A stretch of 64,000 nt of DNA from an uncultured Gemmataceae bacterium (GTDB taxonomy: Bacteria > Planctomycetota > Planctomycetia > Gemmatales > Gemmataceae), in contig CAVVPN010000003.1 of assembly GCA_963750165.1 (NCBI GenBank), positions 1,728,001 to 1,792,000 of the forward strand. The letters are read 5' to 3'. The position numbers and the translations under genes are program-made. Each line of letters starts with the position of its first letter. Within the stretch, counting starts at the first letter, position 1. Of the stretch, positions 1-64,000 are shown in pieces. The notes below the pieces were generated by a model, which had not been told where the DNA came from, did no database searches, and saw only the letters and a program-made list of their open reading frames with translations.

Positions 1-769
1 GGTCGAAGTCGTGCTCCTCAAAGCGGCCCTGGCGGCGGGCGGTGACGCGGTAGGTGCCGGCGGCGTTTTTGCCGACGCGCACCACGGGGCTTTCGAGCAG
101 CACCGGCGACTGAATACGCTTGCACAGGCCGTCGGTGAGGCGCTCGATACCGCCCTCAATGGCGTACAGCCGCAGGTAGTCCGGGTGATCCATCAGGACA
201 TTTTTCAGACCATTGAGAGCGCTGGTCAGGTGCGGCTCGGTGGCCACGTCACTGCGGGCGGCGATTTCGACGTACCGGCGGGCGGTGTCGTCGGGGATCT
301 CGTCAAGCACCTCGCGGAAGGTCTTGTTGGCCCAGGGGTGGCGGTTGTCGTCGTCGGTGTAGCCCTCGTAGTAGTCCGTCGGCGAGCACAGTTCACGGCA
401 GCGCTGGTGGAAGGCACGCAGGGCCTGCAGCGTGGCGGGGCCGCAATGCCGCTGGATGTCGCGGTCGTGGCGCAGGATGGCGTCGCCAAGAATGACGGCC
501 GGCCCGTGCATCGGAATGGTCTTCAGGCCGAACTTTTTGGCCAGCTGCCGAACCGGGTCGGGGCCGAAGTGGGCATAGCTGTACAGCTCGGCGACGCCGG
601 CCTCGTAGGGTACGGGCGCGGTGCGGAAGCGCTCGGTGAGCACCTTCCCGCCCAGCCGCGGCCCGGCCTCGAAGAGGGTGATCTCGCACAGGTCGGCACA
701 AAATTGTTCCAGCAAATAAGCGGTCAGCAGCCCCCCCGGGCCGCCGCCAACGATGGCAATGCGCGTCAT
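1..769 (-). CDS. FAD-dependent oxidoreductase (amine oxidase family); runs off the window edge
   Basis: Not in the ORF track. Manual minus-strand translation from ATG 769 gives MTRIAIVGGGPGGLLTAYLL...ITLFEAGPRLGGKV...YEAGVAELY: Rossmann GxGxxG plus the ExxxRxGG motif. Confidence 0.8.
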   Translation of the reverse strand, partial: MTRIAIVGGGPGGLLTAYLLEQFCADLCEITLFEAGPRLGGKVLTERFRTAPVPYEAGVAELYSYAHFGPDPVRQLAKKFGLKTIPMHGPAVILGDAILRHDRDIQRHCGPATLQALRAFHQRCRELCSPTDYYEGYTDDDNRHPWANKTFREVLDEIPDDTARRYVEIAARSDVATEPHLTSALNGLKNVLMDHPDYLRLYAIEGGIERLTDGLCKRIQSPVLLESPVVRVGKNAAGTYRVTARRQGRFEEHDFD

Positions 770-917
770 AAAACGGGGTGTCTCCGGTGCCGAGCACGGC
801 AGGGGCGAACGGTCCATGTCGATATTCAACCCTGATTGTCGCGCCGGGTTCTGCCGCAGCAAGGCAGAGACCGCATTCATGAATGCTTTTTCATGGATGC
901 AGGTCAAGAAGAAGACA

Positions 918-997
918 AATCACGAAAGCCCGAAACCACGAAAACCACGAAAAAGGTTTTGATTTCGTGGTTTTCGTGGTTTCGGGCTTTCGTGATT
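918..997. repeat. Intergenic inverted repeat (CACGAAA family), probable terminator/REP-like element
   Basis: aatcacgaaagcccgaaaccacgaaaaccacgaaa ... tttcgtggttttcgtggtttcgggctttcgtgatt. Related element at 35021-35111. Confidence 0.8.
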
Positions 998-1004
998 CGC
1001 CTTT

Positions 1005-3674
1005 TCACAGCACGCCGCGCTCGAAGTTGGCCGCGTGGCCGCCCGGCACCGCCTGGCCCGCGCGCACCGCACGCCAGCGCTGCCGCACCACCGCCGGGTC
1101 GTAGGGTCGATAAATGAAGTCCGCCCGCAGTTGCACCGCGCCCGCCGCCGCCAGCTGCCGCAGTTTCGTGGACAGGCAGAACGGCCCCTGGTTGAGCACG
1201 ATGGTGCGGCAATGATAATCCAGCGCCGTCACGCGCTCGCCGTGGCTGCTCATCATGTCCATGCTCTCGAACCGGCAGTTCGCCTTGCCCGGACAGCCGC
1301 CGATCAGGTTCGCATACGCACACGACTCCGCCAGGAACTGCGGCGTGTCCTGGTAGACGATGAGCACCGCCCGCGGCCCAAACTCTACCAGCAGCGGCCG
1401 CAGGTTGTCCAGGCCGTCCTCCGGCGACAGCGCGAAGCGCGTCACGCCCAGTTCGAGCAACTGCTGAACGGCCAGGCGGTTGAGCACGTACACCGACCAG
1501 TCCGTCGCCAGGTCGAGGCCGGCGGTCGGCGCCAGGTAGGTCCACGCGGACAGGTTCGCGGCCTCCCACCTGTGCCAGCCGGCGGCCCGCAGTTTTTCCA
1601 GCTTCAGCAGCAGACCGTGCTCCTCCCACTTGCGCGTCAACGGCGGCAGCGCCAGACGAATACGGTCGCGGCCCAGCGGCGCTTCCAGGTCGTGGAGTTT
1701 TTCCAGCAGCGCGGTCGGATGGTCGCGCGCAATGTCGATGACCAGCTCGTCCACGTTGTCCCAGTCCGCGGCCTCGAAGTGCTCGACGAAGCCGACGCGA
1801 TCCACCTTGAGCGACCAGCGGAACGGCGCGTGGGACCGGTGGGCCGCCGGTCCGACGGAAGCGGGGCACACCTCCGCCTGCACCTGCTGAATGCGTGCGC
1901 TGAGCGCCTGGTGCAGCGCTGCTTCCACGGCTTCGGTCAGTTCGCGGCGCAGCGCGTTGAGTTTCGAGACAGGTACGAACAGCCCCTGCGGGTTGTCGAA
2001 GTGGAAGGCACCCAGCGTCAAGCGTGTGTCACCGAGCTTCTCGAACGCGGCCCGCGCCGCGGCGGTCATGGTGTCGGCGTGCTGCGCCGGCGCGAACGGC
2101 CCCGACAGTGTGCGCGTCACCTCCGCCCCTGCCACCCAACCTATCACCGTCAGCGCGTCGGCGCCGAGCGTCGCCGTCACGTCCAGCGACCGTCGCGTAC
2201 GGAACAGGCCCGGTTTCGGCCGGCTGTGGCGGTAACGCTGCTTGACCGCCTGCGACGACGAGCAGTAAATCGGTGCGTCCGCCGGGATCTGCGGATGATC
2301 CGCCGGCAGTGCCACCTCAACCACGCTGCCCGCCGGCGCCTCGACCACCGGCCGCCCCGGGCCGCGCTTGCCGCCGGTCAGCCAGAGAGTATCGACCGCG
2401 AAGCCGAAGGGCTTGCCGAGCACCGGCAGGTCGATCTGCAAACCGTCGTGCCGCTGCAAGGCGCGGGCGGTACGGAAGCGCAGCCGCGCCGGAGAGCCGC
2501 CGCGCACCGCCAGCACGTGGCCGATCAGCGTGCCACGGTGGCCAACCGTGTCGCGATCCGCCACCTCCTTGTCCCTGTGCGACGCCACGAACAACCGCGT
2601 CCACGGCCGGCTGAAGACCGTTTGCAGGTCCGCCTCCTGCACGGCGCGCTCGTCCGGGCTCAGGTTGCCGTCGAGCAGTTTGCGATAATAGTCCGTCGTG
2701 GTCGCCACATACAGCGGGCTCTTTTTGCGGCCCTCGATCTTGAAGCAGGCGACGCCGGCGCCGCGCAGCGCCGGCAAATGGTCCGGCAGCGCCAGGTCCT
2801 TCATCGAGAACGGAAAGCCCGTGGCCGGGTCGCGCTTGACCGGCGTGCCGTCGCGCAACGTCGTCGGAGCGTCGGCGACCTCGTAGGAATCGCGGCAGGA
2901 GTACGCACACTTGCCGCGGTTACCGCTGCGGCCCAGCGTCTGCGACGAGAACAGACACAGGCCGCTGTACGAGTAGCACAGCGCTCCGTGGACGAACACC
3001 TCCGTCTCGATGCCCGCCGTGGCCGTCACGTCGCGCACCTCCTCGAAGGTCAGCTCGCGGGCCAGCACCACGCGCGTGAAGCCGAGCGCGTGCAGCGCCG
3101 CGGCGCCGGCGCGGTTGTGGACCGCCAGCTGCGTGCTGGCGTGCAATTCCAGCGTCGGGAAGTGGCGGCGCACCAGGTGGTAGACACCCAGGTCCTGGAT
3201 GATGAGGGCATCGACGCCAATGTCGGCGAGGTGGGCCACGGCGTCCACGAGTTCGGCCAGTTCGTCCTGGCGGATGAGGGTGTTGATGGTGACGAACACG
3301 CGGCGGCGCGGCGTCAAACTGTGGGCGTAGGTGGTGACCTCCGCAACCTCATCGAGAGTGAAGTTCTCGGCTTCGGCGCGGGCGGAGAATTTTTGAAGGC
3401 CGAGGTAGATGGCGTCGGCGCCGTAATGGAAAGCCGCATAGGCTGCGTCCGGCCCGCCCGCCGGGGCCAGCAATTCCGTGGCGTGGCGAGCGCTGGTCGA
3501 AGCCGGGAGCGGCGACGTATCCGGGACGCTGCCGGCGCCGTAGGCGCCCTGCGGCGCATCGGGTTCGGGGGCCGTGGCGGCGCCGACGGACGGCAACGGT
3601 TCGACGGTGCTCCAGCCATGCCACTCGGCGGGGGCCTGGACCAGGGGAAGGCTCAACGTGCGGCCGTGCAGCAT
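1005..3674 (-). CDS. U32 peptidase-like family protein (RlhA-like, probable RNA hydroxylation protein)
   Basis: ELLAPAG, GADAIYLG, LHASTQ, VHGALCYSYSGLC, NRGKCAYSCR and KIEGRKKS motifs plus a long C-terminal region. Start codon uncertain. Confidence 0.88.
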   Translation of the reverse strand: MLHGRTLSLPLVQAPAEWHGWSTVEPLPSVGAATAPEPDAPQGAYGAGSVPDTSPLPASTSARHATELLAPAGGPDAAYAAFHYGADAIYLGLQKFSARAEAENFTLDEVAEVTTYAHSLTPRRRVFVTINTLIRQDELAELVDAVAHLADIGVDALIIQDLGVYHLVRRHFPTLELHASTQLAVHNRAGAAALHALGFTRVVLARELTFEEVRDVTATAGIETEVFVHGALCYSYSGLCLFSSQTLGRSGNRGKCAYSCRDSYEVADAPTTLRDGTPVKRDPATGFPFSMKDLALPDHLPALRGAGVACFKIEGRKKSPLYVATTTDYYRKLLDGNLSPDERAVQEADLQTVFSRPWTRLFVASHRDKEVADRDTVGHRGTLIGHVLAVRGGSPARLRFRTARALQRHDGLQIDLPVLGKPFGFAVDTLWLTGGKRGPGRPVVEAPAGSVVEVALPADHPQIPADAPIYCSSSQAVKQRYRHSRPKPGLFRTRRSLDVTATLGADALTVIGWVAGAEVTRTLSGPFAPAQHADTMTAAARAAFEKLGDTRLTLGAFHFDNPQGLFVPVSKLNALRRELTEAVEAALHQALSARIQQVQAEVCPASVGPAAHRSHAPFRWSLKVDRVGFVEHFEAADWDNVDELVIDIARDHPTALLEKLHDLEAPLGRDRIRLALPPLTRKWEEHGLLLKLEKLRAAGWHRWEAANLSAWTYLAPTAGLDLATDWSVYVLNRLAVQQLLELGVTRFALSPEDGLDNLRPLLVEFGPRAVLIVYQDTPQFLAESCAYANLIGGCPGKANCRFESMDMMSSHGERVTALDYHCRTIVLNQGPFCLSTKLRQLAAAGAVQLRADFIYRPYDPAVVRQRWRAVRAGQAVPGGHAANFERGVL

Positions 3675-4037
3675 ACAAGGCGTCCGGTCAAGGAGTCAAC
3701 GAGAGCAAGATCAGAAAAGTTCATGATACCCGGTTCGGGGCACGCAGGGAACAGCGGCGGGAAAAAGATCGGGTTGGAAGCGGCGAGTTCCCCCCGCCAG
3801 GGAGGACGCTTCCAACCCGCGAGCGAATGGGAAGAGGTGCCACTTCCCCGGCGCCAGGCCGGTACTGCGAAGGCGGGAGTTGCATGTGTGTGGAAGAAAA
3901 TAACCGAGAATCGTGCAAGTTTGGTGAACGGCGGGAAAAAAAATTGCGAAACCTGGCAAGCCTCAGCAAGATGAACCTATTGCATACCAGGCACTTAAAG
4001 CAAAGTTTCAAATTTTCCGATTTTTCCAATTATTCCC

Positions 4038-4065
4038 TTGCCAGCGGGGAGAGGTCGGATAATAT
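4038..4065 (+). promoter_or_regulatory. Putative sigma70 promoter
   Basis: TTGCCA (4038-4043), 16-nt spacer, TAATAT (4060-4065), with an AT-rich upstream tract. Confidence 0.4.
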
Positions 4066-4070
4066 GTGGG

Positions 4071-4137
4071 TGTCCCGCTGGCTGGTAACTTCGGTGACTG
4101 GGCGACGCCGAGGAAATCAACAGCGGGACATTTTTTT
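4071..4137 (+). ncRNA. Candidate small hairpin RNA or leader terminator
   Basis: tgtcccgctg (4071-4080) pairs with cagcgggaca (4121-4130); inner stem cttcggtg/cgccgagg; followed by T7. Lies directly after the putative promoter. Confidence 0.35.
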
Positions 4138-4164
4138 CGCACCCAACTCCAAACTTCCCAAATA

Positions 4165-4286
4165 ATTCACCACGGAGAGCGCAGAGAAAAGACCAATTCA
4201 ACTGTCTTTATCGGTGTTTATCTATGGCATCTGTGGATCGATTCTTCGGTCTTCTCTCTGCGCTCTTCGCGTGCTCTGTGGTGAAT
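4165..4286. repeat. Intergenic inverted repeat (CACAGAG/GCGCAGAG family)
   Basis: attcaccacggagagcgcagagaaaagacc ... ggtcttctctctgcgctc...ctgtggtgaat. Same family as 11751-11858. Confidence 0.75.
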
Positions 4287-4293
4287 CATCTGA

Positions 4294-5330
4294 ATGTCTG
4301 AACCCATGACGGTCCTGGTCACGGGCGGCGGCGGCTTTCTCGGCCGGGCCGTCGTCGAGCGTCTGCTGGCCCGCGGTGCGCGCGTCCGCAGTTTCGCCCG
4401 CGGCCCCTACCCCGAACTGACCGCCCGCGGCGTGGACGTGCGCCGGGGCGACCTGACCGACGCGGCCGCTGTGGCCGAGGCGGTTCGCGGCTGCGGCCTG
4501 GTGTTTCACGTCGCGGCGCGGCCGGGCGTCTGGGGCCGCTATCGCGACTTCTACCTGCCCAACGTCGTCGGCACGCAGAACATCCTCGTCGCCTGCCGCG
4601 CCGCCGGCGTGCGCCGCCTCGTCTACACCAGCTCGCCCAGCGTCGTCTTCAACGGCCGCGACATGGAAAACGTGGACGAGCGCGTGCCCTACCCAGGCCA
4701 CTACGAGGCCCACTATCCGAAGACCAAGGCCATCGCCGAGCGGCTGGTGCTGGCCGCCAACGGCCCGGACCTGGCGACGGTGGCGCTGCGGCCGCACCTG
4801 ATCTGGGGGCCGGGCGACAACCATCTGGTGCCGCGCATCCTGCGCGCGGCCGGGCGGGGGCGCTGCGCCGCTTCCGTGGGCCGGCCAAGCTCGTCGATAG
4901 CGTCTACATTGACAACGCCGCCGACGCCCACCTGCTGGCGGCGGATCGGCTGCACCCCGGCAGTGCCATCGGCGGCCGGGCGTACTTCATCGGCAACGGC
5001 GAACCGTGGCCGTTGTGGGATCTGGTGGACGGCATCCTGCAGGCGGGCGGGCTGCCGCCGGTGCGGCGTAGCGTCTCACCACAGCTGGCGTACGCGCTCG
5101 GCTGGCTCATCGAGTTAGGGGCGACGATGCTGCGCCTGGAGGCGGAACCGCGCATGACGCGCTTCGTGGCCCGCGAGCTGGCGACGGCGCACTGGTTCGA
5201 CCTGGGCGCCGCCCGCCGCGACCTCGGCTATGTGCCGTGCGTCGGCGTCGAGGAGGGGCTGCGGCGGCTGGCGGCGTGGCTGAAGGAACAGGAGGCGGGC
5301 GGAAAGATACTTCCCAGCGCTTCGGGGTAG
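4294..5330 (+). CDS. NAD-dependent epimerase/dehydratase, 3-beta-HSD/OleD-like; apparent frameshift near 4850
   Basis: [26 protein letters not shown] and [11 protein letters not shown] in the first ORF. Homology continues in another frame ([13 protein letters not shown]...[10 protein letters not shown]). Confidence 0.85.
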
Positions 5331-5385
5331 CGGAAGTCGCCAGACTTCCGTTGCGCGTCGGAAGTCTGGCGACTTCCGCTACCCC
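5324..5385. repeat. GTAG-type REP-like palindrome
   Basis: ggggtagcggaagtcgccagacttccg ... cggaagtctggcgacttccgctacccc. Confidence 0.8.
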
Positions 5386-5528
5386 AGTTGCTACAACAGG
5401 GCACCGTAAATAACATTGATAACTCCTGCACGATTGATTCTCAAGGGCAAGCGTAGTCGTGCTGCCCAAGTGGGGGCGGAACACCCGCCTCCACATCTTC
5501 CTTCGCCCGGATGGCTGGGAGGCTTTCC

Positions 5529-6723
5529 ATGCGCACGGCCGTGGTGGTAGGGATGCTCCTGACGGTCAGCCTGCTCGCACCGCTTTGGCTGCCCGCGGGC
5601 CAGCCTGGCCCCACCAACGACCAGCCTGCGGCGACCGTGGAGGAACTGGTCCGCCGCCTGGGCAGCAAGCGCTTCCGCGAGCGCGACGAGGCGATGCGGC
5701 GGCTGGTGGAACTGGAAGTGGACGTCTCGACGTTGCGCCCAGCCCTCGAATCTCCCGACCGAGAAATGGTACGGCGAGCCGGCCTCGTGCTGGAGGGGGT
5801 TGCAAACCGCAAACGAGGCCGGATGCTCGGCCGGCTGGGGGAGTATGCGAAAGTCGGGGCGGTGGACCGGTTCGCGGAGTTGGTGGCGCGCTGGCCCGTG
5901 GGATGGGAGGAGGAGTTTTGTTGGCGTACCACCTACAACCTCGCCGTGGCGCTGTTCAAGTTCTGTCCGAAGCCCAAGGAGGTTCCGAGCGACGTTTGTC
6001 TGGATTTCCTGGCGGGAAAATCCCGTTTCCCTTGTCACGTCGTGGCCGCCACACGGGTCACTAATTTGCGCACCGTCTTTGATGAATTTGCCTTCTTCTT
6101 CCGAGGGCAAGAGGTGTGTTTTGATGGCTCACATTACGGCTGTGGTGCGTTCGTTTGCTCCGGGCCGGTCCACATCAAAGACGGAATCGGGTTTGGCGCC
6201 GTGTTTGCCGCCGGACCCGTCGATGTGGAAGGCCTATCCTGCACGGTCGTCGTCGCTGACGACGACATTACGATCCGGGACGGGCCAGCGGGGTTGGGGG
6301 CGAGATACTCCTTGGTCATCAGCCGGGGCACGGTCACTTGTTGTGAGAAGTTGACCAGCTGCCACATCGTGGCCGGCAAGAAAATCATTGTTACCCGCTC
6401 GAAGCAAAATGAGACGAGCCGGTTCACCGAGGGCGAACAGGAGCCCTTCGGCTTCGTGCGCTACTTCGACCCGACCCGGGAAGGCGTCACCGTTGAGGCC
6501 GCCAACGGCGGGGTGCGCGTCCGTGCGGCGGACGTGGCCAAGCCCTTCGCCAAGGCGGGGTTGAAGGCGGGCGACCTCATCACGGCCGTGAACGGCGCCG
6601 TCGCCAGTGACCCGGAGGCGTTCCGCCGCTTGCTGCGCCGCGCCATCGTGGCGGACAACGGGCTGACCCTCCGCGTCCTGCGCCGGCAAAACCCTGGATG
6701 TGCGCGTGCCGGCCACGTCTTAG
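5529..6723 (+). CDS. Secreted PDZ-domain protein with N-terminal HEAT-like segment; probable frameshift near 6682
   Basis: Signal peptide; LVRRLGSKRFRERDEAMRRL; C-terminal PFAKAGLKAGDLITAVNG (PDZ). The natural PDZ end GKTLDVRV* is in a shifted frame ending at 6723. Confidence 0.7.
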
Positions 6724-6981
6724 TGCGTGCCCAAGCAACCTGCTGTGCGACCGGGTGCGCGCGGTTCGCCCCGCGCCGGCAACACCCGGCGCTCTTCGGC
6801 GCGGCCGTGCGCGGACTGGCGGCTTGACTCCGACAACACCGGGCGCTGGCTGGCACGGCCGTGCCCGGTGGGGCGCTCTCTGGCCAATCGGGGTCTGTGA
6901 GAAACGTGAGATGAAACGGCAACCCCAATGCCACCGTGGGGTTATTTCATATCACCCTCGTGAGATGAAACGGCGTCTTCT

Positions 6982-7033
6982 GAGCCCCAAGCACAAGCGC
7001 GGGAGTCAGCGTCCCGCGCTTGCGCTTCGGGCT
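6982..7033. repeat. Palindromic repeat (AGCCCGAAGCGCAAGCG family)
   Basis: gagccccaagcacaagcgcggga...tcccgcgcttgcgcttcgggctc. Sibling at 23724-23776. Confidence 0.7.
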
Positions 7034-7055
7034 CAAAAGACTCAGCGCCAGCCGC

Positions 7056-10000
7056 TCAATCGTCCATCTTCTTCCCAAAAGCCTGAACGCGGAGCGTGTA
7101 CGGCCCTGTTTGCCCCAGGTCCGCAGTGGCGATGACGACGGTATACGTGCCGGTTTGCGGCGGCGTGATGTCGAGCTGCACCCGCCGGCCGCGCGGCGTG
7201 CCCGGCTCAGGGCGCTGCACCAGGCCCTGCTTTCCGGTCGGGTCGATGAGCAAGACCAGCGGGTCGAACTTGGTGCTCTCAATCACAAGCGTGTGCGGCC
7301 GGCCGCCGGTCAGCTCGACCTTGTGCCGGGCCTCGAACCGGCCCTGCACCTTGTTGCTCTTGTCCGTCAGCTCCTTCGCCAGCTCCATCGGCTTGCCGAA
7401 CGGCATCGTCGGCAGCAGTTTCAGCAAATACTGCCCGGTCGCCGCGGGCGTGAAGGACGCGACCACGAGGCGATACGTGCCGTCCGCCGGCGGCGTGAAG
7501 ATCAGGCGCGAGTCCAGCACCTTCGGCGGGGTGACATCGTCGTTGTACAGCAACAGCTTGCCGGCGCTGTCCTCGACACGCAGGAAGGTGTCGAACTCGC
7601 CGGTCAGGTCGATCTGGTACGTCTTGCCGGCCGACAGTTTGACGGCGTGGACGCGGCGGTGGCTCTTCTGCGTCGGTGGGAAGGTGTCGAACGGGTCGTC
7701 CTTCGTCAGCGTGCCCTTGATGCCGGCCGCGGCGGCGGCCTCGTCCACGACCGGCACCGGCTTCAGGGCGGCGAGCCGGCGGTCGCTCTCGGCGATGACG
7801 ACGCGGGCCAGCTGCTGCAGCGGGAGAACCGACGACAGGGGTTGCGTGCTGGCCGACAGCAGTTCCAGGCCCTTGCGGGCGGCGGCCCGGGCGTCGGCGA
7901 ACCGGCCAGCCTTCAGCAGCCCCTCGGCCATCACGACGTGGTAACTGCCCTCCCGCGGGTGCAGCCGCGCCGCCTTCTGCATCCACATGACGCCCTCGTC
8001 GGTCTGGTTCAGGCGGAACAGCGTGGCGCCGAGCACCGAACACAGCAGCGGGTCCTCGGGGGCAAGCTTCAGGCCGCGCCGGTACAGATCGGCGGCATCC
8101 TGCATTTTGCCGTATTTCATGTGATACAGGCCCAGGTACATCAGGTTCATGGGGCTGCGGTCGTTCAGCTGAACCGCCCGTTCCAGCGCGGTCAGGGCCG
8201 CGGTCTTCTGGTTCCGCAACAGCAGGGCGTAACCAAGTGCGCGGTAACCGTCCTCGTTCAGCGGGTCCAGCTCCGTGGCCCGCCGCGCCGCCTTCTCGGC
8301 CCCGGCCGTGTCCTGCAGCCGGATCAGGACGTTCGCTCGCTCGGTCAGCAGATAGACATCGTCGGGTTGTTTTTTCAACTCCCGGTCGAGGATGGCGCGG
8401 GCGTCGGCCAGGTGGCCGGCGTTGGCCAGCACCGCCGCCAGGCTGCCGTGGGCGAGCGGGTTGTCGGGCTGGAGGGCGACGGCGGTCCGCAGGTAGCCGG
8501 CGCTCTCCGAGTACTGCCGGTCCCGGGACAGCAGTTGGCCGGTTTGCAGCGTAAGCAAGAAATCGGTCGGGTGCAGGGCCTGCGCGTTGCGCAGAAAGGC
8601 GACCGCGGCCGCGCGGGGGCCGCCTTTTTCGAGCACAACGCTGATCGTGTACAGCAGCGCCGGGGACAGCCGGCCCAGCGGCGCCGCGGTCACGTGCTTC
8701 ATCAGGGCGGCCGGATCCCCCCACAGCGATGCGTCCCGGAACCGCTTCGCCCACGGGTCCGGGTCGGCCGCCTGCGCCGCCGCCAGGAGGGCGGCGTGCG
8801 TGCGGGAGTGCTCGGCATCCCCGGTGAGGGAGACGGCCCAGTCATCCAGGGCGGCCACCAGTTGCTCGCGGATCGGCGCGCGGCTGATGCGGGCGACGAC
8901 CGCGGCCTCCTGGCCCGGTGTCGGGACCAGCCCGGCCTTGCGGAACAGCGCTTCATACCGCCGCGCGGACTTCTGGAAGCCGAACGAGTGACCGCTGCCA
9001 CGCGCCAGGGCGGCCTTCTGTTGCCGGACCTGGTTGAGGTCCACGGCCAGCTGGCGGTCGGCCTCGTCGCCCTGGAGCTGCGCCTGCAGGGCGACGAGCC
9101 GCCGCACCAGTCCCGGGTCGAGGTCCACGCCGGCGCCGTCGGCCTGCTGCCGCGCCGCCGCCACGACCGCCGCCGGCTTCTGCAGCTGGACCTGCCAGTC
9201 CGCCGGGTTGTTCAGCAGCCGGAACACCCCGCCCTGCTCCTGCAACTTCTTCTGCAATTCCGTGCGCTCCCTCTCCGCCTGGCCCAGCACCGCGACGAGT
9301 TGCGCCTCCACGCGCGCCCGCTTCTCCGCCCGCGCCACCCGCGCCGCCAGTTCCTGCCGCTCCTGCTCCTGCGCCTGTTCGATGGCCGCGCGTTCCCGTT
9401 CGGCCTGGTCCTGCTGATACCAGAAGCCGCCCGCCACCGCCGCGGCCGTGGCGACCAGCAGCGCCGCCGCCAGGCCCGTCACCAGTGCCTTGTGGCGGCG
9501 CACCCAGCGGCCGGCCCGCTTCGGCAGCGGCTCCCGGTACGCGCTGATCGGCTCGTCCGCCAACCAGTGCTCCACGTCTTCCGCCAGCGCCCGCGCCGAG
9601 GCATAGCGGTCCTGCGGCCGCAGCGCCATCGCCTTCAGGCAAATGGCCTCCAGCGTCTTCGGCACCGCCGGCTGGACGCGGCGCGGCGGCGGAAAGTCGC
9701 CGCGCTCGGCCCGGCGCAGGGCCTCGGGGGTGTTGGCCACGTCAATGGGCGGCTTGCCGGTGAGCAGGCAGAACAGGGTAGCGCCCAGGCCGTAGACATC
9801 GCTGGCAAGGCCGAGGTCGGGTTGCCCACCGGCCTGTTCGGGGCTCATGTAGGCGGGCGTGCCGATCACGGCGCCGGGCCGCGTCAGCCCGGGGTTGCTG
9901 CCGGTCCAGGTCAGCGTCGCGCCGTCCGTCAACTCCGGCTCGGCCTGGTCGAGGGCGCGGGCCAGGCCCCAGTCCACGAGCAGGGTTTCGCCGAAGTCGC

Positions 10001-10807
10001 CGAGCATGACGTTGGCCGGCTTGAGGTCGCGGTGCAGCACGTTCTTGCTGTGCGCGTAGGCGACGGCGTTGCACACCGCCACGAACCGCCCCAGCAGCAG
10101 CCGCAGTTCCGGAGCGTTGGCCGGCCCGCCGCCGCGGTGGAAGCGCTGGATGGCGGCCGCCAGGCTCAGGCCCTGGATGAAGCGCATGGCGTAGAAGGGC
10201 CGGCCGTCGGCGTGGAAGCCGAGGTCGTAGACCGGCACGATGCCCGGATGCTCCAGCCGACCCGTCACCTCGGCCTCGCGCACGAAGCGCTCGCGGTTGG
10301 CTGGGTCGGCGGCGCGCTCGGCCTGAATTTCCTTGAGCGCGACCTGGCGGCCCAGGCCGGCGTCCTCGGCCAGGTAGACCTCGCCGAGCCCACCGCGGGC
10401 GTGCAAGTGCAGCACGCGGTAGCGCCCCCGCGCTCGGCGGTCGGCGGGGCCGGGGTTTCGGCCGCAGCTGCCGTGTGGTCCGTGGTGGCGGCGGCCAGGC
10501 TGGCCTGCACGTCGGCGTCGCCGAGGATGCGCAGCCGGGCCACAAAGCTCTGCGTTTCCGGCAGCGCTGCCAGGCACTGCTGCGCGTCCTGGTCGTGGGC
10601 CGCGAGCGTCTCGGCCAGGGCCGCCGCCAGCGCCGCGGCCTGCTCGGCCGACAGCAGGCCGCGCTCGGCGAGCAGCGTGGCCAGCGACTGAGACGGGTCG
10701 TGCTCCCACGCGCGCACGGCGTCGGCCGCGGCCTCTTGCGAGAGAAAGCCGAGCTTCACGGCCAGCAGCCCGGTCAACAAACTGTCGGCAGTGGACGGAT
10801 GGAACAC
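7056..10807 (-). CDS. Membrane Ser/Thr protein kinase with TPR repeats and two C-terminal PPC-like domains; frameshift near 10430
   Basis: ARGGLGEVY, VALKEI, HRDLKPAN, DWG, GTPAYMSPEQ; TM helix; TPR-like helices; two repeats of the FD..L.V.D..GK...GTY.LVV type. The N-terminus (DSLLTGLLAVKLGFL) is in another frame. Confidence 0.85.
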
Positions 10808-10983
10808 GGGCGTTCTCCGTAAGGATGCGGCGACGTTATCGGGTTGATGGTAACACGTTGGCAGCCGAGTGCAACCGTCCAGCCGGCCACTTGGGCTTGA
10901 TTCCGCCCCCGTCCCTGTTACCAGATATGCTGGCCGCCTCACGGACGGGGCGGCGCCCCCGGGACCGGAACCCCTGAGCGACC

Positions 10984-11748
10984 ATGACAATCAAAACCGC
11001 GGTCATCATTCCCGCCCGCTACGCCTCCACCCGCCTGCCTGGCAAACCGCTGCTGCGCCAGACTGGCAAGTACCTCATCCAGCACGTCTACGAGCGCGCC
11101 TGCCAGGCCCACGCCGACCTGGTGCTGGTCGCCACCGACGACGAGCGCATTGCCGCGGCCGTGGAGGGCTTCGGCGGCCGCGTCGCCATGACCCGCGCCG
11201 ACCACCCGACCGGCACCGACCGCATCGCCGAGGTCGCCCGCACCCTGGACGCCGAGGTCATCATCAACCTGCAGGGCGACGAGCCGTTGATCGAGCCGTC
11301 GTGCCTGGACGCCTTGCCACGGTTGCTGGAGAACGACACCGCCGCGGACGTGGCCACGCTGGCGACGCCGATCCGCAGCCTGGAACTGTGGCGCGACCCG
11401 GCGTGCGTCAAGGTGGTGCGCGACGAGTGCGGCCGGGCGCTGTACTTCAGCCGCAGTCCGATTCCGTATGTGCGCGACGGCGAACCGAATTTCGCCCAGC
11501 ATCCGGCGCTGTTCCTGCAGCACCTGGGGCTGTACGCCTATCGGCGGCCGTTCCTGCTGCGGTTGGCCGCCCTGCCGCCGGAACCGCTGGAAGAGGTGGA
11601 GAAGCTCGAACAGCTGCGGGTGCTGGCGCTGGGGCGGCGCATCCAGGTCGGCATCGTGGAGCAGGCGGCGCGGGGCGTCGATACGCCGGCGGACTACGAG
11701 CGCTTCGTGCGCGAGTACCGCGGCGGCTTCAGCGCGGCGGCCGCATAA
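10984..11748 (+). CDS. kdsB: 3-deoxy-manno-octulosonate cytidylyltransferase
   Basis: IIPARYASTRLPGKPL, NLQGDEP, ALYFSRSPIP, EKLEQLRVL. Confidence 0.96.
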   Translation: MTIKTAVIIPARYASTRLPGKPLLRQTGKYLIQHVYERACQAHADLVLVATDDERIAAAVEGFGGRVAMTRADHPTGTDRIAEVARTLDAEVIINLQGDEPLIEPSCLDALPRLLENDTAADVATLATPIRSLELWRDPACVKVVRDECGRALYFSRSPIPYVRDGEPNFAQHPALFLQHLGLYAYRRPFLLRLAALPPEPLEEVEKLEQLRVLALGRRIQVGIVEQAARGVDTPADYERFVREYRGGFSAAAA

Positions 11749-11750
11749 AA

Positions 11751-11858
11751 GGAATTCGCCACAGAGAACACAGAGAGCGCAGAGAAAAGACAAAAGAAAA
11801 AAAGATAAACATATTCTGTCTTTTCTCTGCGCTCTCTGTGTTCTCTGTGGCGAATTCC
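11751..11858. repeat. Intergenic inverted repeat (CACAGAG family)
   Basis: ggaattcgccacagagaacacagagagcgcagagaaaagaca ... tgtcttttctctgcgctctctgtgttctctgtggcgaattcc. Confidence 0.85.
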
Positions 11859-11917
11859 TCTTCGATGCCAGCGGCATCGGCTATACTAGACTTTTGTTGT
11901 TCCCTGGCGGTTGGTGA

Positions 11918-13594
<1,677 letters not shown>

Positions 13595-13635
13595 TGCCGA
13601 CAGAGGCACCATCCCCGTTGAGAGTGGTTCGCAGT

Positions 13636-13877
13636 TGTGTGGACCACGAACGGCAGGCCGGCGCTGCCAGGCGGCGATTCTCGACGTGTGAAAAAGTTGG
13701 CGTTCTTGGCGTCCTTGGCGTTCTTGCTGTGGCAACCGCCGCCGCTGGTGGTCGCGCCGTGCCAGCCGTGCGGGGCCAGGGCGCCAATTCTCGACGTGCG
13801 AAAAAGTTGGCCCCCTTGGCCCCCTTGGCCCCCTTGCTGTGGCAGTGCAGGCCGCTGGTGGTCAGCCCGTGCCCGCC
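13636..13877 (+). repeat. Dispersed ~240-bp element made of two ~120-bp units, copy A
   Basis: Unit: attctcgacgtg.gaaaaagttgg-(9-mer)x3-ttgctgtggca...gccgctggtggtc...ccgtgcc. Homologous to 34733-34973, 58055-58250 and 47870-47940. Confidence 0.85.
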
Positions 13878-13914
13878 GCCCACTCGTGTGCAAACCGTGC
13901 GTGAACCGCTCCAG

Positions 13915-14907
13915 TCAGATGTGCAGTTCCACCACGTCCCTGTCGTGCAGCACGTGATCGCGCTTGATGGTCTGGCCATCGAAGACGCCCGTGCCCCAGA
14001 TGCGCGCCGACTTGAGGTTCTCCTGAAAGTCGTGGTGGACCCGCGCCGCCATCTCCACCAGCGTGCTGCCAGCCGGGCAGGTGAATGGCGCAGTCATGTC
14101 CGCTGGCTTGCCCGGCAGCTTCGTGTAAACGCGGATCACGTTCAGGAAGCGATAAATGCGCTTGCGCAGCTCCTCCAGGCCGGTGCCATGTTCCGCGGCA
14201 ATCACCTGGATCGGGAAACGTTCGCCGAACAGTTCGCGCACCAGGTCGAGGCGTTCCTGCGCGTCGGGCAGGTCGAGCTTGTTGGCGACCAGCAACGTGC
14301 GGACGTACTGCACCGTCAGGTCATCCTGCTGCGCGGGCGGTTGGCCGACCAGCACCGTCTTGGTTTCCGCCAGGCGGTCGAGGGCCGCCTGCGCCGCGAA
14401 GGGGCCGTCGTCGTCGCCGAGGTCCACCAGCAGCAGCGCCGCCTCGGCGGTGCGCACCATTGTCGAGACGTAGCCCTCCAGGAAGTCCGCGGTGATCGGC
14501 GGCAGATCGATGAGCTGCACGCGCACGTCCTCGAAGTCCATCATGCCGACGTGCGGCTCGCGCGTGGTGAACGGATACGGCGCCACCTCCGGCGTCGCCC
14601 GTGTCAGCCGCGACAGCAGCCGGCTCTTGCCCGCGTTGGGGCCGCCGACCAGCACGTATTGCCCGGCTCCCTGCTTCGGTATCTTGTGGCTGACGCTCGC
14701 CTTCTTCGGGCTTTTTTTCTCCTTTTCGATCTCGTCCTTCGTCTCGCTGATCTTGGTTTTGAGGTCCGCTTGCAGTTTTTCGCTGGCCTTGTGCTTGGGC
14801 ACCAGCGCGTACATCTTCTTCAGACAGGCCAGGCGCTCCTCGGCCGTCTGCGCCTTCTTGTACTCGGCCTCCGCCTCGTGGTACTGCGGGGTCAGGTTGG
14901 TGGCCAT
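13915..14907 (-). CDS. DRG/OBG-family GTPase with TGS domain
   Basis: From MATNLTPQY: VPKHKASEKLQADLK, GGPNAGKS, YPFTT, DLPP, NKLD, IRVYTK, RDHVLHDRDVVELH. Confidence 0.9.
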   Translation of the reverse strand: MATNLTPQYHEAEAEYKKAQTAEERLACLKKMYALVPKHKASEKLQADLKTKISETKDEIEKEKKSPKKASVSHKIPKQGAGQYVLVGGPNAGKSRLLSRLTRATPEVAPYPFTTREPHVGMMDFEDVRVQLIDLPPITADFLEGYVSTMVRTAEAALLLVDLGDDDGPFAAQAALDRLAETKTVLVGQPPAQQDDLTVQYVRTLLVANKLDLPDAQERLDLVRELFGERFPIQVIAAEHGTGLEELRKRIYRFLNVIRVYTKLPGKPADMTAPFTCPAGSTLVEMAARVHHDFQENLKSARIWGTGVFDGQTIKRDHVLHDRDVVELHI

Positions 14908-15072
14908 GTGCGTTCGGGGGTTGTATTTTCTGCCGCTTGCGGCCTGGCGGGAGCGCCAGGCCGCAAGCGGCGGAAAGGAAGAAAGCCTGCGCGTGCCTCT
15001 GTCACGCCCTCCGTGGTCACTGTATACTGCCCCAGGATTGGGGACAACCGCGTTACCTTCCGGACCACCGCC

Positions 15073-15897
15073 ATGCCTGAGCTGTTCGACCAGATCCAGG
15101 AAACCAAGCAGGTCATCGAGGCCCGATGGCAGAACACGCCGCGCGTCGGCATCATCCTGGGCACCGGCCTGGGCGGCCTCGTTTCGGAGATCCAGGAAGA
15201 GGCGTCCTTCCCCTACGAGGAACTCCCCCACTTCCCGGTCGCGACGGTTGCGTCGCACGCTGGCCGGCTGGTGTGCGGCAAGCTGGCCGGCAAGACCGTC
15301 ATGGCGATGGAGGGCCGCATTCACTTCTACGAGGGTTATAGTCTCAAACAGATCACCTTCCCGGTGCGCGTCATGCGGGCGCTGGGCTGCGAGGTGCTGG
15401 TCGTCTCCAACGCCTGCGGCGGCATGAACCCGCAGTACGACAAGGGCGACCTCATGGTCATCGAGGACCACATCAACCTCATGGGCGACAACCCGCTCAT
15501 CGGCAAGAACGACGACCGCCTCGGCATCCGCTTCCCCGACATGACGCACCCCTACGACCCGGAACTGATCCGGCTGACGCTGCGCCTCGCCCTGGAGGAG
15601 CAGATTATTTGCCACAAGGGCGTGTTCGTGGCGGTGCCGGGGCCGAACCTGGAGACGCGCGCCGAGTACCGTTTCCTGCGCGGCATTGGCGCTGACGTGG
15701 TCGGCATGTCCACGGTGCCGGAGGTCATTGTCGCCGTCCATGCGGGGCTGCGCACGGTCGGCTTCTCGGTGGTCACGGACATGTGTCTGCCGGACGCGCT
15801 GGAGCCGGCGAAACTCGAAGACATCATCGCGGTCGCCAACGCCGCCGAGAAGAAGTTGCGGGTGCTGGTGCGGCGCCTGGTGGGAGAACTACCTTGA
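15073..15897 (+). CDS. punA: Purine-nucleoside phosphorylase (trimeric PNP I type)
   Basis: GIILGTGLG, GRIHFYEGY, NACGG, DHIN, GPNLETRAE, GADVVGMSTVPE. Confidence 0.95.
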   Translation: MPELFDQIQETKQVIEARWQNTPRVGIILGTGLGGLVSEIQEEASFPYEELPHFPVATVASHAGRLVCGKLAGKTVMAMEGRIHFYEGYSLKQITFPVRVMRALGCEVLVVSNACGGMNPQYDKGDLMVIEDHINLMGDNPLIGKNDDRLGIRFPDMTHPYDPELIRLTLRLALEEQIICHKGVFVAVPGPNLETRAEYRFLRGIGADVVGMSTVPEVIVAVHAGLRTVGFSVVTDMCLPDALEPAKLEDIIAVANAAEKKLRVLVRRLVGELP

Positions 15898-16616
15898 GCC
15901 GCCGCGGACTGGTGCTCGCCTTCGCGTTGGTCTTCCCCAGCGTCATGACCTGGGTCTCCTTCGTGGCGCTCGCTGAATCGGGGACTCGGGGCGCTGCATT
16001 TCGAGTCGCCTACGTCGCCGGCAAGGTGGTGCAGTTCGGGCTGCCGGTGGTGTTCGTCGGCCTGACGGCGCCCGGCCAACTGCGGCCGGCCCTGCCGACG
16101 ATGCGCGGACTGGGGCTGGGGCTAGCGTTCGGCCTGCTGGTCGCGGCGGGTATCGGCGGGCTGTATCTGTTCTGGCTGCGCGGCAACCCGCTCGTGGGCG
16201 AAACGCCGGATCGGCTCCACGCCATTCTGCTGCGCTACGGGATCGAAACACCGGCGGAATTTGTGGTCCTGGCGTGCGTGATCGCCGTCGGCCATTCGCT
16301 GCTGGAGGAGTATTACTGGCGCTGGTTCGTGTACTTCGGTTTGCGGCGGCTGTTGCCGGCGTGGGCGGCGCTGGTGGTCGGCAGTTTGGGCTTCATGGCC
16401 CATCATGTGATCCTGCTGGCGGTGTATTTTCCAGGGCCGCAGGCGTTCGCGACGCTGGTGGTGCCGTTCGCGCTGGCGGTGGCGGTCGGCGGAGCGTTCT
16501 GGTGCTGGCTGTATGAGCGCAGCGGCACGTTTTACGCGCCGTGGCTCAGCCATCTGGTCGTGGACGCGGCGCTGATGGCGGTCGGCTATGACCTGGTGAT
16601 GTGCTACTGGGCGTGA
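15894..16616 (+). CDS. CPBP (Abi/CAAX) family intramembrane metalloprotease
   Basis: EEYYWRW, FMAHH and PWLSHLVVD motifs; multiple TM helices; TTG start overlapping the punA stop. Confidence 0.85.
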   Translation: MSRRGLVLAFALVFPSVMTWVSFVALAESGTRGAAFRVAYVAGKVVQFGLPVVFVGLTAPGQLRPALPTMRGLGLGLAFGLLVAAGIGGLYLFWLRGNPLVGETPDRLHAILLRYGIETPAEFVVLACVIAVGHSLLEEYYWRWFVYFGLRRLLPAWAALVVGSLGFMAHHVILLAVYFPGPQAFATLVVPFALAVAVGGAFWCWLYERSGTFYAPWLSHLVVDAALMAVGYDLVMCYWA

Positions 16617-16655
16617 ACTGCTTCTTCTGCCGCTTGCGGCGGAACAGCGGCGTCA

Positions 16656-17132
16656 TCACTCCGCCTCCTCGTCGTCTTCGAAGTCAAACCGAGGCGGGTC
16701 GGCGGGCTGGGCCGGTTTGGCCGAGCGTTTCGCCGCGCTCCGTGGCGGCTTGATGAGGCCCGCCTTCTCCAGCAAGGGCGTGCCCAGGATGTCCTCTTCC
16801 TCTTCCATGATCGCTTCCAGCGCTCGCTGGCCGACGGGTGGGGTGTATTCGATGGTGTAAGTGCGCCTGGCGATGCTGATGGTGTCGCCGGGGTGCAGCA
16901 GTTTCTTCGGCACGCGCGTGCCGTTGACCTTGGTGCCGTTGGTGCTGCCGTGGTCGAAAATCCACCAGAAGCCGTCGCGGAAGATCATCTCGCAGTGCAG
17001 ACCGGAGACGTTCGGCAATCGCAGACACACATCGCACGAATCGCGCCGGCCGAAGGTCAGCGGGCTGCGCACCAGTGGGATCGTGTCGCCGCCGCCGACC
17101 GGGATCAGTTCCCCGTGAGGTTCGATGCTCAT
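16656..17132 (-). CDS. FHA domain protein
   Basis: FGRRDSCDV...VSGLHC...DHGSTNGTKVNG. Confidence 0.9.
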   Translation of the reverse strand: MSIEPHGELIPVGGGDTIPLVRSPLTFGRRDSCDVCLRLPNVSGLHCEMIFRDGFWWIFDHGSTNGTKVNGTRVPKKLLHPGDTISIARRTYTIEYTPPVGQRALEAIMEEEEDILGTPLLEKAGLIKPPRSAAKRSAKPAQPADPPRFDFEDDEEAE

Positions 17133-17322
17133 GACGCCTCTCCATTCCCCCGCCGGAACTCGATCCGCCGACGTACCGCGGGTCGGGGCCTAAAGATGTG
17201 TATAAATTGATCTTAGTCTGCAATCGCCCAGCCGTCCAGAGAAACCGCGGCCGCCGCGCCGGCGATTTTTAATGTGGTCCTGTTCCGTGCCAACGGGTTT
17301 CGCCCGAAAATGAGAACCGTAC

Positions 17323-18318
17323 ATGAGTGCCACCGCTCCGCCACAGCGCCGCTATCACGCCTTCAGCCGCTTCCTGCGCGAGCGCTTCGGTGGCAAGGTG
17401 TACCGCGTCACCGTGGACGCCGGCTTCACCTGTCCCAACGTGGACGGCACCGTCGCCGTGGGCGGCTGCGTCTACTGCGACAATCGCAGTTTCAGCCCCA
17501 ATCGCCGGCTGCCGCGTGTCGGCATCGCCGAGCAGTTGCGCCGCGGCACCGCCGTGCTCCGCAAACTCTTCCGCGTCGAGCGCTTCATCGCCTACTTCCA
17601 GGCGGCGACCAACACGTACGCCCCGGTCGAGAAGTTGCGCCGCCTTTACGACGAGGCGCTGGCGTACCCGCAGGTGATCGGGCTGGCGGTCGGCACCCGG
17701 CCGGACGCGGTGCCTGACGAAGTGCTGGACCTGCTGACGGACTACGCCCGCCGTTGTTACGTGTGCCTGGAGCTGGGCCTGCAAAGCCGGCACGACCGCT
17801 CGCTGGACTGGATGAACCGCGGCCATCACTTCGACGCCTTCGTCGATGCGGTGCGCCGCAGCCAGGGTCGCGGCCTTGACCTGTGTACTCACGTCATTCT
17901 GGGGCTGCCCGGTGAGGATCGGCAGGACATGCTGGCCACGGCCGACGCGGTGGCGGCGCTGCCATTGCACGGCGTCAAGATTCACAATCTGCACGTGGTG
18001 CGCGACACGCCACTGGAGCAGATGTACCGAGCGGGGGCGGTGCGAATGCTGGAGCGGGCGGAGTATGTGGGGCTGGTGTGCGATTTCCTGGAGCGGCTGC
18101 CGCCGGAGATGGTGATTCATCGGCTCACCGGCGACGCGCCGCCGGACTACCTCGTGGCGCCGGCGTGGTGCCTGGACAAGCCCGGACTGATCCGCGACAT
18201 CGAGGCGGAACTGGAGCGGCGCGCCAGCTGGCAGGGCAAGCACTGGGCTGGCGCGGCGGGCGCCGTGGTGACGGAGTCCGCCGTGCCAGCCCGGGTGTCG
18301 TTACCGTTGGTGGATTGA
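17323..18318 (+). CDS. TIGR01212 (YhcC-like) radical SAM protein
   Basis: DAGFTCPNVDG...GGCVYC, YFQAATNTY, GTRPD, ELGLQS, HVILGLPGE, GVKIHNLH, IHRLTGD. Confidence 0.92.
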   Translation: MSATAPPQRRYHAFSRFLRERFGGKVYRVTVDAGFTCPNVDGTVAVGGCVYCDNRSFSPNRRLPRVGIAEQLRRGTAVLRKLFRVERFIAYFQAATNTYAPVEKLRRLYDEALAYPQVIGLAVGTRPDAVPDEVLDLLTDYARRCYVCLELGLQSRHDRSLDWMNRGHHFDAFVDAVRRSQGRGLDLCTHVILGLPGEDRQDMLATADAVAALPLHGVKIHNLHVVRDTPLEQMYRAGAVRMLERAEYVGLVCDFLERLPPEMVIHRLTGDAPPDYLVAPAWCLDKPGLIRDIEAELERRASWQGKHWAGAAGAVVTESAVPARVSLPLVD

Positions 18319-18319
18319 T

Positions 18320-18381
18320 TTCGTGGGCAGGCTTTCCAGCCTGCCGTGTCGCTCGGCAGACTGGAAAGCCTGCCCCACGAA
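18320..18381. terminator. Palindrome between convergent genes
   Basis: ttcgtgggcaggctttccagcctgccg...cggcagactggaaagcctgccccacgaa. Confidence 0.65.
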
Positions 18382-18389
18382 AAGGGGCA

Positions 18390-18776
18390 TCAGCGCCCGT
18401 ACCAGTAACTCGGGGCCTGGTAGTAATAGCCAACGGGCCGCACGCCGGAGGGCGGCGCGGTCGGCGGCGCGGCGAAAGCCGGCGGCGGGTATTGCGGCGC
18501 ATACGCGCTGCTGGCCTGGGGCGCCGGCCAGTTCGGGAACTGGAAGCCGGTGGGCGACGGCACCGTGAAGTAGGCGTCGTAGGGGAAGTAGGTGTACCAG
18601 GGCGGCAGGTACGGTCGCGGGCCGGGGTAGGTGAGGTTGATGTAAGCCTTGATCCCAGCATCTACCTTGAACGGCGGGCAGAAGGGCAGTTGCAGTGGCG
18701 CGCCGTCGGCCGACGCCCGGGTGGGCAGTGCCAGCAGCGGCAGCCCCACCAGGGCCAGCCAGACCAGTCGTTTCAT
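18390..18776 (-). CDS. Small secreted Pro/Tyr-rich protein ending QAPSYWYGR
   Basis: Signal peptide MKRLVWLALVGLPLLALPTRASA; low-complexity mature region. Confidence 0.75.
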   Translation of the reverse strand: MKRLVWLALVGLPLLALPTRASADGAPLQLPFCPPFKVDAGIKAYINLTYPGPRPYLPPWYTYFPYDAYFTVPSPTGFQFPNWPAPQASSAYAPQYPPPAFAAPPTAPPSGVRPVGYYYQAPSYWYGR

Positions 18777-19027
18777 GGGGGTCGTCCTCGGGGTTCGCAC
18801 GATAGGAGCGGGAAGGCCGCCGGCGACCGCTCCAACGGTGCCGGCGCGTTTTGGCACACTCCACCATTGCCCGAGGAAGCCGCGACGGCCAGGGAAAACG
18901 GCCGCCTTACCGCGTCGCGACGGCGCCGCCACCGTCTCAGACGGTAGTAGTCGCGCAACCGGCGCGCGCAAACGGGCGTCCCGGGCAGGAACCCGGGACG
19001 CCGTGCGAGGCTTACTGGTATTGTGGT

Positions 19028-19630
19028 TTAGTAACCGTACCAGTAAGAGGGAACCTGCTGCCCGCCATACGAGTAGCCGTAGCCCTGGTAGTAGCCATAG
19101 CCCTGGTTATAGTTATAACCCTGGTTGTAGTTGTAACCCTGGTTGTAGTTGTACGGGTTCTGCTGTTCGTAGTTCTGCGTTGGGGCGTAGTAGCTCTGAC
19201 CCTGGTACTGGTAGACGGCCGGTTGGTAGCTGGAGTTGCCGTACCACGACATCTTGGGTTCCTCCTTCTTGCCGTTCGCGGGCACCTGCTGCGGCACCGG
19301 CGGCATGAAGGTCGGGGCCACGGTTCCCGGCACCGCGGGCGGCGGGTAGGCGCCGGCGACGGGGTAGCCGCCAGCGACGGGGTAGCCGCCGCCGCCGACG
19401 GGAGGAGGGGTGACGGTCCAGGCGTTGGCGTGCCAGCCCTGGGCCACGTCGGTCGGGTAGCCGGGCACCTGGCCGCCGCGGAACATGCCATAGAACGAAC
19501 TGTTGTTGGCGCCCTCGTAGGTCCAGCCCAGGCCGATGAACAGACTGCTCTTCGACCAGGCCGACGCCTGTTGCTGCGCCAGCAGCGCCACGCACAGGGC
19601 CGCCGCGCCCACAATCATAAACTTCTTCAC
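19028..19630 (-). CDS. Secreted Tyr/Gln/Asn/Gly-rich protein ending QVPSYWYGY
   Basis: GTG start with GAGAGGAG RBS; signal peptide MKKFMIVGAAALCVALLAQQQASA; hexapeptide tandem repeats. Confidence 0.8.
   Translation of the reverse strand: MKKFMIVGAAALCVALLAQQQASAWSKSSLFIGLGWTYEGANNSSFYGMFRGGQVPGYPTDVAQGWHANAWTVTPPPVGGGGYPVAGGYPVAGAYPPPAVPGTVAPTFMPPVPQQVPANGKKEEPKMSWYGNSSYQPAVYQYQGQSYYAPTQNYEQQNPYNYNQGYNYNQGYNYNQGYGYYQGYGYSYGGQQVPSYWYGY
19083..19154 (-). repeat. 18-bp coding tandem repeat x4 (YNYNQG x3, YGYYQG)
   Basis: ccctggtagtagccatag / ccctggttatagttataa / ccctggttgtagttgtaa / ccctggttgtagttgtac. Confidence 0.85.
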
Positions 19631-19962
19631 GGTCAAACTCCTCTCAATTAGGTTCCCGATCCGGCGACTACTCGCGTGTTGGTGAGAACCATCGTCACCG
19701 GGTTGTCTAATCTTTCCCCATGACAAACCCTGAGGCCAGGCAAAGGTGTACGGATTGGCGAAAAGATTCGGGCCGCGCGACGTTTTCCGCCGCAGGTCGT
19801 GCCAGGCCGGTGAAAATCTCGTGTTTGGCTCAAGTGGCCGCTTGCGTGCGGAAGGCGCGGCTGGCGCGGCTGGCAGATTGGACGGCTTTGTCGGCGCGAC
19901 CCGGAGAAGTGCTGTTGACGCGGCGACCCGACAGGTTTGCGCAGCTGCGCAGGGTTCACAAA

Positions 19963-20030
19963 GGCGAGCGGCGCGGCGTCAGCCCGCCGGTACGGTGAAG
20001 CACCGGCGGCCTGACGCCGCGCCGCTCGCC
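19963..20030. repeat. Palindromic repeat (GGCGAGCGGCGCGGCGT family)
   Basis: ggcgagcggcgcggcgtcagcccgccggt...accggcggcctgacgccgcgccgctcgcc. Sibling at 47976-48043. Confidence 0.75.
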
Positions 20031-20036
20031 GGGAAC

Positions 20037-20723
20037 CTACTTCAGCTCGCGTACCTTGATGTTCTTGAAGTGAATCTCCGCTCCCTCGGATTGCAGGCCG
20101 AACGGCCCCTCGGTCAGCTCGCCCTTGCCGCTGCCGACGACGGCGCCGTTCACCTTGCTGGTGATGTTGCCATCCTGAAAGACGATCTCCGTTGTATTCC
20201 ATTCGCCAACCGGCTTGCGCGCCTTCTTCAATGCCGCCGCGTCGAACTTGTACGAACCCTTGGCGCCATTATTGATGGCGAAGATTCTGCCGTGTTCCTT
20301 GTTCTGCCCCTGGATTTCGACGCACTTCGGCCACACCTTGTGGGCGCCGGTGATGTGGGCCAGGTAACCGCTGTTGCCGCCGAACTTCTCATCGTCCGTG
20401 AGGTTGGCCGGCCGCTTGTACTTCCAGTCGAAACGCACGATGTAGTTCTTGAAGCTCTTGTCGGTGTAGAAGTAGCCGTTGGGCTTGCCGCTGCAGATGA
20501 TGACGCCGTTCTCGACACGCCAGGTCTTCGTGGACGACTTGAGCGGGTCGTCCCCCTTCTCGCCGTTCGCGAGGACGTACTTGAAGCCAGTCATGTCCTT
20601 GCCGTTGAACACGTCCTTGAAGCCTTCCTGGCCGCGGGCGGCGGGGACGTGGGGTGCCAGAGCCGCCAGGCCGACCGCCAGGGTCAGCACGGACAGCCAC
20701 CACCGGGCCAATGTGCGCGTCAT
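20037..20723 (-). CDS. DUF1080 (3-keto-disaccharide hydrolase family) secreted protein
   Basis: Signal peptide; VFNGKDMTG, WRVENGVI, NSGY, EIQ, GEWN, GPFGLQSEG..IHFKNIKVREL. Confidence 0.92.
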   Translation of the reverse strand: MTRTLARWWLSVLTLAVGLAALAPHVPAARGQEGFKDVFNGKDMTGFKYVLANGEKGDDPLKSSTKTWRVENGVIICSGKPNGYFYTDKSFKNYIVRFDWKYKRPANLTDDEKFGGNSGYLAHITGAHKVWPKCVEIQGQNKEHGRIFAINNGAKGSYKFDAAALKKARKPVGEWNTTEIVFQDGNITSKVNGAVVGSGKGELTEGPFGLQSEGAEIHFKNIKVRELK

Positions 20724-20874
20724 CGATGCTCCTCCAGATGCTTCGCCGCCGCGGCCGTGAGCCCCCGTGGCCCCGGACGCGGCGCCGAGCCGATTGTATG
20801 GCCGGGGTTGCGGCGGAGCAACCGGCCTGGCGCGCCGCCAGGTTTGGAATGTGTAAAATTAATGATGAATTTTC

Positions 20875-20902
20875 TTGACCGCGGTCGCTAACTGAGTATA
20901 GT
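20875..20902 (+). promoter_or_regulatory. Putative sigma70 promoter
   Basis: TTGACC (20875-20880), 16-nt spacer, TATAGT (20897-20902), with an AT-rich UP-like tract upstream. Confidence 0.6.
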
Positions 20903-20904
20903 AG

Positions 20905-21466
20905 GAAGTGTTTTGGCAAGACTTCTCTCGCTGAGGCACCGTGCCTCACGTCCACCTTAATTCAGGTCGCCGCGGCGGTTGAACTCTCGTCTTCATCCCG
21001 ACCGGCGGCCGCATCACGGTGCGCCACGGACGTTTCGAGAGAAGGTTCCCAAACGCGAGCCTGCTTGCGCTCGGATCTCGGCTCATACGGTCTCAGGTGC
21101 CCGGCGTGTGTCGCCGTCAAGACCGGAATCTCCGGCGGACCCTGAGGATCCTAACGACGCTTTCCAACCCGAGCGCAAGTGACCGCGGGCTCTCTTACCA
21201 AGGAGGTGCACCGGTCGATACTCTAAACGAGAGGATTGGCGGAGCCCGTCGCTCGGTTGGATTTCGGCTGGGACGACCTTGAGGCGCTGTCCGGCGCCCG
21301 CGCTGGACCCCCCTCTGGTCCCTGGAGTCATTTGCCCGATCGCGACCCCATACGACGGGTTTCCGGCTGCGAAGATGTCCCCTCAAACTCTAGGGGAACG
21401 TCGAATTTGCATTTCCCACATGGGAACAGTAACCCGTTTTCCAGACGAAAACGGGTTGCTGTTTTA
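20905..21466 (+). ncRNA. Candidate large structured ncRNA or long 5' leader
   Basis: Bounded by a promoter and an intrinsic terminator; many hairpins and a nested long-range stem; no ORF with host-like codon usage or recognisable product. Confidence 0.45.
21428..21466 (+). terminator. Intrinsic terminator-like hairpin
   Basis: cagtaacccgtttt-ccagacg-aaaacgggttgctg followed by tttt. Confidence 0.65.
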
Positions 21467-21478
21467 TGAGACGCCCTT

Positions 21479-23703
21479 GTGAGCACTCCCCTACCGCTCG
21501 TGAACACCTCACACCGCCTCCGCAAAACTGTCGGCCTGCACCTCGGCGCCGCCACCGCCAGCATTGCGCTGCTCGACGCCACCGACAGCGCCCTCCGCTT
21601 CGGCCAGGACGACCAGGGCCGCCGCACGTTCCCGCTGACCGGCGACCCGGACTTGAAGCAGGTCGTGCAACAACTCCGCATCGCCCTGGCGCAGGTGCTC
21701 GACGACCGCCGCTACGTGCTGGACGCGGCCGTGTTGACCATGTCGGCGGCGCACGATCAGGACCGGCAAGCGCAGTTGAAACAACTCGTGCAGGAAGCCG
21801 GACTGGAAGTGGTCGCCACGATGCCCGAGCCCTTCACCACCCTGGTGTATTACCACTGGGCAAGCGGCCACGGGAACGCCCTGTATCTGGTTGCCTTCGT
21901 TGACCGCGGCCAGTGCAGCGCGACGGTCGCGGGCATTCTCCACGACGATCTTACGACCCCAATCGGATGGGAGAACTACAAGATTGAGGACGGTTCGGTG
22001 TCGGACCGTGTCGTCGACTGCTGCTGGCAAGCGCTGAACGACGTGAGCGTGTCGCCGGCCGCCATTGATTACGTTCTGCTGGCCGGGAGTTCCGACCAAC
22101 TGGCCGCGGTGGCCGCGGCGCTGCGGGCCGCCTTCTGCGACCCGGCGCTGCCGGAACACACCGTCCACCCCGAGCCGTTGGTACACGAGCCCGAGCTGTG
22201 CGCCACCGCCGGCGCGGCCATCCACGGCGCCCGCCTTGGCACCCACTACCTGCTCGGCGACAGCGGCGGCGCCACCGCGGACGTTCATCTGACCAGCCCG
22301 CCGAACACGCGCGTGACCGCCCACGAACTGACCGGCATCGTCAACGGTTCGCCGCCGCTACCGGCTGGCTCCTCGCTGCTGGTGCAGGCGCTGGCGACGG
22401 GCCTCGTGGAAGAAGCGTTTCTCGACGAACAGGGCGCCTTCCGCCAGGCGCTGGAGTTAACGCCCGACAGCGACAACGGTTTCCTGCTGACGCTGTGCGA
22501 CGACCTCGGCCGCGAGCTGGCGACGCTGCCGGCCACGGTCCGCCACAGCACGCAGGAGCGCCGCCTGGGCCAGACGGTTGCGGCCACCGAGGTGGTGACG
22601 CGGCCACTGCAAATTGAGGTGCTCGACCAGCGGCGGCGGCGCGTGCGGCAGACGCTGGCCCCGGTGGGCGCGACGCTGCCGAACACCTTCGCCTGCATCT
22701 GCCGCACCACCGACCAGGCCGGCCGCGTGGTCGTGCCGCTGTACGAGGACAACCGGTTGCTGCAGCGCGTGGTGGTCGGCGACCTGGACCCGACGCTGCC
22801 GGTCGGCGTACCGGTCGAACTTGAGTTGCAGGTGGACGCCGCCCATGCCCTGCGCCTCAAGGTGACCGTGCGCCACGCCGGCCGCATGGAAACCGTCACC
22901 CTGGCCGCGACGCCGCCGCCGAAACTGCCGACGAGCCAGGAAATCGACACCCTCCGCAAAGAAATCGAGACGGAGCTGACCCAGTTCACCGGCATCTTCC
23001 ACACGCGCAACCGCGAGCAGCTGACCCGCCTGCTCGGCGAGCTGGACGCAGCGCTGCAACGTCACGACGAGTCGGCGGCGCTGGAGCACGCCGCGGCACT
23101 GCGCGAGTTGCGTCAGGTGGTGCTGGGGGCGCGGTCGCAGGTGCTGGAGCCGCCCTGGCAGCGCTTCGCCCAGCTGGTCCGCCAGTGCCTGATTCAGGCG
23201 GGCAACGTCGCCGAGCGCACCGGCCGCTCACGCGAGGAACTGTTTGAACAGGTGTACGCCCAGGAACGCTACGCCGAGCAGGCGTACGCGGAGAAGAACC
23301 AGACGTTGTACCGCGAGTGCTTCGAGAACCTGAGCAAGTTCGCCGCGTACCTGGATCAGCTGGGCAACGACTTTTCACCCGGGGCGGCGGCGCGTGGGCG
23401 CGCAAGGTGCCGACGACGCTGGAGGTGCGCCGCGACGCCCGTCAGGTGACGCTGGAGTTGCAGGCACTGCTGCAGCGTGCGCAGGCGCAAGGACGGGCCG
23501 ATTTGAGCGAACAACTGGAGCAGATGTTGCGCATCGCGGCAAACGCGGACGACCGCGCCGCCCGCGACCCCGGCGGCGGCCAGCGCGACCTGGAACGGCT
23601 GCGCCAGGAGGCGGCACGGGTGGAGCAGGCGCTAACCGGCGTCCGGCTCAACACCCCGGATGACGACGAGGGAATGCTTGAAGGAACGGTTGAGGCGCGG
23701 TAG
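21479..23703 (+). CDS. Degenerate Hsp70-like protein (pseudo-ATPase) with Ig-like insert and helical tail; frameshift near 23395
   Basis: VGLHLGAATAS, MPEPFTTLVYY, YLVAFVDRGQCSATV and IDYVLLAGSS are decayed equivalents of GIDLGTT, NEPTAAA, DLGGGTFD and LVGGS. SBD-like GATLPNTF...VPLYED. Confidence 0.7.
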
Positions 23704-23723
23704 TTTGGGCTAGGGCGCCCCAT

Positions 23724-23776
23724 CAGCCCGAAGCGCAAGCGAGGGTTGCAGCAACCCTCGTTTGCGCTTCGGGCTG
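23724..23776. repeat. Palindromic repeat (AGCCCGAAGCGCAAGCG family)
   Basis: cagcccgaagcgcaagcgagggttgc-a-gcaaccctcgtttgcgcttcgggctg. Confidence 0.8.
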
Positions 23777-23808
23777 GTAGGGGTGTCGAGTCTCGATAAG
23801 GGTCACCG

Positions 23809-26496
23809 ATGAATGTCGCGTCCATACTGCTCTACGCTGCCCTGGGCGGGGCCGTGGTCCTGCTCGTGGGGGCCGCGGTGGCGCTCTGGTTGATCTTCGG
23901 CGCCGGGCCGCAGCGCAGCCGGGGCTACCGGCGCGGTCAGCGGCTGCTGCGCGAGGGCAACTGGCACGAGGCATTGCAAACCGTCCACACCTATCAGGTG
24001 CCCGGTCTGTCGCCACTGTGGCAAGGTCGGCTGCGGTCGCTGGAGGGCGAGTGCTACCGGGCCGCCGGCATCGCCGCCGTCAAGGGTCAGGACTACGAAA
24101 AGGGCCTCGACTATCATCTGCACGCCGCCGAGCTGCTGGCGCTCAACTCGGTCGAGGCGCGCGGCACCGTCATCGAGTCCATGCTGAGCGAGGTCCGCCG
24201 CCGCTTCGCCGCCGGCGACACCTCCGCCGCGCAGGCACTGGTGTCGCGCACGCTCCTGCTGCAATCGCCGTGCGCCGAGGCGTCGTTCTGGCAGGGCCTG
24301 TGTCACCTGCACGCCGGCAACGTCGAGTTGGCCCAGGCGGCGCTGCTGACGGCGCGCGGCGAGACGCCGACCCTGCTGGACCCGTCGCTGTACCTGGGCG
24401 GCACACTGCTGAAAGCGGGCCAGGCCAAGGAATCGCTGCGCTACCTGACCGAGGCCAACCGGCTCGACAGCAACTGCCCGCTGGTGGCGCTGTCGCTGGG
24501 CACGGCCATCATCACCGCTGGCGGCGACGTGCAGATCGCCAACCGCGCCCTGCAAAAAGCGCTGGGGCCGCGCGGCCTGCTGCAATACGCGGCGGCGCCG
24601 CAGCGGCTGTGGGCGGAGGGTTTTCCCGAGGGCCGCTCCTACGTCCGCCGGCTAGCGCAGAAGTACCCATTCACCGACCCGGTCTGGGGCGGCGACGTGA
24701 CCCAGATCATCCGCGACGGCAACGCGGCGCTGGCGCAGGGCCTGTACCGTCAGGGCAACTTCCAGGATGCAGCAGACCTGTACGGCCGGCTGCTACAGGA
24801 ATCGGCACCGACGGCGCCGGTGCTGCGCGGCCTCGGCCTGGCGCTGACGCGGCTGGAGCGCTATGACCAGGCGTTCAAGCACTTGAAGGCCGCCTACGAG
24901 ATCGAGCAGGGCCGTGAACGCTGGACCGCCGGTTACCTGGCCCTGTGTGGAGCGAAGGGCAAGCCGAGCCGGCCGGAGGACAAGGAGCGCAACGTCGCCT
25001 GGGCGGTGCGCGTTGTCTGCGCCTTCCAGGCCCCCGGCGATACGGAGTGGGCGAACCTCATCAGCCAGATCTTCGCCGAGGCCCGGCAGTGTGGCGTGGC
25101 GCTGCCGGTGGAGGATCAGCTGTACCTGTGCGATCACCTGGCGTCGGTAAGTGCCATCGACCCGCTGGCGGCGGAGGCGTACCACTGGCTGGCGGTGACT
25201 CACCCCGAGGCGCTGCGGTCGCAGCACGCCTGGCTCTACAGCCGGGCGGCGCACCAGCACGGCGTCAGCGGCCCGCGCGCCGCCGACCTGTTCGCGCGCA
25301 CCTTCGCCGAGCAGGACGAGGCACGCGTCTTCTACCGTCAACTTGGCTGGGACTTCGACGACCTGGAGTACGCCTTCCTGGAGCGCGCGGCAGCGACGCA
25401 CCCGGGGCAGTTCCCGGCAGTGCTCGGGCTGGACTATCCGCCGCGCGGCGAACAGAGTTTGCTGGAGCGGTCGCAGAGGCAGGAGCAGGCCGGTCAGAAG
25501 GAGCAGGCGCTGGCGACCGCGGAGGTGCTGGTGCGGCTGGCGCCCGGCAGCGGCCGCGCTCACGACCGCGTGGCCCAGATGTACCACCGCCTCGGCAAGT
25601 CCGAGAGCGCCCTGGCTCACCTGCATCAGTGGCGGCTGCTGGAGGCCAGCAATCCGCTGCCGCCGCTGCGTCTGGCGATCCTGAGTCAGAACCTCGGCCA
25701 GCAGGACGCCGCTCAGCAGAATCTCCGCCGGGCGCTGGCGTTGACCGACGGCACCCGCCGGGCGGACCTGGCGCTGCTCGGTGCACGGCTGGCGCTGCTG
25801 GCGGCAAAGGACCAGCTCGCCGGCGCGGCGCCGGCCTTGCAGACGGCGCTGGAACTGCTCGACATCTGTCTTCACGAGGACGAGCAGAACCCGCAGGCGC
25901 TGTGGCTGCTGGCGGCGGTGAAGGCGGTGCTCGGCGACCGCGACGGGCTGGCGCAACTGGCGCCGCGGATGAAGCGGCAGGACGTGGACGACCCGCGCTT
26001 CCAGTTCCTGGCGGCGGTGTGTTTGCTGGCGGCTGGCGACTACCCGGCGGTGCTGGAGGCGTGCGGCCGGGCGGCCCAGGACGCGGCGCTGGCGGTGGAG
26101 TGCTCGTACCTGGTCGGCTGGGCGCAGCTGTTGCGGCACGAGATCGCCGCGGCGACGGAGGCGTTCCGCGTCGTCGCCCGGGTCAAGGACAGCGCCTCGG
26201 CGGCGCACGCGCAGGCGCTGCTCGGGGCCATCCGCTTCCACGAGGGCGGTTACGAGGAGGCGATTCACTGGTGGCAGAGCCTGGACGCGGAGCGGCGTGC
26301 CGACTGGAAGTTCGCGGAGCCGTTGCAGGCGACGGTGTGGCTGGCGGCGCTGAAGGCGCTGCAGTCGGGGCGGTACGAGAACGCAGCGGAGCGGCTGCGC
26401 GAGGCGGGCAAGCTCGGCTGGCGCGACCGCCGGCTGGGGCCATTACTGAGCTTCGCGCTGGTCAAGGCGGGGCAGCAGTTGTTGTACCGGAAATGA
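23809..26496 (+). CDS. Large TPR-repeat protein with N-terminal membrane anchor
   Basis: N-terminal hydrophobic helix; repeated TPR-like helical units (LGLALTRLERYDQAFKHLKAA; LLGAIRFHEGGYEEAIHWW). Confidence 0.85.
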   Translation: MNVASILLYAALGGAVVLLVGAAVALWLIFGAGPQRSRGYRRGQRLLREGNWHEALQTVHTYQVPGLSPLWQGRLRSLEGECYRAAGIAAVKGQDYEKGLDYHLHAAELLALNSVEARGTVIESMLSEVRRRFAAGDTSAAQALVSRTLLLQSPCAEASFWQGLCHLHAGNVELAQAALLTARGETPTLLDPSLYLGGTLLKAGQAKESLRYLTEANRLDSNCPLVALSLGTAIITAGGDVQIANRALQKALGPRGLLQYAAAPQRLWAEGFPEGRSYVRRLAQKYPFTDPVWGGDVTQIIRDGNAALAQGLYRQGNFQDAADLYGRLLQESAPTAPVLRGLGLALTRLERYDQAFKHLKAAYEIEQGRERWTAGYLALCGAKGKPSRPEDKERNVAWAVRVVCAFQAPGDTEWANLISQIFAEARQCGVALPVEDQLYLCDHLASVSAIDPLAAEAYHWLAVTHPEALRSQHAWLYSRAAHQHGVSGPRAADLFARTFAEQDEARVFYRQLGWDFDDLEYAFLERAAATHPGQFPAVLGLDYPPRGEQSLLERSQRQEQAGQKEQALATAEVLVRLAPGSGRAHDRVAQMYHRLGKSESALAHLHQWRLLEASNPLPPLRLAILSQNLGQQDAAQQNLRRALALTDGTRRADLALLGARLALLAAKDQLAGAAPALQTALELLDICLHEDEQNPQALWLLAAVKAVLGDRDGLAQLAPRMKRQDVDDPRFQFLAAVCLLAAGDYPAVLEACGRAAQDAALAVECSYLVGWAQLLRHEIAAATEAFRVVARVKDSASAAHAQALLGAIRFHEGGYEEAIHWWQSLDAERRADWKFAEPLQATVWLAALKALQSGRYENAAERLREAGKLGWRDRRLGPLLSFALVKAGQQLLYRK

Positions 26497-26909
26497 GAGG
26501 GCCAGGAGGGGGTCCGTGGGGCAAAAATCCGACGCAGACGGGTGGACAGGGGCGAAGCCCTGTTGCCCGGGTCGGTACCGCCCGACCCGGCACCACGGAA
26601 GTCGCTTTAGCCGACCTCCATCCTCTGCACGCGGTGCCCCGGCCGGAAAAACCGGCAAACCATATTCCGGATCTGGCAAAGACCATCAGGGCGAACGGCT
26701 ATGATGTAGGAAGGGCCATTCTCGCGGCCCGGATGCCGGACGGACGGTTGGTGCAACTGGGGGGACATCATCGTGCGGAGGCCAGGCGACAACTCGGCGA
26801 GACGATTGTCCCCACCCGGGTCGTGGATTGGACCGCTCTGTCCCCAAAGATTCAGGCCTGGTGGCGTCAGCGGTTCCCGAATTTTCCTTGGGGAGATTTC
26901 CTGACATGA
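26493..26909 (+). CDS. Small ParB/sulfiredoxin-like domain protein (toxin-tip-like)
   Basis: ATGA overlap with the upstream stop; LADLHPLH...LAKTIRANGYD...GRLVQLGGHHRAEARRQLG...VPTRVV matches the ParB-N/Srx GHHR signature. Confidence 0.65.
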   Translation: MRGPGGGPWGKNPTQTGGQGRSPVARVGTARPGTTEVALADLHPLHAVPRPEKPANHIPDLAKTIRANGYDVGRAILAARMPDGRLVQLGGHHRAEARRQLGETIVPTRVVDWTALSPKIQAWWRQRFPNFPWGDFLT

Positions 26910-27235
26910 GTTCCGAGGCCCGACCCTGGTTCTCCGTCAGCCGGCCGGGGAGTTCCGTGTTGCGTTGCGCCGCGTGCCGCCAGGAGTTCGACCTCGGGGG
27001 GTCGGTCGCCGACCACCACCCAGCCGTGTGCCCGGTGTGTGGCGTCGAATGTATATTCGTTGACTGGAAGGATCGGATCGTTCAGGTCGTCACGGCCTCC
27101 GCCCCCGCACGGCTGCCCGAATTGATCCGCTGGCTGCAGAACAACTTCGACGAACTAGACTACGTGCAGTTGCTCTGTGCCCTGGAAGAACTAGCCGACG
27201 CCGTGGACTCCAGCCGCGAACCCCAGGTGCGATGA
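26906..27235 (+). CDS. Small Zn-ribbon protein (CAAC...CPVC), candidate immunity/partner protein
   Basis: ATGA overlaps at both ends; two CxxC pairs; acidic helical C-terminus. Confidence 0.65.
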   Translation: MSSEARPWFSVSRPGSSVLRCAACRQEFDLGGSVADHHPAVCPVCGVECIFVDWKDRIVQVVTASAPARLPELIRWLQNNFDELDYVQLLCALEELADAVDSSREPQVR

Positions 27236-28929
27236 AGGATACCGCGATGGCGATTCCCGAAGCGATTCCGATGGCGGCGCCCGCCGCGGCACCGCCGACC
27301 GCCCCCCGGGCCGAGCCCTGGGCCGACGCCGCGCGCCTGTTCGAACAGGCCCTCAAGACCGGACCTGCGGACCCACAGGTCGCGTACCTGCTCGCGCTGT
27401 GCTACAAGCGCCAGGGCAAGACCAACGACGCTCGCACTGCTCTGCGCAAGATCAGCAAGCCGGACGCCAACGTCCTCCTCCAGATGGGGCTGCTGTCCTT
27501 CCAGGAGAACAATTTCGCGCAGGCCGAGCAGGAATTCGCCCGCGCCCTGGAGATGGACCCGAACTCCTACGAGACCTGCTTCAATCTATTCCTGGCCCGG
27601 CTGTCGCTCGGCAAGATGGAACCCGTGCTGGCGCTGCTGCCCAAGCTCGGCGCCCTGGCCAGCGACCCCGACGAGCAGCGCTTCTTGCGCGTCACCGAGC
27701 CGCTGTTCCGCGACTGCATGAACCCGCGTTCCGGGCCGCCGCCGTTGCCCAAAAAGCAGGCCAACGGCGTCCTCGTCTATGACACGCTCATCCCGGAGAT
27801 GACTGCCGGCGATGAGGAGCGCTTCCTGCAGATCATCCGCAGCGTCAGCGACTTTGAGGTGATGTTCCCGCTGCTGCGCGGCCTGGCGACGGGCCGGCCG
27901 AACAGCCAGGCGGTGCAGGAGACGTTCCTGGAAGCGGTGCTGGTGCGCGGCAAACAGCTGGCCGACCACTGCGACTGGGACGAGGCCCGCCAGTTGCTGC
28001 AACCGCTGGCCCGGCTGCCGTTCGATCCCACCCGGGCGTCGCAGGAGGCGTGCGAGAACCACATCGCCATGCTCAACCTGCTCGGCTGTTGTGAGTGCAT
28101 GATGCAGGAGTTCGACGCCGGCATCCGCTACTTCCAGACCGCCCTGCGTATGGCCGGCAACGACGCCTGGCTGCACCAGAATTTGGCCCTGGCCTTCGAG
28201 TACCAGGGTCGCCTCGACCAGGCCGACACGCACTGGAACCGCTACTTCGATCTGCTCGACCGCAAGGTGCCGGTGCCGTCGCTGACCAATTACCTGGAGA
28301 CGCTGGCCTACGAGGGGCTGAACCGTTTGGCCGACACGTATCAGAAGAAGGAAAAGTGGAACAGCGCCCTGACATACCTGCAGCGCGCCCATCGGCTGCG
28401 GCCGGCGGACACCGAGACGCTGGAACGGCTGTTTCACCTGTATAATCAAGTGAAGCGGCCCGAGGACGCCCGGCGGACGCTGCGGCGGTTGCGCGAGATG
28501 CGGCCCAACGACCCGCAGTTCGAGTTGTACGAACTCGATTTGCGCGAGGTCAAGACGCTGGAAGACCTGGACCGCAAGCTGGCCGACATCCGCAAAACGC
28601 TGTCGCGCTATCCCAACGACGCCCGCGTTGAGGAGCGGGCCGTCAACATGGTCGGCGAGGTCATCCCGCTCATGGGCCGCCTGTGCGACCAGTTGACCGA
28701 CGAACTGAGCCGGGTCATCGACCAGGTGCGCAGCCTGCCGAACTACCAGATCAACTGGCCGGCGGTGCGCGACGTGATGCGCGACCTGCAGGAGCGCTTC
28801 CAGAAACTGCGGCGGATCACCAACAAATGCCTGGGACTGGTCACCAATGAGGAGCACCGCCGCATCATCCGCGACCTGAGCGACCACATTGACCGGAAGA
28901 TTGAGATGTGCCAGTCGATGGGGGCGTGA
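27232..28929 (+). CDS. TPR-repeat protein with C-terminal helical bundle
   Basis: TPR units (VLLQMGLLSFQENNFAQAEQEFARALEMDP; LHQNLALAFEYQGRLDQA); strong host codon usage. Confidence 0.88.
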   Translation: MKDTAMAIPEAIPMAAPAAAPPTAPRAEPWADAARLFEQALKTGPADPQVAYLLALCYKRQGKTNDARTALRKISKPDANVLLQMGLLSFQENNFAQAEQEFARALEMDPNSYETCFNLFLARLSLGKMEPVLALLPKLGALASDPDEQRFLRVTEPLFRDCMNPRSGPPPLPKKQANGVLVYDTLIPEMTAGDEERFLQIIRSVSDFEVMFPLLRGLATGRPNSQAVQETFLEAVLVRGKQLADHCDWDEARQLLQPLARLPFDPTRASQEACENHIAMLNLLGCCECMMQEFDAGIRYFQTALRMAGNDAWLHQNLALAFEYQGRLDQADTHWNRYFDLLDRKVPVPSLTNYLETLAYEGLNRLADTYQKKEKWNSALTYLQRAHRLRPADTETLERLFHLYNQVKRPEDARRTLRRLREMRPNDPQFELYELDLREVKTLEDLDRKLADIRKTLSRYPNDARVEERAVNMVGEVIPLMGRLCDQLTDELSRVIDQVRSLPNYQINWPAVRDVMRDLQERFQKLRRITNKCLGLVTNEEHRRIIRDLSDHIDRKIEMCQSMGA

Positions 28930-28975
28930 CCATAACTCCTCTCCCCCCTGAAGGGGCGAGGGGAGGAAGACGGAG

Positions 28976-29485
28976 ATGACCATGAGCAAGATTCCAACCG
29001 GGCCGGTGGTGCTGGAGCTGGCGCCGATGCCGCGCGAGCAGATCGGTCCGTTCCTGTTGCTTGGCCTGGACAAGACCGCGGACAAGACCGCCATCGACGC
29101 CAACTGGGCGCAGCGCATCAAGTGGGCCCGGCGCAATCAGCTCAAGGCACCGCTGGAGGACATCAACTGGGCGCGCGACATTGTCAGCGACCTGGACAAG
29201 CGCATCCGTGCGGACGCCGCCAGCTTCAACATTGACACCACCGAGGGCGTCCTGCGCCGCCTGTCCGAGCGCTATGAAAGCAGCCAGCACACGGCCACCT
29301 GCCGGCCGCTCGATGTCGAAAAGAACCTGGCCGACTATACTCCCCCTGCGGAACTGCCCGACCTCGCCGAGGCCCGCGCCGCCGTCATGGTGCCGGAGGT
29401 GCCGCAGGAGACGCCGGCGGTCGCGCACCTGCTGGAACAGTTTCTCCGCGAACCGCTGGACCCGTGGCAGGTCCACTTGTCCTGA
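28976..29485 (+). CDS. J-domain-like protein lacking the HPD motif
   Basis: PFLLLGLDKTADKTAIDANWAQRIK...LEDINWARDIVSDLDKR mirrors J-domain helices I-III; context next to grpE and Hsp70. Confidence 0.55.
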   Translation: MTMSKIPTGPVVLELAPMPREQIGPFLLLGLDKTADKTAIDANWAQRIKWARRNQLKAPLEDINWARDIVSDLDKRIRADAASFNIDTTEGVLRRLSERYESSQHTATCRPLDVEKNLADYTPPAELPDLAEARAAVMVPEVPQETPAVAHLLEQFLREPLDPWQVHLS

Positions 29486-29496
29486 GGAACGTCCGC

Positions 29497-30105
29497 ATGA
29501 ATGACGAATTGTTGCCGACCGCCCCGCGCTCCACCGCGCCTGCCGAAGAGGCCACGCTGGGCATGTCGGCGCTGTACAAATTGTTCGAGGCCTTCATCGC
29601 CCTGCGCGAGAAGAACGAACGCCAGCACAAGCTGTTTGAGCAGACGCTGACCAAGGCGCGCGACGCCATCCAGTCCAGCTTCAACAGCTTTGCCGCCGAC
29701 ACCCAGCGCGCCTACCAGCAGTTGCGCCAGGAGGTCCACGGCGAGAAGCGCGTCAGCGTTGCCCTGCTCAACGAATTGCTGGAACTGGGCTTCGACCTGG
29801 AGCACATCGTGGCGGCACGGCCGGTGCTGATGCTGACCGGCGCTGAGGCCGAGGCCATGAACCGCTGGGCGGACGGCATCGAGGTCGAGTGCCGCAAGGT
29901 GCAGGACGCCCTGCGCAAGCACGGCATCCTGCCGTACGACGCGGTGATCGGCGCGGTGTACGAGCCAGCCCTGCACGAGCGCGTCGGGGCCAAACGCGTC
30001 GAGGGCATGGACGCGCTGCGCGTCGCCGCACAGGTGCAGCACGGTTACGCCAGCAAGCAGCCAGAGTTCGTGCTGCGGCGGCCGAAAGTGATTGTGACGG
30101 AGTGA
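29497..30105 (+). CDS. grpE: GrpE-like nucleotide exchange factor
   Basis: N-terminal coiled coil, then LRKHGILPY..IGAVYEPALHE...QHGY...VLRRPKVIV. Confidence 0.85.
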   Translation: MNDELLPTAPRSTAPAEEATLGMSALYKLFEAFIALREKNERQHKLFEQTLTKARDAIQSSFNSFAADTQRAYQQLRQEVHGEKRVSVALLNELLELGFDLEHIVAARPVLMLTGAEAEAMNRWADGIEVECRKVQDALRKHGILPYDAVIGAVYEPALHERVGAKRVEGMDALRVAAQVQHGYASKQPEFVLRRPKVIVTE

Positions 30106-30123
30106 AATGAAGGTCTTTAGCCC

Positions 30124-30163
30124 GATTGATCGATTCGCGCTCGCCAGCGCGAATCGATCAATC
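30124..30163. repeat. Intergenic hairpin between grpE and the Hsp70 gene
   Basis: gattgatcgattcgcgct-cgcc-agcgcgaatcgatcaatc. Confidence 0.7.
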
Positions 30164-30197
30164 AATGCAATAAAACTGGCACCCAGGATACCCCCCA

Positions 30198-31934
30198 ATG
30201 GCGTACATCGGCATCGATTTCGGCACCAGTAATTCCGTCGTGGCCAACTTCCAGTTCGGCCACGCGGAGGTCATCCCCAACAAGGAAGGGCACAAGTGGA
30301 CGCCCTCCGTCGTGACGCTGCGCCGCGACGGCAGCCTCGCGTTCGGTCAGGAGGCCAAGGAAAATTTCGACGAGCAGCGCTCCATCCGCAGCATCAAGCG
30401 CATCCTCGGCACGCCGGAGCGTGTGCCGCTGGTCGGCCAGAACCTGCGCACCGAGCAGATCGCCGTCATGCTCTTCAGCCTGCTCAAGCGCGACGCCGAG
30501 CAGCAGTTGAACGAAACCATTAGCAAGGCGGTCGTGACCATCCCGGCCAACTCGAAGGGCCTGGCCCGGCACGCGACCAAGCTCTGCGCCGGCGCCGCCG
30601 GCATGCAGGTACTCACGCTCATCAATGAGCCGACCGCCGCGGCCATCTGTTATGGCCTGAACGCGCAGGAAGATCAAACGGTCCTGGTCTACGACTTCGG
30701 CGGCGGCACCCTTGATGTGACGATCCTGCGCATCCACCACGGCCTGTTTGAAGAGATCAGCAGCAAGGGTATCGGCAAACTTGGCGGCGACGATCTCGAC
30801 CTGGCGCTGGCCAACGTCGTCGCCCGCCGCTTCCAGGACAAGACCGGCTATGACATCATGAACTCGCCGCACCGGCAGCAGTTCATGCTCGCGGTCGAGA
30901 AGGCGAAGATCGAACTGTCGAGCCAGCAGGCGACGGTGGTGCGCAAGGCCAGCTTGGTGCCGGAGCGCAATTTGAACCTCGAAGAGGAAATCGACCGCGC
31001 CACCTTCGAGCGCGAGATCATGCCGCTGGTGGTCAAGTCCGGCACCGCCATCGACGAGGCGCTGAAGTTGCGCGGCTTCCGACCCAAGGACATCGACAAG
31101 GTGCTGCTCGTCGGCGGCACCTCGAAAATCCCGCTCATCAAGCGGTTCGTCACCGAGCGCATGGCCGGCAAGGAGCCGGAGTCGTTCGAGAAGGTCGATC
31201 CGATGACCTGCGTCGCTCAGGGGGCGGCCATCGTCTCGGCCATTCTGCAGGGCGCCCCCGGCCTGGACAACCACGCTTACAGCGTCAAACTGGAGCACTC
31301 GCTGTGCGCCAATCCGATCAACGAACGCCGGCAGGTGTACCTCGACCCGATCGTCAAGCGCGGCAGCGACATCCCGTGCTCGTTCACCAAGACGTACCAT
31401 CCCGTGGCGGACCCGGCCGAGCGCGTGGTCATCTGCGTCTACGAGGGCGACCTGTACGACAACCCGGAGAGTCCGGAGAACGTCAAGTTGGCGGAGATTC
31501 CGTGGGAGTTCCAGCCGCCGCGGCCGCAGCGCGACGGTGCCCTGGAGGTCACGTTCGAGTACGGCGATGACGGCATTTTGACGGTGCAGATCACCGACCT
31601 GCACGCTGGCCACAAGAAGCGCTTCGCCATCCAGCAGAGCGGCCAGGATCAGATGGACGCGACGCAGATCATGAAGATGAAGCGCATCAACGAGGACCTG
31701 CTCAAGCGCGGCAACGAACTGGAGACCTCGCAGGAGTACCGCGACGCGCTGGAGGTGCTCAAAAAGACCGAGCAGGACGTGATCCCCAAGGTAGAGAGCC
31801 CCAGCGACAAACGCGAACTGGAGGAACTGTGCCGGCAGGTGCGCGAGGCGATGGGCGCCGGCGACAAGAAGCGCATGGAGGACGCCAGCGCCGCCCTGAA
31901 CGACCGCCTCCTGAATTACGCGTATTTGCTGTGA
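30198..31934 (+). CDS. Hsp70 family protein (non-canonical DnaK/HscC-like paralogue)
   Basis: GIDFGTSNS, TPSVV, INEPTAAA, DFGGGTLD, LGGDDLD, EKAKIELS, LVGGTSKIP, VYEG. Lacks the DVLLLD linker of true DnaK. Confidence 0.93.
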   Translation: MAYIGIDFGTSNSVVANFQFGHAEVIPNKEGHKWTPSVVTLRRDGSLAFGQEAKENFDEQRSIRSIKRILGTPERVPLVGQNLRTEQIAVMLFSLLKRDAEQQLNETISKAVVTIPANSKGLARHATKLCAGAAGMQVLTLINEPTAAAICYGLNAQEDQTVLVYDFGGGTLDVTILRIHHGLFEEISSKGIGKLGGDDLDLALANVVARRFQDKTGYDIMNSPHRQQFMLAVEKAKIELSSQQATVVRKASLVPERNLNLEEEIDRATFEREIMPLVVKSGTAIDEALKLRGFRPKDIDKVLLVGGTSKIPLIKRFVTERMAGKEPESFEKVDPMTCVAQGAAIVSAILQGAPGLDNHAYSVKLEHSLCANPINERRQVYLDPIVKRGSDIPCSFTKTYHPVADPAERVVICVYEGDLYDNPESPENVKLAEIPWEFQPPRPQRDGALEVTFEYGDDGILTVQITDLHAGHKKRFAIQQSGQDQMDATQIMKMKRINEDLLKRGNELETSQEYRDALEVLKKTEQDVIPKVESPSDKRELEELCRQVREAMGAGDKKRMEDASAALNDRLLNYAYLL

Positions 31935-32019
31935 CCGCTTCTCTGCGGCTTGCCGCTTAGCGGGCTAGCGCTAAGCGGCAAGCCGCAGAGACTCAGACCC
32001 GCTGCCGGGAGCCCCGACG

Positions 32020-32511
32020 ATGCCGAACTGTCCGATGTGTACCAAGCCGCTGGCGGAGCTGACGCGGCGCTGCCCGACGTGCATGGCCGACCTGGACCTG
32101 CTGGTCGATTACGTGCAGCACCTGGGCGTCGGCCTGGAGAAGGCGGAGCAGTTCACGCGCGCCGGCGAACTGGGCCAGGCGATGTGGGCGTATCTGGAAG
32201 TGCTGGAGGTCGATCCGGACAACGGGCCGGCACGGCGGCAGGTGGGCCAGGTGGCGACGGCGGTGCGGCAGTTCGATCGCACCGCCGCGGGGCGGCGCTG
32301 GCTCAACCGTGTTCGCGGCATCAACGACGACGACGAGAGCGGGTTGTTCGGTTGGCTGCGGACGGTGTTCGTGCTGCTGGCGGTGCTGACGGCGTTCGCG
32401 CTGGGCTACGGCTGGGGCACCGACTGGGGCGAACGTCCCGGCACTGGTGACACGCCGCCGGTCAAGCCCGCGCCGCCCGCCGACCACAAAAAGACGCTCA
32501 GCGGCCATTAA
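32020..32511 (+). CDS. Zn-ribbon (CPMC...CPTC) + TPR-like helix + TM protein
   Basis: Two CxxC pairs; YLEVLEVDPDN; hydrophobic helix near the C-terminus. Confidence 0.75.
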   Translation: MPNCPMCTKPLAELTRRCPTCMADLDLLVDYVQHLGVGLEKAEQFTRAGELGQAMWAYLEVLEVDPDNGPARRQVGQVATAVRQFDRTAAGRRWLNRVRGINDDDESGLFGWLRTVFVLLAVLTAFALGYGWGTDWGERPGTGDTPPVKPAPPADHKKTLSGH

Positions 32512-32544
32512 CCTCCCCGCGCCAACGCCCCGGAGGAACCGTTC

Positions 32545-33102
32545 ATGACGGGACGCTCCTGGCTCATCCCCGTGCTGTTCGTGCTGGCGGCGTGCGGTTG
32601 CCTGGCGGGCGCGGCCAGCGGCCAGGGCGCCGACAAGAAAATGCGCGAAATCGCCGTGCGGGAACTGACCGCCGCGGAGGACCGGTTGAAGAAAACGGAG
32701 CGGCTCGCCCAGCAGCGCGCCGCGGATGAAAAAGACCTCATCCTCGCCCGCTATCAAGTCCTCGACGCCCGCTATCAACTGGCGCAGCTCGACCAGGAGC
32801 CGCAGAAAAAGCAGATCGACCTCATGCGGCAGATGGTCCGCGTCTACCACGACTATTACATCCTCATGGGCAAACTGGAGGGCAAGGGCCGGGTAGCTCG
32901 CGTCGATGTGGACGGCGCCCGCCTGGGACTGGCCGAGGCGCAGATTCGACTGGAAACGCACGTCATCATCGACATCTACGAGCGCCAGGTGGAGCGGTTG
33001 CAGAAGTTGCTCGCGCAGAAGGCGGCCACGGCGAACCAGCTGGAGGACGCTCGGAAAATGCTGGAATCCGCCCGCCGCCGGCTGGCGGATTTGCCGCGCT
33101 GA
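32545..33102 (+). CDS. Secreted coiled-coil hypothetical protein
   Basis: GAGG RBS, signal peptide, repeated amphipathic helices. Confidence 0.7.
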   Translation: MTGRSWLIPVLFVLAACGCLAGAASGQGADKKMREIAVRELTAAEDRLKKTERLAQQRAADEKDLILARYQVLDARYQLAQLDQEPQKKQIDLMRQMVRVYHDYYILMGKLEGKGRVARVDVDGARLGLAEAQIRLETHVIIDIYERQVERLQKLLAQKAATANQLEDARKMLESARRRLADLPR

Positions 33103-33325
33103 GTCGCACCCGGTCGCAAAGGGGCACGGGCATGATTTCCTTCTGGACGATCTGGTGACCGGGTATCGCCTGGCGCGACAGCATGGGACACTCCCAACAT
33201 TTGTGGGTAATGCATAGCGCTCCAGCGCTCCGCGTGGGAACGAGACGCCTTTCCGCCGACGGCCGCGCTTGCTATAGTGACAGTTCCAAAAAGGGATATT
33301 CGACCAGGAGAACGCAGGAGCAGCA

Positions 33326-33637
33326 ATGCCGCATACGCAGAGTGCCAAGAAACGGCTTCGCCAGAACGAAAAGCGCCGGCTGCGCAACCGCGCCATCAAG
33401 AAGGGCATCAAGGTGCAGCTGAAAAAATTCCTCGGCCTTCTCAAGACCGGCACGATCGAGGAGGTGCGCGAGGAGTTGAAGGTGACCGTGGCCAAGGTCG
33501 ATCGCGCCGCGGCCCACAAGGTCGTTCACCGCAACACCGCCGCCCGCAAGAAGGCGCAGCTGGCCAAAATGGTCAACCAGAAGGCCGCGGCGCCGGCCCC
33601 CGGCGCGACCGAAGGCGACAAGACGACCAAAAAATGA
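33326..33637 (+). CDS. rpsT: 30S ribosomal protein S20
   Basis: MPHTQSAKKRLRQNEKRRLRN...DRAAAHKVVHRNTAARKKAQL. Confidence 0.96.
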   Translation: MPHTQSAKKRLRQNEKRRLRNRAIKKGIKVQLKKFLGLLKTGTIEEVREELKVTVAKVDRAAAHKVVHRNTAARKKAQLAKMVNQKAAAPAPGATEGDKTTKK

Positions 33638-33833
33638 GCGCCGTGCCGGCGAACGGGGAGCGTGAGTTGCCCCGTTCGCCAGCGCGCACACTTCGCGTTG
33701 GCCTCTCGCTGTTTCGTGATCTACAATTCAATACGTCTGCCTCTCTGGCGTCCTGCCGCACCTTCCGTGGAATGGGAAGAGGCGGCGCCTGGAGACGTCG
33801 CCGTTACGGAACCGACCGCAGCGCGGGGGTCGC

Positions 33834-34718
33834 ATGGAAAAAGTCACGGAAACCTGGGTGACCGTCCCGGAGCGTCCGGTATCGATGACGAACCGGAACG
33901 CCTGTCTGGTCCACATTTACCCGACCGGACCGGGCATGGGCAGTCGCTACACTCTGACGGACGCCCCGATCGTGATCGGCCGCGGTGCCGACTGCGACAT
34001 CCGCATCAACGACCACTCCGTCTCGCGGCGGCACGCCCGCATTCAGCCGGGCGCCGACGGCTATTACGCCGTCGATCTGCAGAGCACCAACGGCACCTTC
34101 GTCAACGACATGCCGGCGTCGATGTACAAGCTCAAGGACGGCGATTATCTGCGCGTCGGCAACTGCATCTATCGCTTCCTGATCGGCGGCAACGTCGAGG
34201 CGGAGTACCACGAAGAGATTTACCGCCTGACCATCATCGACGCGCTGACGGATATCCACAACAAGCGCTATTTTCTGGAGTTCCTGGACCGCGAACTGGC
34301 GCGCTCGGGCCGCTACGCCCGGCCGCTGACGCTGATGATGATCGACATCGACCGTTTCAAGTCGATCAACGAGGAGTTGGGCCATCTGGGCGGCGACTTC
34401 ACGCTGCGCGAGATCGCGGCGCGCATCAAGGGCAACATCCGCAAGGAAGAGTTGTTCGCGCGCTACGGCGGCGAGGAGTTCGCGGTGGTGCTGCCGGAGA
34501 CGGGCCGCGAAGGGGCGGTGGTCCTGGGCGAGCGGCTGCGGCGCGTCATCGAGACGCTGCCGTTCCGCTACGAAGACAAGTCCTACCACGTGACCATCAG
34601 CATCGGCGTGGCGAGCACCAACGGCGACACGTCCATGACGCCCAGCACCCTCATCCGGCTGGCCGACGAGAAGCTGTTCCAGGCCAAGCACGAGGGCCGC
34701 AACCGCGTCTGTGGCTAG
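33834..34718 (+). CDS. FHA-GGDEF diguanylate cyclase
   Basis: IGRGADCDI...SVSRRHA...STNGTFVN (FHA); DALT..N.R, DIDRFKSINE..GH..GD, ARYGGEEF. Confidence 0.93.
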   Translation: MEKVTETWVTVPERPVSMTNRNACLVHIYPTGPGMGSRYTLTDAPIVIGRGADCDIRINDHSVSRRHARIQPGADGYYAVDLQSTNGTFVNDMPASMYKLKDGDYLRVGNCIYRFLIGGNVEAEYHEEIYRLTIIDALTDIHNKRYFLEFLDRELARSGRYARPLTLMMIDIDRFKSINEELGHLGGDFTLREIAARIKGNIRKEELFARYGGEEFAVVLPETGREGAVVLGERLRRVIETLPFRYEDKSYHVTISIGVASTNGDTSMTPSTLIRLADEKLFQAKHEGRNRVCG

Positions 34719-34732
34719 AGCAGTTCACAGTC

Positions 34733-34973
34733 GCGTGGACCACGAATGGCAGGCCGGCGCTGGCAGGGCGCCGAATCTCGACATGCAAAAAAGTTGGCGT
34801 TCTTGGCGTTCTTGGCGTCCTTGCTAAGGCAACCGCCGCCAGTGGTTGTCGCGCCGTGCCATCCCCACGGAGTAAGGGGCCGATTCTCGACGTGTGAAAA
34901 AGTTGGCCCCCTTGGCCCCCTTGGCCCCCTTGCTGCGACAGCGCAGGCCGCTGAAGGTAAGGCCGTGCCCGCC
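34733..34973 (+). repeat. Dispersed two-unit element, copy B
   Basis: Colinear with 13636-13877, including ttggcgttc x3 and ttggccccc x3. Confidence 0.85.
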
Positions 34974-35020
34974 GTCTCACCTGTGCGCGATCCGCGTGCG
35001 AACCGCGCTAATAAAAGACC

Positions 35021-35111
35021 AATCACGAAAACACGACAGAACGAAACCACGAAAAAGACCATAAATGAATTGGTCTTTTTCGTGGTTTCGTTCTGTCGTG
35101 TTTTCGTGATT
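35021..35111. repeat. Intergenic inverted repeat (CACGAAA family) between convergent genes
   Basis: aatcacgaaaacacgacagaacgaaaccacgaaaaagacca ... tggtctttttcgtggtttcgttctgtcgtgttttcgtgatt. Confidence 0.85.
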
Positions 35112-35129
35112 CTTCTTTTGCTTCTCTCC

Positions 35130-35924
35130 TTACTCGCCGCAGACCAGCAGCGGGACGACGTACTCGCGCAGGCAGCCGATCTTGGTCCAGCCGTAATGGC
35201 CGCCGAGGTGGCCGGTGCGGGTCATTTCCCAACTGTAGCTGTGCTGCCGCAGGTCGGGACAGGACTCGCCCTCAGAGGGCGTGAAGCCGTTCGCCCCGGC
35301 GGAGAAAACGTGCCAGCCGTCCGCGCAGCCCGAAATCGCCAGGCCGCGGGAAACCAGGTCCGTGGGGCTGTAAAACACGTCCAGGCCCTGCCGCGAGGCC
35401 CGCAGTGCCGGCCGCACGTCGTAGCCGGGGGAAACCGCCGGCGCCAGCATGACGATGCGGTCGATGGACCCGGGCGGCAGGCCCTCGGCGGCCGCGAGCG
35501 CCACGGCGGCGCCGGCACTGTGCGTCACCACGAACACCGGAGTGCCGGGACAGGCGCTGCGATGGGCGAGCACGGCAGCGGCGAGGGCTTTGCCCTGGTC
35601 GCGGTGGTTCGATTCGCTCCGCAGGTCGGCGAAAATGCGGTAGTCGCCATACGACCAGTTGAACTCGCGCACCTCCAGCAACAGTCCCGCCTCGGCGACC
35701 GCGCAGGCCAGATCCTCGGCCATCAGGCGCAGACGCCCCGAACCATCGAGGACGAACACAACGCCCCGGGGCGGCCCCGCGGCCAGCAGGTCCTTTTCCG
35801 AGGGCAGCCCGAACGGCAATTCCGACTGAACCGGGGTTGCGGGCGGTGGGGCCTGTTCGGAGGGCAGCCCAAACGGCAATTGCGCGAGGGCGCAGCAGAG
35901 CACGGGCGCTGTCCAGCAGGGCAT
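35130..35924 (-). CDS. Alpha/beta-hydrolase fold protein
   Basis: VFVVTHSAGAAV nucleophile elbow; IDRIVMLAPAVS; GHLGGH. Confidence 0.75.
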   Translation of the reverse strand: MPCWTAPVLCCALAQLPFGLPSEQAPPPATPVQSELPFGLPSEKDLLAAGPPRGVVFVLDGSGRLRLMAEDLACAVAEAGLLLEVREFNWSYGDYRIFADLRSESNHRDQGKALAAAVLAHRSACPGTPVFVVTHSAGAAVALAAAEGLPPGSIDRIVMLAPAVSPGYDVRPALRASRQGLDVFYSPTDLVSRGLAISGCADGWHVFSAGANGFTPSEGESCPDLRQHSYSWEMTRTGHLGGHYGWTKIGCLREYVVPLLVCGE

Positions 35925-36243
35925 GGAGGGAGTCCTTGTCCAGGAAGGTGTTGATGGATCAACATCTATTTATAACCGACGGAGCCGGCGGAGGGCGGCC
36001 GCGGGGCGGAACGGCGTGGGTTTTCTGTCCCCGGCGGGGCGGCGAACGCTTATTCCCCGCAAAGTCTACCGGAAGCGCGTCGCCCAGCGCCCGCGCCTGG
36101 TCGCTCCCCGGCCACGGTGGTTGGGCCCGGTCCAGCGCCACGGACGGCCCGCGGCTGTGACGGTGACAGCCTCCTGACACCTGACCGACTGGAAATTGCT
36201 GAGGTGGAAGAAGTTACGACAAACCGTGCCAGCCGCTACAAAC

Positions 36244-36258
36244 GGGCACGCCATTTGC
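36244..36258 (+). promoter_or_regulatory. Putative sigma54 -24/-12 promoter
   Basis: GGGCAC-GCCAT-TTGC with canonical GG-N10-GC spacing, ~70 nt upstream of ATG 36330. Confidence 0.5.
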
Positions 36259-36329
36259 CAGAGGTAGGGATTGGGGGAAGGATGCAGGCGTTACGGATCA
36301 GAGCACACTGTCATCTGCGAGGGGTCGTC

Positions 36330-36818
36330 ATGAAAGCGCTGCATTGTCTGGCGGTCGTCGGTCTGCTGGCCGGCGTGTCGGTGGGGTCGGTCGAGGCGAG
36401 CAATCAGGCCGGCAAAACCAAGCAGGTCGGCAAAACCAAGACGGCGCCGGGCAAGGTCAACCCAGGCGTCGCGAAGAAGAACAATTCCACGGCCAAACGC
36501 AACCAGGGCCACACGATTCATGGCGTCGTCACGCACGTGGACCACAAGAAGAACGTCTTCACCGTCCGCGTCCTGCAGAACCAGAACGGCGGCAAGACCG
36601 GTCAGCACCATCACGAGCAGAAGTTCCACGTCACTGGCAACACGAAGTTCGACTTCGGCGCCGGCAAGGGCCAGAAACAGGGGTCATTCTCTGCGCTGAA
36701 GCACGGTGAGCACGTCGTCGTCCACACGAACGGCCAGAACCATGCCAGCCGCGTGGACATCCAAAGGCAGCACCAGACGAACCAGAAGGGCGGCAAAACC
36801 AGGGTCGTTCGGAGGTAG
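36330..36818 (+). CDS. Secreted basic Lys/Gln/His-rich protein with OB-fold-like beta domain
   Basis: Signal peptide; IHGVVTHVD...FTV...FHVTGNTKF...LKHGEHVVV...ASRVDI. Confidence 0.75.
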   Translation: MKALHCLAVVGLLAGVSVGSVEASNQAGKTKQVGKTKTAPGKVNPGVAKKNNSTAKRNQGHTIHGVVTHVDHKKNVFTVRVLQNQNGGKTGQHHHEQKFHVTGNTKFDFGAGKGQKQGSFSALKHGEHVVVHTNGQNHASRVDIQRQHQTNQKGGKTRVVRR

Positions 36819-36909
36819 GCCCGGGCCACATTTGGCGGTCGGTTTCGGGCTCTTCGTTCGGGTGGGTGGGGGAAGTCACGGTCCTCCGCCTGCCCGTTTT
36901 CGTTTTCCT

Positions 36910-36974
36910 GGTCGGAGCCCGAGCGCCAGCGAGGGGCCCAGCGCTGCCCCTCGCTGGCGCTCGGGCTCCGACCG
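36910..36974. repeat. Palindromic repeat (GAGCCCGAGCGCCAGCG family), copy 1
   Basis: ggtcggagcccgagcgccagcgagggg...cccctcgctggcgctcgggctccgacc. Other copies at 39199, 42922 and 61848. Confidence 0.85.
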
Positions 36975-36978
36975 AATC

Positions 36979-39157
36979 TCACACCAGATTCAGCGCCAGC
37001 AGCACCAGGTCGATCAGCTTGATGCCGATGAACGGCACGATGACGCCCCCCAGGCCCCAGATCAGCAGGTTGCGGCGCAGCAGGGCGTCCGCTCCCACCG
37101 GCCGGTACGTCACGCCCTTGAGCGCGATCGGAATCAGTGCCGGGATGATGAGTGCGTTGAAGATCACCGCCGATAGGATCGCCGAGGTCGCTGAGTGTAG
37201 TTGCATCACGTCGAACGACCGCAGCCACGGCAGCGTTGCCGCGAACAGAGCCGGTATGATTGCGAAGTACTTCGCGAGGTCATTCGCGATAGAAAAGGTG
37301 GTTAACGCCCCGCGCGTCATGAGGAGTTGCTTGCCGACCTCAACGACCTCGATGAGCTTGGTCGGGTCGCTGTCGAGATCGACCATGTTGCCGGCTTCCT
37401 TGGCGGCCTGGGTGCCGCTGTTCATGGCGACGCCCACGTCCGCCTGGGCCAGAGCTGGCGCGTCGTTGGTGCCGTCGCCCATCATGGCCACCAGCTTACC
37501 GGCCGCCTGCTCCTTGCGGATGTACGCCAGCTTCGCCTCCGGCGTCGCCTGGGCGATGTAGTCGTCCACGCCCGCCTGCTCGGAAATGGCCTTGGCCGTC
37601 AGCGGGTTGTCGCCGGTGACCATGACCGTGCGCAGGCCCATGCGCCGCAGCCGCTCGAAGCGGTCGCGCATGCCCGGCTTCAAAATGTCCTCCAGCACGA
37701 CCATGCCGGCCATGCGCGTGCCCTCGCAGACCAGCAACGGCGTCGCCCCCTGCGAGGCCACCAGGTCCACTTCCTGCTGCACCCCCTCCGGCAGCTGGCC
37801 ATTGCCCTGGCGCACGTGGCGGATGACGGAGTCGGGGGCGCCCTTGCGCACCTGGCGGCCGTCGGGCAGGTCGATGCCGCTCATGCGCGTCTGGGCGGTG
37901 AACTCGATGAAGCGCGCACCGTGCGGCAGCCGCGTGTCCAACCGCCCGGCCGCCGGCGCGTCTTCCGACAGTTTTTGATACAGTTCGACAATGCTCTTGC
38001 CCTCCGGCGTCTGGTCGGCGACGGACGCCAGTGCCGCCAGGTAGCCGAAGTCGGCTGCGGTGTAGTCGCCCAGCGGCACGAAGCGCGTCGCCCGGCGGTT
38101 GCCCAGGGTGATGGTGCCGGTCTTGTCCAGCAGCAGCGTATCGACATCGCCGGCCACCTCGACGGCCTTGCCGCTCTTGGCGATGATGTTGGCTCGCAGG
38201 GCCCGGTCCATGCCGGCGATGCCGATGGCCGCCAGCAGCGCCCCGATGGTCGTCGGGATCAGGCACACCAGCAGCGCCACCAGCGTCGGCACGTCGGTGC
38301 CCAGACTGACCACCCGGCCGCCCTCGACGCCGGCGAAGTCGGTCATGTACGCCTCGGTGTGCAGGGCCATCGGCCACAGAGCCACGGTGACCATCAGGAA
38401 GATCAGCGTGAACGCGGCCAGCACCAGCGACAGGGCGATTTCATTGGGCGTGCGCTGGCGGGCGGCTCCTTCCACCAGGGCGATCATGCGGTCCAGGAAG
38501 GATTGACCCTGGCCGGCGGTGATGCGCACCACGATGCGGTCGGACAGCACGCGCGTGCCGCCGGTGACGCCGCTGCGGTCGCCGCCGGCCTCGCGCACCA
38601 CCGGGGCCGACTCGCCGGTGATGGCCGACTCGTCGATGGCCGCCAGACCTTCGACGATCTCGCCGTCGTTGGGGATGACCTGGCCGGCCTCGACCACCAC
38701 ACGGTCGCCGGCGCGCAGTTCCGTCGAGACGGTTTCCTCAACCTGGCCGTCGTCACGGAGGCGGAAGGCGGGGGTGGCGCGGCGGGTCTTGCGCAGCGCG
38801 TCGGCCTGGGCCTTGCCGCGCGCCTCCGCCAGCGCCTCGGCGAAGTTGGCGAACAGCACTGTCAGGAACAGCCACACGTCCAGCGCGATCAGGTAGCCGA
38901 CCGTCGCCTGGCTCGGGTAGCCGCACAGCACCGCCACGGTGTAGGCGAAGGTCAGCACGGTGCCGACCTCAACCACGAACATGACCGGGTTCTTCCAGAG
39001 GATGTCGGGCCGCAGCATGACGAACGCGCTGCTTGAGGGCGGACCTGGTCAGATCCGGCGCGAACAGGCTGTGCTGGCGGCTGGCGCGGCGCGACAGTTT
39101 CAGCTCTTCCGGCGAAGGGCCTGGCATGGGCGGGGCGGCCTCGGTCGTCAGCGTCAT
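36979..39157 (-). CDS. kdpB: K+-transporting ATPase subunit B; frameshift near 39028
   Basis: [76 protein letters not shown]. Confidence 0.96.
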
Positions 39158-39198
39158 GGTGTCGGACCTCCCTTGATTCATTCCGTTGTCGTCGCCCA

Positions 39199-39258
39199 TC
39201 CGAGCCCGAGCGCCAGCGAGGCGGCCGCGCTGGCCGCCTCGCTGGCGCTCGGGCTCGG
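39199..39258. repeat. Palindromic repeat (GAGCCCGAGCGCCAGCG family), copy 2, between kdpA and kdpB
   Basis: ccgagcccgagcgccagcgaggcggcc...ggccgcctcgctggcgctcgggctcgg. Confidence 0.85.
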
Positions 39259-39272
39259 ACGGGAACGGGGGC

Positions 39273-41090
39273 TCAGCCACCGAACGGCTTCGGCCCAAAA
39301 TGCTCCGCCACCGGCCCGAGCACCGCCGCCGGCAGGAACAGCAGCGCCCCCACCAGCAAAATGGTGCCGAACAGCACGAACCCAAACGTCACCGTGTCCG
39401 TGCGCAGCGTGCCGGCCGTGAACGGCGTCGGCTTCTTGGCCGCCAGGCTGCCGGCCAGCGCGATCGGCGCGATGATCGGCACGAAGCGGCCGAGCAGCAT
39501 CACCAGCCCCGTCGCGATGTCCCACGGTGGGCTGTACGGCGCCGGGTTCTCGTTGTCGTTGAAGCCGTAGGTGTCCTGCAACCCCTCGAAGCCGGAGCCG
39601 TTATTCGCCGAGGCCGAGCTGAACTCGTACAGGATTTCCGAGAAGCCGTGTGCTCCCGGATTGTTGGTGGCCTTCGCGCCCCAGTCGCAGGCGGCGAACA
39701 GGCCCGTCGGCATCAGGATCAGGATCGGGTGGATCAGCAGCGCCAGCATGGCCAGCTTCATCTCGCGGGCCTCGACCTTCTTGCCCAGGTACTCCGGCGT
39801 CCGTCCCACCATCAGCCCCGCCAGAAAGACGCCGGTAATCAGATACACCAGCATGTTAATCAGACCGACGCCCTTGCCGCCGAAGACACAGTTGAGCCAC
39901 ATGCCGGTCATCGGCGTCAGGCCCGCCAGCGGGTTCAGGCTGTCGTGCATGCAGTTGACCGAACCACACGTTACCGCCGTCGTCACCGCCGCGTAGGTCG
40001 ATCCGGCCGAGGTGCCGAAACGCAACTCCTTGCCTTCCAGGTTGCCCAGTTCCTGGTCCACCGGCAGCCCCGCGACCCTGGCGATCGGCAGCTTCGTCGG
40101 TGGCAGTTCCTTGCCGTTTTCGCCGCGCACGTCGATCTCGTAGGGCTTGCCCTTTGCGTCCGTCATGGCCGGGTGTGCGGTCAGCGCCGGGTTGGGGTGC
40201 AGGGTGTCCCAGTAGATCGCCCAGCCGATCATGGCCACGAACATCAGCATCATGACGCCGTAGATGACACGAGCGTGCCGTGGGTTGCCGATCATGCGGC
40301 CGAACATCACGACCAGCGCGAACGGGAAGATCAGAATGTTGACGCAGGTCAGAAAATTGGTCCAGGCGTTGGGGTTCTCGAACGGGTGCGCGGAGTTGGC
40401 GCCGAAGAAGCCGCCGCCGTTGGTGCCCAGGTGCTTGATCGGAATGATCGCCGCCACCGGGCCGCGCGCGATGATTTGCTTGAGCCCCTCCAGCGTCGTC
40501 ACCTGGGCCGCGGACTCGAACGTCATCGGCACGCCGCCGGCGATCAGCAGCACGCCCATGACCACGCTGGCCGGCAGGAAGACGTACATCACCACGCGCC
40601 ACATGTCGAGGTAGAAGTTGCCCATGTGCGCGTCGCCGCGCAGGCCGCGGATGACCGCCGCCAACGCCGAGAAGCCCACGGCTGCGGAGACGAACATGTT
40701 CCAGACGATGAACACAATCTGGCTGAAGTACGACAGGTTTTGCTCGCCGGCGTAGTGCTGCAGGTTCGTGTTGGTCAGGAACGAGCAGACGGTGTTGAAG
40801 ATCGTCGTCGGGGCGAGCATTTTCTGGCCGTCGGGGTTGAGCGGCAGCAGCGGTTGCAGCGCCAGCACCACGAAGCCGAACACGAACATGACGGTGTTGA
40901 ACAGCAACAGCGCCACGGTGTATTGCTTCCAGTTCTGCGGCCCCGTATCGACGCGGCGCTCGAACCAGGCCAGCCACGCCGGCACCCGGTAGCGGCCGTC
41001 CATCAGCCAGGCCAGGTAACGGCCCACCGGCACCGACAGCGCCACTGTGACCGCGACGATGAGCAGCGGCAGCAGCCAGATTTGCAACAT
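39273..41090 (-). CDS. kdpA: K+-transporting ATPase subunit A
   Basis: SFLTNTNLQHY, IKHLGTNGGGFFGANSAHPFENP, NLEGKELRFG, GLMVGRTPEYLGKK, SASANNGSGF, LGPVAEH. Confidence 0.97.
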   Translation of the reverse strand: MLQIWLLPLLIVAVTVALSVPVGRYLAWLMDGRYRVPAWLAWFERRVDTGPQNWKQYTVALLLFNTVMFVFGFVVLALQPLLPLNPDGQKMLAPTTIFNTVCSFLTNTNLQHYAGEQNLSYFSQIVFIVWNMFVSAAVGFSALAAVIRGLRGDAHMGNFYLDMWRVVMYVFLPASVVMGVLLIAGGVPMTFESAAQVTTLEGLKQIIARGPVAAIIPIKHLGTNGGGFFGANSAHPFENPNAWTNFLTCVNILIFPFALVVMFGRMIGNPRHARVIYGVMMLMFVAMIGWAIYWDTLHPNPALTAHPAMTDAKGKPYEIDVRGENGKELPPTKLPIARVAGLPVDQELGNLEGKELRFGTSAGSTYAAVTTAVTCGSVNCMHDSLNPLAGLTPMTGMWLNCVFGGKGVGLINMLVYLITGVFLAGLMVGRTPEYLGKKVEAREMKLAMLALLIHPILILMPTGLFAACDWGAKATNNPGAHGFSEILYEFSSASANNGSGFEGLQDTYGFNDNENPAPYSPPWDIATGLVMLLGRFVPIIAPIALAGSLAAKKPTPFTAGTLRTDTVTFGFVLFGTILLVGALLFLPAAVLGPVAEHFGPKPFGG

Positions 41091-41104
41091 CGGCTTCCTT
41101 CGCG

Positions 41105-41185
41105 TTAGAACCACTCGGGGCGGAGCAGGGCCACCAGCAGGTACACGAACAACAACACGACCACCACCGCGGTGAGGATGAGCAT
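41105..41185 (-). CDS. kdpF: KdpF subunit
   Basis: MLILTAVVVVLLFVYLLVALLRPEWF*: typical YL..AL.RPE.F, with GAGG RBS. Confidence 0.9.
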   Translation of the reverse strand: MLILTAVVVVLLFVYLLVALLRPEWF

Positions 41186-41194
41186 GGGGACCTC

Positions 41195-41290
41195 TCACAC
41201 CTTGTCGCAGGCGACCACAAAGGCGAACAGCAGTCCCATCGTCGCCAGCCCCAGCAAAAACAGGGTCGGCAACCAGAGTTCAAGGTTCAT
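41195..41290 (-). CDS. 31-aa single-TM peptide upstream of kdpF
   Basis: MNLELWLPTLFLLGLATMGLLFAFVVACDKV*, with GGAGA RBS. Confidence 0.7.
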   Translation of the reverse strand: MNLELWLPTLFLLGLATMGLLFAFVVACDKV

Positions 41291-41363
41291 CGTCTCTCCG
41301 ATTGTGTGGGAGTATTATAGCCAGCCGCCCAGCAGCGCCCAACTGACGACCGATTTCTCGGAT

Positions 41364-41379
41364 TGCAAGCGCGGTGCCA
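41364..41379 (-). promoter_or_regulatory. sigma54 -24/-12 promoter of the kdp operon
   Basis: Minus strand reads TGGCAC-CGCGC-TTGCA, a near-perfect consensus ~75 nt upstream of the first gene. Confidence 0.7.
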
Positions 41380-41671
41380 ATCGGCTTGCTCTTCACAACC
41401 CCCGCATTTTGCAAGCACTTGTGCATTCGAGGATTCTCCGGGAACCGGGGCGGTCGTGCAAATCGCCAGGATGGGATTGCAAAATGCCGGATTTTTTCGC
41501 GGAAGGCCGACAACCCTTCCGAAGGTGCCGATCCTGCCGGTCGCGTGGAAAGCAAACGGTTTTCCGGTCGAATCAGGTCTCACGTCGGTTAGGGATCCGC
41601 GGCCGATTAAGAGTGGAGTAAGACCGGCGTTCCGTGCCGGCAGATCCGGGTCGGTTTTGGAGTCCGGACGC

Positions 41672-42895
41672 ATGTTCATCTGTCTGCTGCTCAGTCTCGT
41701 GCTGACCACTGGGCAGAACGACCCGGACCAATCGCCGGCCGTCGCCGAGTCCAAACCGGAAGCACCCCCGGCGGCCGTCCCTGCCCCCGCGCCCTCGGCC
41801 GACCGCTGGCTGCTCATGAAGCTGGCACAGGGCACCTGGCCCGGGACACTGCTGGACACGGAGCGCATGAAGGTCTACGGCTGGACCGAGGGCTGCTTCA
41901 CCGCCAGCACCGACAGCCACTCAAACCTGCCGATGGGCATGAACTACCTGGCCAACCAGGGGATGCTGGAGCAGAACTGGCTGCGCTTCGAGCGTTCGGT
42001 CGTCAAGAGCGGCACGACAGAGCCGACCTTCGGCTTCCGCTGCGACACGATCCTGCCCGGCACCGACTATCGCTTCACGACGGCTCGCGGCCTGTTCAGC
42101 GGCCAGCTGACCGCCAACAACGGCCAACCGAACACCTACGGCATCGACCCGGTGCAGTTCTACGCGGAGGCGTACTTCCCCACCATCGCCCAGGGCATGG
42201 ACGTCAAGGTCGGCCGCTTCTTCGCCCAGTACGGCGTCGAGTCCATCGACGCGATCTCCACGCCGCTGCCCTCCCGCGCCTACACGTTCGTCTACGACCC
42301 GTTCACACAAACCGGCATCTTGACGACCACGCAACTCACCAGGGCGTGGTCGGTGCAGGCGGGGGCGGTGCTCGGCAGTGACGTGTTCATCGACCCGGCG
42401 GCCAACCCGACGTTCATCGGCAGCGCCAAATGGGCGCCGCCCGACGGCCGCGACAGCGTGCTGGCCTCGGTGATCGCCGGCGCAGGGCGCTTCAACCAGG
42501 CACGCAACTTCCACAACCCGGAAGTCTTCGACTTCATCTACACGCACCGGTTCAACCCACGGCTGAACTACACCCTGGAGACGCTGTACGGCTTCACCAG
42601 CAACGTGCCCGACATCGGTTTCGCGAACTGGCTCGGCGTCATCAACTACCTCGCCTACGACTTCACGCCGCGGTTGACCGGCATTACCCGGCTGGAGTTT
42701 TTCGACGACGTGCAGGGCCAGCGCACCGGCTTCGCGGGCCTGTACACTGCTCTGACCGCGGGCGCGGCGTTTCGGCCGTGCCCGGATCTCATCTTGCGTC
42801 CGGAGGTGCGCTACGACTACAACGGCCAGTCGGCGCCGTTTGAGGGGCGGCACGGGCTGTTCACCGCGACCGTAGACGTGATCGTGCGCTGGTGA
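41672..42895 (+). CDS. Outer-membrane beta-barrel/porin (DUF1597/BBP2-like), divergent from kdp
   Basis: Signal peptide; KVYGW, DVKVGRF...GVESID, RLEFFDD..GQRTG, LRPEVRYD; terminal aromatic residue (VIVRW). Confidence 0.8.
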   Translation: MFICLLLSLVLTTGQNDPDQSPAVAESKPEAPPAAVPAPAPSADRWLLMKLAQGTWPGTLLDTERMKVYGWTEGCFTASTDSHSNLPMGMNYLANQGMLEQNWLRFERSVVKSGTTEPTFGFRCDTILPGTDYRFTTARGLFSGQLTANNGQPNTYGIDPVQFYAEAYFPTIAQGMDVKVGRFFAQYGVESIDAISTPLPSRAYTFVYDPFTQTGILTTTQLTRAWSVQAGAVLGSDVFIDPAANPTFIGSAKWAPPDGRDSVLASVIAGAGRFNQARNFHNPEVFDFIYTHRFNPRLNYTLETLYGFTSNVPDIGFANWLGVINYLAYDFTPRLTGITRLEFFDDVQGQRTGFAGLYTALTAGAAFRPCPDLILRPEVRYDYNGQSAPFEGRHGLFTATVDVIVRW

Positions 42896-42921
42896 CGGCA
42901 TCGCCTTGGCCATTCGTGGTA

Positions 42922-42975
42922 GGTCGGAGCCCGAGCGCCAGCGAGGGGCCTCTCGCTGGCGCTCGGGCTCCGACC
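42922..42975. repeat. Palindromic repeat (GAGCCCGAGCGCCAGCG family), copy 3
   Basis: ggtcggagcccgagcgccagcgagg-ggcc-tctcgctggcgctcgggctccgacc. Confidence 0.85.
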
Positions 42976-43005
42976 AGAAACAAGAACGATCAAGGCGATT
43001 CGGGA

Positions 43006-43695
43006 TTAGTTGTCGCTGAACTCCGGCGGGAAATTGCGGTCGCCGCCCACCCCGGGCTGCTGGGCCAGTTGCTCCAGGTGCTCCAGCAACCGCCGCACAC
43101 GTTGCGCCACGTCCGCCTCCTCGAGCAGCTGTTGCTTGCCCTCGGGCGGCAGCGGCAGCGCGAACGCCAGCACGTCGCACAGCACGCTCAGCGGCAGGTC
43201 ATTGTCCAGCAGCCGCTGCAACTGCTCCTGCGCCTCGGCCTGGGCCGCAAACCATGGCCGCACACCCTCCGTCAACCGGTGCCGCAGCACCTGAGCCGTG
43301 GCCTCGCCCGCGGCCGGCGCCTCCTGCACCAGCTCCACCGCGGCGGCACGGTACAGTTTGTCGTGCGGCACCTCGTGCAGGATGCGAATGCGGGCGACGC
43401 CACGCAGCAGCAGGTTGTAGCGGCCGTCGTCGAGGCGCTGCTCGGCGATGATCTTGCCCAGGCAGGCGACGCCGTGGACGGCCGGCCGCTGGTCGTAGTC
43501 GGGCTCCCAGCCGGGCCGCAGCAGGACCATACCGATCAGGCGATCGCCAGCCAGGGCGTCGGCGGTCATCTGGCGGTAACGCGGCTCGAAGATGTGCAGC
43601 GGCTGCACCACCTGCGGGAACAGCACCAGGTTCGGCAGCGGGAACAGCCGTAACGGGCCGTCCAGGTCCGCCGGGGAAAAAGCGTCAGCGCTCAT
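43006..43695 (-). CDS. LON peptidase substrate-binding (N-terminal) domain protein
   Basis: LRLFPLPNLVLFP...PLHIFEPRYRQM...DGRYNLLLRG...KQQLLE. Confidence 0.92.
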   Translation of the reverse strand: MSADAFSPADLDGPLRLFPLPNLVLFPQVVQPLHIFEPRYRQMTADALAGDRLIGMVLLRPGWEPDYDQRPAVHGVACLGKIIAEQRLDDGRYNLLLRGVARIRILHEVPHDKLYRAAAVELVQEAPAAGEATAQVLRHRLTEGVRPWFAAQAEAQEQLQRLLDNDLPLSVLCDVLAFALPLPPEGKQQLLEEADVAQRVRRLLEHLEQLAQQPGVGGDRNFPPEFSDN

Positions 43696-43703
43696 GGTGC
43701 CCT

Positions 43704-44153
43704 TCACGGGTCAGAGGAGTCGGCGTCCTCGTGCAGAAACGCCGCGGGGTCCGGCCACTCTGCCGGCGCGGGCGCCAGGGCGATGGTCGGCAACAACTCC
43801 TCATTCACGGTCACGCGGCGGTCCAGCTCAACGCCGGCGAGCAGTTCGGCGAAGCAGAGCCGCATCGCCTCCCAGAACGCCGTCGTGTCCAGGCCGAGGT
43901 GCGGGGCGTCGTGGCGCGTCATGTAGTCGCGGGCGGAGTGGTAGAGCTTGACCGCCCCGCGGACGTTGCCGTTGCAGAAGTGACACAGGCCCACCGCCGC
44001 CTGGATCAGCCCCTGAATATAGCGCTTGTCCGGCCCGGCGGTGTCCATCCACAACTCCTCCCAGACCTCATGGGCCTCGAAGAAGTCGCCGCGGTTGAAC
44101 AGCACGATGCCGGCCAGGTAGCGTGGGTCATAAGTTGGTGGCGCGGTATCCAT
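43704..44153 (-). CDS. DUF309 domain protein
   Basis: GIVLFNRGDFFEAHEVWEELW...QGLIQAAVGLCH..NGN..GA. Confidence 0.9.
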   Translation of the reverse strand: MDTAPPTYDPRYLAGIVLFNRGDFFEAHEVWEELWMDTAGPDKRYIQGLIQAAVGLCHFCNGNVRGAVKLYHSARDYMTRHDAPHLGLDTTAFWEAMRLCFAELLAGVELDRRVTVNEELLPTIALAPAPAEWPDPAAFLHEDADSSDP

Positions 44154-44377
44154 GCGGCTTATTGTACAGACGGCCGCGGCCGCGCGGCCCGGGAAAACGC
44201 TTGCGGAGGGCGCCCAGCGTCGGTAGAGTACAATGCACAATGTTCTCTCCAATCCGAACGGTTTCCCCACCACCTGGGCCCAGCAGGAGTGCCTCAATGT
44301 CCCCGCAACGTGCCCCCGACACGTCCGACCGCTGCCGTGACCGCGACAACCACCCTGGGACCGCGTGAGGGCTGTCT

Positions 44378-45763
44378 GTGCGCAAGTTCTCCGCGGAAGC
44401 GTTTTTGGAGGCGTGCGGGGCGGGCGGCCCGCTGCTGTTCGATGTGCGCCGCGATGGCGACGCGGAGGGCCGCCGCCTCGCCGTGCAGCAACCGTTCGCT
44501 CTCGTGGGGCGCGCCGTCAACGCCGACCTGGTGTTGAAGGACGCGCGCGTGAGCCGGCGGCACATTTATCTACAGGTGCTGGCGGGGCGGATTTGCTGGG
44601 TGAATCTCGGCGGTCTGGCGGGGAACAACCCGGCGGAAGAGTCCGAGCTGTCCGGCTGGTGGTACGAGAAGCAGACCATCTGTGTCGGCACTTATCAGGT
44701 CCAGATCCTGCCCAACCCCCTGCGCAAGCCGGACGACCGCCTGGAAGGGCTTGACCCGCTGGCCGCCGGCTCGGCGTCGAACCTGCACCTGCCGACGACC
44801 TACCTGGAGTTCCTGCGCGGCGACCAGGTGCGGATGCGCTGGCGCATGGACCGGCTGCTGGTGCTGATGGGCAACGCCCTCAGTTGCAAGATTCGGCTGG
44901 CCGGCACGGAGGTGTCGCGCTTCCATTGCAGCCTGGTGGCCACGCCGCAGGGGACGTGGCTGGTAGACCTGCTCGGGCGCGGCGGCGTCCTGCTCAACGG
45001 CGTGGCGGTGCGCTTCGCCCACCTCGAAGACGGCGACGTGATGCAGGTGGGGGAGAATGTCATCCACGTGCGTTACGCCGCCGCGCGGTCCGCGCCCGGC
45101 TCGGCTCTGGCCCTGGCCGACGCCCCAACCGCCCCCGCCACCGGCCGGGCCGTGGCGGTCGCGTCCCCCGGCGGCAAGCCCGCGACCGACCTGGCGGTGC
45201 CGCCGTTCCAGCCCATCGCCCAGGATCCGACCGTCCAGGCGCTCATCATGCCGATGCTGAGCCAGTTCCACAATATGCAGCAGCAGATGCTCGACCAGTT
45301 CCAGACGGCTCTGTTGCAAACGCTACAGCTGTTCAGCACGCTGCACAAGGACCAGATGAGCTTCCTGCGCGATGAACTGGACCGGCAGCGAGTGCTGACG
45401 CAGGAACTGCGGGAGTTGCAGGCGGAACTGGCCCGGTTGCAGGCGCAGCCCAGGGGCACGGGTGCCACGGCCGCGGCGGTCCCGACACGCGCCGACGTGT
45501 CTCCGGCCCCCGCCGCCGCGCCGCCGCGTTCGGAGCCGACGGAAAAACCCGCCGCGGCACCGGAGCCAGCCCCGCTCCCCGCACCCGCCACCGCTGGCCT
45601 GCCGGAGCAGACCGCCGTCAAGGGTGCCAATGGCGTCCGGCCGTCGGAGGGGCAAGACGTGCATGCCTGGCTGAACGATCGCATGGCGACGCTGCAGCAG
45701 GAGCGGCAGAGCAGCTGGCAGCGCATTTTGAATTTCCTGGGCGGCAAGCGGCCGGAGGGTTAA
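44378..45763 (+). CDS. Double-FHA domain protein with coiled coil
   Basis: VGRAVNADLVLKDARVSRRH; MGNALSCKIRL...VSRFHC...VDL..RGGVLLNG; Gln-rich coiled coil. Confidence 0.85.
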   Translation: MRKFSAEAFLEACGAGGPLLFDVRRDGDAEGRRLAVQQPFALVGRAVNADLVLKDARVSRRHIYLQVLAGRICWVNLGGLAGNNPAEESELSGWWYEKQTICVGTYQVQILPNPLRKPDDRLEGLDPLAAGSASNLHLPTTYLEFLRGDQVRMRWRMDRLLVLMGNALSCKIRLAGTEVSRFHCSLVATPQGTWLVDLLGRGGVLLNGVAVRFAHLEDGDVMQVGENVIHVRYAAARSAPGSALALADAPTAPATGRAVAVASPGGKPATDLAVPPFQPIAQDPTVQALIMPMLSQFHNMQQQMLDQFQTALLQTLQLFSTLHKDQMSFLRDELDRQRVLTQELRELQAELARLQAQPRGTGATAAAVPTRADVSPAPAAAPPRSEPTEKPAAAPEPAPLPAPATAGLPEQTAVKGANGVRPSEGQDVHAWLNDRMATLQQERQSSWQRILNFLGGKRPEG

Positions 45764-45783
45764 TCAGAGGTGCGGACAGCAGT

Positions 45784-45840
45784 TGCCCCCGTTTTTAGTT
45801 TCGCGCGGGCAGAGTCCGCGCGAAACTAAAAACGGGGGCA
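45784..45840. terminator. Perfect long hairpin between convergent genes
   Basis: tgcccccgtttttagtttcgcgcgg ... ccgcgcgaaactaaaaacgggggca. Confidence 0.75.
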
Positions 45841-45866
45841 GTGGAAGCCGGTAGTTTGAGAGCCGG

Positions 45867-46367
45867 TTATTGGCGCCGATAGTTGCTCGCGCCGCCACCC
45901 CCGGTAAAGCCGGCGCCGCCCCCCGGGGCCGTCATGCCTCCCATCCCGCCACCAGGCCGCATGCCGCCGCCCATGCCGGGGCGACCACCGGAACCGCCCG
46001 ACCCCATCCCCGGCCGCCCCCCGACCGTCATGAAGTAGCGGTACTGCGTCGAAAAGCCGGCGCCCTGCCCCGTCGGCGGCAACTGCGAGTTCTGGGTGTA
46101 TTCCTGCGCCTGCTGGTTGGCGAGGTTGGACTGCTGCTGATCCAGTGAGTTGATGGAACTCCGGAACGCGACCTCGGGCCGGACGATGCCGTAGTAGTTG
46201 ATCGCCGGGTCCGAGCCTGTGCGGAGCAGGTTGATGTACGGGCTGACCGCCGGCCGCCGGTTGGGCAGCAGGTAGCCACCGCCCAGGCCCTGGGCCCGCA
46301 CGGGACCTCCGTTCAACACCAGCCACAGTCCCAGGCCGACACCGGCCGCACGCAGGATGCCCTTCAT
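45867..46367 (-). CDS. Secreted hypothetical protein with Gly-rich tail
   Basis: GGAG RBS, signal peptide; RPAVSPYINLLR...INYYGIVRP. Confidence 0.8.
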   Translation of the reverse strand: MKGILRAAGVGLGLWLVLNGGPVRAQGLGGGYLLPNRRPAVSPYINLLRTGSDPAINYYGIVRPEVAFRSSINSLDQQQSNLANQQAQEYTQNSQLPPTGQGAGFSTQYRYFMTVGGRPGMGSGGSGGRPGMGGGMRPGGGMGGMTAPGGGAGFTGGGGASNYRRQ

Positions 46368-46439
46368 CGCTTCGTCTCCTCGGGGTTACTAATTTGCCGC
46401 CACCGAGATTATATCACCAATCCCCGCGGCCGCCCCGTT

Positions 46440-47537
46440 TTATCGGATGGCGCCCGTGCCGACGCCCGTGCCGCCCACGACGCCCAGCGGTTGCGAGATG
46501 CCATGCACCACGGAGTTGCCCAGCAGCGTCACGCCGAAGATCCGCTCGAAGGGCGCGATGACCTTGGACAGCACCTGATCGGCGCGGATCCACGGGTCGA
46601 GGGCGACGAAGACACGATCGCCTGGCAGCACCTGGTAGTTGGTCGCGGTGACGCCTCCCATGGTGATCGCCTTCCAGTCCACCGGCAGCACCTGACTGCT
46701 GTTATGGTCGGCCGGCGACGGCCGGGCGACCCAGATGCGCTTGCGGCTCAGGCCGCCGGGCATGCCGTAGATCTGGCTGATCGCGTCCAGCACCGTCTCG
46801 TTGCCAGTCACCGGCAGCCGGTACACCGTCTCGCCGGAGAGGCCCATGTCGTAGATCACGTAATACACCTTGCTGTTGAAGCCGGCGATGTCCAGGGAGA
46901 TTTCCGGGTCGAGCAGGAAGGCGGACAGGTGCTCCTCGATGGCCCGCCGGGCCTGCTCGGTGGTCAGCCCCGCCACGGTCACCAGGCCGTAGGTGCCCAG
47001 GTTGACCTTGCCATCCTGTCGTACCAGGTGGTCGCCGCGGATCAACTGCAACGACCGCGACTCCGCCAGGGCCACGGTCACGTCGAAATCCACCTTGAAG
47101 CGCTGCTTCAGGTGCGCCTTGATGGATTTCTTGGCTTCCGGGAGGGTCTGGCCGCGCAGCAGCACCGAGCCGTAATCGAAACCCAGGTCGAGCGTGCCGT
47201 CCGCTTCCACGCGGTAGACGCCGCTGATCGGCCGGCCTGGCTGCAGCTGGTTGGCCTCGTCCGGCTTGGCGCCGACGATGTCCACCCGGATGAGCAGGCC
47301 GTCGAGCGGGGCGATGCGGTAGGGCGGCTTCGGGATCAGGTTGGCCGCGTCCACGCGCAGCACGTCGGGCGGCGCGATGGTGTAATCGGGGTGGATGACC
47401 ATGCTCTTCTCGGTGGGCGTGTCCGACTGGCCCAGCCTACAACTGGTCGGCGTGGTGTAGCAGCCCGCATTTAGCAGGCAGCAGCAGCCGAACAGCAGAA
47501 GGAAAACCGGCAACTTTCCGAAAAGACCCCGGACCAT
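46440..47537 (-). CDS. Polysaccharide export (Wza/SLBB-like) lipoprotein
   Basis: YTIAPPDVL, VEADGTLDLG..YGSV...G.T, GNETVLDAI, NYQVLPGDRVFV. Confidence 0.88.
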   Translation of the reverse strand: MVRGLFGKLPVFLLLFGCCCLLNAGCYTTPTSCRLGQSDTPTEKSMVIHPDYTIAPPDVLRVDAANLIPKPPYRIAPLDGLLIRVDIVGAKPDEANQLQPGRPISGVYRVEADGTLDLGFDYGSVLLRGQTLPEAKKSIKAHLKQRFKVDFDVTVALAESRSLQLIRGDHLVRQDGKVNLGTYGLVTVAGLTTEQARRAIEEHLSAFLLDPEISLDIAGFNSKVYYVIYDMGLSGETVYRLPVTGNETVLDAISQIYGMPGGLSRKRIWVARPSPADHNSSQVLPVDWKAITMGGVTATNYQVLPGDRVFVALDPWIRADQVLSKVIAPFERIFGVTLLGNSVVHGISQPLGVVGGTGVGTGAIR

Positions 47538-47869
47538 GCTTTCCTCCTCGGCCTGTACCGGCCACGCCGCACCCTGGCGGTTTTTTCCTGAGTCCGAAGC
47601 GCGAGCCAGGGCAAGCGCCTGCGCTTCGGGGTGTTGCAATGGTTCATCACTCCTAATCGGCATAACCGGCAGGATTGGGTGAACCGTCTTGACCCAAATT
47701 CCAGAAACACTCGCCCGCAAAAGCGCGGTTGGCGCGGCGTTTTCCTGAAGTCGGCAAGCCGGAGAAACCGAAGCCGGCGTGCCAACGACTGCCGAATGGC
47801 ACACGGGGGCAACGGCTGGCAGGGGCGCGGCGTGCCAGCGGGGGACAGAAATCGGGGCCGAACCGGGCC

Positions 47870-47940
47870 GGGCCGTGCCGGTTCGCGCAAGGGGGCCAAG
47901 GAGGCCAAGGGGGCCAACTTTTTCATACGTCGAGAATGGA
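47870..47940 (-). repeat. Single unit of the dispersed ~120-bp element, copy D
   Basis: gcaagggggccaaggaggccaagggggccaactttttcatacgtcgagaat. Confidence 0.75.
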
Positions 47941-47975
47941 CGCCCTTTCACGCGAACCCGGAATTGCCTTGCCTT

Positions 47976-48043
47976 GGCGAGCGCTGCGGCGTGAGCCCGC
48001 CGGGGTTGGTCCTCACCGGCGGGCTCACGCCGCGCCGCTCGCC
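47976..48043. repeat. Palindromic repeat (GGCGAGCG..GCGGCGT family)
   Basis: ggcgagcgctgcggcgtgagcccgccgg...ccggcgggctcacgccgcgccgctcgcc. Confidence 0.75.
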
Positions 48044-48247
48044 GTGCGCGTTGCGAAAAAGGGTGCGCAGAAATTCCCACCCTTTTGCTGCTACGCTGAT
48101 TGCTGCGGGGCTCAGGCTTTGGTACGCTTCAACCCACATACCAGGGCCTGGCCCGTCGCACTCCAGGCCCTGGCAGGAGCGTGAACCTCTCCCGCCGTGA
48201 GTGTCTCTTTTTCACAGAGGAACCGACCCCGAACCCCAGGGCCACCG

Positions 48248-51200
48248 ATGGACGAGCACCCCCACACGATGACGGAACCGGTCACCCTGTTCTCGCCCGA
48301 GGCGTCCGCCGGCGGCAGCGCCGCCGCGGAGCAGCAGCACATCGAGGAGCTGGCCGCACGCCTCGGCCTGGGACGGCCGCAGCTTTCGGCGCTGCACGCC
48401 GTCATGACCTGGGCGGCCTTCCTGCGTCCGTCCACCGAACCGCACGACCGCGAGCGCCTGCGCACTTACCTCGATCTCATGGGCTACCTGCCGGCCGACC
48501 GGAAGATTGTCGCCAGCGCCGAGCGCAGCCGCGACGCCATCGACGCGGCCGTGCCCACGCTCCTGGAGGGCTTCGTCCGTGGCGAGCTGGACGCCGAGAC
48601 GTTCCCGCAGGCCGATGATGGGCAGCAGTCCGCCCGCCTTGCCGGCCTCACCCCGTCACAGCTCGACCTGCTCGGATCCATCCTGCGCCACCAGCGCGCG
48701 CTCGACGGCGCCGACCTGCGCGACCTCCTGGCGCAGTTCCCGTTCCCGGTCACGTCGGTCAACTTCTTCGGCCGCTTCGTCGCCGGCGGCTGTGACGATC
48801 CGCGCAAGGCCATCCGCTATCTGCGCCTGTGTACACCCTTCTTCGTCCGCGTCCGTTCACTGCTGGAGGGGCTGTCCAACGACCGCTTTCGCTTCCTGGT
48901 CATCCAGGGCGTTTGCGCCGCCAAGGAGTACACGGACGACGAGCCGGAGGAGCCGGCCGCGCCGGACGGCAAGCAGCCCCCGACCGCCATCGCGCCGCCG
49001 GTGCTGGAGCAGCGACGCGGCCGAACTGCTACACGCCTCCATCGACAACGCCCACGACTTCGTCGGCGGCAGCGACGCGGCCGTGCCCACGCCGTTCCAG
49101 TGCGTCAAGGTGCCGGACGTGCCCGACTTCGCCATCGACCACATCGACCGGCACGAACAGGCACAACTCGCGGCGGAGTTCATGGACTGGCTGCTGACCG
49201 GCAACCGCGATGGTGCGCTGCTGCACCGCAAGGCGCTCGCGGTTGAGGCCGAGCGCGACTACCGCAAGACAAAGCGCGACCTGCAGCTGACCCGAAAGAA
49301 ACGCAAGAAACATCACCAGCGCTCTCCCGACGAGGACAACAAGAAGGCGATGTCCATCTGGGAGCGCGAGGACGCCCGGCTCGCCAAGGAGATCGAGGGG
49401 TTCGTCAGCCGGATCAAGGCGTACGACCGCGAGCGCGCCCGGCGCAAGACGATCCTGCAACAGCTCGACGCTGCCGAGGCCGGGCGCGCACGCATCCGCA
49501 AGTTCCGCGACGAGGTGGCGCAGGCGCGCGGCGACGGCAAGCGCATCGTCTTCACGCTGCTCGGCGGTGCCGACGCCGCGGTGTTCTGCAAGTACCTCGA
49601 CCGCGCCTTCTCGTCCCGCGTAGGACGGCTCTCCAGAGCCGTCCCATCAAAGAAGGACGGCTCTGGAGGGCCGTCCCACCAGGGCGTGAAATGGCTGCGC
49701 GCCGCCTCGTTCCTGCTGTCGCCGGCGGCGGCGCAGCTGATCCGCGCCAGCCGTGTGCAGGGCTTCGGCAGCGCCGTCGAACAGCAGTTACGCGACTTCC
49801 CCGTGGTGCCGGCGCAGCTGGGGCCGAGCGTCCGCTTCGTGCTGGAGCGCATGCTGCCCGAGCAGCATCGACCCGAAGCTCAGCATGCTCATCGATACGC
49901 TGTGCGCGCACGTCCGGCTGCCCGGCGCCACGTCGCGGAAGCACTTCACATACCTGGTCCGCAAGTGGAGCGGCAAGAAGGAGCCGAAGGCGGACGACTA
50001 CCTGCTGTACGCCTTCGAGCATGCGGCATTCCTTGGCGAGCCGAACCTGCAGGCGATCCTGCGCGTGCTGCGCGAGCTGGGCTTCGCGGACGTGCCGGCG
50101 CGCTGCAAGGTGCTGTCCACGGAGCGCTTCAACCATGCGCCGGCGATCCTCAATCAGTTCCAGGTGTACGCGGCGTCATACCGGCCGAACAAGCTCGGGG
50201 CGCTGCCGGCGGTCTTCAAGGACATCGCCACGCTGGACGACTACCGCACGCTGCACCTCGACGCCTTCGGCATGGCCGCGGAGGTCAAGGTGCTCGAACG
50301 CCATCTGCTCGAGCGCGGCATCGTCTGCATCGTGGACACGACCAACTTCCACCCCGAGCTGGGCGCGGTGGTCATGGAGGAGAAGATCAAGGAGGACGTG
50401 GAGAAGACGCGCGAGGTCTGGGGCGACTATGTGCGGCCCCATGAGCGGCTGGTGCGCTCGTTCGCCCGGCGGCTCATGGAGGGTGCCGCGGCCGAGGAGC
50501 TGCGCGACTACTCGCTGGTGTGCGTCCGCAAGCCGGGCAAGCTCGACAAGATCTGGGAGACGCTGATCCGCAAGTTCCTCGGCATCGACATCAACCTGAC
50601 GCCGGACCTGGGCCTCATCAACAAGGTGCTCTCCGACCTGACCCTGCACGACGAGAACGTGCTGCTCGTCGTCGATGCCGAGTCGGTCAAGGACCTGGAG
50701 CAGTACCGGCAGTTCGTCGGTCTGCTGCAGCGCTACCACATCAAGGTGATCCTGCGCATGCGTGAGCCGCTGCCGGGGTTGCCACAGGTGCTGATTCAGC
50801 CGTTCATGGACGACGAGATCGCCGGCCGGTTGCTGACGGAGGAGCCGGCGCTGCGGCGCACGCTTGGCCTGGAGGAGCCGCTCAGCCCGGACATCTTCGA
50901 ATTCGCCGCGGCGCTGGTGAAGCGGACGCGGCGGCCGGATCAGGACAACCTCAACCTTGTACTGCACACGTTGAACGGGGCCGCCCAGCACGCGCGCATG
51001 GAGGGCTACCGCGGCCTGACCGAGCAGGACGTGGCCGCGGCGGCGCCGTCGATCTTCCACCTGCCCGATGGCGAACAGATTCGCCACCGCAAGACGGCCG
51101 TGGACAAGTTCATGGTCCGTGCCCCGCTGGAGGTGCTCGGCCAGGAGCAGGCGATCCGCACCGTCGGCGCCCGCATGAAGAGCCATGTGCTCGGCGTCCG

Positions 51201-52189
51201 CGACGTGGACCGGCCGCTGGCGCTGCTGCTGCCCGGTCCGACCGGCGTCGGCAAGACCGAGCTGATGATGAAGTTCGCCCTGGCGATGAACATGCCGTTC
51301 TTCCACGTCGAGGGAGCGCAGTTCTCCGAATCGCACACGGTGGCCCGGCTGATCGGCTCGCCGAGCGGCTACGTCGGCCCGGACAAGGGCATCCTGTATG
51401 TCTTCGCCGAGGAGAACGCCGCGGCCATCGTCTTCTTCGACGAGATCGAGAAGATGCACCCCGACGTGTACACGGCGCTGATGAACTACTTCGACGCGGG
51501 CATCCTGACGGCCGGCAACGGCGAGACGGTACGGCGGCCGGGGCACGTCATCGTCGGGGCCGCCAACGCCGGCGCCGAGCGGTTGCACCGGCACATGAGC
51601 GAGCGTCAGGTCAAGGACGTGCTCGCCGAGGCGTTCACCGACCGCTACGGCAATCGCCGGCCGGAGCTGGTGCGCCGCTTCGAGGCGATCCCGATGCTGG
51701 CGCTGGAGCAGGAGCACTTCCGCACGCTGCTGCGCTGCAGCCTGCAAACGCTCGGCAAGCGCTTCGGCTTCATCAACGCCAACCTGCGGCTGGTCGGCGT
51801 GGAGGACAGCGCAGTCGAACTGCTGTACGAGGCGTCGCGTGAGGTGTGTGCCTACAGCGAGGAGGGACTGCGGCGCATCGGCTTTGGCGACGGCGCCGCG
51901 GCGGGGGTGCGCGTCAGCACGCTGGCGCAGCTCGCCGCGCAGCGAGCTGTTCTTCGACATGCGGCACGTGAGCCGGGCGTTCGAGCAGCTGGGCGGCGAG
52001 TCGGTGCGGCAGTTCGCCGAGGAGCAATACGACCGCGGCTGGCACCGCCGTCGCAAACACCCTCGTCAGGTCAAGGTCGTCGGCGACCCGGTGCGTGGGC
52101 GGATTGTGCTGGTCGATGTCAAGGAGACGAACGGGCACACGTGCAACGGGCGGCTGGAGGCGGCGGTGCCGGGCGGGACGGAACGCTGA
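48248..52189 (+). CDS. Very large Clp/Hsp100-like AAA+ ATPase with unrecognised N-terminal region; apparent frameshifts near 49015, 49862 and 51940
   Basis: VLGQEQAI, GPTGVGKTEL, HTVARLIGSPSGYVG, IVFFDEIEKMHP, RPELVRRF. Host-like codon usage continues across four frames. Confidence 0.8.
49620..49679. repeat. 60-bp REP-like palindrome located in-frame inside the AAA+ gene
   Basis: gtaggacggctctccagagccgtcc-catcaaagaa-ggacggctctggagggccgtcccac: 25-bp arms with 2 mismatches. Confidence 0.85.
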
Positions 52190-52471
52190 GCCCGCAACGC
52201 CAGATCCAGGTCGGCAGGGCGCTGTTGCAGGTTACATCCGGCTCTTCCAATAGTTCGGGCAGCAGATTGCACATGACCGAAACCGAGTGGCAGACTGGCA
52301 CCGGGACAAGACCAGTGACCGCAAACTGCGGTTGTTCGCATCCGGCTGTTGTAAGCTTTGGGACGGTCTCGACGGGGATCATCGAGCCACGGCTGCTTGA
52401 TAAAACCCAGAAAGGAAAAAGGGTACGAGCATTTCCACGGTCTTTTGGGCCGTGCGGCAGCGGCAGGGGCG

Positions 52472-52945
52472 TTACGGCTGCGCCTTCTTCTCCGCCTGCA
52501 ACTGCTGCCGCCGGATGCGCTCCTGGCGGTAGCGCTCCGCGGTGCCGAGGTCGAACGGCGCGAACGGCTCCGACGGCACCTGTCGGTGGTGGGCGCCGCA
52601 GCGGTAGCACACGACCACGTCGCCGACCAGCAAATACAGGCCGCCGTCCAGGAGGGCCGAGCCGATGAGAATGCCCCACGTCCAGTACAACTCGCGGTTG
52701 GCGTAGGTGATGGCCGACAGCACGCACGCCAGCACCAGAATGGTCATGCCCAGCGCGTGCGGGAAGTTCTTCTTCTTGTACAACTCGGCGTTGCCGCAGA
52801 CGGCGCAGGCGGAGAGGTGATCGGAGACAGCCGACGGCTCCGCTTGCAACCGGTGGTCACAGGTCGGGCACTGCCAGGTCGGCGCCGCGTTCGGCCGCCA
52901 CGCTGCGGGAGCCTCACAGGTCGGACACAGAAAACGCACAATCAC
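52472..52945 (-). CDS. Multi-CxxC Zn-ribbon membrane protein
   Basis: CPTC, CPTC, CAVC, two TM helices, CYRC. Confidence 0.8.
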   Translation of the reverse strand: MIVRFLCPTCEAPAAWRPNAAPTWQCPTCDHRLQAEPSAVSDHLSACAVCGNAELYKKKNFPHALGMTILVLACVLSAITYANRELYWTWGILIGSALLDGGLYLLVGDVVVCYRCGAHHRQVPSEPFAPFDLGTAERYRQERIRRQQLQAEKKAQP

Positions 52946-52964
52946 GGGGTCAACCGCCTTGATG

Positions 52965-53714
52965 TCAGAGGGGTAAGCCGGTCTTGTAAAACAGCAGCTG
53001 ACCGGTCAGCTCGCCGAGGAAACACAGGATCACGACGACGTATAAAATGCCGGTCGCGGACTGCGTCGAGCGAATCTTGGCCGTCTCATACGCCATCCAG
53101 CCGAGCACCAGCGGGCCGACGAAGCCCAGCGCCCAGCGCACCGCCAGCAGCAGCAGTGTCTCCGTCTCCACGTTAGCAGTTGCCGCGTCGCCCGTCCACA
53201 GCCACAGCCCTGCGACCGCCAGCCCCAGCCGCAGCAGCGTGCTCACGCCGAGCGCCGCCAGCAGCCGCAGCAGCGGCGTCAGCGACATCGCCGGCGCGAT
53301 CAGGTACGAATGACCCATCAGCATCGCCGTTGTCGCACTGCCCAGCAGTGCCGCCGAGGTCAGGTCGTCGCCCCACAGCCACGGCAGCGCCGCCCGCGCT
53401 CCCTGCTCCGCACTGGTCAGCGCCAGCGCCGCCAGCGCCGCCGGCAGCGCCATCGCCAGCAGCACGCGCGTCCCGGGCGCCCCCTCCAGCAGCCACGCCA
53501 TCGAGCCCAGGAACGTCAACACGATCACCGCCAGCAGCGTCAGCCACAGCGCGAGCGAGGCCGTCTGATGCAGCAGCACCAGCGCCACCACGCCCAGGCC
53601 GAGGGCGGTCAGGAAGTGCGTGCGGAAGAAGCGCGGGTTGACCTGGGCCGGCGACAACAGCGGCAGACAGCCGAGCAGACCGCACGCCAGACGCAGACTG
53701 AAGATCGCGAACAT
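52965..53714 (-). CDS. Polytopic membrane protein of unknown function
   Basis: About 8 TM helices; AMLMGHSYLIAP.M, STQSATGILY. Confidence 0.8.
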   Translation of the reverse strand: MFAIFSLRLACGLLGCLPLLSPAQVNPRFFRTHFLTALGLGVVALVLLHQTASLALWLTLLAVIVLTFLGSMAWLLEGAPGTRVLLAMALPAALAALALTSAEQGARAALPWLWGDDLTSAALLGSATTAMLMGHSYLIAPAMSLTPLLRLLAALGVSTLLRLGLAVAGLWLWTGDAATANVETETLLLLAVRWALGFVGPLVLGWMAYETAKIRSTQSATGILYVVVILCFLGELTGQLLFYKTGLPL

Positions 53715-53717
53715 GCG

Positions 53718-54293
53718 TCAGTGGCCGCCGGAGATGAGGGCCATGAACTCGGCACGCGTCGATTCGTGGGTGATGAAACTGCCGCGCATGGCGCTGGTGA
53801 CGCAGACGCTGTCCGGCTTGCGGACGCCGCGGATCGTCATGCACGTGTGCGTGGCCTTCAGCACGACGCCGACGCCGCGCGCCCCCAGTTCGTTCACGAG
53901 CAGGTCCGCCAGGTCCTCGGTCATGCGCTCCTGCACCTGCGGCCGCCGCGACAGGATTTCCACTACCCGCGCCAGCTTGCTCAGGCCGACGATTTTGCCA
54001 TTCGGAATATACGCAATGTGCGCCTTGCCCATGAACGGCAGTAGATGGTGTTCACAGAAGGAATCGAAGCCGATGTTCTTGACGAGCACCATTTCGTTGT
54101 ACTTCTGGGTGAACGTCTTGCGAAGCGGCTCGCGGGCGTCCTTGCGCAAGCCGGCGAAGACCTCGGCGTACATGCGGGCGACGCGGTCGGGCGTCTCCAG
54201 CAGGCCCTCGCGGTCGGGGTTCTCGCCCACGGCGAGCAGGATTTCGCGGACGGCGGCGCGGATGCGGGCCTGATCGACCTTGGGTTCACTCAT
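53718..54293 (-). CDS. folE: GTP cyclohydrolase I
   Basis: GENPDREGLLETPDRVARMY, SFCEHHLLPF, GLSKLAR, QVQERMT, HTCMTIRGV. Confidence 0.97.
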   Translation of the reverse strand: MSEPKVDQARIRAAVREILLAVGENPDREGLLETPDRVARMYAEVFAGLRKDAREPLRKTFTQKYNEMVLVKNIGFDSFCEHHLLPFMGKAHIAYIPNGKIVGLSKLARVVEILSRRPQVQERMTEDLADLLVNELGARGVGVVLKATHTCMTIRGVRKPDSVCVTSAMRGSFITHESTRAEFMALISGGH

Positions 54294-55356
54294 GGATGCT
54301 GGGTCTCGGCGGCGAGGGTTGGATTCCTTGTTGATTATTAGGTGCTGCTGCTGGCTCGGTCAAGGACGGGCCGGCGCCGCCACGGCGATACCGGTCCAGC
54401 ACGCGCTGCAGCACCTCGTCGGCGATGGTGCCCAGCAACAGGGCCACGCCGAAGAACGTGAAAATCAGGTCGTCGGGGATGCGGAAAAAGAAGCAGAAGT
54501 TGTGCAACAACGGCAGCGCCGCGGCCCCGAGCAGCATGCCCAGCACGGTGCCCTCGCCGCCGCGCAGGCTGCAACCGCCCAGCACCGCCGCGGTGATGGC
54601 GTACAGCTCGAACCAGTTGCCGGCGGTGTTTGGGCTCGCCCCCTCCGCGTAGAAGACGTAAATGATGCCGCCCAGCCCCGCGGTCAGCGAACAGATCATG
54701 TACGCGAGGATTTTGTAGCGGTGCGTATCGACGCCGGCGTAGCGGGCCGCCTCCTCGTTGGCGCCGACGGCATACAGATAGCGGCCCCAGACGGTCCCGT
54801 GCAACAGCAGCGCGAACAGCCCCGCCAGCACCAGTACCAGCAGCAGCACCACCGGCACGCCGCCCACGCGCCCCTTCACCAAAAAGCTCAGCGTCTCCAG
54901 CTGGTCCGCGAACTGGGCGATACTCACGTCACGCGCCGAACCCTCCTTTGTCCACGTCAGCCAGCGGGCCAGGCCGCGGTAGATGAACAGACCGCACAAC
55001 GTCACCAGGAACGGCTGCAACCGCAGCTTCGTCACCAGCAAGCCGTTGACCAGGCCGATCCCCGGGCTCAGCGCCACCACCACCACCAGGGCTGTCCAAC
55101 CGTCCACGCCGCGCTCCACCAGCAGGGCGTAGCCCACCGCGGTCAGGCCGACCACCGAGCCGATCGACAGGTCAATGCCGCCGGCGATGATGAGCAGGCC
55201 CACGCCCAGCGCCAGCACGCCGCGCGCCCCGATCTGCTCGGCGACGTTGCCGAGGTTGGCCGCCGTGCCCGCCCGCCGATCCGCCAGCAGCAACGCCACG
55301 AACAGCACCACGACCAGGCCGGCGATGCCCAGCAACCGAATCAGCGTGCGCGTCAT
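54286..55356 (-). CDS. Sugar ABC transporter permease (RbsC family)
   Basis: GGIDLSIGS, PFLVTL, GRYLYAVGANEEAARYAGV, ELYAITAAVLGG.SL.GG.G. Confidence 0.93.
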   Translation of the reverse strand: MTRTLIRLLGIAGLVVVLFVALLLADRRAGTAANLGNVAEQIGARGVLALGVGLLIIAGGIDLSIGSVVGLTAVGYALLVERGVDGWTALVVVVALSPGIGLVNGLLVTKLRLQPFLVTLCGLFIYRGLARWLTWTKEGSARDVSIAQFADQLETLSFLVKGRVGGVPVVLLLVLVLAGLFALLLHGTVWGRYLYAVGANEEAARYAGVDTHRYKILAYMICSLTAGLGGIIYVFYAEGASPNTAGNWFELYAITAAVLGGCSLRGGEGTVLGMLLGAAALPLLHNFCFFFRIPDDLIFTFFGVALLLGTIADEVLQRVLDRYRRGGAGPSLTEPAAAPNNQQGIQPSPPRPSIHE

Positions 55357-56885
55357 GGCCGTCCGCCTCCCGTCGCCAGGTGCATGATCGCCTCCTCCGT
55401 CAACTCGGCCCGGCCCAGTCCCCCGGCCAGGCGGCCCTCGTGCAGCACCAGCACGCGGTCGCTGACGCCGATCACTTCCTCCAAATCGCTGGAGATCATC
55501 AGCACGGCCACGCCGTCACGGGCCAGGCCGTCCAGCAGCGCGTAAATCTCGCTTTTCGCACCCACGTCCACGCCGCGCGTCGGCTCGTCCACCAGCAGCA
55601 CCCGCGGCCGCCGCGCCAGCCATTTGCCGAGCACCACCTTTTGCTGATTGCCGCCGCTCAGCAGGCCGACCGGCTGGGCCAGGCTCGGCGTCCGCACGCG
55701 CAGGCGGCCGCAGATGTCGCGAGCCGTTGCCGCCTCGCGGCCGCGCGCCACCAAACCGCACACGCTCAGGTGGTCCAGGTTCGGCAGGCCGATGTTGTGC
55801 TGCACGCTGTCCTCCAGCAGCAGCCCGTGATGGCGGCGGTCCTCCGGCACCAGCACCAGCCCCGCGGCCAGCGCCGCGCGCGGCGACCGCAGCCGCACCG
55901 CCTGGCCGTCCAGCAGCACCGCGCCCGTGGTGACGGGACGCAGTCCGAACAGTGCCTCGGCCAGTTCGGTGCGGCCGGCGCCGACGAGTCCTGCCATGCC
56001 GACGATCTCGCCGCCACGCACCTCGAACGATACAGCGTGCGGCGGCCCGCCCTGGTAGCGGAGGTCGCGCAGCACCAGCCGCGGCGCGGCGGCCGTGGGG
56101 GGTGCGTGTTCGCGGTGGAAGAACTGCTGCAAATCGCGGCCGACCATGAGCCGCACCATCGCGTCGTGGCTGATGCCCGGGCCGCGGTCGCGGAACAACT
56201 CGCCGGCGTTGCGGCCGTCGCGCAGCACCACGACACGGTCGGCCACCGCCTGCACCTCCGCCAGCCGGTGCGAGATGTACACGACCGCCACGCCGCGCCG
56301 CTTCAGGCCGGCGATGACCTCGTAGAGCCGTTCCGTTTCGCGCTGCGACAGACTGGAGGTCGGCTCATCCATGATAAGGACGCGGACGCGCAGCGACAGC
56401 GAACGGGCGATCTCGACGAGCTGCCGCTGGCCTGGCGGCAGGTCGCTGGCGGGCGTGTCGGGCGGGCAGGTCAGGCCAACCTGGTCGAGCAGACCGCGGG
56501 CGGCGGTGCGCAGACGGCGGCGATCGAGCAGCGCCAGCGGGCCGCCCCAGCGCGGCTCGCGGCCCAGGAACAGGTTGTCGGCGACGCTCAGGTTGTCGGC
56601 GAGGTTGAGTTCCTGGTGAATCAGGCTGATGCCCTGCCGCAGCGCGGCCGCGACGTTGGGGAGATGAACCGGCGCACCGTCGAGCAGCAGGGCGCCGCGG
56701 TCGGGCTGGTGGACGCCGGCGAGGATGCGCATGAGCGTGGATTTGCCGGCGCCGTTCTCGCCGATGACTGCGAGCACCTCGCCGGCGTGCAGCGCCAGCG
56801 ACACGCTGGCCAGCGCCTGCACGCCGGGGAAGGCCTTGCTCACGTCGCGGACTTCGAGGAGCGGGTGGTCGGCCACGGGGGTCAC
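55353..56885 (-). CDS. Sugar ABC transporter ATP-binding protein (RbsA family)
   Basis: KAFPGVQAL, GENGAGKST, MDEPTSSL, ISHRL, LSGGNQQKV, DEPTRGVDVGAK; GTGA overlap with the upstream stop. Confidence 0.95.
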   Translation of the reverse strand: MTPVADHPLLEVRDVSKAFPGVQALASVSLALHAGEVLAVIGENGAGKSTLMRILAGVHQPDRGALLLDGAPVHLPNVAAALRQGISLIHQELNLADNLSVADNLFLGREPRWGGPLALLDRRRLRTAARGLLDQVGLTCPPDTPASDLPPGQRQLVEIARSLSLRVRVLIMDEPTSSLSQRETERLYEVIAGLKRRGVAVVYISHRLAEVQAVADRVVVLRDGRNAGELFRDRGPGISHDAMVRLMVGRDLQQFFHREHAPPTAAAPRLVLRDLRYQGGPPHAVSFEVRGGEIVGMAGLVGAGRTELAEALFGLRPVTTGAVLLDGQAVRLRSPRAALAAGLVLVPEDRRHHGLLLEDSVQHNIGLPNLDHLSVCGLVARGREAATARDICGRLRVRTPSLAQPVGLLSGGNQQKVVLGKWLARRPRVLLVDEPTRGVDVGAKSEIYALLDGLARDGVAVLMISSDLEEVIGVSDRVLVLHEGRLAGGLGRAELTEEAIMHLATGGGRP

Positions 56886-57886
56886 TTGCCCAGCAACTTG
56901 TTCAGGTTCGCGTGGAACTCGTCCACGTTGTCGCGGGTGATGCGCTTGTGGGCGATGTTGATTTTTTCGTCGGCGGGGATGCCCGATTTGTCGCCGCGGG
57001 CGATCTTCGCCATCAGCTTGACGCTTTGGTAGCCGAACTCGTACGGCTGCTGCACGATGGTGCCGTAAATGTGGCCGGCCTTGATGCCCTGCAGGGTGGT
57101 CTCGTCCTCGTCGAAACCGACGATCTTGACGACGTTGAGCTTGCCGGCGGCCTTGACCGCCTGGTAGCAGGCCGGGGCGTTCGGCGCCCACAGGCCGACC
57201 AGGCAAATGTTCGGCTCGTCCTTGAGCTCGACCAGCACGTCGCCGGCGTTCTTCTGCGCCATGGTGGCGTCGGTGCGGTCGAGGAACGGGCCGGTGCCGC
57301 CGGCTTCGCCGTGGAGGCGGTACTTGCCCAGCCGCGGCCCCTGCGCGTCTTTGACGCCGGCCAACTCGTCGAGAACGCCCTGGCGGCGCTGCTGCGCGTT
57401 CAGCGGCGTGATCTGGCCGACGAAGATGGCGATGACGCCGCCGTCGGGCATGCACTCCTTGACGAGCTTGCCGGCGTCACGGCCGGCGGCGTAGTTGTCG
57501 GTGCCGAGGTAGACCAACCGCTTGACGCCGGGGGCGTCGTTGTCCTGCGTGAGCAGGTTCGTCTTGCCGGCGACCTCGTTGAGGTAGTTGACCTGCTGAT
57601 CCGGCTTGATGACGCTGACGGCGATGGCGGAGACCTGCTGCACCAGCAGGGCGTCGATGATTTCCTTTTGCTTGGCGGGGTCGGGTTCGTCAGGGCGGCG
57701 GAAGAGCAGTTCCACGTCGCTCTCGTCGGCGGCCTTTTTGGCGCCGGCCTCGGCGATGGTCCAGAAGGTGGCGGCGTTGTTGGTGACGAAGCCGACCTGG
57801 GGCTTGCCGGAGGAGCGGTTGCACGCCGGCAGCAGGGCGGCGGCGGCCGCGACCGCCAGCACCCCGAGGATGCGTAGGATTTTCAT
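56882..57886 (-). CDS. Sugar ABC transporter substrate-binding lipoprotein
   Basis: Lipobox LPAC; FWTIAEAGA, YLGTDNYAAG, IVGFD, GTIVQQPYEFGY. Confidence 0.92.
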   Translation of the reverse strand: MKILRILGVLAVAAAAALLPACNRSSGKPQVGFVTNNAATFWTIAEAGAKKAADESDVELLFRRPDEPDPAKQKEIIDALLVQQVSAIAVSVIKPDQQVNYLNEVAGKTNLLTQDNDAPGVKRLVYLGTDNYAAGRDAGKLVKECMPDGGVIAIFVGQITPLNAQQRRQGVLDELAGVKDAQGPRLGKYRLHGEAGGTGPFLDRTDATMAQKNAGDVLVELKDEPNICLVGLWAPNAPACYQAVKAAGKLNVVKIVGFDEDETTLQGIKAGHIYGTIVQQPYEFGYQSVKLMAKIARGDKSGIPADEKINIAHKRITRDNVDEFHANLNKLLGK

Positions 57887-58054
57887 AAGGAGAGTCTCGA
57901 TTTCTCCGCGGTGCGGATCTGTGGCGTCGCTGGGTTCTGCGCACGGTGATGGTTTGAGGATACCGGAAAATCGCCGCCGTGCAAGGCGCCGCCGGCTCCG
58001 GGGCCAAGAACCCATTGCCTCCGGCTTGAGGCGCGCCGGAAACGTCATGTCCGG

Positions 58055-58250
58055 AGGCACGGGCTGACGTCCAGCGGCCTGCGCTGACAGAGCAAGGGGG
58101 CCAAGGGGGCCAAGGGGGCCATCTTTTTCAGACGTCGAGAATTGGCGCCCTGGTTCCGTACGGTTGGCACGGCGCGACCACCAGCGGCGGCGGTTGCCAC
58201 AGCAAGGGAGCCAAGGGAGCCAAGGGAGCCAACGTTTTCAGACGTCGAGT
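58055..58250 (-). repeat. Dispersed two-unit element, copy C (reverse orientation)
   Basis: caagggggc x3 and caagggagc x3, each followed by ttttcagacgtcgag. Confidence 0.85.
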
Positions 58251-58352
58251 GTGATCTGTGCGACTGCAACCGCTCCAATTGCCGCTTGTCCCGCGTCCGC
58301 CGGGGCCTTACCATGCGCTGGAGCAGGTTCCTCATCCAACATGAGTTGACAC

Positions 58353-61300
58353 ATGCGACCAACCACCAGCTCCCTGTTCGTCGCCTGGGCCGTCTGCAGC
58401 CTGACCGCCGCGTCCGCCGCCGCCCAGGGCCTGACGCCCGAGCAGGCCCTGAAGCGCATGCAGGTGCCCGACGGCCTGCGCGTCCAGCTCGTCGCCGCCG
58501 AGCCCCTGATCCGCCAGCCGGTCACCATGAGCTTCGACGCCCGAGGCCGCCTGTGGGTCATCCAGTATCTGCAATATCCCAGTCCCGCCGGCCTCAAGCC
58601 AGTGCAGGTCGATCAGTACCTGCGTACCAAATACGACCGCGTTCCCGAGCCGCCGCCGAAGGGGCCGCGGCGCCGACCGTATCACCATCCTCGAAGACCC
58701 CGACGCGCACGGCCGCTACCGCAAGGCGAAGGATTTCGTCACCGGCCTGAACCTGGCGTCCGGCATGTGCCTGGGCCACGGCGGCGTCTTTGTGGTGCAG
58801 CCGCCGTACCTGCTCTTCTACCCCGATAAAAACGGTGACGACGTGCCGGACAGCGACCCCGAAGTGCTGCTGACCGGCTTCGGCATGGAGGACGCGCACG
58901 CCTTCGCCAACTCCTTGCAGTGGGGGCCAGACGGCTGGCTCTACGGTGCGCAGGGCAGCACGGTGTACGCGAATATCCGCGGCATCGAGTTCGTGCAGGG
59001 CATCTGGCGCTATCATCCGCTCACGAAGGCATTCGAGCTGTTCGCCGAGGGCGGCGGCAACACCTGGGGCCTGGACTTCGACCGTCACGGCAACGTCATC
59101 GCCGGCACCAATTTCGGCGGTTACGCCATGCTGCACCAGGTGCAGGGCGCCTTTTACGTCAAGAATTTCACCAAGCACGGCGCCCTGAAGAACCCGCACG
59201 CTTACGGCTACTTCGGCCATGTGCCCTACCAGGGCTTCAAGGGCGGCCACGTCACCAACGGCGGCATCATCTACCAGGGCGGGGCGCTGCCGGCGAAGTA
59301 CCACCAGCAGTACATCGCCGGCAACCTCCTGGCCAATTCGCTGTACTGGCACATCCTGGAACGCGACGGCTCCAGCTTCCGGGCGAAGTTCGGCGGCGAT
59401 TTCCTGCTGAGCCACGATCCGTGGTTCCGGCCGGTCGATTGCCTGACTGGCCCCGACGGTGCCGTGTACATCGCCGACTGGCACGACAGGCGCGCCACGC
59501 ACCTCGACCCCATCGACAACTGGGACCGCAGCAACGGCCGCATTTACCGTGTCGAACCCAGCGATGCGAAGCCGCTGCCGCCGTTCAATCTGGCCAAGTT
59601 GACCAGCAAGGAACTGGTCGGTCTGCTCGGGCACAGGAACGACTGGTATGCGCGTGAGGCCCGCCGCCTCCTCGCCGAGCGCCGCGACGCGAGTGTCCTG
59701 CCGGAACTGCGGCAGACAGTGCTGAAGCACAAGGACCAACTGGCGCTGGAAGCGCTGTGGGCGCTGTACGTCAGCGGCGGCTTCGACGACGCCTTCGCGT
59801 TGAAAACGCTCGGCCACGCCAATGCGGACGTGCGCACCTGGACGGTGCGCCTGCTCGGCGACGCGAAAAAGGTGTCGCCGGCCATCCGCCAGCGCCTGGT
59901 CGCGCTGGCGAAGTCGGACCCGAGCCCGACGGTGCGCAATCAACTGGCGTGCAGTTGCAAACGGCTGCCGGCCGCGGCCGCGCTGCCGGTGGTGCGCGAA
60001 TTGCTGCGCCACGATGAGGACGCCAGGGACCCGCAGATTCCGCTGCTGCTGTGGTGGGCCATCGAGGCGAAGGCAGTGTCCGACCGTGACGCGGTGCTGG
60101 CACTGCTGGACGACGCGGCGGCGTGGCGGCAACCGTTGGTGCGGCAGTTCATCGTCGAGCGTCTCGCTCGCCGGTATCTGGCCGAGAACAGCGCCGCCGG
60201 GCTGCGGGCCTGTGCCTGGCTGCTCGACCACGCGCCGAGCAGCGCCGAGGTCGATCTGCTGGTCAAAGGCATGGATCAGGCGCTGGTCGGGCGGCAGCTG
60301 CCGCAGGTGCCGGCCGTGCTGGAAAAGTGGATCGACAAACTCCGCGCTGAGCGGCCCGACGACCTGAAGCGGTTGCGGCTGGCGTTGCGCCTGGGCAGTG
60401 CCGGCGCCTACGCCGACGCCCTGCAGCGCGTGGCGGCCGGCAAGACGCCAGCGGGCACACGGTTGGCGCTGGTTGAGGTGCTCGGCCAGGCCGGCAAGGC
60501 GGAGTGCGTGCCAACGTTGTTGCAGTTGTTCGACCAGGCGAAGACCGACGCGCTGCGCAAGGCACTGCTGGCGGCGCTGCAACCCTACCCGGACGTCCGC
60601 ATCGGTGAGGCCGTCTTGCAGCGCTATCCGAAGTGGTCGGCCGACCTGCGCGGCCGGGCGCAGGCGCTGCTGGCGGCGCGGCCGGCGTCGGCGCTGGCGC
60701 TGGCCCGAGAAGTGGACGCCGGCCGCATTGCCGCGAAGGACGTCGGCCTGGAACAGGTGCGGCAACTGGCCCAGCACAAAAACAAGGAACTGCAAAAGTT
60801 GGTGGCGAAACACTGGGGCCGCGTCGGCGCCGCGACGGCTGGCGAGAAGCTGACGCGCATCGCCTACCTCACCGCCGCGCTCAACAAGGGCAAGGGCGAC
60901 CCCGGGGCCGGTCGCGTGCTGTTCGAGAAAAACTGCGGCACCTGTCACACGCTGTTCGGCCGCGGCACCAAACTCGGACCGGATCTGACCACGGCGGATC
61001 GCAAAAATCGGCAATGGCTGCTGCTGAACATCGTGGACCCCAGCGCCGTCGTGCGCCTGGACTACGCCGCTTACCACGTCGTCACTGCCGACGGTCGCGT
61101 CCTCAGCGGTCTGATCGCCGAGGCCACGCCGCAGGCCGTCACCCTGGTGAACGCCAAAAATGAGCGCACCGTCCTGCCGCGCGACCAGATCGACCGCCTC
61201 GATCCGTCACCCACGTCGCTGATGCCGGAAAAACTGCTCGACAGCCTCAGCGATCAGCAGCTGCGCGACCTGTTCAACTACCTCCAGAGCAACGCCCCGC

Positions 61301-61425
61301 CCCAGGGCGGCCAGGCGGGGCAGAAGCAGGCGCAGGCGTCTGGGCGGCGGGACAGGGAGGCCCCAAAATGGGCTACCCTGGTTGCCCAGTGTCGCTATAA
61401 TTTGTGTAAATTGCCGGGTTGTTGA
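58353..61425 (+). CDS. PVC-type membrane-bound dehydrogenase/heme-binding CxxCH protein; frameshift near 58670
   Basis: VPDGLRVQLVAAEP, FDARGRLWV, WGPDGWLY, FRPVD..GPDGAVYIADW, HEAT repeats, CGTCH, GPDLT, SLMPE. Confidence 0.9.
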
Positions 61426-61547
61426 TTGACACAGGCGGTTTTTTCGGATTCCTGGGAAAAACCTGAAAGTCCGGAGCATCAACTGGCCGATTAACCTTGT
61501 AGAATTGTTAAGTGACGATCCCCTTCCTACCGCCCCAGGGAAGTATC

Positions 61548-61835
61548 ATGGTAGGATTCACACTCCCCCCCACAAGCGTGCTGCGTCTGTGGAACTGGAT
61601 CAGTTCACTCCTCCAGCGCCGGCTGCCGCGCGCGACCGAGGAGCACAGCACGGGTGCGCAAACCCTGTCCACCCGGTTGTCCTTCACAACCGCCGCCTGC
61701 TCGGCCAGGACCGAAATCTCCGGCCTCACCAAAACCGAGGCCGAAGATTTGCTCGACTGGCTGGAGGCCAACGGCGATGACCGCTGGGAGTTGAAGGGGA
61801 TCACTGGCACGGGCTTCGTCCTGCGCCGCCGGTAA
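61548..61835 (+). CDS. Small hypothetical protein
   Basis: ORF with a plausible domain-like C-terminus (GLTKTEAEDLLDWLEANG...GFVL). Start uncertain. Confidence 0.5.
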   Translation: MVGFTLPPTSVLRLWNWISSLLQRRLPRATEEHSTGAQTLSTRLSFTTAACSARTEISGLTKTEAEDLLDWLEANGDDRWELKGITGTGFVLRRR

Positions 61836-61847
61836 TTCGTGGTGTGT

Positions 61848-61901
61848 CCGAGCCCGAGCGCCAGCGCGGAGCCTGCTGTGCCCCGCGCTGGCGCTCGGGC
61901 T
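61848..61901. repeat. Palindromic repeat (GAGCCCGAGCGCCAGCG family), copy 4
   Basis: gagcccgagcgccagcgcgg...ccgcgctggcgctcgggctc. Confidence 0.85.
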
Positions 61902-61920
61902 CCCAGAAACACAAACCATT

Positions 61921-63018
61921 TCACCCCGCCTTCCGCTCGAACTGCTCACGCAGTGTCGTGATCTGCTGGCGCCGCAGCGCCTCCGGCGCGTACGGGTCGA
62001 AGATGACCGGCCCGCGCAGGATTTGCCGCAAGACCTCGAACGCCTGGCGGCGGATTTCCAGGTCGCGCCGCTCCAGGGCCTCCAGCAGCGCCGGCAGCGC
62101 CGCCGGGCCGCGCTCGATCAGCTCCCCCACCGCGGTCGAATGCTCCGGCCCCTTGAGGCGCTCGATGGAGCGGTAGATCAACTCCTGCTCCAGAACGCGC
62201 TGCACCGCCGGCTCCGCTGGCTTCTTCTCCGCCGCCGGCTCGGCCGCTGGCGCCGGCCCGGTCCCGAAGGTGTCGTCGCTGAAGCCGTGGCCGAGGTACT
62301 CGCTGATGGCGATCGGGTCGCGGATGATCTCCTGCGGTGAGCCGTGCGTCCGCACGGTGCCGTCCTTGATGAGATAACTGCGGTCGGTGATCTTCAACGC
62401 CTCACGGACATTGTGGTCGGTCAGCAGCATACCGATGCCCTGGTCGCGCAGCGAGCGCACAATGGTGCGGATGTCGGCGATGGTGATCGGGTCGATGCCG
62501 GTGAACGGTTCATCGAGCAGGATCAGCAGCGGTTCGCACACCAGGCAGCGGGCGATCTCCAGGCGGCGCTTCTCGCCACCGGACAGGCGAGCGGCGTAGC
62601 TCTTGCGGACGTGGTTGAGGCCGAACTGCGTCAGCGCCTCGTCGGTGCGGTCCCAGCGCTCCGAGCGCGTCAGGCGGCGGCCGACGCTGCGGATGTACGG
62701 CGCCATCTCCAGGATCGCCAGGATGTTCTGCTCGGCGGTGAGCTTGCGGAAGATGCTGTGTTCCTGCGGCAGATAACCCATGCCGCGCCGCGCCCGCTGA
62801 TACATGGCCAGCGAGGTGACGTCCTCACCGTTGAACCAGATTTGACCGCCGTTGGGTGTCAGCTGACCGGTGGTCATGCGGAAACTGGTGGTCTTGCCGG
62901 CGCCGTTGGGCCCGAGCAGGCCGACGATCTCGCCGGCGTCCACGTCATAGTTGACGCCGTTGACCACCCGGCGGCGGCCGAAGTCCTTGATGAGTCCGCG
63001 CACTTCCAGCAGGGCCAT
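61921..63018 (-). CDS. lptB: LPS export ABC ATPase LptB with C-terminal HEAT-like extension
   Basis: GLLGPNGAGKTTSF, MYQRARRGMGYLPQE.SIFRKL, LSGGEKRRLEIAR, LDEPF.GIDP, LTDHNVRE. Confidence 0.93.
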   Translation of the reverse strand: MALLEVRGLIKDFGRRRVVNGVNYDVDAGEIVGLLGPNGAGKTTSFRMTTGQLTPNGGQIWFNGEDVTSLAMYQRARRGMGYLPQEHSIFRKLTAEQNILAILEMAPYIRSVGRRLTRSERWDRTDEALTQFGLNHVRKSYAARLSGGEKRRLEIARCLVCEPLLILLDEPFTGIDPITIADIRTIVRSLRDQGIGMLLTDHNVREALKITDRSYLIKDGTVRTHGSPQEIIRDPIAISEYLGHGFSDDTFGTGPAPAAEPAAEKKPAEPAVQRVLEQELIYRSIERLKGPEHSTAVGELIERGPAALPALLEALERRDLEIRRQAFEVLRQILRGPVIFDPYAPEALRRQQITTLREQFERKAG

Positions 63019-63178
63019 GGTCGGTCCTCCCTGACCGCGTTCCGCTTCCCCCACGGCGTATACCCCATCGGCGGGAAATGGGCAAGAGCGATTGAGTGGC
63101 CCACCACGTTAGCGCGTGTGGCGTCCGGGCGTGGCGGCACGTTTCCAACGTGCCGCCACGCCAGCCCCGGCCGGATAC

Positions 63179-64000
63179 TCACGGCTTCAACTTCTTTTGC
63201 GGATTCGGGGCGGTCGGCGGTGGCGGGAGCTGTGGGGGAGGGGGCAAGACAACGGCCGGCTGGGCGAGCGGCACCGCGTAAGCTGGTACGACCGGGGCCG
63301 GGCGCGGCTCGGGGGCCGGCAGTCGCAGGACCAGCGTGCCCTCCCGGATCAGGGCCAGGTGCCGCGGGTCGATCTCCCCGCCCTGCGCCACCAACGTCAG
63401 CACCTCGCGCTTCAGCCGGGCCGCCAATTCCTTGGCGGAGATGTCCTTGCCGCCAGCCTCGACCGCCTGAACCCGGTCGGCGTCGAAGTGCATGGTCGTC
63501 ACGCGGTCGCTGGTGCGGTAGCCGGTCACCGTCCGGCCCTGGCCGTCCATCACCGTCACCGGCTCCGCGACGTTCATGCGCAGCCGCACCGCGAGTTTGC
63601 CGTCCCGGTCGATCTTGACCAGGGCCGGGGTCAGGATCGGGCCGCGGGGTAGGCGGCGGTCGTCCGCACCGGCGGCCCTGGGCGGCTGCACCGCGGGGGG
63701 CTGGGCCGCGGGCGGCTGCGGCGCGGCGAGGGGCGGCCTTTGGGGTTCCGCCGGGGCCGCCATCGTCCCGCAGGTGACGGTCGCCACCGCCAGCCCGATC
63801 AGGCCGGCGGTCAGAAGAACGCCCAGCACCGCTTGCAGTTTTTTCAGCACCATGTCCATTGCCATCCTTTCCATGAGGTGCGCGACCGGGGCAGCAACCA
63901 CCCCGGCCGCCGGTTGTCCGGCCGCGACCCACGTCGCGGCCCTGGCTGTCGCTGCCGCCAGCGCGACCGGCACGGCCGCGGGCGCCACGCCCTGACTGGC
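63179..64000 (-). CDS. C-terminal part of a probable planctomycete-type ECF sigma factor with membrane/periplasmic extension; starts beyond the window
   Basis: AAVPVALAAATARAA...VAHLMERMAMDMVLKKLQAVLGVLL followed by a TM helix and Pro-rich linker is the typical post-sigma4 segment of these proteins. The sigma domains themselves are not visible. Confidence 0.55.
   Translation of the reverse strand, partial: ASQGVAPAAVPVALAAATARAATWVAAGQPAAGVVAAPVAHLMERMAMDMVLKKLQAVLGVLLTAGLIGLAVATVTCGTMAAPAEPQRPPLAAPQPPAAQPPAVQPPRAAGADDRRLPRGPILTPALVKIDRDGKLAVRLRMNVAEPVTVMDGQGRTVTGYRTSDRVTTMHFDADRVQAVEAGGKDISAKELAARLKREVLTLVAQGGEIDPRHLALIREGTLVLRLPAPEPRPAPVVPAYAVPLAQPAVVLPPPPQLPPPPTAPNPQKKLKP

What the first reader, a model, noticed from the sequence alone, without database searches (positions are those of the whole stretch)
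21479..33102. Non-canonical double-Hsp70 / TPR / J-like / GrpE gene cluster: candidate dedicated chaperone-type or conflict system
Seen: ten co-oriented, tightly packed genes: pseudo-Hsp70, membrane-anchored 895-aa TPR, ParB/Srx-like, Zn-ribbon, 565-aa TPR, HPD-less J-like, GrpE, intact Hsp70, Zn-ribbon/TPR/TM protein and a secreted coiled-coil protein. Established: the housekeeping locus is hrcA-grpE-dnaK-dnaJ, and specialised Hsp70 loci exist (E. coli hscC with djlB/djlC). This Hsp70 lacks the DVLLLD interdomain linker that J-domains engage, and no true DnaJ is present. Inference: a self-contained membrane-tethered Hsp70 machine, with one active and one inactive Hsp70 and TPR adaptors, acting on a specific client or in stress/anti-invader signalling. 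I do not recognise this architecture as a named system.
Basis: partly seen in the sequence, partly recalled or inferred. Interest (0 to 1): 0.82.

Follow-up and report, generated by a model that had tools for sequence, protein, structure and literature searches.

The report
Membrane-anchored, rewired Hsp70 chaperone module
Nearly half of the sampled genomes of one planctomycete family keep a set of six genes for an Hsp70 chaperone, its exchange factor, a J-like protein and repeat proteins with predicted membrane anchors; the J-like protein lacks its normally essential HPD motif and the Hsp70 lacks the residues that motif touches, so they likely form a private chaperone machine at the cell membrane whose client is still unknown.

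Summary
The cluster is real, but it is not a ten-gene, double-Hsp70 system. The conserved core is six genes: anchored TPR, TPR, J-like, GrpE, Hsp70, Zn-ribbon/TPR/TM. TPR565 is in 74 and the Hsp70 in 69 of 151 family genomes (64 have both). The Hsp70 is nearly always single-copy, as conserved as DnaK and largely congruent with it. The first Hsp70 is accessory (30 of 151) and usually catalytically intact; its dead state here is the exception. The ParB/Zn pair is an inserted orphan toxin tip with a likely immunity gene, and the last gene is a passenger. The J-like protein has a J fold but no HPD (0 of 31). The Hsp70 keeps its ATPase residues but has lost the HPD-contacting residues R167 and Q378 and the VLL part of the linker. 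The same TPR-J-GrpE-Hsp70-Zn/TPR layout occurs in a second operon of this genome and on cyanobacterial plasmids. Best reading: a dedicated, DnaK-independent membrane Hsp70 machine with an unknown client (0.55); defence is less likely (0.2). Nine literature searches found no description. This scan already noted the module in another genome, and the wider layout several times.

The parts
21479..23703 (+). g1, accessory second Hsp70: degenerate NBD, beta-rich insert, SBD-like part, helical tail. Frameshift near 23390-23405; ORFs 21479-23449 and 23317-23703.
   Evidence: Three in-frame NBD deletions and lost ATP motifs against the intact G012 ortholog and A1. Found in 30 of 151 genomes. A related contig in run X1 crosses the first deletion, and another has a net 5-nt difference that joins the two frames.
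23809..26496 (+). g2, 895-aa TPR protein with a predicted N-terminal membrane anchor followed by basic residues (core)
   Evidence: Pfam TPRs; hydrophobic N-terminal segment in 29 of 31 orthologs; upstream of g5 in 36 of 40 loci; fused to g5 in 6 of those 40.
26493..26909 (+). g3, orphan ParB-fold polymorphic-toxin tip (inserted, not core)
   Evidence: 66-77% identical to the C-termini of 5 longer proteins, 4 with PT-HINT and 1 of these also with RHS repeats; ParB_N look-alikes; GC3 0.63 vs 0.88-0.91 in core genes; 0 of 76 loci.
26906..27235 (+). g4, small Zn-ribbon protein, likely the immunity gene of g3 (inferred from position; not core)
   Evidence: Weak Zn-ribbon hit; GC3 0.79; 0 of 76 loci.
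27232..28929 (+). g5, 565-aa TPR protein with a conserved C-terminal helical bundle (core)
   Evidence: 74 of 151 family genomes; C-terminal model pLDDT 90, four helices.
28976..29485 (+). g6, J-fold protein with ARR/ARK in place of HPD (core)
   Evidence: Model and fold search; HPD in 0 of 31; alignment to DnaJ; follows g5 in 32 of 40 loci.
29464..30105 (+). g7, divergent GrpE (core; likely start 29497)
   Evidence: Pfam GrpE above cut-off; follows g6 in 29 of 31 loci.
30198..31934 (+). g8, 578-aa Hsp70 with intact ATPase site, rewired allosteric and J-contact residues, short lid and no tail (core)
   Evidence: Residue audit of 45 orthologs; own clade 100/100; 69 of 151 genomes.
32020..32511 (+). 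g9, Zn-ribbon + single TPR + predicted transmembrane helix (core; travels with g8)
   Evidence: A3; hydrophobic segment in 34 of 35; follows g8 in 14 of 16 and 22 of 31 loci.
32545..33102 (+). g10, predicted secreted coiled-coil protein (passenger, not core)
   Evidence: 0 of 76 loci; only unnamed look-alikes.

Best explanation
Six genes (g2, g5, g6, g7, g8, g9), kept in a fixed order though often split into two blocks, likely encode a dedicated Hsp70 machine that is predicted to sit on the cytoplasmic face of the inner membrane and likely works apart from housekeeping DnaK/DnaJ on a narrow, still unknown client. Shown: gene content and order, vertical inheritance, intact ATP-binding residues and peptide pocket in g8, a J fold without HPD in g6, and loss in g8 of both residues that bind the HPD aspartate in DnaK (R167 to T, Q378 to V) together with a shortened linker and changed allosteric residues (D148 to G, D326 to L/R). 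Inferred: g2 and g5 (one protein in some genomes) form an anchored TPR scaffold that presents the client; g6 docks on g8 through a co-evolved private surface, which would insulate the pair from DnaJ and DnaK; g7 exchanges nucleotide; g9 is a second membrane anchor or adaptor for g8. The most likely job is assembling or taking apart one membrane-associated protein complex, by analogy with HscC/DjlC. g1 is an optional second Hsp70 that here has lost ATP binding and would act only as a scaffold. g3/g4 and g10 are passengers.
For: Order: g2-g5 36 of 40, g5-g6 32 of 40, g6-g7 29 of 31, g7-g8 16 of 27, g8-g9 14 of 16 and 22 of 31. g2+g5 fusions in 6 of 40 loci. Co-occurrence: 64 genomes have both g5 and g8, of 74 and 69. 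Presence needs 9 changes on a 90-genome DnaK tree against about 28 when shuffled. g8 mean pairwise identity is 78% vs 76% for DnaK in 44 genomes; 14 of 18 strong DnaK splits are in the g8 tree. D8, T11, K70, E171, D194, T199 are invariant in 45 of 45; pocket residues V436, I438, V440, L484 are kept. R167 to T in 44 of 45 and Q378 to V in 45 of 45; Mayer 2021 (PMC8215388, passages) names R167 and Q378 as the partners of HPD D35. Predicted anchors in 29 of 31 g2 and 34 of 35 g9. The genome has its own canonical dnaK, dnaJ and grpE.
Against: No client gene is linked: flanking genes differ between loci, so the job is a guess by analogy. g8-g9 is often encoded away from g2-g5-g6-g7 (g7 directly upstream of g8 in only 10 of 30 g8-centred loci), so the two halves need not act together. 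The changed allosteric residues could mean g8 is no longer a client-remodelling chaperone at all. The linker alignment is ambiguous in register, though the VLL stretch is missing either way. The wider TPR-J-GrpE-Hsp70 layout sits on cyanobacterial plasmids beside mobile elements, which fits a conflict role for the class. One strong tree conflict remains (it involves G072, which has two DnaK copies). Membrane anchors rest on a hydropathy scan only.
Confidence: 0.55

Rival explanations
1. The module is a conflict or anti-invader system, akin to the Hsp70/GrpE theme of GAP1-N2 GTPase systems: TPRs sense an invader protein and the Hsp70 sets a threshold for an effector.
For: Kaur et al. 2020 (PMC7159879, section 29 read) describe neighbourhoods with HSP70, GrpE, a second HSP70 and DnaJ/TPR fusions acting near the membrane. 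The sister layout is on Nostoc and Acaryochloris plasmids near transposases and an integrase. The module was lost several times, and a toxin cassette is inserted in it here.
Against: No GTPase, GAP1, FNIII, tubulin, vWA or variable effector recurs in 52 flanking loci; GAP1-M was not found in this genome. Only two weak PADLOC hits, E 4e-4 and 2e-3. g8 is as conserved as DnaK and tracks its tree; GC3 matches the host. The toxin cassette is in 0 of 76 other loci.
Confidence: 0.2
2. g8 is no longer a J-activated chaperone but an ATP-gated scaffold or holdase, and g6 is a non-stimulating or inhibitory J-like adaptor (as Pam16/Tim16 is, recalled).
For: YFND (145-148) is replaced by NSKG in 45 of 45 and 120 of 120; D326 and R167 of the two NBD-SBD clamps are lost (roles from PMC8215388). 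PMC13580251 (passages) proposes that linker-modified DnaK derivatives have lost J and substrate activation. The Tim14-Tim16 complex is among the fold matches (Z 5.9).
Against: P143, K70, R151, K155, D393, D481, L484 and the peptide pocket are kept, and a dedicated GrpE is retained beside g6 in 29 of 31 loci, which implies a nucleotide cycle worth accelerating.
Confidence: 0.15
3. It is a general stress back-up for DnaK (a second heat-shock chaperone set).
For: Full J/GrpE/Hsp70 complement, slow evolution and a conserved peptide pocket.
Against: g8 is only about 30-35% identical to DnaK-type proteins, lacks the DnaK tail and J contacts, was not found in 82 of 151 family genomes searched, and no CIRCE-like site (pattern recalled) lies in the window.
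Confidence: 0.07

Closest known systems
E. coli HscC with DjlB/DjlC (ybeQ-ybeR-djlB-ybeT-ybeU-djlC-hscC)
   Same: Specialised short Hsp70 (HscCs are 550-580 aa; g8 is 578) with a deletion in NBD lobe I and an insertion in the first SBD loop, its own J partner, and Sel1-repeat genes in the same locus. The review suggests membrane-protein clients.
   Different: DjlC keeps an HP motif at the HPD position (HPE) and HscC keeps R167 and Q378; HscC is described as not using GrpE, whereas this module has one. g8 does not group with HscC. The anchors here are on TPR proteins, not on the J protein.
Housekeeping DnaK-DnaJ-GrpE
   Same: Same three kinds of component; catalytic NBD residues are invariant.
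   Different: No HPD, no VLL linker, R167/Q378/D148/D326 replaced, separate clade, and the housekeeping set is encoded elsewhere in the genome.
GAP1-N2 DO-GTPase systems, HSP70/GrpE theme (Kaur et al. 2020, PMC7159879)
   Same: HSP70 + GrpE + optional second HSP70 + J/TPR components, predicted to work near the membrane.
   Different: No GTPase, GAP1 or FNIII protein; the second Hsp70 here keeps an SBD-like part; that theme is mainly in actinobacteria and firmicutes; this module evolves slowly and vertically.
Unnamed TPR-J-GrpE-Hsp70-Zn/TPR operon (this genome C4:1217172-1223082; G282; Nostoc NZ_CP151103.1; Acaryochloris NZ_CP064921.1)
   Same: Same gene order; g9 and g6 are detectably related to its Zn/TPR and J genes (HHalign probability 87% and 59%). 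Its J also lacks HPD (SPE or PAH).
   Different: That Hsp70 keeps YFND-like residues, Q378 and a hydrophobic linker; its small Zn/TPR gene shows no transmembrane tail; its TPR protein is not alignable to g5. The tree does not resolve whether the two Hsp70 groups are sisters. The Acaryochloris copy has no fifth gene.
Tox-ParB polymorphic toxin cassettes (Zhang et al. 2012, PMC3482391), for g3/g4 only
   Same: ParB-fold tip that elsewhere follows HINT and RHS domains.
   Different: Here it is an orphan tip with no delivery domain; g4 was not matched to the listed immunity families Imm20, Imm27 or Imm-SuFu.

Membership tests
Canonical DnaK | Catalytic NBD residues (D8, T11, K70, E171, D194, T199) | tested here: met
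   45 of 45 g8 orthologs
Canonical DnaK | DVLLLD interdomain linker and J-contact residues R167, Q378 | tested here: not met
   Only LD kept; R167 to T in 44 of 45, Q378 to V in 45 of 45; 0 of 120 with [VIL]LLLD
Canonical DnaK | Groups with DnaK; passes the NCBIfam DnaK cut-off | tested here: not met
   Own clade 100/100; 337 bits vs cut-off 648
J-domain protein | J-domain fold | tested here: met
   The top 24 VIA rows are titled as, or recalled to hold, J-domain proteins; best Z 9.1, rmsd 2.5 over 62 residues; Foldseek agrees but with E above 0.001
J-domain protein | HPD motif | tested here: not met
   0 of 31; ARR at that position
J-domain protein | Stimulates the ATPase of a partner Hsp70 | not testable with these tools
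   Needs an ATPase assay
HscC/DjlBC system | Hsp70 groups with E. coli HscC | tested here: inconclusive
   HscC is a long branch in an unresolved fork; g8 is a separate clade; only one HscC was included
HscC/DjlBC system | No dedicated GrpE; J partner is a large membrane DjlB/C protein | tested here: not met
   GrpE is linked; g6 is 169 aa with no hydrophobic segment
GAP1-N2 DO-GTPase system, HSP70 theme | Linked GTPase(s), GAP1 and FNIII-repeat protein | tested here: not met
   None recurs in 52 loci; GAP1-M not found in the 93% complete genome; only that one GAP1 family was searched
GAP1-N2 DO-GTPase system, HSP70 theme | HSP70 + GrpE + J/TPR components | tested here: met
Catalogued anti-phage systems (PADLOC 2.0) | Profile match of the core proteins | tested here: not met
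   Two weak TPR-type hits only; the library dates from 2023
BAG-domain exchange factors (g5 C-terminus) | Three-helix bundle with BAG sequence signature | tested here: inconclusive
   BAG structures rank 3, 7 and 10 (Z 12.3, 11.9, 11.5) among unrelated bundles, top Z 13.7 STAT2; BAG is not among the 25 Pfam families shown for A6
Polymorphic toxin Tox-ParB cassette (g3/g4) | Tip found at the C-terminus of HINT/RHS toxins | tested here: met
   5 longer homologs at 66-77% identity, 4 with PT-HINT
Polymorphic toxin Tox-ParB cassette (g3/g4) | Downstream gene neutralises the tip | not tested
   g4 inferred from position only; its homologs were not searched

The most novel reading that the evidence does not exclude
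g6 and g8 are a natural orthogonal J/Hsp70 pair that has replaced the near-universal HPD trigger with a co-evolved interface. The pair drives a membrane-tethered remodelling machine ancestral to this planctomycete family, the most rewired branch of a widespread, undescribed class of TPR-J-GrpE-Hsp70-Zn/TPR operons.
Probability: 0.3. Interest if true: 0.8.

Novelty: new variant of a known kind. Interest (0 to 1): 0.57.

Why it matters
About 99% of J-domains carry HPD and need it to fire Hsp70 (PMC13580251, passage). Here a whole lineage has lost HPD and its two Hsp70 contact residues together while conserving the Hsp70 as tightly as DnaK. That gives a ready test of whether J-activation can work by another chemistry and of how bacteria insulate specialised Hsp70s from DnaK. 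It also points to an uncharacterised membrane process in a bacterial family noted for unusual cell biology (recalled), and to a wider operon class that spans at least planctomycetes and cyanobacteria.

Tried and rejected
Complex prediction of g8 with g9 residues 1-100 gave no verdict (score 0.00); this is neither for nor against binding. No RNA holder was listed, so expression is untested. The g5 C-terminal bundle had no distinctive fold match: Foldseek gave no E below 0.001, VIA gave generic bundles. The conserved residues cluster in the loop between the first two long helices, not on the BAG binding face as I recall it, so I dropped the BAG reading. WD40 proteins near the module (12 of 52 loci) vary in position, strand and length and were rejected as components. 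No Rfam family was found in the window, no CIRCE-like site, and the promoter/terminator scan was at chance level (2 vs 0.9 and 5 vs 8.9). The g6 profile found 0 of 400 genomes from other families of the phylum and the g5 C-terminal profile 0 of 15 in the other family of the order: not found in those searched. The g9 profile search of 50% representatives gave 64 hits at E up to 1e-30, with generic TPR proteins appearing among the weaker hits, and no names. Plasmid searches found only Hsp70s under 60% identity, the 40 listed at 30-35%. 'One active plus one inactive Hsp70' and 'ten-gene unit' were rejected as general features. The first audit of g1 residues beyond DnaK position 380 was misaligned by the insert and is not used.
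Full report
Observation. Ten co-oriented ORFs lie between 21479 and 33102. Library scans give Hsp70 for g8, GrpE for g7, TPRs for g2 and g5, a weak Hsp70 remnant for g1, weak Zn-ribbon hits for g4 and g9, and nothing convincing for g3, g6 and g10. PADLOC gives two weak TPR-type hits only. Named close relatives of g8 are Gemmataceae or Planctomycetota. Of 36 records, 30 carry Gemmataceae, Gemmatales, Planctomycetota or Planctomycetia titles, 2 Singulisphaera and 4 Alcaligenaceae; I did not check those last titles. The family name used here is inferred from these relatives.

What is conserved. In 151 genomes of the window's family, g5 was found in 74, g8 orthologs in 69 and both in 64. Among the 88 well-assembled genomes the counts are 35 and 34. 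I fetched 40 loci around g5, chosen from 73 genomes for contig length and spread of identity, and had 36 loci around g8. Counting only loci with room for the neighbour, g2 precedes g5 in 36 of 40, g6 follows g5 in 32 of 40, g7 follows g6 in 29 of 31 and g8 follows g7 in 16 of 27. g9 follows g8 in 14 of 16 and 22 of 31, and g1 precedes g2 in 12 of 33. In g8-centred loci g7 is directly upstream in only 10 of 30, so the module often splits into g2-g5-g6-g7 and g8-g9. g2 and g5 are one ORF of 1310-1459 aa in 6 of 40 loci. g3, g4 and g10 were found in 0 of 76 loci. No other neighbour recurs in a fixed place. Family profiles found nothing in 400 genomes of other families of the phylum or in 15 of the other family of the order.

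Inheritance. On a DnaK tree of 90 genomes (of 125 with a match; 55 carriers, 35 non-carriers), presence needs 9 changes against about 28 for shuffled labels, with one 21-genome clade lacking it. This fits an old module with several losses; some apparent losses may be assembly gaps. In 44 genomes g8 is as conserved as DnaK (mean identity 78.0% vs 76.4%). 14 of 18 strong DnaK splits are in the g8 tree and 13 of 18 the other way, with one strong conflict involving G072, which has two DnaK copies. Core genes have GC3 of 0.88-0.91. This is the pattern of a resident cellular function, not of a fast-moving defence island.

The Hsp70 (g8). It forms its own clade (100/100) apart from E. coli and host DnaK; its deeper affinities are unresolved (27 sequences, N-terminal 420 residues). 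In 45 orthologs the catalytic residues D8, T11, K70, E171, D194, T199 and K270 are invariant, and the peptide pocket is largely kept (F426 to Y, V436, I438, V440, L484). Regulatory residues are not. YFND (145-148) becomes NSKG in 45 of 45, R167 becomes T in 44 of 45, Q378 becomes V in 45 of 45, D326 becomes L/R/F and E206 becomes R/K/H. The V389-L391 part of the linker is missing while L392-D393 remain. A second register is possible by eye, but the hydrophobic linker is absent in both; 0 of 120 close relatives have [VIL]LLLD. Mayer 2021 (PMC8215388, passages seen) states that HPD H33 contacts L391, D35 contacts R167 and Q378, D481-R167 and K414-D326 form the NBD-SBD clamps, and D148 relays the substrate signal.

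The J-like protein (g6). The model (mean pLDDT 79) matches J-domains over residues 13-84. HPD occurs in 0 of 31 sequences, and the position is ARR in the window. So the partner that lacks HPD is linked to an Hsp70 that lacks the residues HPD binds. That the two changes are coupled is my inference; they are one shared event in one lineage, not independent repeats.

Scaffolds. g2 has an N-terminal hydrophobic segment in 29 of 31 orthologs, usually followed by GPRR-like basic residues, and g9 has one after its Zn-ribbon/TPR in 34 of 35. By the positive-inside rule (established knowledge) the g2 TPRs would be cytoplasmic. g5 ends in a well-predicted helical bundle with a conserved LPNYQINW loop.

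The first Hsp70 (g1). Orthologs are 830-950 aa with a beta-rich insert after the NBD, as in another Hsp70 of this genome. They were found in 25 or 30 of 151 genomes depending on the query. Of 9 aligned from loci, 7 are catalytically intact and 2 degenerate; 73 of 73 full-length database homologs keep EPTAAA and DxGGGTxD, though that search may favour intact forms. The window copy has three in-frame NBD deletions against its nearest ortholog, host-like GC3 and the conserved C-terminal motif, so it looks like a maintained pseudo-enzyme rather than a dead gene. A contig in run X1 crosses the first deletion, so a relative shares it. The frameshift near 23390-23405 is probably an assembly error or very recent. 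5 of 53 tested genes in this assembly show a frame change, the host dnaK is split too, and one related contig differs by a net 5 nt there, which joins the frames.

Passengers. g3 is 66-77% identical to the C-terminal tip of 5 longer proteins, 4 of them with a PT-HINT domain; Zhang et al. 2012 (PMC3482391, passages) list Tox-ParB with HINT and RHS. Its GC3 is 0.63. g4 is the likely immunity gene by position. g10 has only unnamed look-alikes.

The wider class. This genome has a second operon, TPR-J-GrpE-Hsp70-Zn/TPR, at C4:1217172-1223082. Its Hsp70 is in 96 of 151 family genomes and 1 of 150 from other families (same layout in G282). The same order is on a Nostoc plasmid and, without the fifth gene, on an Acaryochloris plasmid. 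g9 and g6 are related to its Zn/TPR and J genes; g5 is not alignable to its TPR. Its J proteins have SPE or PAH for HPD, and its Hsp70s keep Q378 and a hydrophobic linker. The window module is thus a more rewired, membrane-anchored relative of that layout.

Literature. Nine full-text searches found no description of this module; the library lacks most subscription journals. The closest text is Kaur et al. 2020 (PMC7159879: passages, section 29 and a search of two supplementary files), whose HSP70/GrpE theme needs GTPase, GAP1 and FNIII partners that I did not find. PMC13580251 (passages) treats linker-modified DnaK derivatives as untested. PMC8195603 and PMC11019930 (passages) added nothing. 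Barriot et al. 2020 was not read. Earlier notes of this scan describe the same module in another genome and the wider layout in others; they are unchecked and not independent support.

Verdict. A real, vertically inherited six-gene specialised Hsp70 module with an optional second Hsp70, likely a private membrane-associated chaperone machine (0.55). Rivals are a conflict system (0.2), a J-independent scaffold (0.15) and a stress back-up (0.07). It is a new variant of the known kind 'dedicated Hsp70/J system'; interest 0.57.

Noticed in passing
L107:6173-12083 (G000:C4:1217172-1223082): Second operon of the same layout, TPR(806 aa)-J(SPE motif)-GrpE-Hsp70-Zn/TPR; its Hsp70 is in 96 of 151 family genomes.
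   Followed up: partly
window 26493-27235: Orphan ParB toxin tip plus likely immunity gene, joined to its neighbours by 4-nt overlaps at all three junctions.
   Followed up: partly
L078, L089, L096, between g2 and g5: Gaps of 1.6-2.0 kb at the same junction where the toxin cassette sits in the window; contents not identified. The junction may tolerate insertions.
   Followed up: no
L110:8078-10023 (G000:C11, about 438-440 kb): The housekeeping dnaK is frameshifted in this assembly, as are two other Hsp70 genes; 5 of 53 tested genes show a frame change.
   Followed up: partly
L110:15207-19307 (G000:C11, about 445-449 kb): Genes that read by eye like a ThiF/E1-type, an E2-like and a JAB-like protein in one string, a possible prokaryotic ubiquitin-like cluster; labels recalled, not scanned.
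   Followed up: no
L108:8179-12333 (G000:C3, about 650-655 kb): Another long Hsp70 with the same kind of beta-rich insert as g1 (28% identity over 629 columns), preceded by a 427-aa gene with no Pfam hit.
   Followed up: partly
window 18390-19726, - strand: Two adjacent predicted secreted Pro/Tyr/Gly/Gln-rich proteins ending in nearly the same motif (PSYWYG); the one scanned has no Pfam hit.
   Followed up: no
window 20724-21478: About 750 bp without a convincing gene upstream of g1, with a sigma-70-like site at 20875-20902; no Rfam hit.
   Followed up: partly
L255, L258-L261 (G051, G024, G100, G130, G084): Divergent copies in which only the N-terminal part of g5 (to about residue 355) matches; in L255 this part lies after g9.
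   Followed up: no
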